NCBI RefSeq assembly: GCF_018977255.1
Contig: NW_024704742.1
Location: 62,932,001 to 62,996,000, forward strand
DNA: 64,000 nucleotides
Reading direction: 5' to 3'
DNA from: Callorhinchus milii
Taxonomy: Eukaryota
This document shows, in pieces, positions 1-64,000 of the stretch. The stretch's first letter is position 1; every line of letters starts with the position of its first letter. Made by a program: the position numbers and the translations under genes. A model generated the notes under the pieces. That model had not been told where the DNA came from and ran no database searches. It was given only the letters and a program-made list of their open reading frames with translations.

Positions 1-570
1 TGAGAATTTCTTTGACATAGAATATAGACACAGCTGCTTTATCAAGGCTGAATATTTTGTTTTTGCAGCTTGCAAATCATTTGGAAAGTACAATTGCTGC
101 TCCGTATTCTCCGATCACCATTCAGTATTAATACTTATAATGAGACTGCAACACATCCTCACATCCCAATCTCTTCTTGACCTCACTATTCTCTCTCCCA
201 TTCGTGCTTCTCTGCCCATAGGAGAGAAGAGAGTAAAACTGAGAGGTTTTGCATTTTATTCTCTGTTATTTTATTGTATTGCATATATATTTATCCTAAA
301 TATATATGTATATATATATTTCTGAGATGCTACCCCATTGTGAAGGGTGCTGTATGAATACAAGTTGTTGTATCTTTTATATTCTGTGTTCTATATTATC
401 TTACCTTAAGTAGATCATAAATTAAAGTATGATTGGAAAATGAAACTGATGAAGTAGTCATTATTACCACCTTCTCTACACAAGGAACAAAATCCAGGTT
501 TGTGAATTGTCTGTTCTGAGGCACTTTGGACTTGTTGAATTTACCTAACAGAAAGCAGAGCACACTGCGA

Positions 571-1511
571 CAACAACAACAACAAAGTTACATTTCTCTA
601 GTGCCTTTTACATTGGGAGGACATCCCAAGGCTCTGGACAATCAGTGTTTCGGACCTGAGCTGTCCAGATTGGGGAGGGTGGAGGGCACGGGGGAAAGAG
701 GGTGACCAAAGAGGAGGGTCTTGAGATGTGTCTTGAAGGAGGCAAGGGAGGGGGCAAGGTGGAGGGATGGCGGGATGGAGTTCCAGATGGTGAGGAGCAG
801 AGTGGCTGAAGACGGGGTAGTGAAGCAGGCTGGAGCCCGCTGAACAGAGGGAGCAGGCAGGTTGGTAGGGGGTTAGGAGGTAGCAGAGGTAGAGGGGAGC
901 AAGACCATGGAGGGCTTTGAAAGTGATGACCAGGATCTTGAACTGTATCCTCTGTGTGATGGGAAGCCAGTGGAGTCTGGCAAGGATGGGGGTGATAGGG
1001 TCCATGGAGCCTGGTGCAGGATAGGACACGGGCTGCAGAGTTCTGGATGATCGAAAATCTACAGAGAGAGGAGTTAGGGAAGCCAACAAGCAGTGAGTTT
1101 GCTTAGTCGAGCCTGGATGTTATGAATGCATGTATGAGGGTCTTGGGGCCTGTGGTGTGAGACAGTGGCGGAGCCAGGCGATGTTGAGGAGGTGGGGGAA
1201 GGCAGAGTGGGTCATGGCACAGATGTGGGGTAGAAAGGACGGTTGAGGTCAAGGTCTGGACTGGCTCATGAGGTGGAGTGTGCAACCATGGATGGTGATG
1301 TTGTCAGTGTTGAGGTGCTGACGGGAGCCAATCAGGAGAGCCTCGGTCTTGTTGGCGTTCAGCTGTAGAAAGTTAGCCCTTATCCAGGACTTGATGTCTG
1401 ACAGACATTCTGTCAGGACAGCAGTGGTCCTGGAGTGGAGGCAAAGAGATAGAGATGGGTGTCATCCGCACACACGTGGAATTTGACCCCATGTCTGCAG
1501 ATGATGTCACC
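571..1511 (-). mobile_element. L2-clade LINE, 5'-truncated and decayed (RT C-terminus, 3'UTR, (TTG)n tail)
   Basis: Minus-strand peptides GDIICRHGVKFHVCADDT (YADD region), LIHAFITSRLD and PITPILARLHWLPITQRIQFKIL; tail reads (CAA)n on + at 571. Confidence 0.9.
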
Positions 1512-1787
1512 AAGAGCCTTCAGCCTCTCAGCCCCGAGGCTCTGGAACTCCATCCCCCAGTGCCTTCGCCGCTTCCTCCCTTTCCTCCTTCAAGGCCAGT
1601 CTCAGGACCTTTCTCTTTGACCGTGCCTTCAGCTCCCCTCTTGACTCTCTACCCCCTCTTCGCTCCCTCCCTTCCCTCCCCTCACCCTGACCATTTCCCC
1701 CTTGCTCGGGTCCTGACCCAACTGTCGAGCGCCTTGGAACATCCTCCCGACGTGAAAGGCGCTCTATAAATGAAATCTTGTTGTTGT
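1512..1787 (+). mobile_element. L2 3' end, young subfamily, head-to-head with the previous copy
   Basis: Ends CATCCTCCCGACGTGAAAGGCGCTCTATAAATGAAATCTTGTTGTTG; nearly identical to the minus copy at 26801-27085. Confidence 0.85.
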
Positions 1788-1904
1788 GCTGTGTGAGTTG
1801 ATCCCAGCTGTTGTATAAAACCAGCAATGGATTTTTAACCATTTCATTTTCATTGATGAAAAAGTGAACACAGATCAATCAATAGATGTACCAAGACTGT
1901 TGAG

Positions 1905-2125
1905 CAAGAGGCCATAGGTTTAGAGATGTAAAAGGCAATTTCAGGACAGACACTGGGATATAATTAACAACTGGAACAGGTCGCCAGGAAAGACATTTAA
2001 GGCCAGGACACTGGACTCATTTAAAAAGCAGCTTGATGCTGTGATGGGGGACAGGAGGGTGCGTATTCCCAAAAGATAGAACAGATAGGTCAAAGGGCCT
2101 TCTTCATTCATGCAATGATCTTATG
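1905..2125 (+). mobile_element. Old CR1 3' fragment
   Basis: TGGAACAGG...TCATTTAAAAAGCAGCTTGAT...GGGCCTTCTTCATT resembles the CR1 ORF2 end and 3'UTR seen elsewhere in the window. Confidence 0.6.
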
Positions 2126-2196
2126 AAGGCTACAGTGGGAGTGCTGCAATCATGTCTTTGAGCTGGGCTTGGGGGAAAGTCAACTACGGACTCTCC

Positions 2197-3795
2197 TCTG
2201 AGCAGTAGGCAGTGGGTAGGAGCAGTGGGAGAGGTAAGAGGCAGTGGGAGTGGGTAGGGGGTGTAGAAAGTGGGGGAGAGCAGTAGGAGTGGGTGAGGTC
2301 AGTGAGAGTAGGTAGGAGCACTTCAAGATCCTCACCCTTGTCAATAATAAATTGGTCATTTTCAATCTATGACTGTTTGTGGGACATTGCTGTGCGCAAT
2401 TGGCTGCCGCGTTCTTCCACAAATATAAAGTCAATTCACTTTACAGTGTGTTCCGTGAAGCACTTTGGGACGTCCTCCCGACGTGAAAAGCGCTATATCA
2501 AATGCAAGGATTATTATTATTATTATTGTCTTCAAATCCCTCCACTCCTCTGCACCCCCCCCTATCTCTTTGACCTTCTCTCTCCTTAAAACAGTGCCCG
2601 TTGCCTTTGTTCCTCCGGGTCTGGCCTCTTCCTTGTCCCCTGAGTCCTCTGCTCCATCCTCAGTGGCTGTGCCTTCAGCCACTGCACCCCGGGGCTCTGG
2701 AACTTCCTTCCTCACTCCCTTCGCCTCGCCCCCTCTCTTCCTATTTTCAGGTCTCTGCTGAAGACTTTCCTTTTCAATTGCACCTTTGTTCACCCTCCCC
2801 CTCCCTCTGGCTTAGTCCAGGGATCTGTTAATGTGAAGTGGTCTGAGACGCCGTCCGGCGTAGAGGGCGCTATATAGATCCAAGTTGTTGTAGTTGCTGA
2901 GCAGTGGGCAGTGGGTAGGGAGAGTGGGCAGTGGGTAGGGGCATTGGCCAGTGGGTAGGGGCAATGGAAGTGGGTAGGAGCAGTGGGCAGTGGGTAGGGG
3001 CAGTGAGAGTAGGTATGGCAGTGCGAGTGGGTAGGTGCAGTGGGCAGTGGATAGGCACAGTGGACAGTGGGTAGGGGAAGTGGGCATGGGTAGGGGCATT
3101 GGGCAGTGGGTAGAGGGAGTGGGAGTGGTTAGGAGCATTGGGAGTGGGTAGGAGCACTGGGGAGGGGCAGTGGGCAGTGGGTGGGGCAGTGGGCAGTGGG
3201 TATGGGCAATGGACAGTGGGTAGGGGCAGTGGGAGTGGATAGGGACAGAGAGAGTAGGTATGGGGCAGTGAGCAGTGTATAGGACCAGTGGGCAGTGTAT
3301 AGGGACAGTGGGTAGGGGCAGTGGGAGTGGGTAGGTGCAGTGGGCAGTGGATAGGCACAGTGGGCAGTGGGTAGGGGAAGTGGGAGTGGTTAGGAGAAGT
3401 GGGCATAGGTAGGGACATTGGGCAGTGGGTAGAGGGAGTGGGAGTGGTTAGGAGCACTTGGAGTGGATAGGGGCAGTGGGCAGTGGGAGGAACAGTGGGA
3501 ATGGGTAGGGACAGTGGGAGTGGGTAGGGACAAGGGGTAGGAGCAGTCGGAGAGGGTGGGGCAGTGAGTAGGGGCAATGGACAGTGGGTAGGGACATTGG
3601 GAGCAGGTAGAGGCATTGCAAGTGGGTAGGGGCAGTGGGAGTGGGTAGGGGCAATGGACAGTGGGTAGGGTCAGTGGTAGTGGGTGGGACCATTGGGAGT
3701 GGATAGGGACAGTGCTAGTAGGTAGGGGCAGTGGGCAGCGTATAGGGCAGTGGGCAGTGTATAGGGGTAGTGGGCAGTGGTTAGGGGCAATGGGG
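2197..3795 (+). repeat. G-rich minisatellite (GGGCAGT / GGGTAG units), interrupted at 2321-2898
   Basis: Directly visible tandem array with a strongly G-skewed + strand. Confidence 0.95.
2321..2898 (+). mobile_element. L2 3' fragment with a nested SINE 3' part (2343-2525)
   Basis: FKILTLV|FKSLH reading rejoins across the SINE. Apparent TSDs TTGTC (2338-2342/2526-2530) and GAGCA (2316-2320/2899-2903). Confidence 0.85.
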
Positions 3796-4562
3796 TTAAA
3801 ATAGTTTGCATAAGAAGAGTGGGTGAATGGGGCAAGGGCATGGAGGGATGTTCTGTTGTATTTATCAGAATAGTTTATTTTTGAATATTATGTTTGGATA
3901 GTGAATTCTGCACGATAAAATAAAACTATGAGCTATTTATTAGAATTGGTTTCAATACTCGGATCCTACATGTCCCTTTGGGAGTTAAATCTAATATTTG
4001 ATTAATGTTTTAATAGTAGATGTCTGCTCTATATGACAATAGAAGGCTGTGTGCAGGTTATAGATTTTTCAGCTGAAAATCTGTTTGGGATTTGTTTGAT
4101 GTACTAATTAGCCATAATAAGAGAAGCAACCAATTCAAAATATATCTTTTGGAGATTTTAATTCAATAGAATGTTTCTGCTTTTAATTCAGATTTGATTT
4201 TCTTCTCAGCCGGTGTTCCAGGAATTTGTGTGGGACAATCTGTTATATAAGCACCTCGGTACAACTATAAATGTAATATTCCTCCCTCCTCTCTAAATTA
4301 AATGATAAACTGAAACAGGATTTCAAACCACAAGTTTCCTCATTCAGACCAATGCAACAACAATAATGTACATTTACACAATTCCATTCAGATCAGGGGG
4401 ATGGCCCAAAATGTTTCGCAGAACTAAGTGGGAGCGAGCTGCTGGTTGTGAGGGTTGAAAGATGTGGGTGTGGGGTGTTTGAAGGGTGAGGGTTACTGGG
4501 GCAAATGAAGCTGAAAGAACAGTGACTGAGAACATGGCCGAATTTCTGCTCGTACGTAGAAT

Positions 4563-4690
4563 TTTTGTTTGGTCAGCCAGGTGTCTGACACATGCAGAAA
4601 CCCATCATTATGCTTAAGACTATACGAACCAAGCTGAGAATTCCATGCATCCCACCTACACATGGAAATGTTGAATACTGTCATGGGACA
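4563..4690 (-). repeat. Unidentified dispersed repeat 'family X', terminal fragment
   Basis: Reverse complement matches 49260-49382 and 58030-58155. Confidence 0.75.
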
Positions 4691-4731
4691 GTAATGTTCA
4701 CCAAAACTGAACAGGTCAGAAAAGAAAGTAG

Positions 4732-5177
4732 CTCCAACAACACAGCACATCCCAAGCACTGCACTGGAGTGTTGAGCAGCACTACATGAGTTCAAAGTCC
4801 TGACGTGGGGCTTTAACCCACAATCATCTGACTCAGAGACAAATATGTTACTGACTGAGCCAGGCTGACACCTTCTGGATATCTCAACCTTTGTAATTTT
4901 GCATAGCTATCTGTTATCAGCCCATTAGGCTGGCTCAGTTGGTAGCACTCTCATCTTTCAGTCAGAAGGTTGTAAGTTTAAGCCCTATATTGAGTCTTCA
5001 TTAAACTCACTGTCTAAATTGGCACTCAAGTGCAATGCTGGAGAAGTGCTGAGTTGTCTTAAGTGCTGTCCTTTGGATGAGATGATAAAGTGAGGTCTCT
5101 TCTGCTTGTTCACATGGGCATTAAAGATGTCATGGCTTTATTTGAAATGAGAACAGTGTCTCATAGTGTCCTGTCCA
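4732..5177. mobile_element. Two tRNA-derived Deu-domain SINEs head-to-head (4732-4872 -, 4917-5177 +)
   Basis: Head TGGCTCAGTTGGTAGCACTCTC...AGTCAGAAGGTTGT with box A/B-like motifs; Deu-like GGATGAGATGATAAAGTGAGGTC...AAAGATGTCATGGC. Confidence 0.75.
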
Positions 5178-5184
5178 AGAATCA

Positions 5185-5885
5185 AAGAAACATAGAAATT
5201 TACAGTGTAGAAGGAGGCCATTTTGCCCAATGAATCTGCACCAGCTCACAGAGCAAGTAGATCAATTTAATCCCAGCCACCCAGCCTTATCCTGAAACCC
5301 CTTCAAGCCTCTCTCTTTCCTACTTCCCTCTCTCTTGTCTACTTCCCTTTTGAAAGCTACAATGCACTCCGTCTCTAGCACTCTACTTGGCAGGACATTC
5401 CACATCCTAACAATTTTCTGGGTGAAAAGAAATACCTTCTAAGTTTTCCTTTCATTGTTCTTGTGACAATCTTATAATGATGTCCCCGAGTCACTGACTC
5501 CTCTATCAATAGAAATAACTTCTTCCTCTTTATCCTGTCAAAATCCCTCATTANTTTTTAACACTTCTATCATGTCCCCCCTTAACCTTCTCTGCTCCAA
5601 TGAAAACAGACCCAGCTTCTTAGATCTCTCCTCATAACTGCAGCCTTTCATCCCCAGAATAATTTAAAGAGTAAACCTCCTCTGCACCCCTCTAAGGTCT
5701 TAAAAACTTTCCTAAAGTGAGGTGTCCAAAACTGGATGCAATACTCCAATAGCAACCTAACATTTTGCTTCTTTAAACTTCACTTGCCACTGATCAGCCG
5801 ATTGCACTCATCTGTTTCAATCCTCCTGAAGTCATTTGCCATCCTCATCACTATTCACTATTCATTATACTTCCGAGCTTGTTGT
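5185..5885 (-). mobile_element. CR1 3' fragment, decayed
   Basis: Reverse complement contains TATTGCATCCAGTTTTGGACACCTCAC (YCIQFWTPH) and a CR1-type 3'UTR. Confidence 0.8.
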
Positions 5886-6427
5886 CTATGATGAAGGATC
5901 ACATATGAATGAGATAATGATTGACCATCAGTACATTTCCTGAATTTAATTTCATAATTCCAGTTTTTGCTGAAGTTTGTTTAATCTTACCATGTTGTTA
6001 TTAATTGATCAAAGTCTTTATTAGAAGATTAATAAGATGGGACTCTGTTGCTGCATTATTTGGGTAATGGCTATTTCAATACAGGGAGAATCAACCCTAA
6101 ATCTAATCATAGAGTTGCTGAGAGCATTATTGTGATGACATTTTGTTTGTTTCTGTATTGAATATTGCATTTGTTTCGTTAGCTCTGGAGACAATAATGA
6201 TTGATATTTTATGATGTGATTATGGAATGACCTTTTCATGGCAAAGTACTTATTCATATCCATCAGACATGCAAGAGAGAGCATTCTCATTAATTATACT
6301 ATTCACAGTTATATCAGAACAACAACGATAACAAGTTACATATATATAGCATCTTTCACATCAACAACAACAACAAGATTACATTTGTATAGCGCTTTTC
6401 ATGTCGGAAGGATGTCCCAAGGCACTG

Positions 6428-6462
6428 AAAAATATGGAACACTTCACAAATTTGAGTGTCAT
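6428..6462 (-). pseudogene. RNU6: U6 snRNA 3'-terminal fragment fused to an L2 tail (6363-6427)
   Basis: Minus strand ATGACACTCAAATTTGTGAAGTGTTCCATATTTTT versus canonical vertebrate U6 ATGACACGCAAATTCGTGAAGCGTTCCATATTTTT: 32/35 identical, two differences are CpG transitions. Confidence 0.9.
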
Positions 6463-7039
6463 GTCATCGTGTGGATGTCTCAAAGTGCTTGGAGATTACA
6501 AAAACATAACTTTGTGGACATAGGACAAATAATAATAATCATAATCCTTGCATTTGATATAGCATCTTATCACATCATTGAGGCGTCTCAAAGTGTTTCT
6601 TAGAAGATATTGTACAGTGAATTGACTGTGTACTCTGTGGGGAAAAAAAGTCAATTCACTTTACAATATATGACTTTTTTCTGTATGAAAACAAATTCAA
6701 TGTACGAGACTATACTTCATACTATTTTCCTACTCCATCCAAAGTTCTGTCCTCTTCTAAGCAGTGAGGACAATAGGTAATTTACATTTCTCATTGTAAA
6801 TAAATACAGGTAAATAGGGAGCAGCTGCTCTCCTTGTTTTACTATCGCTTCTTTCCTTTATGTCTTCTCTACCCTTTTCTGTTCCCTGCAATAAGAAAGT
6901 TAAAACTTTCCTATTGGCATTTACTCTTTATTTCCTGCTTGAATTAGTAATACATAAGAGAATATGGCTCCTCTTGTTGACTCAGTTACAGTGGTCAGAC
7001 CAGTTTGGGTTGAGGCAATGTAAAATGGGCATCTAAAAC

Positions 7040-7390
7040 AACAACAACATCTTGCATTTATATAACACCCTTCATGTAGGGTAGCATCCCAGAGCGCTTG
7101 ATACTTGACAGCAAAATGCTGATCTATCGGTTGGCGGGGAGGTGACCGTAGGCACAGTTGAATAGGAAGGGGCAAGGCAGAGGGATAGAGGAAGAGTGTG
7201 CCAGAGTTTTGGGCCATAGTGGCTAAAAGCATGGCCACCAATGGTGAAACGGAAGATACAAGGGACATGCAGAAGGCCAGAGCCAGTTAAGTGGAGGCAG
7301 GAGTTGTGGATTAGTGGGTAAGCAATTCGGAGAGGTAGGGAGGTGCCAGGGCATGAAAGGATTTGAAGATGAGTGTAAGGATCTATCTGA
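7040..7390 (-). mobile_element. L2 3' fragment, second tail type
   Basis: Tail CTGGGATGCTACCCTACATGAAGGGTGTTATATAAATGCAAGATGTTGTTG on minus. Confidence 0.75.
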
Positions 7391-7682
7391 AATCTGCTCT
7401 GTATTAATTAATGTGTTGTGCTGTGAAATTCACCAGAAAGCTAATCCAGTTTGGTTTGTTAAAATAGAAAATTAGTCATCAAAGATTCAAATTTGAATGC
7501 TAGGGACATGACTCCAAATCAGGCACCATTATAGGTAATTTAACCTGAAACGCTAAATCACCTTTGCTCATAGTTGAAGATCTTCATCTGTCGATTACAT
7601 ATTTATCACGCAATGCAGGACAGTTTCTAATGTGGAGCAAGGATGGAAAATAAAATAAGGAAACATGGCAGAAATATGGGTA

Positions 7683-7825
7683 AACAAAACATAAGATGCT
7701 GGAAATCTGAAAATAAACAGAAGTCACTGGGAACACCAGCAGGTCAGGCAGCATCTATGGAGAAAGCAAAATCAGTCAACATTTCGGGTCCACGATTGTT
7801 CGTCAGGTTCTGTTTTTGTTTTCCA
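7683..7825 (-). mobile_element. Penelope-like element terminal repeat fragment with hammerhead core motifs
   Basis: Minus: CTGACGA-ACAATCGTGGACCC-GAAATGTTGACTGA...GATGCTGCCTGACCTGCTGG; same family as 34497-34740. Confidence 0.65.
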
Positions 7826-8734
7826 AAATATGGGTGGCAGTCTTAGTGAGAACTTAGAGGTGACAATGCGACTTAGTCATAACTCAGAGTTGACAACTAG
7901 AGCCTAGAAAGCCCATCAATGATGCCTTCCGAAGCAGCAGTAAAATAAATAGTCAATCATGTTTCTCATTATTGGCACAATGTGATACTTAGACCAAAAT
8001 ACCAGTTTGATGTATTACCACAGGATCAGAACTAGATAATATCACTTTACAATTAACGTTCCTCAAGGCAAGACTGGAAGTTAGAACAGACTAAATAGCC
8101 TTCCTCTGTTCCTGTTTTTCCTACATTCCTTATTTTGTCTCACAAAAGCAGTAGATATGTCGCTTATTATTCTCAGTCAATTACATCCTTAAAATATAAC
8201 AGAATAAGTATCTGTTAGATATCTGAATTGTGAAGATGTTGGACGGATGAATGCTTTGGTTTAATTTTGGTACATTTTTACAATGTACCTATAAAGAACT
8301 TCTCTAAGAAATAGAGTGGATAGACTATATAACGCGTTGGATTGATTGATCCATTTAAATAGGACAATTGTGTGCTAGTTTGCTCAGTTATTAACACTCT
8401 CATTTCTGCGTCAAATGTTATGGATTGAAGCTGCATGTTTGACCCTAGTTCGAAGGGTTGCAATCCATTCCAGTAACCGGGAAGCACTGGATTGTCAGAC
8501 ATACTGATTTTCAATGAGATTTTTAATTGATCTAGTTAACGCGATTTAGTAAGTGCACAGAAACACCTCAGGTTGGAACATTGTTCAAACCATCAAACCA
8601 TGTTATAAATGTGACCTGTTCTGATAAGATGTTTGCCAAATCCATGTGATTGACATTTGTGAATGCATTACTCCTGTGGTCTCTTTTCTCTAACTTTAAG
8701 CACAGGATAAACCCGATGTAGAGTATCGGGGTAA

Positions 8735-9960
8735 TAATAATAGTCATAATACATTTGTTATAGTGGCTTTCACGTCAGGAAGACATATTGTAAAATGCAG
8801 TGACTGTGTGCTTTGTTGGCGAACATGGCACCAATTTGGACACAGCAATGTCCCACAAACAACCAAAAAGTCAATGATTCATTTTATTTGAGGGATTGTT
8901 GGCCAGGACACCGGGACAAACTCCCTTCTTTTTAGAATAGTGCAATGGGATCTTTGCAATAGGAACAGGCAGACAGGACCTTGGTTTGCTGTCTTATCCA
9001 AAGGACAGTACCTTCCAACAATGAAACACAACCCCAGCGCTGCAGTGGAGTGTTATCTTAGACCATGCCAGTTCCAAGATGACATTCCAATGCAGTGCTA
9101 GGGTGCGCTGCATTGTTGGAGCTGCATTGGGTGTCACCAAGACTTCAAAGAGGATTGGAATCTTTGTCAGCAAATCAATATATGATAGTGCCCATGTTTA
9201 CATAGTACAGAGAATTGTTAATAATAAACTGGCATTTGATGTAGTGCCTTATCAAAGCGCTTCACAGGATTTACTGTAAAGTGGTGGGACTATGTGTATT
9301 TTTGGGGCAAACACAGCAGTCAGTTTTGCACACAGCAATGTCAATTGATATTGCTATATGATTAAAATTTCGGACATTGTACCTGGCCATCATGATAAGC
9401 AGAAAAACAATAACCTAACCCTGCCTCTTTTCTCTTCTGGTAATAATCCTGAATTCATGTCCTCTTGTTCTTTACTTGATCATCTTGATATATTCCCTCT
9501 CTCTATTTACCTTATTATTTAGAAAATTTCTATTACATAGCATACATAGTCAGAACATCGTGGGTTTAAGCCCCATGTTAGGATTTTGAACTCACATTGT
9601 GCAGGCTAACACTCCAATGCAGTGCTGTGGGAGGGCGGTGTCCGATTGTTGCCTTATTGGAAATGCTGTCCTTCAGATGAGACATTAAAACCAAGATCCC
9701 AGCTGCCTGTTCAGGTAGATAATAAATATTCCGTGCATCTGAGATGGTAAAGAACCCTTAGCACTATTCGAGAAGCAAAGGTGTCCTGGCCAATAATGCA
9801 CCAAATAAATGTGGTTATTTACTTCATGGCTGATTGTGTCCAAATTGATCATTGAGTTCGCTTACAAAATGCACAGTCATACCTTCCAGTGTATTCTGTG
9901 AAGTGCTTTGAGATGTCCTTCCGATGTGAAAGGTGCTACATCAAATGCAGGGATTTTCTT
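8735..9960. mobile_element. Cluster of decayed Deu-domain SINEs (about 8735-9075 -, 9220-9345 -, 9550-9960 +)
   Basis: Shared blocks GATGAGACATTAAAACCAAG, GGTGTCCTGGCCAA and GTGAAGTGCTTTGAGA. Confidence 0.7.
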
Positions 9961-10769
9961 TTACTTAGAGTGAACAATAAGGAATCCGCAGCAGCTGATC
10001 TGCTCAGTACAATTATAAAAGTATCAACAGGTAGATTGAAGGAGCGGCTAACTTCCTGAGTGATCATTGTGTGCCTCATGAGTCCAGAAGTGCTATAAGT
10101 GTAGATTTTCTGCTGGTGATAGTGGTTTTGAAGGGAAGAATAGATGTAGCAAGCTAAAATAACTCAGAACTGCATCAAATTGCCTGTCAAGACAAATGAA
10201 CTACAGCTTCACAGTCTCAGTAACTCTCCATGGGATCCTGCAACAATTACTGAAATATATGGCATTAAAACTTAGATAGACTTTTGATTTCATTGTTGCT
10301 AATGATGATTTACTGTATTTTGCTGCTCAGTTACAAAACCCTTGATGGAGCAATTTACTCATGAGACAATTTCTTCTTGAAAACAGCTTTCATTTATCAG
10401 CCTCTCACACAGAACACAGGATCCAGCATCCCATGCACAGCACAAAAAAAAATTGACCCTGAAAATTCTCCTCCAATTTCTTTTGGAACAAAACTCGAAA
10501 GATTGCAGCTGTCAACATTATCCACTAGATGGCACAAAGTAAGTCTCCACAAAAGCATTCAAGATGGTGAACATTGCAGATGAGGTGTGACAATTTTCAC
10601 AGCTAGGAATTATTTTCACCCCAACGAGAGAAATAAGTATAGTCCTCTGCTTCATGTTACATCCCAAATTCTCTGTTCTTGCTTGTAGTCTAGACTAACA
10701 TTCCAATGCAGTGCTGGAGGAGTGCTGCATTCCTAGAGGTGCTGCTTTTCAATGAGAAAGTCCCAAAGT

Positions 10770-11130
10770 TCTTCACATAGCTGACTGGCATCCTGAGTGT
10801 GGGAGAGAGGAGTGAAAAGGTGACCAAAAGTGCAATCTTAAATCAGGCAAATTGGAAGGACTCTGGAATAGAATTCCAGTGAGCTGAGGCAGAAAGGCTG
10901 AAAGCTTACCCTCTGATGACAATGTAGATCAGGCAGGGAACTTGAATTAAGCTGATATTCACAGGGTATTCTGGGGCAGTAGGGTTGCATGAGATCATGA
11001 AGGAAGGATGGGGTGAAGTGGTGCAGAGATTTTAACGTGAGAATGAAGCTTCGGAATTCAATCACCTGGGGATTGGGGAAGTAGGGAAGCCGAGTGAGGA
11101 TGGGGGTGATATGCTCACGGAGCCTGATGC
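10770..11130 (-). mobile_element. Old L2 3' fragment
   Basis: Minus peptide IEFRSFILTLKSLHHFTPSFL resembles the L2 IxFKILxLTFKALHGLAPxYL motif. Confidence 0.6.
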
Positions 11131-11256
11131 AGGAGAGGACCTCAAACTAAGAGTATGAGACAGTACAGTAAGTTTTGATTGCAACATGATAGATATATGG
11201 AGGAGAAGGGAATGTGAAGAACAATATGTGGAGTTTGGGAGGAGCAATAGAATTAT

Positions 11257-11493
11257 TGTTCTGGACAAGTTACAAGGATGTTGTCATACAAAGCGATTTC
11301 TCATGAGTGATCCTTCCATCACTGTGGGTCACTATTCTTTCTCTCCATTACTACATTCTACATTAACAATTACTAAAATTGAGAAAATGAAGAATGTAGT
11401 GATGGAGGGAAAGTATAGTGACCCACAGTGATGGAAGGATCACTCATGAGAAATCATTTTGTATGACAACATCCTTGTAACTTGTCCAGAACA
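11257..11493. repeat. Near-perfect inverted repeat (about 107-bp arms, about 23-nt spacer); fold-back or MITE-like
   Basis: TGTTCTGGACAAGTTACAAGGATGTTGTCATACAAA... pairs with ...TTTGTATGACAACATCCTTGTAACTTGTCCAGAACA. Confidence 0.9.
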
Positions 11494-11600
11494 GCAAGAA
11501 CAGGATTTATAGACATTTGAGCGTAATCCAAGCCTAGGAACTCGAACCTTATTGAGAGTTAAATAGCACGGAGAAAAGCAATATTCAGCATAGATTTACA

Positions 11601-11977
11601 TAATAATAATAATCCTTGCATTTGATATAATGCATTATCACGTCTTCGAGATGTTTGAAGCGCTTCACAGAATATACTATAAAGTGAATTGACTGTGTAT
11701 TTTGGTGGCGAAACGCAGCAGCCAACTGCGTACAACAGTGTCCAACAAACAGTCATGGATTGAGTGGCCAAATTATTATTATTATTATTTTTGAAGGGAT
11801 TATTACCCCTGGAAAAGCGATCCACTAATCGAATAACAACTGGGTTCCTACTTACAGCTAGGGAAACAGAGGCGTGTAGAGTAAGAAAACTTACCCAACG
11901 TTTCACCTGCCCAGGAATCGAACCCATGTCCTCTTGCTTGTGAGACGAGTGCTCGAACCACTAAGATACAGGACTCC
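11601..11977 (-). mobile_element. Full-length tRNA-derived SINE (type A) with (TTA)n tail
   Basis: Head GGAGTCCTGTATCTTAGTGGTTCGAGCAC...GGTTCGATTCC (box A/B); L2-like 3' end. Confidence 0.85.
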
Positions 11978-14900
11978 ACAAAGAGCTACCTAGAGTGACA
12001 CAACATGAAACAGATGATTTGGCCCAGCTAGTCTGCACCATTGTTTGTAATGCCTTCACCCACCCATACCATTCTATTCCCTGCCCTCTCAGTTTTCTCT
12101 TAAATGTATTGATGCTATTTGCTTCAACCACAGCTTCTGGCAGTGAGTTCCATATTCACAGCACTCCCAAACTTTCTATTAGATCCATCACTTATATTTA
12201 TGCACAAATGATGAAGCCAAGCTTTTTGAAATAATGGAGAAGATTGAAGAATTCCATTTAAGATCAGAATGGAAGGAGAAATCGAGAATGCCAATAGCTG
12301 CAAAAGGATTCATGTAAGGTTAAATATGAAAGCCATTGGTTAGACTTGCGAGAGATGTGATAAAGTTGTGCCTTTGAGGAACAGAAAGAAATAAGAGCAT
12401 TCAGAAGATGACGTTTTGGTAAATTTATTATACTGCTGGAGGAGTAAAGATTATATGTGGCATCTGAAAGAGGTTCATGAATGTTAACAAAAGGTTGGTG
12501 CTACATTAGGTCGTTGACAAGCAGTAATAAATGCGGTAATAATGCAATTTTTTTTTAATATCTTTCGTTGACTACAATCATATTGCCTCAAAGCATTTTG
12601 AATCTTGTTTTATTTGCAACTATACTGCAAACACACAATAGGCAATATTTCTTTTTAGGTAAAATTTCTCTTGGATTGTTCAGCCCCTTGTAAAACAAGG
12701 GATGTAATGGAAATGCACAATGAGTTGAAGCACAAATGAGTTTCAACAAGGTTCACAGCTCTATAGGACTGGTTTTGCAATTTTAACACATCCTACTGAC
12801 TGCAGACATGTAGTTATTTGTTGAAGAAATCAGTTGAGGGCCAAGAGAGATAGAATGGTGTATGATTATTAGTTATTTATTTATTGTACTTTGGAAACGC
12901 CAGATAGTTTCTGTGATATTGTGATATTTTCTGGTCCTGTTTGTTAGGTTCCTATGAATCTGGTCTATAGTCATCATCACCAATAATTGCATGAAATCTA
13001 TTTGGTACTTGTGTATTTCCGAGATATGCAGAGGAAATAAATGCATAATGTTTTGCTCAGGCTGAACCTAGATTATTATGTGCAGTTCTGGTTGCCATGA
13101 TTTAATAGAGATGTGCAAGCAAGCCCTGGAGGGGTCTTGCAACCTTGTGAGAAATTGTAGAATTGTAACATCTGTTTTTTTCCATGGATAGAAACTGCGG
13201 GCAGAAATCAACTGTGTTATCTGCAGGAATTTGGTATGTTCCTATGGCCAAGAAAGCCAGAACAGCTGTGTCCTTTCACAGGGTGAGACAGAACAATCCA
13301 AACATATCAGACAATTGCAATGATGCTTGGTTGAAACATTAGCATTGGACCTGAACATACGACCTATGGAGCTCACCCCGGCGCATGGCAATGCTGGCAT
13401 TATTTGAGGAGTTCTGCAAGGAATTTCAGTATAAATAATCCAGTTGATTTTTATTCATATACAGCTGTGGAACTTGCCATACCTGATTTTCAGTGGCATG
13501 TCTAATTGTTTCACACCTATTGCTTTTACATGGGGCCAGCGAAGTGAAAATTCCATTCCCTCCACCAAATGTATAATTGCATAAGGATACGCACCATCTG
13601 CATATCATTTGTAATGCTCAGAACTTGCTCCTTTCTACACAGTCATCTGCAAATTGCAACACACCTACAATAGAGACAAATAACAGCTACATGTGACACT
13701 CTTTTTAAGACAAAAGAAGTTGGCAGATGCACAACAAAAATCAATTTAAACCTGTGCCTCCTAGAAGGTTGTGAGCATCTAATCAGGGAAGATAAAATGT
13801 ACTGTGGCTTGTGATTCAGACTTAAACTTACAATAAGAAACCAAGGTGTGATTCCCAAAGGTTGTCATTACAGGCTGGATTCACTGCTTACGTATATATA
13901 TGTTTGCATACGACAGTCGATCATTTCACCAGAAGCATTGAGAAAGAAAGAAATCATGTTCCTGAATGAAAAATAAGTGATGTCAGAAATCACATTATCA
14001 AATTAACTTTAGATATTTCATTCAAATAATAATAATAGTAAGAGTAATAGGTCCTGACCCCTGACTGTCCAGCACCTTGGGAAATCCTCCCGATGTGAAA
14101 GGTACTCTATAAATGTAATTTTGTTGTTGTTGTTGTAATCGATATCAGGTTTTTCATGTCAGGGTGATGTCTTAAAGCACTTCATAGCATTTACTGTAGT
14201 GTCTGTGTATTTTGTTGGCAAATAAAAGCTGATGGAATTACAACTGTTGTAATTGTCAAGTCTGCGTAAAGGTGAGCAGCAAATGGTTAATGGATATTAA
14301 TTATTATCAGTTATTATTATTAGCTCCGAGATGCTACCCCCACATGAGGAGAGCTATATAAAGTTATTGTTGTTGGTTATATAACAACTTACATTTATAC
14401 AGCACCCTCATGCAGGGTAGCATCCCAGAGCACTTAAATTATATGACCCCTTAGAAACTTGTTTTGTTTAGCCTGAAAGGGTGCCATCACTAGCAGTTTT
14501 TCTAACCTACCTTTTTCTTTTAATTTCACTTTCTAGCGCTCTCTCCATAATTCTTAATGNTTTTTTTAACTGCTCAACTGCTTATCCAGGTTGCTTTCGA
14601 ATGGTTCTATTGATCTAGCCTCAATAGTCACCTGTGCTAATGAATTCCAAACCGCGCTAAATCTCCGAATGAAGAAATTTTTCTCTAATTTTTTCTACTA
14701 CCATTCCTCCTAAGCTCATGGAGTAATGGGAGAGATCAACTTTTGTAAACAAATGGTGGCACAGCTGTTACATTCAAAATTCATCCACTGGGCTCGTAGG
14801 AACATAGATTTTAATACAATAGTTACTGAGCCTCAACAAACAATGAACTATGTTGGAGGTGGCTTGACTTGTGCCAATTCCCACCAAGTGCATTTTCTTC

Positions 14901-15544
14901 CATATACAAATTATATATTTTTTACCATGCAATATTGATAACTTTTTTGTGTATAACACAACAATTTACATTTATATAGGGTCTTTTATGTGAAATAAAT
15001 GTCTCGGAGTGCATTACAAAATAAAATGATGTGTGCATTGTGAAAAAAACAATGTTTGATATAATTGACCAAACAGAGCAATCATAATACATATTTCAGT
15101 GTATCTACTTGGTGGGATTTTTAATAATGGTAACTTCACATACAATACAACATACTTTTCTTTGGTCAGTCAGTTGGTAGGCATACATGGAAACCCATCG
15201 CCATATTTAGATGTATCCAAATCAAATACTAAGAGTTCCACATATCTATAGTTTCCATTTGTCTATTATGGAGTGCAACATATTTCTTTGGAGGGTTTAC
15301 ACACAGGTTGGTAAGAGCCAAGGCTTGACTCTATTGGCACTTCCTCTTGAAAGTTTATTTTGACTTAGATAATCAAACAATTTGAAGAATTATACTTGCA
15401 TGGTAGTGAGTTTATTCAACAGTATAGCTCAAGTATAATTTAGAACTCAAATTGATTGATGCATACATCATTTTAAAATGGCTAAAGTCACATAAAATTG
15501 TACAAGAGCAGAAAAGACCATTTGGACTTCAAGTGATTAAGTTC

Positions 15545-17200
15545 ATAGTCCAGACTGGTACCTCAGAGCAGTGCATTGTTGGGAAAGTGCTTCATTGTCA
15601 GAGGCACAGTTCTTAACATGAGAAATTAAAAACAAGGTCCCATTTGCCTATTGATGTGAACGTTAAAGATCCTGTAGTATAAATGAAAAGAGTTTCTCCT
15701 GGTGTTCTGGCCAACAATCTCCCCGACACACTGGTCATTCACCTCTTCGCTGTTTATGGAACATTGCTCCATGCAAATTGGCTACCATGTTTGCAACCAA
15801 AACACAGCCTCTACAAACTGCAGTGCTGTTTCATGCTGTAAAGCACTTTGAAATTTTTTGATGAAATAAGCCGCTTTATCAAATTAAAGGATTGTTACTA
15901 TTAAATAAATACAATAAATACAAATCCTACACTATCTCTCAAACACCTTGATTGATTTATTCACAAATTAGTTATATAATTCCTATTTTTTCTGACACAA
16001 TCTGCTACACCTCAACAGTCAAAATAATAATAAAAGCACCTTGTATTGTGTTACTTTTGTAACAACAGCTGTACTTGATGCTGCCACTCATGCGAAAATG
16101 TAGATATAGTTTTAATTCTGAAATCTGTCATTCGTCACAATTAAAAGCTTCAGATAAAATGGTAAAAGGGCATCCGGAAATTAAGCACTGTGATTGCATG
16201 TCATAAAAAGTTTACTGTGTTGCGATGAAATTCTGAAGGTCTGACACTTAGGAGTGCATTCGAATATTTAATGTGCCTCAGCAAAAATCAGTACCATAAA
16301 TGCATGTGTCACATCTCAATGCTGTGCTAATTTTATTTCATGCTTGGTCGGTGCTTAGGAAAATGCAAGAGGGTTTCATTGTACATTAAAAATAGACCAG
16401 TCTGAGTTGTATCTTCTGCAACACACCTTTATGTGTCACACGAGATATCTGTTAGAGTGAGAAGTTTGCCAGGGGCAAAGTGTTTTATACGCTTGTCTAT
16501 TAAGACAGACAGCAACAACAACAACAAAATTACATTTCTATAGTGCCTTTCACGTCGGAAGGATGTCCCAAAGCGCTGGAAACAAACAATAATATTATAT
16601 TGATCCATCTATATGATTGAGCATTACAGTGAGAGGTTAGTGTTTCCTACTACAGAACCCATAGCTTACCTGGAGATTTTGCTTTTAAAGACCATCATTG
16701 TACATTTCCCTAATTGCTAGTATATGAAAGCAGTAAAACTTCATGCTGTACACAGCAGGTTTGGTTTTGCTTCGCAGACGCTTAGTTGAAAATAATTATC
16801 CTTGAAGTTGATAAAGTCAATCATTGCATCATCAAGACATCTCAAAATGCTCAACAAGATTTTACTGTGAACTGTATGTAATAACTGTCTGTTTTATAGG
16901 CAAACATACAGCCAATTTGCACATAGAAATGTTGAACAAACAACCATGAAGGGGATTGCTGGCCAGGACACTGGAAGAAACTCCCTTCTCTTTTCTATTA
17001 GTGCCATAGGTTCCTTAAGGTCTACCTGAACAGGTTAGATGGGATCTTGATTGAATGTCTCAACCGAAGGTTGGCACCTCCGACAATGCAGCACATCCTC
17101 AACATTGCACGGCACTGGAATGCCAGATTACATTGTAAACTCAAACTCCCAAAATGGGTCTTAAACCCAAATCATTCTGTCTCAGGGTGAGAGTGGTTTA
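15545..17200. mobile_element. Two decayed Deu-domain SINEs (about 15545-15900 +, 16790-17200 -) and a bare L2 tail (about 16510-16580 -)
   Basis: Same conserved blocks as the other copies; unique AT-rich DNA lies between them. Confidence 0.65.
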
Positions 17201-17850
17201 GTATTTGTATTTTTAGTGTGGAGCGGAACTGGTTGATATACAGAGTCAGGATTTGTCACAGGTCAACTGGCACTCTGATGGTTAAATCATTTTTGTGCCT
17301 CCACAGTGCTGGAACTGGAATCTTAAAACATGGTTGGATCAGGGAACAAGATACTCTGGAGACATTGGCACTGTGTTGCTTAAATCATTAACTATAGCAC
17401 ACAAGAGTGAAAAATGCTGTGCTGTGGAGTCTTTGAAGTGGATGTCTCTTTCAGGCTTTGTTACTGAGAAGAGTATTGGTGCGCTTACACACCAAGAAAC
17501 AGTCATTAAATTAAGGATGAGAAATTGAAACTGCCTTTAACACTATACAGTCATATTTTCTATTGCATGGAGAAAGTTATGTGAGACGCTCATAGATCAA
17601 TGCATCCCAATAGCAGATGGACGAAAGGGAAAATTGGGGTCTGTAATTCAAAACAGAATGATTATCAACATACAATTGCAGACAATGAGACAAATTGTCT
17701 GAAACCTATAAGCTTCCACCCTTTTGAAAAATCATTCAATGCATCTAATTGAAATCTTACATCAGCTCCCAAAAGAACTGATGCAATTCACTTGAGGAAA
17801 AATCCTGTTAAGTTATATTATAGATCAACTCCACTTAAAATAGTGATTTT

Positions 17851-19400
17851 ACATAAGAACATAAGAAATGCTAGATGAGAAAAGACCAAGGTCCATTGGT
17901 TTGCCTTACACCTTCCTGGCAGTCACATGCACATATGTCCCAAACTACCTATCTACTATACCCATAATGTTATCTTCTAAAATAAATCTATCTATCTGTG
18001 TTTGAAAGAATTAACACTTCTTGCTTCAACCGTCTCCCTAAGGAGCCTGTTCCACCGGTTCACTATTTGCTCACTGAAATATTGTTTGCGTAGATTCATT
18101 CTGAATTTACCCCCCTTCAATCGCAGGCTGTGTCCTCTGGTTTTACTATTCTGGCCAAGTTGAAGCAGCCCGTCATGATCTATATTGTCTAACACCTTTA
18201 GAATCTTAAAGACAACAAACATGTCGCCTCTCAATCTTCTCTTTTCCAGGGTGAACATGCCCAATTCACTTGGTCACTCCTCATAGTCCAGTTCCTCTGT
18301 TCCCTCAATCATTTTGATTGCCCTCCTCTGTATCTTCTCGATTTCTCAAATATCCTTTTCGTACTGCGCTGACCAAAACTGTACACAGTACCCTAAGTGT
18401 GGTCTCACCAATGATTTTTACAGTGGCAGGATTACCCCACTATTTTGGCTCGCTATTATTTTGATACATCCCAACATCTGGTTTCCTTTATTCACTGCCA
18501 CAGAGCATTGTTGGGAGAGCTTCAATGTATTGTCAATCAGGGCCCCCGGGTCCTTTTCATTTTCCATACATATTATTTTCCTTCCGTTCAAATAATAATC
18601 CCTTCCAGGATTTTTTGTCCCTGTGTGAAGTACTTTACATTTCTCCACATTGAATCCAAAGTATGTTCAAATCCTCCTGTATCTTATCTTGTTCAGCTTT
18701 GCAATCTACCACCTACATTAGCTTGGTGTCATCTGCAAAAGTGCTTGCAACTCCTAGTTCCAGATCATTTATAAAAATATTAAACAAAAGAGGTCCCAAA
18801 ACAGACCCTTGTCGAACTCCACTGGTAATATTTTCTAAGTCTGATGACATTCTCTGTATCACCACCCACTGGGTTCTTTCAGTCAACCAATTGCATATCC
18901 ATTGCAATATACCTACTGATTCTCAGTTCCTTTACTTTCAATAGCAGCCTCTCAAGAGAAACTGTATCAAAGGCCTTACTGAAATCCAGATATACAACAT
19001 CTACAGCCTTACCCTTATCAAGTACACTTGTGCTACTGTCAAAGAAAACCAGTAAATTAGATTGGCAAAACCTCCCCTTCACAAACCCATATTGGCTAGC
19101 ATTTATGATTTCATTTCTGTACAGATGCTCCATGATTTTATCCTGAATAAGTCTCCATTATTTTACCCACAATGGACGTCAAACTTACTGTAATTTCCTG
19201 AGTCATTTTTGTTACCTTTCCTAAAAATAGGAGTAACATTTTCCTTTCTTCAGTCCCCCGCACCTCTCCAGTATTCAGTGATTTTTGAAAGATTTGTGCC
19301 AGCATTTCTGCAACTTCCTCCCTTAGTTGCTTAAGGATTGTTGGTTGCAATTTATCTGGCCACTGAGGTTTATTTATCTTCAGTTTTCACAGATGTTTGG
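17851..19400 (-). mobile_element. CR1 LINE, truncated and frameshifted RT
   Basis: Peptides [52 protein letters not shown]; (TTCTTATG)n tail. Confidence 0.92.
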
Positions 19401-19410
19401 TCAGCAACGG

Positions 19411-20410
19411 ACAACAACAACAAAATTACATTTATAGAGCGCCTTTCATGTCAGGAGGACGTCCCAAGGTGCTGGACAGTCAGGAGTCAGGATCCGAGCA
19501 TGGGGAAGGGGTGGTGTAGGGGTGAGGGAAGGCAGAGAGGTGGGAGAGTGACCAAGGCACGATCGAAGAGGAGAGTCTTGAGACAGGCCTTGAAGGAGGC
19601 AAGGGAGGAAGTGAAGTGAAGGGACTGTGGGATGGAATTCCAGAATGTGGGGGCAGAGAGGATGAAAGCTCAGCCACTGATGGTAGGGTGGGTCGGGCAA
19701 GAGACATGGAGCAGGCTGAAGCCCGCTGAATGGAGGGAGTGGGCAGATTGATGGAGAGTCAGCAGGTCAGAGAGGTAGGAGGGGGCAAGGCCATGGATGG
19801 CCTTGAAAGTGAGGACGAGGATCTGGGGGATGGGGAGCCAGTGGAGTCGGGCGAGGGTGGGAGTGATGGGGTCACGGAGCCTGGTGCGTGGGAGCACATG
19901 AGCTGCAGAGTTTTGGATGATCTGTAGGTTGTGAAGGGAAGAGTTGGGAAGGCCGATGAGGAGGGAGTTCCCTTAATCAAGCCTTGAGGTGACAAATGTG
20001 TGGGTGAGGGTTTTGGCAGCCTGAGGGGTGAGGCAGTGCCGGAGTCTGGCAATATTCTGGAGGTGGTGGTAGGCAGTGCCGGTCATGGCGCGGATGTGTG
20101 GGAGAAAGGACAGTTCAGGGTCAAACAAGATACCCAGGTTCCTGACTGGCTTAGTGAGGTTAAGTGTGAAGCCATGGAAGCTGATGCTGCCAGCACCCAA
20201 GGTGCGGAGGCGCTGGCGCGAGCCAATCAGGAGGGCCTCAGTTTTGCTGATGTTTAGCTGGAGAAAGTTATCCCTTGTCCAGGACTTGATGTCGGCGATG
20301 GGACTGTGGGATTGAGTTCCAAAGCATGGGGGCAGAGAGGCTGAAGGCCTGAACGCCAATGGTGGGGCGGACCGAGCGGCGGAGGTTGAGCCCTACTGAG
20401 CAGAGGGAGT
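19411..20410 (-). mobile_element. L2 LINE, truncated, with an extra 3'-region piece at its 5' junction (20300-20410)
   Basis: NFLQLNISKTEALLIG, VRNLGILFDPELSF, HTFVTSRLD, PITPTLARLHWLP; (TTG)n tail. Confidence 0.92.
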
Positions 20411-20424
20411 AAACAGGTTGATAT

Positions 20425-21750
20425 ATCATTGCATCAAGCTGCTATTTAAATAACTCCAGCGTCCTGGCCTCTACCACTTTCCCTGGCAACCTGTTCCAGT
20501 CGCTGATTTTGCTCTGTGTAAAGAAAAACTTCCTGGTAACTATTTGAAATTACCCTGGACAACTCTAAACCTAGTCTTGTTCTACTGTCATAATACCTGC
20601 TAGAAACATTGATCAGGTTTACTTTTTCAATCCCATCTAACATTTTGTACATTACTATGAAGTTCCCTACGACATTGGTCAGACAAGAAATCATCCCTTA
20701 ATAACTCAGTCTTTTTCATTTTCAGGAACTTGTCCAGTTTTTAAAAGTTGGTGATGAAATTTAGATGATCATAAAATAGGTTTAGATGAAGCCTTTGTCT
20801 CATCCTTCGATAAAACCCAACCTACCATCCTCCAACTACAGCCAATTATCTTTACAGTATATTCTGTGAAGCACTTTGAGACATCTTGAAGATATGATAA
20901 GGTGCAATATCAAATCCAAGGATTATTATTATTATTACAGCAACAAGTAGCAACAACCTGGCCTCAATGTGTCTTCTGGTAGAAATACTTTGCAATCACA
21001 AACCTAAATTCTCTTGTTCTGCTGCCTTGACCCAATCTGAAAGTATTGTTTTGGTTTTATTTTCTCAAACCCATTAAAAATCTTATAGACTCCTTGCAAA
21101 GCCCCCTCTGAGACATCTTATACAAAGCTGAAGAGCCCAAACTGGTCTACTTGTTGCTCATAGTTCATTTTGTTCACGCTGGGGTTACCCATGTTGGTCT
21201 CCTCTATGCTGCCTCTAGGGCCTCGGCAGCTCCTTTATTTCAGAACCACATGTAGTACTCCAGGTGTATCCTGTCTAGAGCAATGTACAGTTTGAGTATT
21301 GGGATCTGAATTCAACTAATTTGGCAATATACCCCAACATCCTGTTTACCTTGTTTATTGCTGCCTCACATTGTGTTAATATGATGATTGATGAGTCCAC
21401 TAACCTTCCTAGGTCTCATTCAGCTTCCCCCTTGGCAAGATGTATCCCATCCATGCAATACATGGCATGCTTCCTATTTTTATGACTTATCTATAGTACC
21501 TTCCATTTATCTGAATTAAATTTCATGTGCCATTCATCAATCCATTTGGATACCCTATTAAGCTTTCTTTGAAAGATCTGTGCTGCCTCCTCAGATTCCT
21601 CCCACTTGGTGTCATCTGCCAGTATAACTACTTTCCATTGGGTCTGTAAATCTAGATCATTAATGCTTACTCAGAATAGGATGGTATTAGCACAGACTCC
21701 TTCAACACGCTACATAATAGCTCCCCCCAATTTTGACCTAGCTCCCTCTA
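20425..21750 (-). mobile_element. Older CR1 fragments interrupted by a SINE tail (about 20850-20937 +)
   Basis: Minus reading includes GCAGATGACACCAAGTGG (ADDTK), YKMLDGIEKV and CACCTGGAGTACTACATGTGGTTCTG. Confidence 0.7.
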
Positions 21751-24700
21751 TTTGTCTCCCTTATCTGGAGGATTGTTAGGCAGGACACCAGGAAAAACTT
21801 ACTTTGTTGCAACGTGGAATGGTTTATCAATGGAAGTTGACTCCATAGAAACAATTAAAATGAAATTGGATAAATACGTGAGGAAAATTAATATTAAAAA
21901 GGTTACAGAGAAAGTGTATGAAATGGATTAGAATAGATATTCCTGATGGGGGTGGAGGTTGGGGGAGGGAGGGGGAGAAACACGGCAATAGCACAGGCAC
22001 AGAAGGGCCTCTGTACCATAAATCTTCTCTGATTCTAACTATTGGGTTTTGACATAGAGTTTTATGAGACATTCATCATGCTGAAAAATGAGCTCTTGCA
22101 CCATAATTGATTGTCCTTCCCCAGTTGTCTCTTAGCATATTCTAGCTCACTAATTTGTTGTAACAAATTCAGCAAGCGTTTGAGATTTTAAATACTCAAT
22201 TTCACAAGTCAGCATTTGAATGTTGTAGCATTGTAACTGGTGGAAGGTCCTATTGGGCAAACAATGAAGATGGACAATTAAGTGCCAGAGCCTGCGTGGG
22301 GTCACAGCAACAGTTAAATTCAATTTGCGCAATGTTTTTGACCATAATTGACAATTATTTCTAACATTTTTGCTTGTCCCCAGGCTGGCTTTACTTTAAT
22401 AAGCTATGCTGGTCAAGCCAGTGATATAAAAGCTATCAAGGCTATTCCCCTCCAAGCTCCCATCAGTGAATATAGAAACTGATACATGACAAAAAAAGTC
22501 TTACTTCCTGTTTTATATTAAATGCTGAGCTTGTTGTTTCTTTCCTTTTTTATTCAATTTCTTTCCAAAATGCAACTGGATATTACATCTAATAGAACTT
22601 GAAACAAATAAAAATCATGTTAAATCACCAACAGTCTACGCTGAATGATTTATGAAACCCTTCCTCTGTATGAAAAAATAAATATGACACGTAAAGAGTT
22701 GCTGGATATATTAAGATACATCTCCTTTCAATGCTATACAGTTGATTTACACTTCATTGTATGACAGATATAAACTGTGCATCAAGAAGTGACTGATGTG
22801 TGGCATCAAATCATTACTACAAGAACTAGCCACAGTTCAGGGTTTTTTAAGTGACAATCCAAGCTGCTGGCTATTTCTAATGTGGAATATTAGAAAATAA
22901 GGTCAGATTTGTTGTTTCGTTTTGCTCTTTTTCTCATAATTACCAGAGATAATTACTGCTCGATCAATCATGGTGCGTTACAGACAGGACTTTGGCAGGT
23001 TCCTTGTGTGTTAGGTGAGATTCCAAATGAATGAGGATGCAATGGGGTAAAAAGTACAATCTGTGATGTATTGCTAAACCCATCAATGAAACATGAGACC
23101 ATTCTGGGATTTTAATTATTAAGTTGTCCACAGGTGTGACTTCCTCTGAACCTTCCTCCTACTGCTCCACCCCCCCACCGACCTTGTCTAATGATTGAGC
23201 CTGAAGTCATCCTCAAAAAACATTAGAACAACATCTAATTTATTGACTTAAGCCTGGATCCCTTCTGTCCAATGTGTGGCACAGCTGACTTCAGGCTCAA
23301 CCATTGTGATGGAGTTGGGGGTACGAGGTCATATTTGTGGACCAGTCGATATCTCATTATGCTATGTTTCAATTGACACCAATGGTAATTAATTAACACA
23401 TCACAGATCTCAATTACAACCTAGGATCACAAAATGAGACAGATCAAGGAGTACCAGATGAACTATTTACTTATTTATATTCATCGCAATTGAATAATGT
23501 TTTAAAAAACATAATCCAATGGAGTGAAAATACAAACAGGATTGTATGATACCAGACCACCTTTTGCTAGTTTCATAGTTGTGGACTATAGTGTAACGTC
23601 TCATGTGACATCAATCCATAACGGCAAGTTTGGAGTTGATTTAGTGCCTCATCTGGTCGAAATGTCTCAAAGCTCTTCACACAATGAATTATTCCGATGT
23701 CTGTTGATTCTTCTGTTGACAAACACAGCAACAAATCTGCTTCTACAAATTCTCACAGACAGGAATGAAGAGGACTGGGCAATTTATCTGTTGGAGGTAT
23801 TAATGGAATGTTAATTGAGGGAGAAATATTGGCTAGGACATTTTGAGAGAAGACAGCTCTATTTTGCAATACAGTAGCTGATTATCTGCACTAGTTGGGG
23901 TCGGTCTAATTGCAGATATGCAAACAGAACAGATAATCAATCGGACAATATGAAAAAATATAAATTGGCTCCGTAGCTAACTAAAATATTGTTCCATCAC
24001 TATTATGTGCCATTCCTTATCTCTCTACCATTTTTTCTTTGTCTCTTTCTTTCTTTCTTGCTCTGTCCTGTCTTTTTTGCTCATTCTACCTTTCTCTCGG
24101 ATTAATCTCTCCAATTCTCTCCCGATCTCTCTCTCTCTATGTCTTTTTCTATATCACTTGCTTTTTCTAGCCTTAGGCGATTTACTTGTTACTCCACTTA
24201 ATACATAACTAGCATTCTAGAAATTCTTGTAAGTATTTCCTTCAGATAATAATAATCCTTGCATTTGATGTAGCGCCTTATCATGTCTTCGGGACATCTC
24301 AAAGTGCTTCACAGAATATACTGTAAAGTGGTTTGACGGTATTGTCAACATGTTGCAATAATTTTTAAAAGAGCAATATATAGATATGAGCACAGGAACA
24401 TGGAAATGCTCACGTAATATGTTAGTGTTATTTTCATTGATTGCAATAAAAGGAAGCATCTCATGTATTAAAACTACAAAATGTGACTCTGAAGACCTGC
24501 GACTCAAAGGCCATAAGAATCTTTTCTTAAAATATTTCACATTTAGGAAGATCGGAAAACTGGAACAGGAGGAGGGCATTCAGCAATATCATGCATAAGC
24601 TTCGAAAATGCTTATAGTTGGTACTCTGAATAACTGTGGAAAAAAATCTTCTATATTAAGACAAAATTTAAGAAGTTTTCAAAACTTGCACTTAAATTTT

Positions 24701-26361
24701 AAGACAACAAATAGGGAAATGTGGGTCTCTGATGTGAAGAACACATTCACAGCACATGGGAACTAAGATATTTGTCTTTCATACACTAAACACTAAAAAT
24801 TGCAAATTTTGCATCTAGTAACAAAAATATTGCAGTCGTTAACGATTGGTGCATAATAGATCCCATCATTCAGTTGTCCAAATTTTGCTGCCCACATGAG
24901 ACATGATTGCCACAGCGCAATGAGAAACATAACCAATTAGGACTAGCAATAGATAAGAAGGCATATATATCTGAAAAGATTGAACTTATTACTTCCTGTG
25001 TAGAGCTGCGAAAAGCCATTAAGTAACGACAGGCTTAACAAAGCAATGATCAATTATAACTGAGCTATAAACTGGATCAATAACTTACAGTTAACTTAAT
25101 TGAGCCATTCCAGGATCATTTATAAACAACAAATTTCTAGGGTTTAGGTTGATCTGTTTGCTATTTCTTTAAAAATAAAAGAGCAGCACACAAGACTGAA
25201 AAATCAGCAGTTGTCTTGTCTCTCTATGTCCTCTGCTGTCATGATGGATTGCGGGTAAGTGCTGGTGCCTGTGAGACAAAGGTAATTTTTTTGGTTTACT
25301 GAAAAGTGAATTAGTGCTGAGTGGACAAGGTAGATGTTGAATGTCTGACCTTCACCCTAGACTCCACGACCCCCTTCCTTCACTTCCCCACCTACGCAAC
25401 ACCTATCAGCAATATATTTGTGGAGTTTGAATCAGATTTTCCTAGCATTGCTGGCAACATGATGACAATGAAGTGAGAGATTGATCACATCTAATCCCTG
25501 GTGCTGGAGATGGGAGTGTGGACTCATTTTTCCTCACAGTTCATATGACAGACACGTATACATTTCCTGGAGAGATATTTGAGTGTACTCTGATTTGTTT
25601 TTTGGTTCAAAATTCAACTTTGTGCGTCACTGAATTGTATTTCTCCCCTCACCCAGATCTCAAATCCTAAAAGAAACCCTCACTCTCAATCATATTCCTA
25701 CAGAATAGACCAGAAATAGTCATAAACATGGTATAATGCGCCTTATTTTCACCAATATAGCTTTAAAATTATTCAAAATCAATTAATTATCATGCGATTC
25801 ATGTCCACTGCAATATTTGCTCACTTTAAGATGATAAATTGCACTTACCCAGATGTTGGTATTTAATACATCATAAAATGCTTGTTTACAAAATACAGTC
25901 TCTTCACTCCACAATAAATCTTATGAAATGATTTGTGACGTCTTGATGACGTGATAAAGTGCTTTATCAAACGTAAAATAACAACAATAATAATCTTTAC
26001 ATTTGTTACAGTGCCTTTCATATCAGCAGGGTGTCTCAAAGTGCTTCACATGATACTTTTTAAAGTAAAGTGCAGTGACTGTGCGTGTGTTTCTGTGTGA
26101 GTGAACACGGCAGGCAATTTGCGCACAATAATGTCCTTACAAATAGTCATGAAGTGAATGACCAATTTGGGGGAATGTTGGCTGGAGCACTTGGCTGAAT
26201 GGTGTCATAGGACCATTAATGTCCACCTGCACAAGCAAACAGAGTATTGGTTTAACGTCTCATCCGAAATGCAAGGATTATTATTGTTGTTATCTGTTTG
26301 ATGCTATGGTGTGTATGACTAAATGGCAGCTCTTAGTTTTACTGTATTTTCTTTTGTTAAG

Positions 26362-28706
26362 TTTCTTGATCAGTATGTTTTCAGTGTAACAAGGAAGGAA
26401 GCAGTGCTGGATCTAGTTCTGGGGAATGAAGTAGGGTAAGTGGAGCAGGTTTCAGTGGGAGAGTATCTGGGCAATAGTGATCACAACATCATTAGATTCA
26501 GAGGGCATATGGAAAAGGACAAGGAACCATCAAAGGTGAAGATACTCAACTGGAAGAGGGCTAACTTCAGTGAGTTAAAAAGGAACCTAGATATGGTGGA
26601 CTGGAAAGAAAAGTTGGCAGGTAAAACAACTAATGAGCAATGGGAAGTCTTCAAGGATGAGATAGCTCGGGGACAGAACAAATATATTCTGACAAAAGGG
26701 AAAAGTAGGGCATCCAAATCTCCCTGGATGACGAAGGTAATTGTGTCTAGAATGAAGCAGAAAAAGGAGGAGTATGACAAATGTCAAACCCGAGATACAG
26801 AACAACAACAACAACAACAAGATTTCATTTATAGAGCGTCTTTCACGTCGGGAGGATGTCCCAAGGCACTGGACAGTTGGGTCGGGACCAGAGCAGGGGG
26901 GAAATGGTCAGGGTGAGGGGAGGGAAGGGAGGGAGCAAGGAGGGGGTAGAGAGTCGAGAGGGGAGCTGAAGGCACGGTTGAAGAGAAAGGTCTTGAGACC
27001 AGCCTTGAAGGAGGAAAGGGAGGAAGCAAGGCGAAGGCACTGGCGGATGGAGTTCCAGAGGCTAGGGGCTGAGAGGCTGAAGGTCCGGCCACCAATGGTA
27101 GGGCGGTTGGGGCGGGGGATGTGGAGCAGACCGGAGCCAGAGGAATGGAGGGTACGGGGGATAATAGGTCGAATGAGTACTTTGCATCTGTTTTCACAAA
27201 AGAAGTGGATGCACCAAATGCCGCAGTATCGGAGGAGAGGGTAGAGGAAATGGATAGGATAAATATAGTGGCCAATGTGACTCCCTTGTACAAAAAGGGA
27301 CAGAAGGACAAACCTGGGAACTACAGGCCAGTCAGCCTAACCAGTAGTGGGGAAACTCCTGGAGACTATAATCCGGGAAAGAATAAATCTTCACTTAGAA
27401 CAATATGGGCTAATTAGGGACAGCCAACATGGATTTGTTAAAGGCAAATCTTGTCTAACAAATCTAATAGAATTTTTCGATGAGGTAATGGAGAGGGTGG
27501 ATGAAGTTAGTGCAGTAAATGTAGTTTATATGGACTTTCAAAAAGCATTTGACAAAGTGCCACATGAAAGACTTGTAAGAAAGATAGAAGCCCATGGTAT
27601 AAAACGGACAGTGGCAGCATGGATCCTGAACTGGCTGGGAGCCAGAAAGCAGAGAGTTGTGGTGAATGGCTGCTTTTCTGACTGGAGGGAAGTGTACAGT
27701 GGTGTCCCCCAGGGATCGGTATTGGGACCACTGCTCTTCTTAATATATATAAATGATCTGGACTTGGGTATAGCAAGTACCATTTCCAAGTTTGCGGACG
27801 ACACAAAGTTAGGTAGGGTAGGATAGCAGCCAACTGCAGGAAGACATAGACAGAATGGTAAAATGGGAAGAACATGGCAGATGAGTTTCAATGTGGAGAA
27901 ATGTGAGGTAATGCATTTTGGAAGAAAGAATGAGGGGAGGCAATATAGGCTGGTAATACAATCTTAAAGGGGGTGAAGGAACAGAGAGACCTGGGGTTTC
28001 AGGTAAATGAATCCTTGAAGGTGGCAGGACAGATAGATAAAGCTGTAAAAAGGGAAGATGGGATACTAGGCTTTATAAATAGGGCCATAGAGTACAAGAG
28101 TCAGGAGGTTATGATTAACCTATTTAAAACACTGGTTAGGCCTCAGTTAGAATACTGCGCCCAGTTCTGGGCACCACACTATAGGAAGGATGTTGAGGCA
28201 TTGGAAAGGGTGCAGAGGAGATTTACGAGGATGGTACCAGGAATGAGGGACCTTGATTATGAGGAAAGACTGGAGAGGTTAGGATTATTCTCATTGGAGC
28301 AGAGAAGATTATGAGGAGACCTAATAGAGGTCTTCAAAATCATGAGGGGATTTGATAGGTTAGAAAGGGAAAAACTGTTTCCACTGGTGGGTGTGTCGGT
28401 GACTCGAGGTCACAGATTCAAAATAGCATCTAAAAGAAGCAGAGGGGAGGTGAGAAGAATTTTTTTCACGCAGCGAGTTGTTCGAATCTGGAACGCATTG
28501 CCTGAAAGGGTGGTCGAGGCCGATTCGATAACTACTTTTAAAAATGAGGTGGATCAATATTTGAGGAGGATAGGTTTGCAGGGTTATGGGGAAAGGGCTG
28601 GGGAGTGGGATTGACATTACATTGCTCTTTTCAAAGAGCCGGCACAATCTCGATGGGCCGAATGGCCTCTTTTTGTGCTGTACGATTCTATGATTCTATG
28701 ATTCTA
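26362..28706 (+). mobile_element. CR1 LINE, 5'-truncated ORF2 (endonuclease C-terminus and RT), frameshifted
   Basis: [58 protein letters not shown]; (ATTCTATG)n tail; apparent TSD TAAG. Confidence 0.95.
26801..27160 (-). mobile_element. L2 3' end nested in the CR1
   Basis: (CAA)n followed by the reverse complement of the L2 tail; matches 1512-1787. Confidence 0.9.
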
Positions 28707-31209
28707 TAAGACCAGTGTGACAATGGAACAGGCCACTGCTGGTCACTATGGTGAGGATTGCTACCTTAGTGACCCTATAGCTCCATTGCGTTTTTGTCTT
28801 TGTAAGTTGCATTGTTTTCCCTAGATACCTGCTCTGTCCTTTCACAAAGCCACTACACTTGGCAGCAATGACCTGAGAAACACTGTGAGACATTTTTACA
28901 TTTTAGACCCTGCATCAAATGCAAGGATTATAACTATATTATTGTATTATTTTTGTTCATTTTATTGCTGGATGTCTGAGCAGCCAGCACATTTCAAATG
29001 AGGATATGAATAACTACTTTCTGAATGATAAAGAATTGTATTTCTTCCATCTCAATGTAAATTTTCTTCAGCCAGATCATGGGTATCCAAAACTCTACAT
29101 TATATTGAAGGATAAAAAGCATTCCATTTGACAGGCAAAACACTTGTCAAACAAAAAGCCTCATGAAGCTTGTTACAACAGACAGAAAAAAAGTTAAAGA
29201 GAAAAATAACCCTCAATTACTTTAAAAACTCTGATGCAGAAAGATGCATTTTCTAGAGTGATATTTAGAGTAATATTGTGATGTGTATTGTTATAATTTT
29301 CATATCAATGTAAAGTATGTTTGTGGCGATCGATAGTTATTGGCAGGCATGTGAATAGCAATAACTTGCATTTGTGTCATGCCCTTTAAATAGGATAACA
29401 TCTTTGAGCACTTTACAAAGATGGAATTAGATGCTGAGTTAGAGAGAGGGGAGGGAGAGGAAAGAGGATTAACCTCTGCCTTTAGCACAAAAGGTTGAGC
29501 CTAAAAGCAGCCTAAAGTGGCTAACATAGTTTACTCCCTGGCATCCTGGGGAACCGGCACTTGAATTTCACGATCCACTGCCAGAAACTCCAATGGTGGA
29601 TTCTTTAGGCGCAACCAGAGGAGACGTCTCAGAGAGTACCTTACAGAGGTTTCTAACATTTTAAATGGGATTGAAAAGGTAAACCCAGAACTTTAAGATG
29701 AATCAAGGCAATAGGACAGGAGATCATAGAGCAGCATCGCAAAAAGACAATTTCAGGACAGACAATGGGAAGTACTTTTTATTCAGACCGTCGTTGCTTA
29801 ATGACTGGAACAGATTACTAAGAAGGTCAGTTGACACTGACTTATTTTCAATAAAAACAGCCTGATGTTGTGATGGGAAGACGGTAAGATGGGACCTCTG
29901 GAGGAATGAGATCAGATGGGCAGAATGGTATTCTTCATCCAAACCAATCCATGACTCTATGATCAGTGTGCTGTAGTCTGGTGGGGGAAGCCTTACCTAC
30001 GGACAGTCATCAGTAATCACTAAATATTATATATAATAATAATAATTTGGTCACTCAATCCACAATTGTTTGTGGGACACTGCTGTGCCCAATTGGCTGC
30101 CACGTTTCACCCACAAAATATAGTCAATTCACTTTACAGTATATTCCCTGAAGCGCTTTGAGACTCTCAAGGACATGTTAAGGTGCTATATCAAATGCAA
30201 GGAATATTATTATTTTATTAAAATAAATAATAAGTTAATTTATTATTTATAAAAGTTAAGTAAAACAATTAAAAAGCAAAAATAAGAAAACAATGATTTG
30301 AACAATTGTAAAATATTTTGATAAGTCAAATACAAGGTTGGAGCATTGCAATTTTGTACACAATCTGGTAATTCATTGGGAAACTATCTGAACATCATCA
30401 ATTACAAGGTTAGTTTTATTGTTCAGTCCTTACTACTGAAACCTTTTATAAATAATTAGTTTATTCAAGTTCATGTTTTGACCCCAAATACGTCGTGAAA
30501 AGATTTGATTTTCAAGTTTACATGGATGCCCTTTTCACTTGATTAATCAATGACATTTGGTGTACATAAAATAAAAAATCATGTACTTCAAGTATTAAGT
30601 GTTCCAGAGGGACTGTGAACAAGTTAAATTTCTTAAATTTGATAAAGCAAGAAGAGCGAGTTCCTTAAGCTAAAAAATATCCTTCTATATCCATTTCTTA
30701 CAATACTCTCAGACATTTTAGTAATCCAAATAATCATTGCATCTGGTATAGCGCCTTTCACGTCGGGAGGATGTTCTAAAGTGCTTCACAAGATATACTC
30801 TAAAGTCAATGACTATGTGTTTTCTGGATTGTTGCTTTTTGGATCTTAAAGATCCCCAGTAAATAAACTGAATCTAATGGTCACAATCGCTAATTAACAT
30901 GATTTCAGTCATCAACATCCATTTGCTGGGAGTGAAAGTTTAAATGGTCTAATTTAAGCAGTGAGAATATCTAATTAGGCTGATATTGGCAGTGTGGCCT
31001 TCAAATAGCCAAATAATAACAGTGGGAACTTGTAAATAGACTGAGAATGGCCACACCTTTAATTAGTGTGATTTTAGGCCCGTCTTTTGTACATATTGAC
31101 AACATTAACATTGCCTGATTCGATTGGTGAGAATCTCTAAACAGACTGGCATTGCCAGTGAGAACCTTTACATGAACAATATTATCAGGGAGAACATCTA
31201 AAAATCCCT

Positions 31210-31600
31210 TTTTTTGTCAGATGGGTGTCTGACACATGCAGGAACCCATCACTATATTTCAGAGCTTCCAAACCAAATTTAGAGCTTTCCTACCGTTTGT
31301 CGAGCTAAGGCACTCTATCTGTTACGGCTTTGGCTTGCAGGGTTCACAGGAGCTGAGTGAGAGGAATCCTTGCCTGCAGTGACTGGTTTGCCATTTTAAG
31401 TTCTGCTGATGAGCCAGCCTCCCAGTGCTATTATCAGCAGTGCCCTGGAATACTGCAGGCTCTTCTGGCCCAGGAATTGGGCTATCAAGACCGCCACAGA
31501 GGATGGGCTCAATTCTGATATTCCATTGCCAAATATGTCACCTTCGAGCCAGTTAAGCTCCAAGGAGATCCTGCTAAACTCCACCCCACCCCTCAAGGAG
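31210..31600 (-). repeat. Family X copy, internally deleted
   Basis: Reverse complement aligns with 57560-57830 and 58080-58155. Confidence 0.75.
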
Positions 31601-32491
31601 GATAAAAATCTCTTATACTAACGGGTACCCACACAAACTAGATGAGTTTCAGTCATTCCTAACAGCTATTTGTTCATAGCAATAACATTTAACTGGCCTG
31701 ATTTGAGCAGTGAAAATCTCTGTGTACACTGTATTGGCAGTGAGAAACTTTATACAGCAAAATAGTAACAGTAAAAACCTGTAAATAAAGATCAATGAAC
31801 ACAACCAATAATTATCATGATTTTAGGCTGTGTAGGACATTTTATGCCACATTGCTCACCAATACTCTTGTTGACGCTTTCATTACTTCACACCTTTCTA
31901 GCACCCAACTCTAGTCTCCAGAGTTATACCATTCAGAAACTCCAGCTAAACCAAATTTCCACCACTTGCATCCTCACGCATATCAAACTTATCCTACTCC
32001 TCACGAGTCTTCCTTGTTTCCCTCTCTACTAATGGATCGACTTGAATTCTTCACTATCACTTATAAATTCCTTCATGGCATTGCAGCTCCCTATCTCTGT
32101 GAATTTGTCTTATCCGTGTCTTATTGTCTATTCAACTTCCCTGCTTGGCTAATGTAATAAACAGCCCACACCCTCCCTGCACCATTCTGTGTGGCTGAGC
32201 CTTCGGCTATCAATGGCCTTCAACTCCGGAACTCCCTCTCTCTACCCTTCCACCTAATTCGTCTTTTCAATCTGTCTTTAAATTGTGCCTTAAAATCAAC
32301 CTCTTTAATAAGTAATGATACCAAATTTGAAGGCCTAGCAATAACAACCATGGTGACTTCCATGGTGACTTCCCCATATTTTCCCCATATCCCTCTTTCT
32401 TTTCCTTTGCTCGCTGTCCAACTTGTCCAGCGTAAAGCATTCTGAGACAATATCTTCATTATCCTATGCTCTATAAATGAAAGAAGAGTCA

Positions 32492-33010
32492 TGTAGCATA
32501 TTGGTTAGAGGACTCGCCTTGCAAGCGAGAGGATCCAGGTCCTCGAGTTTCCTTACTCCACATGCCTCTGTTTACCTAGCAGTAAGTAGGAACCTGGTTG
32601 GTAATCGATTGGCGAATGGCTTTCTGGAGGTTAATAATCCCTTCAAAAATAAATAATAATGATTTTGTCACTCAATGATAGTAGTAATAATAATCCTTGC
32701 ATTTGATATAGTGCCTTAGCATGTCATTAAAATATGTCAAAGCACTTCACAGAATATACTGCAAAGTAATTGATAATGTATTTTGTGGATGAAAAGTGGC
32801 AGCCAATTGTGCACAGCAGTGTCCCACAAACAGTTGTGGATTGAAATCTATGACTTTTTGTGGGAGACTGTTGAGCACAATTAGTTACCATTTTTCATCC
32901 ACAAAATACAGTCAATTTACTTTGCAGTATATTCTGTGAAGTGCTTTGACACATCTCAATGACGTGATAAGGCACTATATCAAATGTAAGGATTATAATT
33001 ATTATTGTTA
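32492..33010 (+). mobile_element. Type A SINE with an inverted SINE 3' half inserted at about 32676-32845
   Basis: tRNA-like head TGGTTAGAGGACTCGCCTTGCAAGCGAG; two opposite-orientation tails. Confidence 0.8.
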
Positions 33011-33204
33011 TTATAAGTTATTGGTTGTTGTTGCCAAGCCTTCAGATTTGGTATCATTACTTATTAAGCTAATTGATGTTGTTCTTGTTACAGCTGTGTT
33101 TTTTTGTTGTCCTTGGGATGTATTTTTCCCCCACTTCACTCAAAATGGCCTAAAAAAATTCCTTGCTTTTATTCCCTAGTTGCACTTCCCACTTTATCTT
33201 CCCT

Positions 33205-33565
33205 ACAATAACAATTTGCATTGATATAGCACCCTCCACACTGGGTAGCGACCTAGAACACTTGACAGTGGTGGAGTCTGACCCTGAGACAGGGGCAGAG
33301 GGAGGGAGGAGGTACCATAAGCACGATCAAACAGGAAAGTTTTAAAAGTGGCGAGGGAGGGGGCAAGGTGGAGGGATTGAGGGAGGGAGTTCCAGAGGTT
33401 TGGGGTATAGTGGCTGAAAGCACGGCCGTTGATGATGGAGTAGAGGGGTTGAGGGATGAACAGGAGGCCGGAGCCTGTCGAGCACAGGCAGCAGGTGGTG
33501 GATTGGGGAGGTAAGTAAGTCAGATAGGAAGGAAGGTGTGAGGGCATGAAGGGTATTGAAAACAA
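33205..33565 (-). mobile_element. L2 3' fragment
   Basis: GRAFSHYTPNLWNSLPQSL and a second-type tail. Confidence 0.8.
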
Positions 33566-34496
33566 AATTTTAGTTACCTAGAGCTCTTCTAACAATGAAA
33601 ATGTTTGCATGTTTCCTTAGGTGTCTCCTGATTCTTTCATTCTGTAACCTCTTCAACTCTGTTGATATATGGGGTATGTTCATTCATTTATCTTTGTAAT
33701 ATTAGATATGATGATGGTATTGGCTATTGTACTTGCATGCATTTAGTGCACGATAAAGATTTATGATCATGAGGACAGAACACAAGTTAATCAAATTTGC
33801 TCATGATCTGAAAGTGGGTGTGTAGGGTTATTAATGAAAGGAAACAAGCAGATAGAGAACAGAGGGATCTAGATAGTTTGAGCAGCTAGGTTGACAAGTG
33901 ATAAATGTCGCTTAATGTTGAGAAATGCATGGCCATGAGAACTAAGATAAGATAATAAGCATTGGGAAGATAAGAAGAGTATTATATGCTGCAGAACATA
34001 AGTCAGAAGGAGATTTGGTGAGTATAGTTCATTGTTCTTTATAATGTGTGATAAGGCAAGAAAGAGAACAGGAATTTTAGAGCTTTAGTGTACAATGATA
34101 ACAACAACAACTTGCATTTTTATACCACCCTTCACATAGGGTAGCATCCCAGAGTACTTGACAATGGCGTAATGGCAGAGCACACATCAAGTACTTTCAG
34201 ATACACCAAAGCGCATGATACCGGTTTAGAGTTTCAAAGGGTAATTTTAGGACCAACACTAGGAGAAATTTGCTTACACAATTACAAAATTATATCATCT
34301 GGAATGGGTTGTTTAGAGGAATGATTGAGGCTAGAAATTGGACTCATTAAAAAAAATCACAGATTGACAGGTGATTAGAGTATTCTGTAAGGATGAGATT
34401 AAGTGGAATGAAGGGCGTTCTTCATCCAAACCAATCTTGTGAACCAGTAGTAATTCACAAAATGTAACAATGCTTGCTGAACTTCCTAACTCTTAT

Positions 34497-34740
34497 AGAA
34501 GTTGCTGGGAACACTCAGCAGGTCAGGCAGCATCTCCGGAGAAAGGAAAGTGAGCCAACGTTTCGAGTCCACTATCGTTCGACTGTTCTCTGTCTGTTTC
34601 CTTTTGACAAAGAGCCATGGACCCGAAATGTTGATTCACTTTCCTTTCTCCATTGATGCTGCCTGACCTGCTGAGTGCTCCCAGTGACTTCTGTTTCTGT
34701 TTTCAGATTTCCAGCATCTGCAGTATTTCGCGTTTTGTTC
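34497..34740. mobile_element. Penelope-like inverted terminal-repeat pair
   Basis: CTGGGAACACTCAGCAGGTCAGGCAGCATC pairs with GATGCTGCCTGACCTGCTGAGTGCTCCCAG; degenerate TTGACAAAGAGCCATGGACCCGAAA core. Confidence 0.7.
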
Positions 34741-34769
34741 CCAACTCTTATCCTTCAGAAACTGTAGAC

Positions 34770-35135
34770 TATACAGAACTCTGCAGTTTGTGTCCTCTCC
34801 TGCACTAAGCTCCCATCCTCGCTTGACTTCACTGGCTCCCCAACCCTCAGAAGATTGAGTTCAAGATCCTTTTCCTCACTTTTAAAGCCCTCTATGGCCT
34901 TACTCCTCCCTACCTCTGCGACTTACTAAAACGTTACCAACTTGTCCGTTCCCTCTGTTTATCAGGCACTGGTCTGCTCCATGTCCCCCACCCTACCCAC
35001 TCCACCATTGGTGGTCAGGTCTTCAGCCTTTCTGCCCACATCCTCTGGAACTCCATTCCGGAAACCCTCCACCTCACCTCCTCCCTTACCACCTTTAAAA
35101 TATGTCTCAAGACCTTTCTCTTTGACTGCGCCCGT
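34770..35135 (+). mobile_element. L2 fragment
   Basis: CTTCACTGGCTCCCC...ATTGAGTTCAAGATCCTT (LHWLP, IEFKIL). Confidence 0.8.
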
Positions 35136-35611
35136 GGAAGGTGACACTAAATGTGCCATCAGCCTACAAAGGTTATATGACCCTGATGACGTGCATGGTT
35201 GGTTCACGTAATAGATAATTGAAGCACGTACACAGTGTTGCCCACATAGCCTTATACAGTGGTCTTACTCAAGGTCTTTACACAAAGTCTTAGACTTTCC
35301 AACCTTTTCCCAGAGTAGAAGAGATAAGTTTGCTTAAAACCAGATTGTTCCACTCTTCAGGGTCAGGTAAGATCACATGACTCTGATATGAGTGTGTGAA
35401 ACTATAGCAGACAAAGGAAAACTGTTCATTGTTATGATTGGATGTGAAAATGCTGCAGAATTGTCACGGGTCATGGTAAGAAATAATCATTGGTTGTAAA
35501 ATGTTGCATAATCTGATAAGAAAAAGAATATAACCCTTTGTCTTTATACATTCTTTGGAAGTACCATCTCGGGTGACTTGGGAACCTGATTGGGTGCTTC
35601 CGTTTACCGGT

Positions 35612-35656
35612 AAGCTTGTAATAAAGTTTGTAATAAAGCTTGTAATAAAGCCTGTA
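35612..35656 (+). repeat. 12-bp tandem repeat (AAGCTTGTAATA), about 3.5 copies
   Basis: Directly visible. Confidence 0.85.
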
Positions 35657-36404
35657 CTGATTACTGCTCATGTTTGTGTGGTCTATGGTTTTATTCCACG
35701 ACACGCCTTTGACCAACCTTCCACCTCCACCCTCCCTTGGCCTCCACCCCTCTTGACTTAAACCCCCAGCTCGGGTGCAAACCCAGCACTTTTGGGACAT
35801 CCTCCGTCCTCACGTGAAAGGTGCTATATAAATGAAACTTCTTATTGTTGTTTTAGATTAAGTATTGGTGCAACTTTATTTGAAACATTGTGTATAGTTC
35901 TGGAGTCCATACTAAAACAAAATGACATACTTCGTGGAGCATTGCTGTGTGCAATTGGCTGTCACATACACCTAGAAAGAAATCGTAATAGGAATCCTTG
36001 TACTTAATTTAATGCCTTACCACATTGTCAAGTTGTCCCAAAGGGCTCACATGGACGGTACCTCCAGCAATGTAGCATTTTCCCATTAATGAGTCAGCAA
36101 ACACTATGGAGATTCCAAATCTTGATGTAGGGCTTGAACCCATATTCTTCCAACTCAAAAGTGAGAGTGCTATCAACTGAGCCAGGCTGACACACAGCCA
36201 CCATACTTTACAATATATCCTATGAAGCACGATGAGACATGAACCATCAGCACCATGAGAAACTATATCAAATGATTATCATATTATCCTAGCATTGGAA
36301 AAATTCTAATGAAAGGTGACTATATTAATGAATGAGATTGGGCAATTATGAATTATGAATTATGAATGACAACTGTAGAAGTTGGGAATGTTTACAGTGA
36401 AGAA

Positions 36405-37232
36405 GAGATGACATCCAGGCCTGGCTGAGCGCAAACCTCCTGCAGCTGAACATCGACAAGATGGAAGCCATACTCCTTGACTCCTGTTAATGTCTTCACT
36501 CCTGCAGCTCTGACTACCTCAACCTCCCTGGCCTATCCTTAAGACTTACCGAACATGTACATAACTAGGTGTCAGGTTCTATCCCCAGCTATCCTTCGTT
36601 CCCCACATCCAGTTCCTGAGTAGGACAGCTTTCCTCCACTTCCGACCATAACTCACACCCAATGAAACCTAATCCCTTGTCTGCATACGTTCGACCTTGA
36701 TTATTCCAATGCCTTCTTCGCTGGTCGCAGCTCCATTATCCACAAAATCCAACTAATTCAGGACTACTCCACCCATATACTCACCAATCAAACTCCATAT
36801 CCCCATCACATTAGTCCTCACCAGGTTCCACTGGCACCACAGAACTGATCGACTTCAAGATCCTCACACATATCTACAAATCATTTCAGATAGGTGGGGA
36901 TAGAACCTGACACCTGGCACCTCCCTACCTCTTCGACCTGCTTACTCACCACTTCACCTTCTGCCGCCTCCACTCAGCTGGCTCCGGCCTCCTGCTTCTC
37001 CTTCCACCATCGGTGACCGGGCTATCAGCCACTATGCCCTGAAACTTTGGCACTCTCTCCCACATTCCCTTCTTCCTGCCCCATCCTTCCCCTTTTTCAA
37101 AATCTTCCTCTTCGACCATGCATACGTCACCTCCTCCATCCCCCTGACTGGGCATCAGGCTCCGCCACTGTAAAGTGCTCCGACATGCTACTACGCATGA
37201 AGGGCACTATATAGATGCATTTTAGTGTTGTT
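36405..37232 (+). mobile_element. Old L2 fragment with tail
   Basis: WLSANLLQLNIDKMEA, IDFKIL; tail CATGAAGGGCACTATATAGATGC. Confidence 0.8.
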
Positions 37233-37964
37233 GATTGAAATATTCTGAATTCAAAGGGTATATGGTCTAATGTGGTCAGAGGATCATGACAACCCAGAAG
37301 GATTAGACTAAAGAGACAGTTTAGATTTGATTATGTTACAGAAGGTGATCAAGATATGGGACAGTTTGCACAGAGAAGTGTAGCTGATGGATTCTGTGGC
37401 TTTCTAAATAGGTAATTGAATCTTTTCATGGTAAATTGGATTGGAAGATAGATGGGATGCTGAGATTGTACTTGAAAATGAGATCATTCACAAAGATTGT
37501 CATGGTTATCCTAGTCTTGGGCATTGCTATATTCCTTTCAAGGCAAATCAGCTTTGCTCAATTATTAGACTCTTGCCTCTTGGTCAGATGGTTGTGGGTT
37601 GAAGTCTCTTTGTTGGGAGTTGATCTCATAGAGCAGGCTGGCACTACTTTGAGTAAAGTACTGCCCTTTGGATTAAATGGTAATTCAAAGTCCTGTCTGC
37701 TGGTTCAAGTGGATGTTTTCTGTTCATAAAGAGAATAGAGTTTATGCTGGCCAATTTCCTTATGGATGTAATTTCACAGCAATGGAATTCTCCATTTTTT
37801 CTGCACTAACACAAAACTAGTAATCTTACATTCATTGTTGCTGTACACAATTGATGGATTAACCATTATGGATTTGTTTGGTCATGTGTTAACCCTTTGA
37901 AAGCTGGTGGTTTCATGGAGAATGCTATACTACCAGGTCCCCAAGTAACTTGATCATTCACTTC

Positions 37965-40125
37965 TGAAGCAAAAGTCTTCAATTTAAATTGAGCCAACTT
38001 TGCTGGTACGAGAGAGGATTTAGCCAGAATAAACTGGCAGACTAGACTTAAAGATTTGACGGTAGACCAGCAATGGCATACATTCAAGGAGATAGTGCAA
38101 AATTCCCAACGAGCACATATTCCTTTGAGGAATAAGAATGCCATGGGAAAGGTGGTGCAGCCATGGCTAACTAGAGCAGTTAGGGAAAGTATCAAATCAA
38201 AAGAAAAAGCCTATAAAACAGCGAAGATGAGTAGTAAACCCGAGGATTGGGAGAATTTTAGGGAACAACAGAGGAGAACCAAAAAATTGATCAAGAGGGA
38301 GAAAATAGATTATGAGGGCAAACTAGCAAAGAACATAAAAACAGACTCCAAGAGTTTTTACAAATATATAAAGAGGAAAAGGCTAGCGAGGGTGAATGTG
38401 GGTCCATTACAGGCAGAGACCGGAGGAATTATAATAGGGGACAAAGACATGGCAGAGTCATTAAACATGTATTTTTTTACAGTCTTCACCATAGAAGACA
38501 CTGGAAACATACCAAAAATAGAGGACCAAGAAGACAATGTTAGCGAGCAACTTAGGCAGATTAACATTAGTAAAGAGATGGTTCTAGGTAAATTGTCGGG
38601 TCTTAAAACCGATAAATCCCCTGGACCGGATGGCCTGCATCCGAGAGTTTTAAAGGAGGTAGCGACTGAGATAGTGGATGGCATGTCTATAATCTTGAGA
38701 GAAAATAGGGAAAACTATAGACCAGTTAGTTTGACGTCAGTTGTAGGGAAAATTCTTGAGTCCTTAATAAAAGACGTAGTTATGGGATACCTGGAAGACC
38801 ATAAAAAGATTAGGCAGAGTCAACATGGCTTTACAAAAGGGAAGTCATGCTTGACTAACCTTTTAGAATTTTTTGAGGATGTATCCAGCAGGTTGGATAA
38901 GGGGGAACCAGTAGATGTGGTATATTTGGATTTTAGGAAGGCATTTGACAAGGTGCCACACAAAAGGCTGTTACTCAAGATCAAGGCCCACGGGATTAAT
39001 GGGAAAATATTAACATGGATAGAAGAGTGGCTATCGGGTAGAAAGCAGAGAGTAGTGATAAACGGATCATTCTCGAATTGGCAGGATGTAACTAGTGGAG
39101 TGCCACAAGGATCAGTGCTTGGGCCTCAGCTATTTACCATTTACATCAATGATCTGGACGAGGACATTGAATGTAATGTGTCTAAATTCGCGGATGATAC
39201 TAAACTAGGTAGCAGAGTGAGCTCTCAGGATGATGCAAAAAGATTGCAACAAGATATAGATAGGCTCGGGGAGTGGGCAAGTAGGTGGCAGATGGAATTC
39301 AATGTTAGCAAGTGTGAAATTATTCACCTTGGTAGCAAGAATAAAAGAACAGATTATTTTCTGGAAGGGGAGAAGTTAGATAGTGTTAGTATTCAAAGGG
39401 ATTTGGGTGTCCTTGTACACCAGTCCCAAAAAGTTAGTTTGCAGGTGCAGCAAGCAACTAAGAAGGCGAACGGCATGTTAGCGTTCATTTCGAAAGGTTT
39501 AGAATATAAGAGTAGGGAAGTCTTGCTGCAACTGTATAGGGCTTTGGTGAGACCGCACCTAGAGTATTGTGTGCAGTTTTGGTCTCCTTATTTAAAAAAG
39601 GACATACTTGCCCTAGAGGGGGTGCAGCGTAGATTCACTCGGTTAGTTCCTGGGATGAGGGGACTGACCTATGAGGATAGGCTGAATAAACTAGGGCTGT
39701 ATTCTCTAGAGTACAGAAGAATTAGGGGAGATCTTATTGAAACTTATAAGATTCTTAAAGGGCTGGATAAAGTAGACACAGAGGGACTGTTTCCCCTGGT
39801 AGGAGAATCTATAACCAGGGGTCACAGTCTTAAAATTAAGGGTCAGCATCTTAGAACAGAGTTGAGGAAACATTTTTTCACTCAGAGGGTAGTGAACTTA
39901 TGGAATTCACTACCCCAGAAGGCTGTAGATGCTCAGTCCTTGAACATTTTCAAGGCTGAGACTGATAGATTCTTGAAAAATAGAGGGATTAGGGGATATG
40001 AGGATAGGGCAGGTAATCAGAGTTAGGTGAGAAGATCAGCCATGATCTTATTGAATGGCGGAGCAGGCACGAAGGGCCGAATGGCCTACTCCTGCTCCTA
40101 ATTCTTATGTTCTTATGTTCTTATG
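37965..40125 (+). mobile_element. Young CR1 LINE, 5'-truncated, inserted in a SINE
   Basis: Open ORF2; 3'UTR GGGCCGAATGGCCTACTCCTGCTCC and (TTCTTATG)n; host SINE rejoins as CATTCACTTC|ATGGCT. Confidence 0.95.
38056..40026 (+). CDS. CR1 ORF2 reverse transcriptase, partial (656 aa, no endonuclease domain)
   Basis: [46 protein letters not shown]. Confidence 0.9.
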   Translation: MTVDQQWHTFKEIVQNSQRAHIPLRNKNAMGKVVQPWLTRAVRESIKSKEKAYKTAKMSSKPEDWENFREQQRRTKKLIKREKIDYEGKLAKNIKTDSKSFYKYIKRKRLARVNVGPLQAETGGIIIGDKDMAESLNMYFFTVFTIEDTGNIPKIEDQEDNVSEQLRQINISKEMVLGKLSGLKTDKSPGPDGLHPRVLKEVATEIVDGMSIILRENRENYRPVSLTSVVGKILESLIKDVVMGYLEDHKKIRQSQHGFTKGKSCLTNLLEFFEDVSSRLDKGEPVDVVYLDFRKAFDKVPHKRLLLKIKAHGINGKILTWIEEWLSGRKQRVVINGSFSNWQDVTSGVPQGSVLGPQLFTIYINDLDEDIECNVSKFADDTKLGSRVSSQDDAKRLQQDIDRLGEWASRWQMEFNVSKCEIIHLGSKNKRTDYFLEGEKLDSVSIQRDLGVLVHQSQKVSLQVQQATKKANGMLAFISKGLEYKSREVLLQLYRALVRPHLEYCVQFWSPYLKKDILALEGVQRRFTRLVPGMRGLTYEDRLNKLGLYSLEYRRIRGDLIETYKILKGLDKVDTEGLFPLVGESITRGHSLKIKGQHLRTELRKHFFTQRVVNLWNSLPQKAVDAQSLNIFKAETDRFLKNRGIRGYEDRAGNQS

Positions 40126-40584
40126 TTCATGGCTTTGTGTAGGACCTTGCTGTGCAACTTGCCTGATTGTGTATGCTGACAAATACACCACACTGACAAC
40201 AATTACCTTTCCAACATTTTGAGATGCTTCAGTGTTGTAGGCTCTATATCAATTACAAGGATTATTAAGCGTTGTCTCTTTATGGATTTTTATTTCTCTT
40301 TATGCCATTTTCTGTTTGCTGTATTTCAATAATTTTATTTAACCGTTTTATCAGTACTTTTTGCTTCCAACACAGTTAAAGTACTTGTATATCTTATTTG
40401 TTCAAATAATTCTACCTTGATTTTAGGGTTTTGCCCCGGTGGTTTTTAATAATTCCCGACTAATATTTCCTCCCTTTGCAGTCATGGTTAAAAATGACTT
40501 GAAATGAGTATAATTGGAGATGGAGTTTTCAATAGCTGGTAGAAATTCTTACAACGAAAGATATCTGTCCTCTATTTAGTTAGG

Positions 40585-40860
40585 AACATAGGAACATAGG
40601 AACAGGAGTAGGCCTTTCAGCCCTTTGAGCCTCTTCCGTCATTTAATTAGATCATGGCTGATCTGTACCTCAACTAATCCCCTCAATTCCAATTTCCTGC
40701 TTTCAGCCGATATCTCTTAATACCCTGACCTACCAAAAAGCTATCAACCTCACTTTTGAAGGTGTGGGTGGATCCAGCATTCACAGCCTTCTGGGGAAGA
40801 GAATTCCAGATTTCTACCACCCTGACAATTTATATCCATTGTATACAACCTGTCAATCCA
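40585..40860 (-). mobile_element. CR1 3' end
   Basis: (AGGAACAT)n tail on + followed by AGGAGTAGGCC, the reverse of the CR1 3'UTR. Confidence 0.8.
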
Positions 40861-41520
40861 TGATCCACACATGACACATGTGGAAATACATCACCATGCT
40901 TAAAATTATCCAAACCGACAACAACTTGGAGGAAGCCAGACAGAGAGTTCCACATATGAATCACACCTATTCACAGAATTTCCCAGTGTCTAAGAATAGA
41001 ATGCACACTCTTTTCCTGGAGAGATGCACCCTGTTTACCCAGTTCCAGAGAGTATTAAGTGCAAGAACCAAGGCTTGGGAACGCCAAAGTACATGTGGGA
41101 TACTACTGGAGTTTAACCAACTACAGCTGTTTAGCTTGCCATTGAGAGCACTGTCCAGCAAGCTTCCCACTGCTTGAGCAACCAGGACCACCATTAGGTC
41201 AGTGGCTTGCAGGGAGCCATGTGGGAAAAATCCCTGCTCCCATTCTATCCTGCCAAGTTCTGCCAAATGGTTAGAGTATCTAGTCTTGAGCAACAACAAA
41301 ACCAATTTGCATTTATATTGCATGTTTTACACATGGAGTGTCTGAGTGATTTGAGCAGTGGGTTGGATTTTTTGCCTGGCTCAAGAACTGGCCCATTGTG
41401 ACCACCACAGGATGTTGACTCAATTCCCACTTTCATTGCCAAGCACGTCGCCTTGGGACCAATGAGTTCAGCCCCAAAGAGACTCTACTCATTACCCCAC
41501 ATGGAGAATAGACACCATTT
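40860..41520 (-). repeat. Family X copy, interrupted by an L2-like tail at about 41290-41375
   Basis: Reverse complement aligns with 57600-57680 and 57840-58150. Confidence 0.65.
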
Positions 41521-42734
41521 GATAATTTCACATCCAACAAGCACAGGTCTGAGCCCTCACTAGGTGGATAGTAAATATCAGAAATAGAAGGAAAGACAGC
41601 AGGGTGGACAGAAGAATGGCTTAAGCCAGGCGGCAGAATGTTCTATAAAGTTCCACAATTTAATTTCTTGAGAATCTCAGAATCCAATTGCAAGGCTTTT
41701 TTCCCCCCACTTTCTCATATTGCATCAAATGCAAGGATTATTATTTTATTTTTATTATTATTCTCGCCTATGATAATTATCACATTTTTCCTCCTGAACA
41801 TTTATCTATCAAAGAATGATCTGTAAAGTTCTGCAATGTAATTTTGTGAGAATCTCATGTCAGAATCGAATTGGAAGGCTTTTTTGCCACTTTCTCTTGT
41901 TGCTCAAACTTGACAATTGTGCAAATTACTTAGCACTGACATTATTCTTGAAGCTTTACTCCCAATAGCCTGACTGGAAACATCTGTAGAAAATATCATG
42001 TTTGAAACACAATATTGTGTAGGTGGGATCTATTAATATTAAGACTAAAACATACAACAAAGTTACAAAATGATGTGACTTTAAGACAGCAAAGCATTTT
42101 GTTCCAAAATCCATTTTTGTTATTGGCACTTTTTTCATGCATAACTTTCTTGATATTATTTTGTATGAATATTTCATGAGCTTATGATTCATGCTTGATG
42201 GCAAACTTGTGTGAAAGCAAAATAAAATGCAACTCTGCGACTGCAAGTCTCTTCCCCCTCTCTCCCTTATCCCCTCCTACCACCACTAACACCATCCTGC
42301 GTTTCTACTGACAGGACTTCATTGCATATTTACAAACAGAATACTCTAACATCAAACCTTAAGGGAGAAACCCAGAGAAATGTCATTATGTGGTGACTTA
42401 GATCTACAGGCACGGTGGATTGAGATGGTATCCAAGGACCTAGGAAGATACAAAAATTCTCATTTGCAGCAAAAATGAAAGTGGATCTCTGCAGACATTA
42501 ATTCAAATGACCTCCTTCCATTTAGTTAAGAGAAAGTACAGAGGCAAATATTATAAATAGCATATTCACTCACCGCTACGCGTAATCTGTCATCTATTAT
42601 TTTACAATGAGAGATCCTAACTGAATTTGTCAGCTATTTTCATTTTCTTAGAAATATACGACTGTCCTCAAAATTACTTTGCAGTGTAACAGATGTGGCC
42701 AGATATTACATTTGAGCTGTTAACATGGTGAGGA

Positions 42735-43100
42735 GCCCTACATGGCCTTGCTCCCCCCTACCTCTATGACCGTTTAACCCCCTACCAATCTGCCCACTCC
42801 CTCTGCTCATGCTTCACATCCCCCACCTCGCCCACCCTTCCATTGGTGGGCGGGCCGTCTGCCCCTGCCCTCTGGAACTCCATCCCACAGTCCCTCCGCC
42901 TTGCCCCCTCCCTTGCCTCCTTCAAAACCCATCTTAAGGTCCTTCTCTTTTTGCGTGCCTTCGGTCACCCTCCTTCCCCTTCCTGCCCTCCACCTTCCCT
43001 GATCCCGACCCCCAGCTCAGGTCCAAAACACCGATTGGCCAGTGCCTTGGGAAATCCTGATGTGAAAGGTGCTATACAAATATAATTTTGTTCTTGTTAA
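42735..43100 (+). mobile_element. L2 3' fragment
   Basis: HGLAPPYL, LWNSIP, FKTHLK and tail. Confidence 0.85.
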
Positions 43101-44202
43101 GGAGCAACATGGCTCTGTGCTGATGCAGATCTACAACAGCATCACAGCAACAAGAAGCAATCTCTTCTGTTGAACCAAAAAGTTTTCAATTTTGTGATCC
43201 TTGCAAGTGTTTTATTTTCTTTCTAGTTCCAAAGCAATGTATTGTGGAATTAACAAGTATTATGTCATCTCCACCAGGAAGAAAATGGCCCTTATACTTT
43301 AGTTAACTGTCTGAGGAAAAGTTCTGTTAAAATGAATTGCCAAGCTCAGCATTTGACAAGCTTCTTCCCCTGCCTGCTATTCTCAGGGTTTCACCTCCCC
43401 CCCCCCCCCCCCCCCAGGCACAACATTATCAAGTCAATGAACGTACTCTACAGGTTCTCTTAGCACTGTATCTCTCCCATCTTATGCTTTACAGTATTAA
43501 CTCTCACTGCAGACTTCCAGAGTTCAAAGCTTCCTCTGAAACTGGCACTTCAAATGTTCGACTCAGTTTGGGTAGAGGATTGTCTCTGTGGTTAGTATTC
43601 ACAGGGTTTTTATATTGATTCCCTTTCCATCTAGGATGTGGTTGTGATTTTTATTCTACTTAGGGAGCACATACCTGATCTTTTACAGGAATGTTTTAAA
43701 CACTGAAAAATGACAGAGACATACCTGGCAACTAAGGACCCATTAGCCAGTCCTAAGTAATAGGAAAACTGATAAAATTAACAATTAGACCTAGATGATT
43801 AATCATTAGAACCAGTAGGACGATACATTGCTCACCATAGCCAAACATTTTGAAACATCAATAAAGAAGGTGAACCCAGCACCCAGCTCAGATGCAAATC
43901 CTTGTCTGTCCAGTATCTTGAGACATCTTTCTGATGTAAAAGGCATTTTATAAATGCAATTTGTTGTAGTAAATAGGCGGCTGGACCAAATTGCCAAATT
44001 AGTTGAGATCACAAGGTTAATTTGGAAGAAGAAGGCCCTTTAGTCAAACTAATCTCATCTTTCCAGGCAACCTGTCCCAGTCTTTGATTACCCACTGAGT
44101 AGGCACATGGACAAGAGTCTTATAGGGTAAAAGAGAAAAGGCTGGGAATTGAGACCTAGATGGATGGCATCATTGGAGGAGCAAACACGGAGAACAATAG
44201 AT

Positions 44203-44518
44203 TAATAATAATAATAATAATTTTTGCACTTGATATAGCACTTTTCACTTCTTCTAGATGTCTCAAAGCACTTCACAGAATATGCTGTAAAATGAATTGA
44301 CTATATATTTGTGGACAAAACACGGCAGCCAATTGCGCACAGCAGTGTCCACAAACAGATGCAGATTGAAGTGACCAATTTATTACGTTTTTTTTCTTGA
44401 GGGATTATTATCAGGCATGTGGAGTAAGGAAACTTGTCCAAGGCTTTGCCTGCCGGGAATTAAACCCAGGTCTCTCGCTTGCAAGGCGAGGGCTCTAACC
44501 ACTGAGCTACAGGACTCC
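44203..44518 (-). mobile_element. Type A tRNA-derived SINE (head resembles tRNA-Ala, TGC at the anticodon position)
   Basis: GGAGTCCTGTAGCTCAGTGGTTAGAGCCCTCGCCTTGCAAGCGAGAGACCTGGGTTTAATTCCC. Confidence 0.85.
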
Positions 44519-45104
44519 AAATATAATTATTAGAATGGTCTCTTGTAGTTCATAGGTTGCTATGGCTCTATGGTTCCATCTACAGTCCTGCTTTAAATTG
44601 AAACATCGGTTTCACAGCTTTTAAATTCCTGTTCAGAGAGGTTTGACCGTATCCAAGTGCCCATTACTATTTTCCTTGTTTTTCTCATTTCAGGTAATAA
44701 CTGTACATATTTTGTTTTGCAATATATTCTGTGTTTCAATGTTCTGCTTGAGCCTTTTAATCTCGGCTACCAACCACTCTGCATCTTAGTTGTGATTAGT
44801 CTTGTTTAGGAGGGTATCTTTCATCCACTTCGTGGCTGTTTGTGGGACAATACTGAGCACAAATTGATGTCCACCTAGAATTTCACAATAAAATCCTATA
44901 AAGTGCTTTGAGCCGACTTGACGACATGATAAGGTGCTATATGAAGATGATTATTATTACTTTTATTATAACCAAGGTTGATGACTTCAATCCAATTTGA
45001 ACACAGGGAATGGCTAATCAATGAGGGGAACATCTTATTGTGAATTACTGCATAAGGTAGTAAAAGGTAGAGGATCATCAGTGGCAATTGCAAATGATGT
45101 ATCC

Positions 45105-45612
45105 TTTTCTGCACTGGGCTCTGAGAGCTGATAACCCCCATCCTTGCCTGGCTCCATTGGCTTCCCATTTCACAGAGGATTTAGTTCAAGATCCTCATTC
45201 TCACTTTTGAATCCTTCCATGATCTTGCCCCAGCCTACCTCTGCAACCTTAAACACTTCCAGCCTGCCTGCTCCCTCTGCTTGGCAATCATTGGTCTGCT
45301 TCACATTCCCTACTCTGCACAACCTACCATCAGCGATTGGGCTTTCAGCCTATCTGCCCCCAATCTCTGGAACTCCATCCTAGAGTCCCTTCAAAACGTC
45401 CCTTCCTTCGCCTCCTTCAAAGTCCATTTGAAAACCTTCCTGTTTGACTGAGCCTTCAGGTCATCTTCCTCCTCTATCCCCACTTCCCCTTGCCCCCTTC
45501 CCACCCTCCTGAACCCAACTCCCATATTGAGTGCAAATCCTCGACCATCCAGTACCTTGGGACATCCTCCCGTTGTGAAAGGCATAAAATAAATACAGTT
45601 GGTTGTTGATGA
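45105..45612 (+). mobile_element. L2 3' fragment
   Basis: LHWLP region, LWNSI and tail. Confidence 0.8.
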
Positions 45613-46079
45613 TGACAATAATGCATTGGACTTTAGAGTGACCCCGAAGTGTGGTCTTGTGCTTGTAGAACTCAAAATATTCAGCAGTTTGATGTATTAG
45701 ATGTGTATATTTATGATTTGTGATGTGATCATTTTTATTGGGTACATGTGATAATGGCGATTTTTCTCACACAGCGTCAACATTACACGATCCGAGTTGG
45801 GTACAGAATAAATCATAAGTAATGCAAGGCTGTGCAGAAAGTTATTTTCCAGCTCATTGAACATAGGACCATAAAGGGAGGTTTGGTTTGCATCTTGCAC
45901 ATCACCTTGATACTGACACAGAGTGAACAACCTGTTAAGATGTTCTGTCCCTAAGCATAAACATCCCTTTACGAGAAGCGAAGAAAATTGTTAACAAGAA
46001 TTTACAAGCAATGTGAATCAAGGAAATAAAAAGATCTTGGGAGAAAAAGATACATTTGAAAGGAATCCTTCATTTATTT

Positions 46080-46640
46080 TCAGATTCACAGGAGGTAGCA
46101 AGGCTGATTGGAGAATAGCTAATGTGATACCTTTTTCAAGAAAGGATATAGGTATGAATTAGGAGCCTGATAGTTCATAGACAAATGACAAGAGACCATT
46201 TTAAGGTACCCATTTCGGGATCATTGATCTCAATTGATTTGAGCATGATAAATGACGCAGCATGGATTTAGGAAAGGCAAGTTACTTCTGACAAGTCTAT
46301 TTGATTTTTTCTTAGTTTCAGCAACTGCACACAAAAAAAATATAGATGCAATTACAATTTTAGTATTGTAAATCGCATCCACTCAAATACAATAATACTT
46401 AACAAAAAGATAAGGATCCAGGAAGTTTAAGTGAGTGTAAAAAATAGGTAGAATAATGGTGGCTAAATTGTAAAAAGGAATGATTATTAAATGAAACATC
46501 ATATTATTAAATGGAAAAAAATGAAGAAATGGATCAGTATTTCCTTTTTAAAAGTAAAAAATGAGTTATTTTTGAGTCTAAGGAGCTAGTTCAATTTAAT
46601 AATGAGTCGATTGAGAGGATGATTAGTAGGATATCTAAGT
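46080..46640 (+). mobile_element. Very old CR1 RT remnant
   Basis: GATTGGAGAATAGCTAATGTGATACCT (DWRIANVIP) and CAGCATGGATTTAGGAAAGGC (QHGFRKG). Confidence 0.65.
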
Positions 46641-48914
46641 ACAGTAAATGGACAGTAGAAATTTGGACTAACAGTTTTAACTGGTTGTGAGTCATTTCAC
46701 ATAAGGCACTGTTTTAACTCCAAAGCAATTTACGAGGTGTTATTATGAACTGTGGAACACAATCTCTGAATTAGGAATGAAGCTAAGACTTTTTCAAAAT
46801 TCTGAACAAACTTAAATTGAAGACCATAGTTTTAAGGCTAACAAGTGTGTAAAACCAACATCCAAATTAATATTTGAAATTAAAAAGTTTCCAAAATGAT
46901 GCATAATTTGAAATGTTAAGACAAGGTCTTAAGACTACGACCATTCGAGTTTCTGGCCTTAGGATTCTTGACTATATTGTCATTCATAAAAACCTTTCCA
47001 AACATTCATAAGGAATACAACACAAATGAAGTGTATATTATGCAGTATCTATATCTGTATCTTATCATGTAACCAACATGGAATAGTGTTTGTATTCCAT
47101 AAAGATAAGATCATGGCATTGCAAATTGGAACTAATTTTTCCTTGAAAACTCATTTCAAAACCTAACTCTCCAAACCTAGCTGGCCAAACTAACAATGGA
47201 CATCCAGGACTTCTACCATCTCCAGATACATTTGAACTTGTCTGGTGAAATCTACAAAGAACACTATCGCACAATTAAAGACATCTTAACATAATTCATT
47301 TCTCATGTAGGTTACTGAGCTCACCCATAGACTATAAATATTCAGTAAGTCTTCAAAATGTATCTTCTGTGGATAAGTTGCACACTCCTCTTTGCATGTA
47401 GATCCTGAGGGAACAAGGATTTTCCATTAGCATCACGTTTCCCCTTATAAAAGAACCATAATAAGAAAGAGGTGTTTACCTTCAAAGTCAAGGTGTACTT
47501 AGCAATACATAGAGAACAAAACATCTTACCTCAGGGATGACTGAAGGATGAGAAGGAAAACAATTCATATAAATCATGCTGGAATGGTAAAAAAAGAAAC
47601 TACCTTCTCTTTTCAAACAAAATCAAGAGTTGTTTAACACCCACCTGAACAGTCAGACAGGATCTTGGTTGAACACCCCATCCAAATTACATCACCTCCA
47701 AAATTGCAGAGCTCCCTCAGTGTTGCACTGGAGCATCAGCCTAGACTATGAGCTCAAAAGTGAACTTTTTCCAAAAAAATGTTACGTGCAGAACCATCAA
47801 AACTTGAATACTGAGATGAATCTTAGCTCTCTGTGAGATGAATGAGCAATTATCTGGACAAGGAACTAGGTGGAATATCTCCATGGATAAGAATTTCAAA
47901 ATCACATTGGTACACAGAAAAAAACCTGTATGAAATGAAAGCCTGAGCCTGCAGTTTAATTTGTAGCATCAGAACATTTGTATTAATAACCAGATGAATT
48001 GAGCTGTAATGGATATGCATGTTCACTGCCAAGGCAGATTGAATATCAGTTGAATAATTGAAGGATGAGCGCAAGATCAAATCTTTCAATCTTCTTGTCT
48101 ATCCTAAATATGGCCAGCCAATCTACACCGCTTATTATATTTGATATATTTTATAAATACTGCTGTTTGTTTTATTCCACTTTTTGCAAGTATTTTCTCA
48201 CTTTTAACAAAATACACTGCTAATAGAGCTCTCCATTGCTACTGCCTCCTCTAGAATCCATTGCAGAATAATTGTTGTAATATGTGGAACTAAGTTGGAA
48301 ATGCCTCAATATAATGATAAGAATGTAAATTTCAGTCAATTAGCCTTGCTGCAAATTAAATATGATTAAATATTCAACATTTTAACAAACAAATTAAAAT
48401 CATAATATAGCGATTGTCAATGGAACATTTAGTTTCTGGATTTTATGAGTTTGCTATTTCAAATGCTTTAGAATGTAACATTTGGTTTTACTTACACAGA
48501 TGGTTATTGCTGTTGATTGTCATGGCATATGTATAAATGTTGTGATTGTGATAAAAGGCCAATGGAATCTCTATAGATCAGATAACTGGTATTGGAAATT
48601 CATAGTAATCCATTTATCTAAGAAAGTGCTGGAATCTATCACAGAATAAATAATAAGAAGCTACTGTGCCACAATTAGTATTTGACAAAAGCCTTTAGTT
48701 CAGGAGAGGTAGAATATTTTGATGCTAAAATGTGAGTACTATTAAACTAAAATTGGAGCTCAGTCCAGATACCTATATGCTATCTTCGTCTCCATAAACT
48801 ATTTACAAGAGAGATGTAGATTAAGAAGGCAATTCAGCCAATTTGAACTCAAGAATCCCTATCCACTTACCACAGCATCACAGTATCAAGTTGTGATAAA
48901 TGCAAAGATTATAA

Positions 48915-49385
48915 GGCAGCACAGCCAGTGCTGTGATCACAACACAACCAGCCTGACTCATCGGCAGGACCTGGAAGGGCAGATCAGTCACTGGGGGCAG
49001 GAAATCATCCCCCTCAGCTCCTGCTAACCCTGCAAGCCCTAACAGATAGGGTGATCCAAGCCGGATAAGCAGTGGGAAAAGCTTGCCAGACAGCGATATC
49101 AATGGGAAGCTCTATGGTTTTAGCTGGTTGGATTCCAGCAGTACACCAACGCACCCTCTGGGGTTCCCAACCCTTGGTTCTTGCCAACCTATGCCTGATA
49201 CTTTCCAGAATTGGGAAAGCAGGATGCATTCCTCCAGGGAGAGAGTGCACATTCCATTCCAACAATTTATCTCGGGATTTCCATGTGTAGGTGGGATGCA
49301 TGGAATTCTCAGCTTGGTTTGGACACTCTTAAACACATTGATGGGTTTCCACATACATCAGACAGCTGGCTGACTAAAAAAAGAC
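48915..49385 (+). repeat. Family X copy
   Basis: Collinear with 57690-58155. Confidence 0.8.
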
Positions 49386-49633
49386 TTATCACAGCATCAA
49401 GCTAAGCCCAGTGTCCTGGCTTCAACCATCATTTGTGGTAATATATTCTAAGCAATGTTTGCACTCACTGAAGAGTAATAGTTCCTGGTGTCAGTCCTGA
49501 AATTGCCCTTCAAATTTGACACTCTTGTCCCACAACCTTGTCATGTCAGAAAAAGATTTGACATAGATTTTACCAGGTGCAAATGGCAAGGAAATAGGCA
49601 CCCAATTGACAATAGGTGTCAAAGGGCACCTTA

Positions 49634-50015
49634 GGTGTCAATTTGGATCAGTTGATAGCATTCTCATCCTTGAGTCAGAAGGTTGTTTTCAAGCCTCAAG
49701 GTTGGTATTTTGAACCTCATAGTCTAACCACTTCAGTGCACCGTTAGGGGAAGTTACATTGAGACATTAAATCAAGGTCCCGTCTGCCAGTTCAGACAGA
49801 CACTGTCCTATTACACCATTCAAAAAGAGAAGGGAGTTTCTCCCAGTGTCCTGGGCAAATTGGTCATTCACTTCACAGCTGATTGTAGGAAATTGCTGCG
49901 TGCAAATTGGCTGTTGGAATAGCCTACAAACACACAATTACGACATTCAACATTAAATCCTTTGAAGTAATTTGAGACATTTCAACTAAGTGATCAATCA
50001 AGGATTAATTATTAT
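49634..50015 (+). mobile_element. Deu-domain SINE, near full length
   Basis: Head GGTGTC...CAGTTGATAGCATTCTC...GAGTCAGAAGG, Deu blocks and tail. Confidence 0.75.
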
Positions 50016-50479
50016 TGAGGCAGGAATTTTAAAAAATTATATTAAGAAAATACAGTCAATTTTATTGTAGTGAGATGTCACCGTGTAGTTAGCTAAATTA
50101 TTAGTTTGAACTTAAATTTGATGATTTTTGTTCACCATTAGGACCACTATACTGGCTTAGCTAGCAGATGTAGCAATGCTACACAATGCTACATTAGGTT
50201 AGAGAAGACCAGCAAAGTTCTTCTCACTCTCACACTGTTCATTGGTCTAATTCCACTCTCCACCTTGTTTCTTGTGCAGTTTAATAATCTCTCTTTTCAA
50301 GCATATATTTCACCCACAAAATATACAGTCAATTCACTTTACAATATCCTCTGTGAAACGTTTTGAGGTGTCTCAACAATGTGGTAAGGTGCTATAGCAA
50401 ATGAAAAAAAATATTATTATATTATCATTTAATTCCTTTTTAAAACACATGGGTGAAATTTGATTCAACAACGATGTAT

Positions 50480-50705
50480 TGAACATACACACACAAACAC
50501 ATTCTCACCAACACATCAGCTCTCAACATTCCATAAATACAAATGTGTACAAACACAAGACATGTGCATAAAAATACATACACATACATGTTTCTCTGCT
50601 CTCACAACCATACACATAGATGCACACGTGTACAAAACACGCACACACACACATGTTTTAATATGTACAGATGTAGACAAGCAAAGACATACAAACACAT
50701 TCAAC
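50480..50705 (+). repeat. Degenerate (CA)n microsatellite
   Basis: CA/TA alternation directly visible. Confidence 0.8.
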
Positions 50706-51507
50706 AACTGGTGAAGACCTAACAATCTGTGCCTTGTATCAAACAGTCTGAAAACTTGGAACTACAGATTCAAGACAGTTAAAAAGAGCCTTTTTGTATT
50801 CCGTTTCTCTGTTTATACAAATGTTTTCATGCTTCAAAGAAAATGCCATCAAGTTAAATATGAGCAGTGTATTAAGTGTAATGTTGCTATCAATATAATA
50901 TGTCTTGAATGTGAAACTGATGCTTTTAGCTACATTAACCTTCATAAGGTCAAGATGGCACAACATTAAAATAATGGGAAATATTTTGAGTATTTCACTC
51001 CGATCAACTTCATTGTAAAACAATATAGAAAATATCCGTACAGCTCACTGAATTAATATGCATTTATAAAAGTTTATCTCATATTTCTTGTCACTTTTTA
51101 CCCAAGAGAGATGCTCATTATACTTGTACTATATCCTATCTGTGGCAACATGCTGTAGAATTTCAATTTCCTCCTCTCCTTTAGGGAGATATGCCCAGAA
51201 GGTGGAATAATTTATAGATGAACATTTGTAAAATAACTTGACATTTGTTTAAAGATCAATGATGTCACTAGAGGGCATAACTAAATGTGCAAAAGTATGC
51301 TGAGTTATGGAAAAGGTTACTCAAGATAATTATGTTTTCAGCTTCACCAGTAGAAATCTTAAATAGACCTGAGGAAATGAATTTTAGTCTCTCAATGATC
51401 AGATATCCTAGAGAAAACTACAATTGCTATAATAAATTAACTAAATTATAGATGCTCATCGTAAATTACTTAAGAATCAAATCACAGTTTGTTTGCCTTA
51501 TTTTGTG

Positions 51508-51868
51508 AAGTCCTATAACAGATTGGTTAGAACACTCGCCTCGCAATCAAGAGGACCTGGGTATGACTCCCAGAGAGGGCGAAATGGTGAGAAAGTTTCC
51601 TTACTCCACGCACCTCTGATTACCCAGTAGTAAGTTACCGGTTGTTAGTCGATTGGCAGATCGCTTTTCTGGGAATAATAATTACTTCAAAAATAAATGT
51701 GGTCACTCAATCCACGACTGTTTGTGGGATACTGCTGTACACAAATGGCACCCGCGCTTTGCCCACAAAATAAACAGTCAATTCACTTTACACTGTAAGT
51801 GTGAAGCACTATGAGGCATCTTAAGGACAGATAAGGCGCTATATAAAATGCTAGGATTATTATTATTT
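51508..51868 (+). mobile_element. Full-length type A SINE
   Basis: Collinear with the reverse complement of 11601-11977. Confidence 0.85.
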
Positions 51869-54469
51869 TGTAATTGTACCAATGTTATTTCTCTCTATAT
51901 TTTATTCCCGCCTCTCCTTTTTCTCCCATACTTTGATCTTGTTTCCTTCTCTCAAACTAAAAGATGCACATGCTTCTCCCAAAATAACTCGGACTTAGAG
52001 TGGGACTTATTTTAATTTTTAAAATTTTAAATACATTTCAAATTTTACTTTTTTTTCAAAAAAGTAACATTTTTGAGTTGGAATAATACATTCAAAATTA
52101 AGAAATATACTGAGTTTAGACCCTCTAATGTTTGTACTTAAACTTTCTTTATAATTTATGTTTTTAAGTGCTTCAAGATGCTACGCTGCGAGAAAGCTGC
52201 CAGATAAATGCAAGTTGCTGCTTCTTTGTTGTTAATGTTTGTTTTGAGTTCTGCATTTTAGTCTCAAAAATACACGGGCAAACAAATTACATTTAATATA
52301 ATTCAAGTTTAAAAATAACACACTTTATGGAAGTAATTAATTCACAAGAAGTAGACTGGATCTTAATTTAGATCAACAACAACAAGCAACAAATTATATT
52401 TGTATCGTGTCTTTCACATCGGGAGGACATTCTGAAATGCAAATGCTAAATTGTTTTAAGGACTACAGAAAAATGGTTATAAGTTAAAACTGAATTCAAC
52501 TATTTGCCTGCATCCTTAAAAATGTCACATTAATAGGAAAAATCTAGATCCAGGTGAAATTCTTTCCCAGTTATCTTTCTATTTAATTCCCCTGAGATTA
52601 CTATGAAATAATAATATCTGGATATCACATTTTTTTTACAGAAGATTCAACTCTTCTCTTTACTCTTCCACTCTTCAGTGGTTGTAAATCACTGCTGGTG
52701 GCTCCAATGTGAGGAAAAAAGCAAACTAGGCAGCCTTGTCTTGTTTCCCTTCCCAACCCAGATGGAGAGAAATTCATAAATCTTGAAATTCTGGCCAGCC
52801 CTACAGAATACCTGCCCCATCTAAATAAAAATCCAGTAGTTCCATCATAACATCAAGTTTTTTTTTAAATGGGTCCAGTGACCTGGCCTTAAAAACCCTT
52901 TGTGGTAACCTGCTCCAACCGTTTTATGGGAACGATATTCAGCTATTCTAAACACATATTAGAGGCATCCTGCAGTGTGGGACATGATAATTAACAGTAC
53001 AGTCTTTAAAATGCCAATAATTGGGCCTATGTTACACGTCACTACACTTCAAAATAACTCGTTATGTAAAACACTTTAAGATGTTTCAAAGTGATATCTT
53101 CCACCATCAAAATCATTTAAATTTCGCCCTCATTTTAGATTTCACCAGCTGTGAATTATGCGTCTTTTGAAACATCAAGAGATGCAGAATTCCTTCTGGA
53201 ACTATCTCCACCCCCAATAAGTACTTAAACTGGTATTCTTAGTCCAATGTCAGCAATCACTTACTGCTGTGTCAAATCTATCCATATTGGAGTCTGTAGG
53301 CAACATAAAACTGCTCAAAGCACCGTTAATGCCTTGACTGCAATATTCCATCCAGGGGTAATATTACTGACAGTCCAGAAGATTCCTACACCTCATTTCC
53401 CCACTATTTGCTTTAGCCTGCAAAGTCTTCACAATTGTCAATTTGCCCCTGTGATGGATATACTTGAGATTTCCATGAAATATTTTTTGAACTAACTTTA
53501 TATCTATATTTAGCAGAAAACCTAGCTCACAGCTGTGAGCTTTGAGCTCACAATCGAGGCTGATTGACTGCTGCATTCACTTAAAAGAATACAGTCACTA
53601 CATTTTAGTGAATCCTGTGAAGAGCTTTAAGATGTCCTCCAGACATGAAAGTCTCCAAACTAAATGCAAAGGTTATATATTTTTGAATGTCTTGAGGTGA
53701 ACGAGGGCAAACTTCAATCACTAAACTGCACTTTTCCAAGCTTGCTATGTGCAATTTAACCATGTTTAAATGTCCTTTTTTTCTGATGCGATCAGACAAT
53801 CACACAATATGACCCAGTCATTATGTGTCAAATGAAAGGTACCCACCAGGGAAAAGAAAATTAGCGCATGAAATTTTGTGCTTTTGAAAGGTCACTGCGG
53901 CTTGTAATGCTTGAGGAGATGACAGCATGGCTGACAACGTCTCATTTTAGCACGTATACTTGGCCAAGGTATCAAAAACGCCCTGTAATGTATCAAAAAT
54001 GCAGTGTGGTGCAGAAGTTTAAATCAATCCAAAGGACAGGCAATTTTGACTAACTTTGTGCAAGAAGTCTGGATGAACAGAAACTCAATAATAATAATAA
54101 TCCTTGCATTTGATATACCGCCTTATCACATCTTTGAAAAGTCTCAAAGTGATTCAAAGAATATACTATAAAGTGAATTGACTATATATTCTGTGGGCAT
54201 TAAGGTGATTGCATTAAATTGGTCTGGGTTCTTCTTCTCTTCCTCTTTTCTTCTCTACACATAATTGGGTATAAGTGTTGTATTTGCCACAAGTACTATG
54301 ATCTGACTCAATCTCCTTCTGTCAGAATTGAATTCCCGCAGGTCAGCCTGTGATTGCCAGAATAGTTAAATTTTTAGCAAACCCAGTGGCCTGAGTTCCC
54401 ACTTCTATTAATAATAATAAAAATCCTTGCATTTGATATGGCACCTAATGTTAATTATTATTAATGTGT

Positions 54470-55290
54470 TAATCCAAAACTCTGCTGCTCGTATATTTAT
54501 CTATACACCCAGATCCCACCCTAGAAAAAACTTCAGTGTGCTGCCCCCTTCTATCCTCTTACGACCCCGTTCCCCTGTAAAAACTTCTGCTCCCTATGGC
54601 CATGTCTTCTCTAACTTTGGTCACGGTGTTAGTGTAAGTGTTGCCTTGCCTGACCAACTCCTTTACTTTATTGCCACTTGTGCCTCTGACACCTTTTGTT
54701 TACCCGCCTTTAATTCGAGCACTTCCTGAGGCCTGATTGACGTGACCTGGCCCAACTCCGACTCAAGCGGGGGTGATTTCTCCGCCCACACACCCGACCT
54801 CCCCAACAACCATAGTTACCACCAACCGTTCTGAGAGTACAACCTGGGCAGCTGCCTAGTTTGCCTATAGCTAGAGTGACCACTGCCTGCAACAAATTCT
54901 GCACATCCATCACCCAAGTCTTGAACAGGCTTCACTGGCTCTCTGGCTCCAAATTGATCAACTTCAAGGAAGGTCCTCATCCCTTTACACCCTAGCACCC
55001 CTCTAGCTCTCTAATCTCCTCGTTCCCCACTCCTCTGCCTATTCACTCCGAGGTGCTAATTTAAGATTATTACATGTCTCCCGCTCCTGCCACCATTATT
55101 GCCGATCCTCCAGTTATTCCACCCCCAAATTCTGAAACTCTGCCTCTAACTCTCTGTCTTTGCCCCTCTTTATCTATCTTTAAATCCCACCTTAAATCCT
55201 ACATCTTGGACAATACCTCCGGTCACCTCCCACCCTTCCTCCCAGGTACTGTGAAGCACTCTGAAGTGTTATCTTATGTGAAGGATCTGC
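54470..55290 (+). mobile_element. Old L2 fragment interrupted by an insert of about 380 bp (54521-54900)
   Basis: IQNSAARIFIYTPRSH|SITQVLNRLHWL rejoins across the insert. Confidence 0.65.
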
Positions 55291-56420
55291 TGTAAAGTAT
55301 ACTGGGTATTTTGTAGACGAATGTGCCATCCAATTTATACACAGCAATGACCCACAGACAGCCTTGAAGTGAATGACCAATATTATCTAGGAGATTGTTG
55401 GTCAGGGTACAGTGAAAAGCTCCCATCTCCTTAAAAATAGTGCAAAGGAATCTTTACCATCCACCTGAACAGGCAGATGTGACCTTAATTTATTATTTCA
55501 TATGGATGGCGGCTCCAATAATGTGACACACACCCCAGTTCTGCATTGAAGTGCCTGGAATATGTGAGTTCAAAGACCTGACATGGGGCTCAACCCCACA
55601 GTCATCTGCCTCACAAGCAAGAGTGCTGTCAACTGAGGTGGACTGACACCTATTTTTTCTTACTCTCATCCAGTCCATCATTGAAGACAAGAGCTACTTC
55701 AACAAATGGATGAAGAGATAATTAAAAGGGAAATATCAACCTGCATCATGCTCGGGCATCAGTTCAAGGGAAGCAGTGTCAGTGGCAGTAAGCTAATGAT
55801 AGTTCCCTAGTTGCATTCAGCCAAGCAATTAGGAAAATCTAAAAAGCACGGAAATAACAACTAAGTCACAGAGAGAACCATCAAATATATAAACTCAAAT
55901 ATATTACTGGAAAATATGATTTATACCAGTAAGCAGTTATTAAAAAAAATCATATGATAAAAATTGCGATATAATAATACAAATTAAATTGATGCTTGAA
56001 GAGGAAGATTATTAAAGTGTACGAGAAGAGCACTGGAGAATGGAATTAAAATAATAATAATCCTTACATTTGGTCCAGCGCTTTTCATTTTGGGAGGATC
56101 ATCTTAAATGCCTCATAGGATACACTGTAAAGTGTAAGGATCATATTTGTAGGGAAATGTGGCAACTTGTTTGCCACAGCAATTCCCCACAAACAGCCAT
56201 ACAGAGAATGTTCAATTATATTTGTGGGATTGTTGACCAAGACATTGAGATAAACGCCCTTCTCATTTTCAAATAGTGCCATGTGATTTTTAACATCCAC
56301 CCGAACAGGCAGATGTGACCTCGATATTAATATCGCAACCAAAGCATGGCACCTCTGATAGTGAAGCATACCCCCAGCAATGCGTTGCAGTGTCAACACA
56401 GACTGTATGGGCTCCAAGTT
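55270..56420 (-). mobile_element. Two Deu-domain SINEs (about 55270-55650 and 56050-56420)
   Basis: TCCACCTGAACAGGCAGA and head remnants in reverse orientation. Confidence 0.75.
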
Positions 56421-57559
56421 CCAACTTTAAAACTGAATACAGGAAATTTTCCCCTCCAAAAATGGACATAAAATTAAGACCGTGAAGTCTATTTTGGAAA
56501 ACAGATAATTACTAGCAAGTAAGCAAAAGGTAGAAATGAACCCTTTGCTTTTCATGTTTTTATAATTGCTGTGTGTAATTGGCTGCTATGTTTCATCAAA
56601 GAATATACAGTCCAGTGCCTTAGGACGTCCTCCTGACGTGAAAGGCGCTCTATAAATGTAATTTTGTTGTTGTTGTTGTCTATCCATTTTACAATATATT
56701 CTGTGAAGTGCTTTCAGACATTTCAACGTTGCACTATATCAAATGCAAGGATTATTATTATTATTTGGCTGATGAAAGTTTCTTTGCATTTTTAATCCTT
56801 GCCGTATTTTTAAAGTCTTCTTGACCTTACACAGTCCTATCACTGGGAAATAGTAGAATATTTTACTGGGAGATTCATGTGATATCTTCAGAAACGTAAT
56901 TGGTTATAAGGGACTATCTCCAAGGCAAAACATTCACCCCTGGCCAGTAGATGGTGAGAGCAGTGCTTTCATAATTAAACATTTCTTTCTCTTATTACCT
57001 TTTACTATCAATAATTGATGGATTTATGAGATATCTGAATTTCAACACAAACCTTTACAATACAATTCACAGACTATGGATGCAGCACCGAGTCTCTGGA
57101 GAAATCTTAGCTTGTAAATTCTGTATATAATTTGAAAAAAGCAGTTGAAGTTTTAGGGGTTGTCTTAAGAAAATGAAGGAAATTTAAAGTTTAGTTTTTT
57201 TCATAGTACAGATTCATAGAAAGTACAGCTCAGAAACAGGCTATTTAGCCCGGTCTATCTGGCCTATCCCTGATCCTATCCCTAGTCCCATATCACAGCC
57301 TTTTTCCCGTATCCCACAACTTTATTCTCTCTCAACCATGAGTCCAGTCTTTTTTTGAAAAAGCTAAAACATTTAGATATTGTAAGTGGAGTAACCTGAA
57401 GCATCTTGGGAAACTCAGTCCCCACCCCAACACACGCTCAACCAGACCCTTCCCACACCTCTCAGGTCCCACTCCCAGCCCTAGTGTCCAGCATTCAGCA
57501 TCAAGCGTTTTGGGACATCCTCCGAATGTGAAGGCACCTTATAAATGCAAATTTGGGAG

Positions 57560-58155
57560 TTAAGAGAGGGGTTCTTTCTTGCTGATCTGGCTCCAAGATA
57601 ACATGCCTGGCAATGGAATGTCAGAATTGAGCTTACCCTTTGTGGTGGTCTCAGTAGTCCAGTTCCTGAGCCAGGCGAGTCTGCAGTATTCCAGGGCACT
57701 GCTGATATCAGCCCAGCCAGCTTGGCTCATCGGCAGGATTTGGAAGAGCAGACGAGTCATTGGGGTCAGGGACTCTTCCCACTCAGGTTCTATTAACCCT
57801 CCAAGCCAAAGCCCTAACAAGTAGGGTGGTCCTAGCTGGACAAACAGTGGTAAAACTTCCCAGGCATTGCGCTCATTGGCAAACTACTAGGTTTTAGCTG
57901 GATAGACTCCAGCAGTACCCCAATGCACACTCTAGGTCCCCAAGCCTTAACTCTTGCCAACCTTCGCCTAATACTTTCTGGAATTGGGTGAATAGGATGC
58001 GTCCACCCAGGGAGAGAGAGCATATTCCATTCCAACAATCAATCTCTGGGATTTCCATGTGTAGTTGGGATGCAGGGAAATCTCAGTTTAGTTTAGAAAC
58101 TTTTAAGCACGGTGATGGGTTTTCTCATGGATCAGAGACCCGGCTGATCAAAACA
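57560..58155 (+). repeat. Family X, most complete copy
   Basis: Aligns with six other loci in the window. Confidence 0.8.
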
Positions 58156-58648
58156 AATTGTAAATATGTATTGTAGGAATCATAGGAGCTAAAATATTTG
58201 GGGTTTGAATCCAGCAACAGCTGCCTGGAATTCCATTCAGTTTGAACCTGTAAGACCATCTTAAAATATTAAAGTGTGTAGGACTGCAGAAAATTCCTCA
58301 ATTCCAACTTAATATGGAAGCGTAAAAAATACTGGCTTCAAAATTAAGACTGGATTGTTCACAATTCTGCCCAATCTTAAATTTGAAGATAACATGGTTT
58401 TACTGGCTAAACAACAACATCTGCTTGTGTTCCTATAACACTCTCTACATACAAGATGGTGTCTTGGAATGCTGCACAATCGTGGGGTCAGATACCAAGT
58501 AAGGGAGGAGGGAAGTAGCCACAGGCATGGCCCACCAGGTAGGTCTTAAGGTGATATTTAAAGAGTTAAAGATAAAGAGGAGTTGGAATTTCAGGATGGC
58601 TTCCAGTGGGTCAAGTCAGGTCATTTCCTCCTGACATGAAAGGTGTTA

Positions 58649-59000
58649 TATAATAATAATCCTTGCATTTGATATAGTGCTTTATCATGTCTTGACCTCT
58701 CAAAAGCGCTTCACAGAATATACTGTAAAGTGAATTGATTGTATATTTGAGGGCGAAATGCAGCAGCCAATTGCACACAGTCATGGATTGAGTGACCAAA
58801 TTATTATTTTTTTTAGGAATAATTATCCCTGGAAAAGTGATCCGCCAATCGACTACTCTACTTACTGCTAGGTAAACAAGTGGTGTGGAGTAAGAAAACT
58901 TGCCCAACATTTCGCTCTGCCCGGGAATAGAACCCAGGTCTCTCGCTTGTGAGGCGAGAGGTCTAACCACTGAACTACAGGATTCCAAGGACTCCAGGAC
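58649..59000 (-). mobile_element. Full-length type A SINE
   Basis: Collinear with 11601-11977. Confidence 0.85.
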
Positions 59001-62000
59001 TTGCATATATCAAATGTAAACATTATTATTTTATTCAGGGATCCATTGAAAAGGTTATATTTGTGGCCATTGGGTTATTTTGTTGGGATTTCCTCCCTGG
59101 TAGACAATTCTCAATGTCAAGACTAACATATTAATAATGGCCACTTAAACTATGTGCCTATAGAACCCTAACCCAGCAGAATGGAAAAGGAACGAAAGTA
59201 CTGCTGGAGGGGAGGGAAGAAAATTGCAGGAGAAAACGTAATGAGAGAGAGAGAGAGAAATTGTATTTTATTGTACTTGATTGCAAAGGTCATTTGAACT
59301 TTTTTTAAAAATGTTCAAAACTTCTTGGAATGCCCTTAAGGTTTTTAAGTTGCACAGTTACGCTCCTGGCTGCTTCAGAACATTAAAATGAAACCTTAAA
59401 TCAGGCACTGCATAGGTATCCCTGAGGAGATATTTCACCTGGGTCTCATCTTATTCGATTCATGTGGCATTTCACAGAGAGCAGAATTTTGCAAATAGCT
59501 GAATTCAGCCTTAACTTTCCAAAAAAGTTTTCTGTCAGCTCTTCAAAAGAACTTACAGAAAAACGGTTTCAAAATTGGCTGTGTTTAAGAATCTGGCAAA
59601 TGCTGTTTCCTTTGGGAATCCTAGACCAAATTGTACCCAGGTGGAATGTCTCCTTGGCCTTTTGCAAGTGTAGAGCTCTCCCAGAGAGGGTAAGACAAAG
59701 TCAAGGTCCGTGTTTGAATCTACACTCCTGGAAGCGATGTCAAATGTCCCAGAAGTTAGTGAAAAGGCAATAATATTAACAATAATAATACTTATTATAG
59801 GAATAATAACAATACTACTAAACAAACAAACAAACTACATTTGTATAGCACCTTTCACATCGGGAAGACTGTTCAAGGTGTTGGACAGTCAAGGATTACT
59901 ACTACTAATAAGAATTATTATAATTATTGTATTTAGTGTAACACTTTTTGTGTCATGAGGATGTCCAAAGTGCTTCATAGGATAAACTACAAGATAGAGT
60001 GACTATTTTTCTGGGCGAACATGGGAATGAAGATGAAGGGGAATGAAGAAAGGGCTGGAAAGTTAGATGAATAAAAGGATGGCTTGGAAAAAAAGTCTGA
60101 GGCAGATGAGATGGTACGAAGGGTCCTCTTATGTGCTGAAGGTATGTTTCGTTTACCTTTTATAGCCTAGTAATGTAAAAAAAGAAATGCAGTTGCAATG
60201 CAAATCAAAGCCCCTATGGTGATTTTTTTTATTTCCGCAGAACTCAAGAGCAATGTTATATTTTATGCTCGTCACAAGCTTAAATTGTTTTGTGCAACCA
60301 AGAGGGAATGTTCTCACATATTGATTATTCCAGCATTATATCTGTATGGAGTGCCATGCTCTCTTCCACCAGAATGAAAAACTCAGACTGTCAGTTGTTA
60401 GGTTAGTTTTCTAGTCCCTCATTCACTCGTTTTTACAACAGGCGCAGAACTACCCAGAAACTGTGATTGCATTTGTTTTGTTTTCGCTCCATCCTGATAA
60501 CACTGAAATGTGATAATGGCGGAACCCTATGACTGCTCCGATCAATAACCATCACAGAATGAAATAAATGGAACTGGAGATTACTCAAGCACAGAAAGTA
60601 CAAATTTTCCAAGAGGAATTATACCAAAAGCTCAATGATCCGCAAAGCCAATATTACAGTAGTTCACCCCATTTTCCCCAGACTGACAGATTTAAGTTTA
60701 TATTTTATCTTATTTCAGGCACATCCTACAACCTTGGTTAGTCTCAAGCAGTCACACTTACCTTCTATGATTCTCTTTCTTATCACGTTTTTTTTATATC
60801 TAATTTTGCAACTAGTGGTACGATAATCAGAAATATGCTTTTCTCCAGGGACACTGAGGAATTCTTACTGAGTATATTCTCCAGCAGTTTATAGTGCCAG
60901 GCAGGTCTGCAGTTCTCCAGGGCACTGCTAATGACAGACCAGCCAGCCTGGCTTGTCGGTAAGACTTGAAGGGACAGACCAATCAGTGGGAGCAGTGATT
61001 CTTCTCACTCAACACCTATTATTCTGCAACGCAAAACCCTAATGCAGAGGTAGTCCTATGTGAACAGCAACAACAATTTTATATTGTGCCGCTCATGCAG
61101 GGTAGCATCCCAGAGTGCTTAAAGCAGCAGAAAGCTTGACAGACAGTGCTTTCAATTCCAAACTATGCAATTTTAGCATTTGCTTCACCATCAGCATCTG
61201 CAGCACTCTCTCCCAGCACTGCACTGGAGTGTCAGACGAGACCATTGGCGAACATTGGTCGGTCAACCAAATATATTTTTCTTGATTGAATATTCCTTGA
61301 TTTACAGCCACACTATAAATATCGCTATTCAGTTGCTACTGAAAACAAAATATTGATTTAACACAGACTCACCTAGACTAATGCGAATTTTTGCCACTTC
61401 TTGACGCCCTCGCGGGCCACTTTTGGCCATAGGTTGGCCACCATTGGCCAAGACTGTGAGCTCAAAGTCCTGAGGTGGGGCTTACAACCTTCTTGACCTC
61501 AGAAGTAAGAGCATTACTGAACTGAGCCATGCTGACATCTAAGCTGTTGCTCTGATATATTAAGTGATTTTTCATACCAAGTCTGATATGGTGGAATATG
61601 CTACAAAGCAGCTAATAACTAGTAATGGAAGAGTTAAACTAAACAGATCAAACTAACAAATATCCTCACTCTGACTATGATTCCCCTTGCCTGAAACCTG
61701 CTGAAAAAATCATGGTAAGTGACAGCTTAATTAAATATGTGCGAATAGTATAGCTTCCTTTCACTGACTGGCAGTGCTATTTCTGGTTTTGTCAACAGCT
61801 CCAGTTAACATGATACACAGGTCTAGATTGCAAGACAGTGGGGGATTGCAACATCTCACAGGGCAGTCCTTCAGCAAGAAGAGAAGGTATGGTCCTACTA
61901 ATGCTTCCTGTCATCAGCATCATTACAGACAGGGTGGAAGCAGAGGGTCGCAGATCGTACAGCAAACACATTGTAATATTTTTTAAAAATGATTCTCGTC

Positions 62001-62497
62001 TAGTGATGAGCAATGTTGATTGAACTCCAGAACACGTTTGTTATTTCTCAAAATGCTCTTTTGTCTCTCAAGTTTTTTCTAACAAAAAAGTGTAACAAAC
62101 AATACTAAATCAAATCTCTAACCAGAAACGTAAACTGTTAAAATAAGTAATATGTTCAGGGATTTGTATTTTCTTTTTAAATAAAAAACAATTCTTGCAT
62201 TTGATGTAGCTCCTTTCATGTTGGGAGGACATCTCAAAGTGTTTCACAGGGTTCACTGAAAAGTGTAGTGACTGTATTTTTGCAGGCAAACCCAGCAGCC
62301 AATTTGCACAGAGCAACATCCCGCACGTAGCCATGAGGTAGCTACAAATAAACAGTAACTACACTTCACAGTAAAATCTTGTGAAGTGCTTTGAGACATT
62401 TCAATAATGTGATAAGGTACTGCATAAAATGCAAGGATTATTATCAATAGTAATAAGTATCAATAATAATCAATATCAATAATAATCAATAATAATA

Positions 62498-63072
62498 AGC
62501 TTCATCGGCCTTCCCAACTCTTCCCTTCCCAAGCTGCAGATCATCCAAAACTCTGCAGCTTGTGCTCTCTCGCGCACCAGGCTCCGCGACCCCATCACTC
62601 CCTCCCTCGTCCGTCTCCACTGGCTCCTCATCCCTCAGAGGATCGAATTCAAGATCCTCGTCCTCACTTTCAAGGCCATCCATGGCCTTGTCCCCTCCTA
62701 CCTCTCTGACCTGCTGACTCCCTACCAACCTGCCCGCTCCCTCTGTTTATTGGGCTCCAGCCTGCTCCATGTCTCCCGCCCGACCCGCCCTACCATAGGT
62801 GGCCGGGCTTTCAGCCTCTCTGCCCCCACACTCTGGAACTCCATCCCACAGTCCCTTCACCTTGTTTCCTCCCTTGCCTCCTTCAAGGCCGGTCTCAAGA
62901 CCCTTCTCTTCAATCATGCCTTCGATTGCCCTCCCACCTTTCTGCCATCCCTCACGTCTACCCTACCCTTCCCCCATGCTCGGGTCCTGACCCCTGACTG
63001 TCCAGTGCCTTGGGACATCCTCCCGACGTGAAAGGCACTCTATAAATATAATTTTGTTGTTGGTGTTGTTGT
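62498..63072 (+). mobile_element. Young L2 3' fragment
   Basis: KLQIIQNSAA, DPITPSLVRLHWL, RIEFKILVLTFKAIHGL and tail; closely matches the reverse of 19411-19975. Confidence 0.92.
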
Positions 63073-64000
63073 AAGTTAGTGCCAAATTTTATTTGGGGAT
63101 TTGTTGACCAGGATTACCTTATTCCTTTAGATTGGAAAACGTTGCGTTGAACTGGCAATGAACAGAAATACCCATTGTTTTTGCCCATATTCATTCTTTG
63201 ATAAAAATAGGTTCCAGCAGCGATCTCAGATACACATTCAGGTATCAAGAAGTAGGGACACAGCTGTCTGCCAGTTTTGAATTGAGGCATTTTATTGCCA
63301 AGAATTTAATGTTATAAATTTACACGTTTCATAGCCTGTTTTCAATCTTTTCAATAAGATCATTAAGTTAGTTCTTTACATTTTGTTCGTTGTATTTCTT
63401 CTGCCTGATAATGAAATAATTCACGAAACAATGTCTTAATTATGATGGAGTCTCCTCTCTTGCACCTCAATGTTTGCCTGCATCAGCGGTAAATGAAGGA
63501 GACTCAAAGAGCTAACGACTGTAATAAGGTGTGAATGAATTTCTACTCAAAACTCTTTTTTTTTCATCTGAAGCACTATCACACAATAATGAGGCATGAA
63601 TTCCACCTCATTTTGTTTCATTTCAAATCACACAATTCTGAAATCTATATCCGCGGCAAATGGTGTGGTGCTACAACAACAGCATCATCAACAACTTACA
63701 TTTATATAGGGCTCTTCATGTATGTCAGATAACGTCTTAAAGCTCTCCATGGGGATGGTGTCGGATACCGAGCAAGGCTCTATATTTACATTGATACAGT
63801 CGATAATAATACAGTAAATATTAATAAGAATAATCTTAATCTTAACCGCTGAATCCCTCCATTGTTTTGCCCCACCCTTTCCCTCTCATCTCTTTGAACC
63901 CTACCAACCTGCTCTCTCCCTGTGCTCAGCGGACTTTGGCATGTTCCCCGTCCACAGTCACACCCATCTGCGGCCAGGCTTTCAGGGTATCTTTCCCCAA

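Follow-up and report, generated by a model that had tools for sequence, protein, structure and literature searches.

How did the last third of a spliceosomal RNA come to lie directly on the tail of a LINE, inside a second and older tail, and did the two pieces arrive together, one after the other, or as a unit that was already spreading as a family? The locus at 6363-6468 of the Callorhinchus milii DNA analysed here (a stretch of 64 kb, hereafter the window) raises this question. We propose that a piece of U6 snRNA was inserted in one event together with the minimal tail of a LINE that is abundant here and likely belongs to the L2 clade, a reading to which we give a probability of about 0.85, and that the result is a dead and probably one-off chimeric retrocopy. 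The two parts, the junction between them, the duplication that brackets them and the host tail that they split are all directly visible in the DNA.

The minus strand at 6428-6462 holds the 3'-terminal 35 nt of U6, truncated on the 5' side and ending in five T, as an earlier note on this DNA had claimed. In a comparison over 4227 Rfam families the piece matches the U6 model (RF00026) at model positions 71-105 of 105, with 20.6 bits and an E-value of 0.024, and agrees with the consensus letters at 30 of its 35 positions. Recognition by this model, on which the claim had been made to depend, is positive in part: U6 has the lowest E-value among the 10 Rfam matches in 5800-7100 and is matched at its 3' end, but the score lies below the gathering score of 44 bits, and a gathering-level Rfam scan of the window does not report the piece. 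A functional U6 gene would be full length and reach at least 44 bits; covering 35 of 105 positions at less than half that score, this piece is not one. Compared by eye with human U6 (template from PMC6789731, Table S9), it is identical at 31 of 34 positions through to the U6 3' end, and its three mismatches (two C-to-T, one G-to-T) all fall at CpG. The piece thus shares with Group IV U6/LINE chimeric pseudogenes an intact U6 3' end on U6-derived sequence. No further U6 match up to E 10 occurs among the 5 Rfam matches in 1-5799 or among the 16 in 7101-64000, where the stricter filters applied to long stretches make for an imperfect control. BLASTN of the piece against the window likewise returned only the piece itself and one 16-nt match (E 0.73).

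The five T abut, with no spacer, the 65-nt 3' tail of a LINE (6363-6427, minus strand) consisting of a predicted stem-loop and a TTG repeat. The window contains 28 other BLASTN matches to this tail, 19 of them at E<1e-3 and the best at 89% over 65 nt. These tails fall into two types. One is the TTG type, in whose long copies the decayed end of a LINE ORF2 lies upstream; the other, the ATT type, is borne by tRNA-headed SINEs. The U6-bearing insert has the TTG type. Compared with 1002 candidate proteins, an ORF2 fragment at 62486-63028 has 64 relatives at E<=1e-10, most of them with RVT_1; the best three relatives are from Callorhinchus milii (70-80% identity), followed by teleost proteins near 50%. 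The other LINE of the window (37993-40026) shows 25-31% identity to its 8 best matches among the relatives of the ORF2 fragment and has a different tail. Judged by ORF relatives and tails, the parent of the inserted tail is thus an endonuclease/RT LINE separate from the CR1-type LINE. The latter, at 37993-40128 on the plus strand, has a 677-aa open frame (RVT_1, E 1e-33), ends in an 8-nt repeat and is relatively young.

Pfam found no domain in four of five LINE fragments, and a PDB sequence search and a protein atlas, whose clusters are unnamed, left the LINE clade unplaced. On the basis of ORF2 C-terminal motifs and of tail anatomy, we take the LINE of the tail to be L2-type and the other to be CR1-type. 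The parent LINE therefore likely belongs to the L2 clade, which is as far as we would go with the assignment in the earlier note. Against it, one review gives CR1-2_CM as the name of the partner of the elephant-shark SINE, though names of the CR1-2 style also cover L2-clade elements, ZfL2-2 being CR1-2_DR (PMC4245944).

A consensus 12-pair stem-loop is predicted by RNAalifold in 14 other tail copies, and its outer stem begins one base past the position of the U6 junction. The copies pair at 92% of 112 cells of a stem that was drawn from the same sequences, and the covariation term is near zero. Folded alone, the inserted tail does no better than its shuffles (z +1.37); 1718-1790, at z -2.63, is the one stretch of the five folded that does. 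With covariation near zero and the inserted copy, folded alone, giving no support, the case for the stem comes mostly from the likeness of the tail to published L2 tails. Short tails of 65-86 nt that stand alone are common in the window (copies of 67, 71, 76 and 86 nt). One 71-nt copy of the same LINE family, at 56607-56677 on the plus strand, lies within the body of a SINE and is flanked by what looks like a GTC duplication; as a control, it shows that inserts of the parent LINE can be very short and have short duplications.

The joints of the insert can be placed to the base. The base preceding the tail at the U6/tail junction differs from the LINE majority, and there is therefore no microhomology at this junction; U6 is fused directly, and in the same orientation, to a 5'-truncated non-LTR retrotransposon with an intact 3' end, a second feature of Group IV. 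On the other side, two extra bases (6463-6464, minus strand) lie between the U6 piece and the duplication. Positions 6467-6463 carry the same five bases with which the U6 piece opens, and the stretch 6468-6463 matches U6 exactly across the truncation point. The target-site duplication, GATG on the minus strand and CATC on the plus strand, has its upstream copy at 6465-6468 and its downstream copy at 6359-6362, the first G of the latter doubling as the end of the fifth TTG unit of the tail. Both U6 and tail are therefore enclosed by one 4-nt target-site duplication, as in Group IV, although so short a repeat gives moderate support, the chance of a 4-nt repeat at a given register being about 1 in 200.

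What lies outside the duplication is a tail of the same kind, cut in two. The 5' half of this older host tail occupies 6469-6490 (minus strand; 19 of 26 positions identical to the majority of nine other tails, duplication counted), and the 3' half, with a decayed TTG repeat, occupies 6318-6358 (minus strand; 23 of 36 identical to the majority), where TRF finds a 43-nt tandem. We scored 81 trial joins of the flanks with a matrix built from the nine other tails. Nine joins exceed 25 bits, all in one register, and the top five tie at 36.3, each excising exactly 106 nt; five equal-scoring joins in one register imply a duplication of 4 nt. Excision of 6363-6468 thus rebuilds the older tail in exact register and leaves the 4-nt duplication. 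Each flank is a true tail half: only 15 of 126,100 and 12 of 126,060 other positions score as high as the respective halves. We rejected a reading in which 6468-6460 belong to a host tail of the SINE type that overlaps U6: this would call for a 3-nt insertion, and the other half is LINE-type, whereas the join at GATG is gapless. Counted before the repeat, 12 of 50 columns of the host depart from the majority, against 6 of 47 in the insert. A younger insert would give this result, though a subfamily difference may explain part of this gap. The direct junction of U6 to a 65-nt 3' end (6427-6363), the placement of the unit inside an older tail with halves on both sides and the candidate CATC duplication had all been put forward in the earlier note, and all of them, together with its coordinates, hold on the sequence.

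Next to the host tail, at 6531-6645 on the minus strand, lies the 3' part of a tRNA-headed SINE with an ATT-repeat tail, in the same orientation and from a separate insertion. The segment 6469-6720 has 16 window matches at E<=1e-5, including the tail of a SINE at 44200-44520. A 21-nt inverted repeat (95%) at 6607-6669 marks the 5' edge of this SINE piece, one arm being SINE body. ARAGORN calls tRNA-Ala and tRNA-Val at 44446-44515 and 58913-58983 (minus strand); these are heads of the abundant SINE and not tRNA genes. At 32674-33012 two SINE 3' parts stand head to head in a palindrome that is almost perfect, its arms of 96 and 66 nt meeting at a 2-nt centre. Other repeats of the window are an inverted repeat at 11257-11493 (108-nt arms, 94% complementary, 21-nt spacer), possibly MITE-like and with sub-threshold matches to microRNA hairpins, one at 34497-34692 (75-nt arms, 87% complementary, 46-nt spacer) and a G-rich minisatellite at 2901-3794 (19-nt unit, about 46 copies).

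The segment 5900-7000 is partly present in 12 of 24 listed sequencing runs. Four of these contain at least half of its words (0.96, 0.96, 0.96 and 0.79); they belong to one study, which may itself be the source, and are thus not independent, and the shares in the other eight (0.05-0.07) are no evidence. None of the 24 runs is an RNA run that contains the segment.

Hypothetically, the insertion required a short series of steps. A LINE RNA would have been cut just 5' of its tail stem-loop, and a mature U6, with five U and a cyclic phosphate, may then have been joined to the cut end. With the LINE protein bound to the stem-loop, reverse transcription would have started from the TTG repeat, primed where the older tail was nicked in its loop region; the last G of the TTG repeat is common to the target. 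Reverse transcription may have halted 35 nt into U6, after which the cDNA end could have annealed to the target via the common GATG, slipped back five bases and been sealed, giving the 4-nt duplication. The inserted copy would later have decayed at CpG sites. The joining step has a precedent in human cells, where RtcB joins U6 with a cyclic phosphate end to L1 and to GFP RNA, the only setting in which this is biochemically demonstrated in the work as described (PMC6789731). The same source gives five U as the typical mature U6 end, and five T is the commonest junction in its listed human U6/L1 RNAs (Tables S4-S5).

Given one event, we lean slightly towards joining by RNA ligation of the RtcB type over a jump between templates. 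The sequence would be compatible with both, since the DNA product is the same, and cannot decide. The competing account keeps the single insertion but places the joining in DNA synthesis: at a broken template end, or stalled past the stem, the LINE reverse transcriptase would have jumped onto the 3' end of free U6. This account, which takes a share of the probability given to co-insertion rather than adding to it, is possible if not our first choice. It is the mechanism stated for U6/L2 by Doucet et al. 2015 (PMC4476161), and the junction falls one base beyond the predicted stem, a place at which further copies end too (67, 71, 76 and 86 nt); yet an intact five-T end without homology or extra bases is what ligation produces, and direct biochemical support exists for the ligation of human U6 (PMC6789731). 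A different history would need two events, with a short LINE tail landing before a piece of U6 cDNA was patched onto its 5' edge. Short tails that stand alone, such as 56607-56677 in a SINE with its 3-nt duplication, show that the tail could have arrived alone. However, the U6 piece has neither a tail nor a duplication of its own and sits inside the one duplication; decay is similar in both parts (3 of 34 positions in U6, 7 of 59 in the tail); a same-orientation landing within one base of the 5' end of a tail has a chance of about 7e-4 (by hand, 30 tails x 3 / 128,000); and platypus U6 copies, as described, occur either alone, as likely genes, or on L2 or Mon-1 (PMC4476161). We consider two events improbable. 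That excision of 106 nt restores the host tail and leaves a 4-nt duplication suggests that U6 and tail arrived together. L2-clade inserts most often have duplications of 3-5 bp, and their 5' junctions frequently show extra bases or microhomology (PMC4245944), so the 4-nt duplication, the 5' extra bases and the microhomology seen here are typical of the clade and favour co-insertion, as does the same anatomy in platypus. This support is tempered by there being one copy, and by an empty site that is a reconstruction from the flanks. Least probable of all is that the likeness to U6 arose by chance, in A+T-rich DNA that lies between tandem tails. An Rfam score under the cut-off speaks for it, as do nine other matches of 13-23 bits that occur by chance within this 1.3 kb; but identity at 31 of 34 positions, ending exactly at the U6 3' end and broken only at CpG, has by a hand estimate with equal base frequencies a chance of about 5e-16 per position and about 1e-10 over both strands of the window, which A+T bias would lift, yet not to chance level.

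The alternative raised in the earlier note, that the insert is a truncated member of an undescribed U6-headed, L2-tailed SINE family spread from master copies, finds no support within the window. SINEU is an example of a family founded by snRNA heads (PMC4494074), and the tail retains in full the predicted stem-loop and the repeat on which L2 proteins depend (PMC1636434, PMC4176376). However, U6 lies upstream of none of the 17 other tail copies inspected, and no second U6 piece occurs within the 64-kb window. U6 uses upstream promoter elements (PMC6789731), no internal promoter is reported for snRNA genes in the relevant text of PMC4494074, and five T would stop Pol III before the tail. Leaving aside a master copy elsewhere, the present copy is without the 5' two thirds of U6 and without the promoter upstream of it, and its tail is preceded by five T, so that it does not show the transcription through to the tail that a SINE would have. 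The argument made for SINEU as a family was that no LINE shares its 3' end (PMC4494074, as presented there); here such a LINE is abundant. The 64 kb sample very little of the genome, which leaves a slim chance for a family of few copies; we consider this reading very unlikely. Equally unlikely is its fuller form, an undescribed retroposon family in chimaeras (ratfish) with a master copy in which U6 was joined at the base of the LINE stem-loop, transcribed from a flanking promoter by reading through the T run and spread by the LINE. No U6-headed SINE was found among open-licence papers and the top results of larger searches, and such a family, if true, would be the first SINE-like one with a U6 head in the literature found. 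A doubtful but more credible prospect is that the genome holds many independent U6 chimeras joining at the stem base, which would mark a hot spot of cleavage and ligation in a stringent LINE RNA. A shared junction or such a hot spot, if true, would matter more than the single insertion that we favour, the hot spot bearing on ligation versus template switching in stringent LINEs.

With the co-insertion proposed here, the U6/L2-type chimeras of platypus and lizard likely gain a counterpart in cartilaginous fish. If true, this would make the U6-LINE joining route common to jawed vertebrates, as a specialist would expect. The earlier suggestion that an L2-clade LINE captures spliceosomal RNA in this lineage thus stands as far as a single, well-supported U6/LINE chimera goes, and does not reach beyond the known case, U6/L2 having been published (PMC4476161). 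The anatomy is already described, and probably only the host group is new. The survey of Doucet et al. 2015, by its own account, covers 48 genomes from Xenopus to mammals, with no fish among them (PMC4476161), and no U6/LINE chimera of a shark or elephant shark was found among the open-licence papers covered and, for the larger searches, their top 20 results.

In platypus, that survey describes 40 cases of U6 joined to L2 or Mon-1; nearly all consist of a 5'-truncated U6 followed by a short L2 sequence, and 72.5% show duplications of 1-9 bp. For the lizard Anolis it gives nine chimeras, three U6/L2 and six U6/AnolisSINE2 (PMC4476161). The insert is like these Group IV chimeras in its 5'-truncated U6 with an intact 3' end, placed in the same orientation upstream of a short L2-type piece within a short duplication (1-9 bp there, 4 here). 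It differs in its cartilaginous fish host, in its divergence of about 9%, which places it outside their 97.5% filter, and in being nested in an older tail. The U6/L1 chimeric pseudogenes and RtcB-ligated U6/L1 RNA of Moldovan et al. 2019 (PMC6789731) share with it a mature five-T U6 end directly on a 5'-truncated LINE, but most of them have a full-length U6, their partner is L1 and the duplications listed for them measure 6-19 bp, whereas the insert combines 35 nt of U6 with a partner whose end is a predicted stem-loop followed by a TTG repeat, within a duplication of 4 nt. With the SINEU of crocodilians (Kojima 2015, PMC4494074) it shares an snRNA-derived 5' part on a retrotransposed unit; SINEU, as described, has U1 or U2 heads, many copies with a common structure and no LINE with the same 3' end, in contrast to U6, one copy seen and an abundant LINE tail in the present case. 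Finally, the tails of the L2-clade elements UnaL2 and ZfL2 (PMC1636434, PMC4176376) and of the major elephant-shark LINE/SINE pair (PMC1845163) resemble the inserted tail in its predicted anatomy, going by their descriptions as tails of about 60 nt with a stem-loop and a short terminal repeat, common to a LINE and a tRNA-headed SINE, although the loop and the repeat unit differ, the latter being TTG here and TGTAA in UnaL2.
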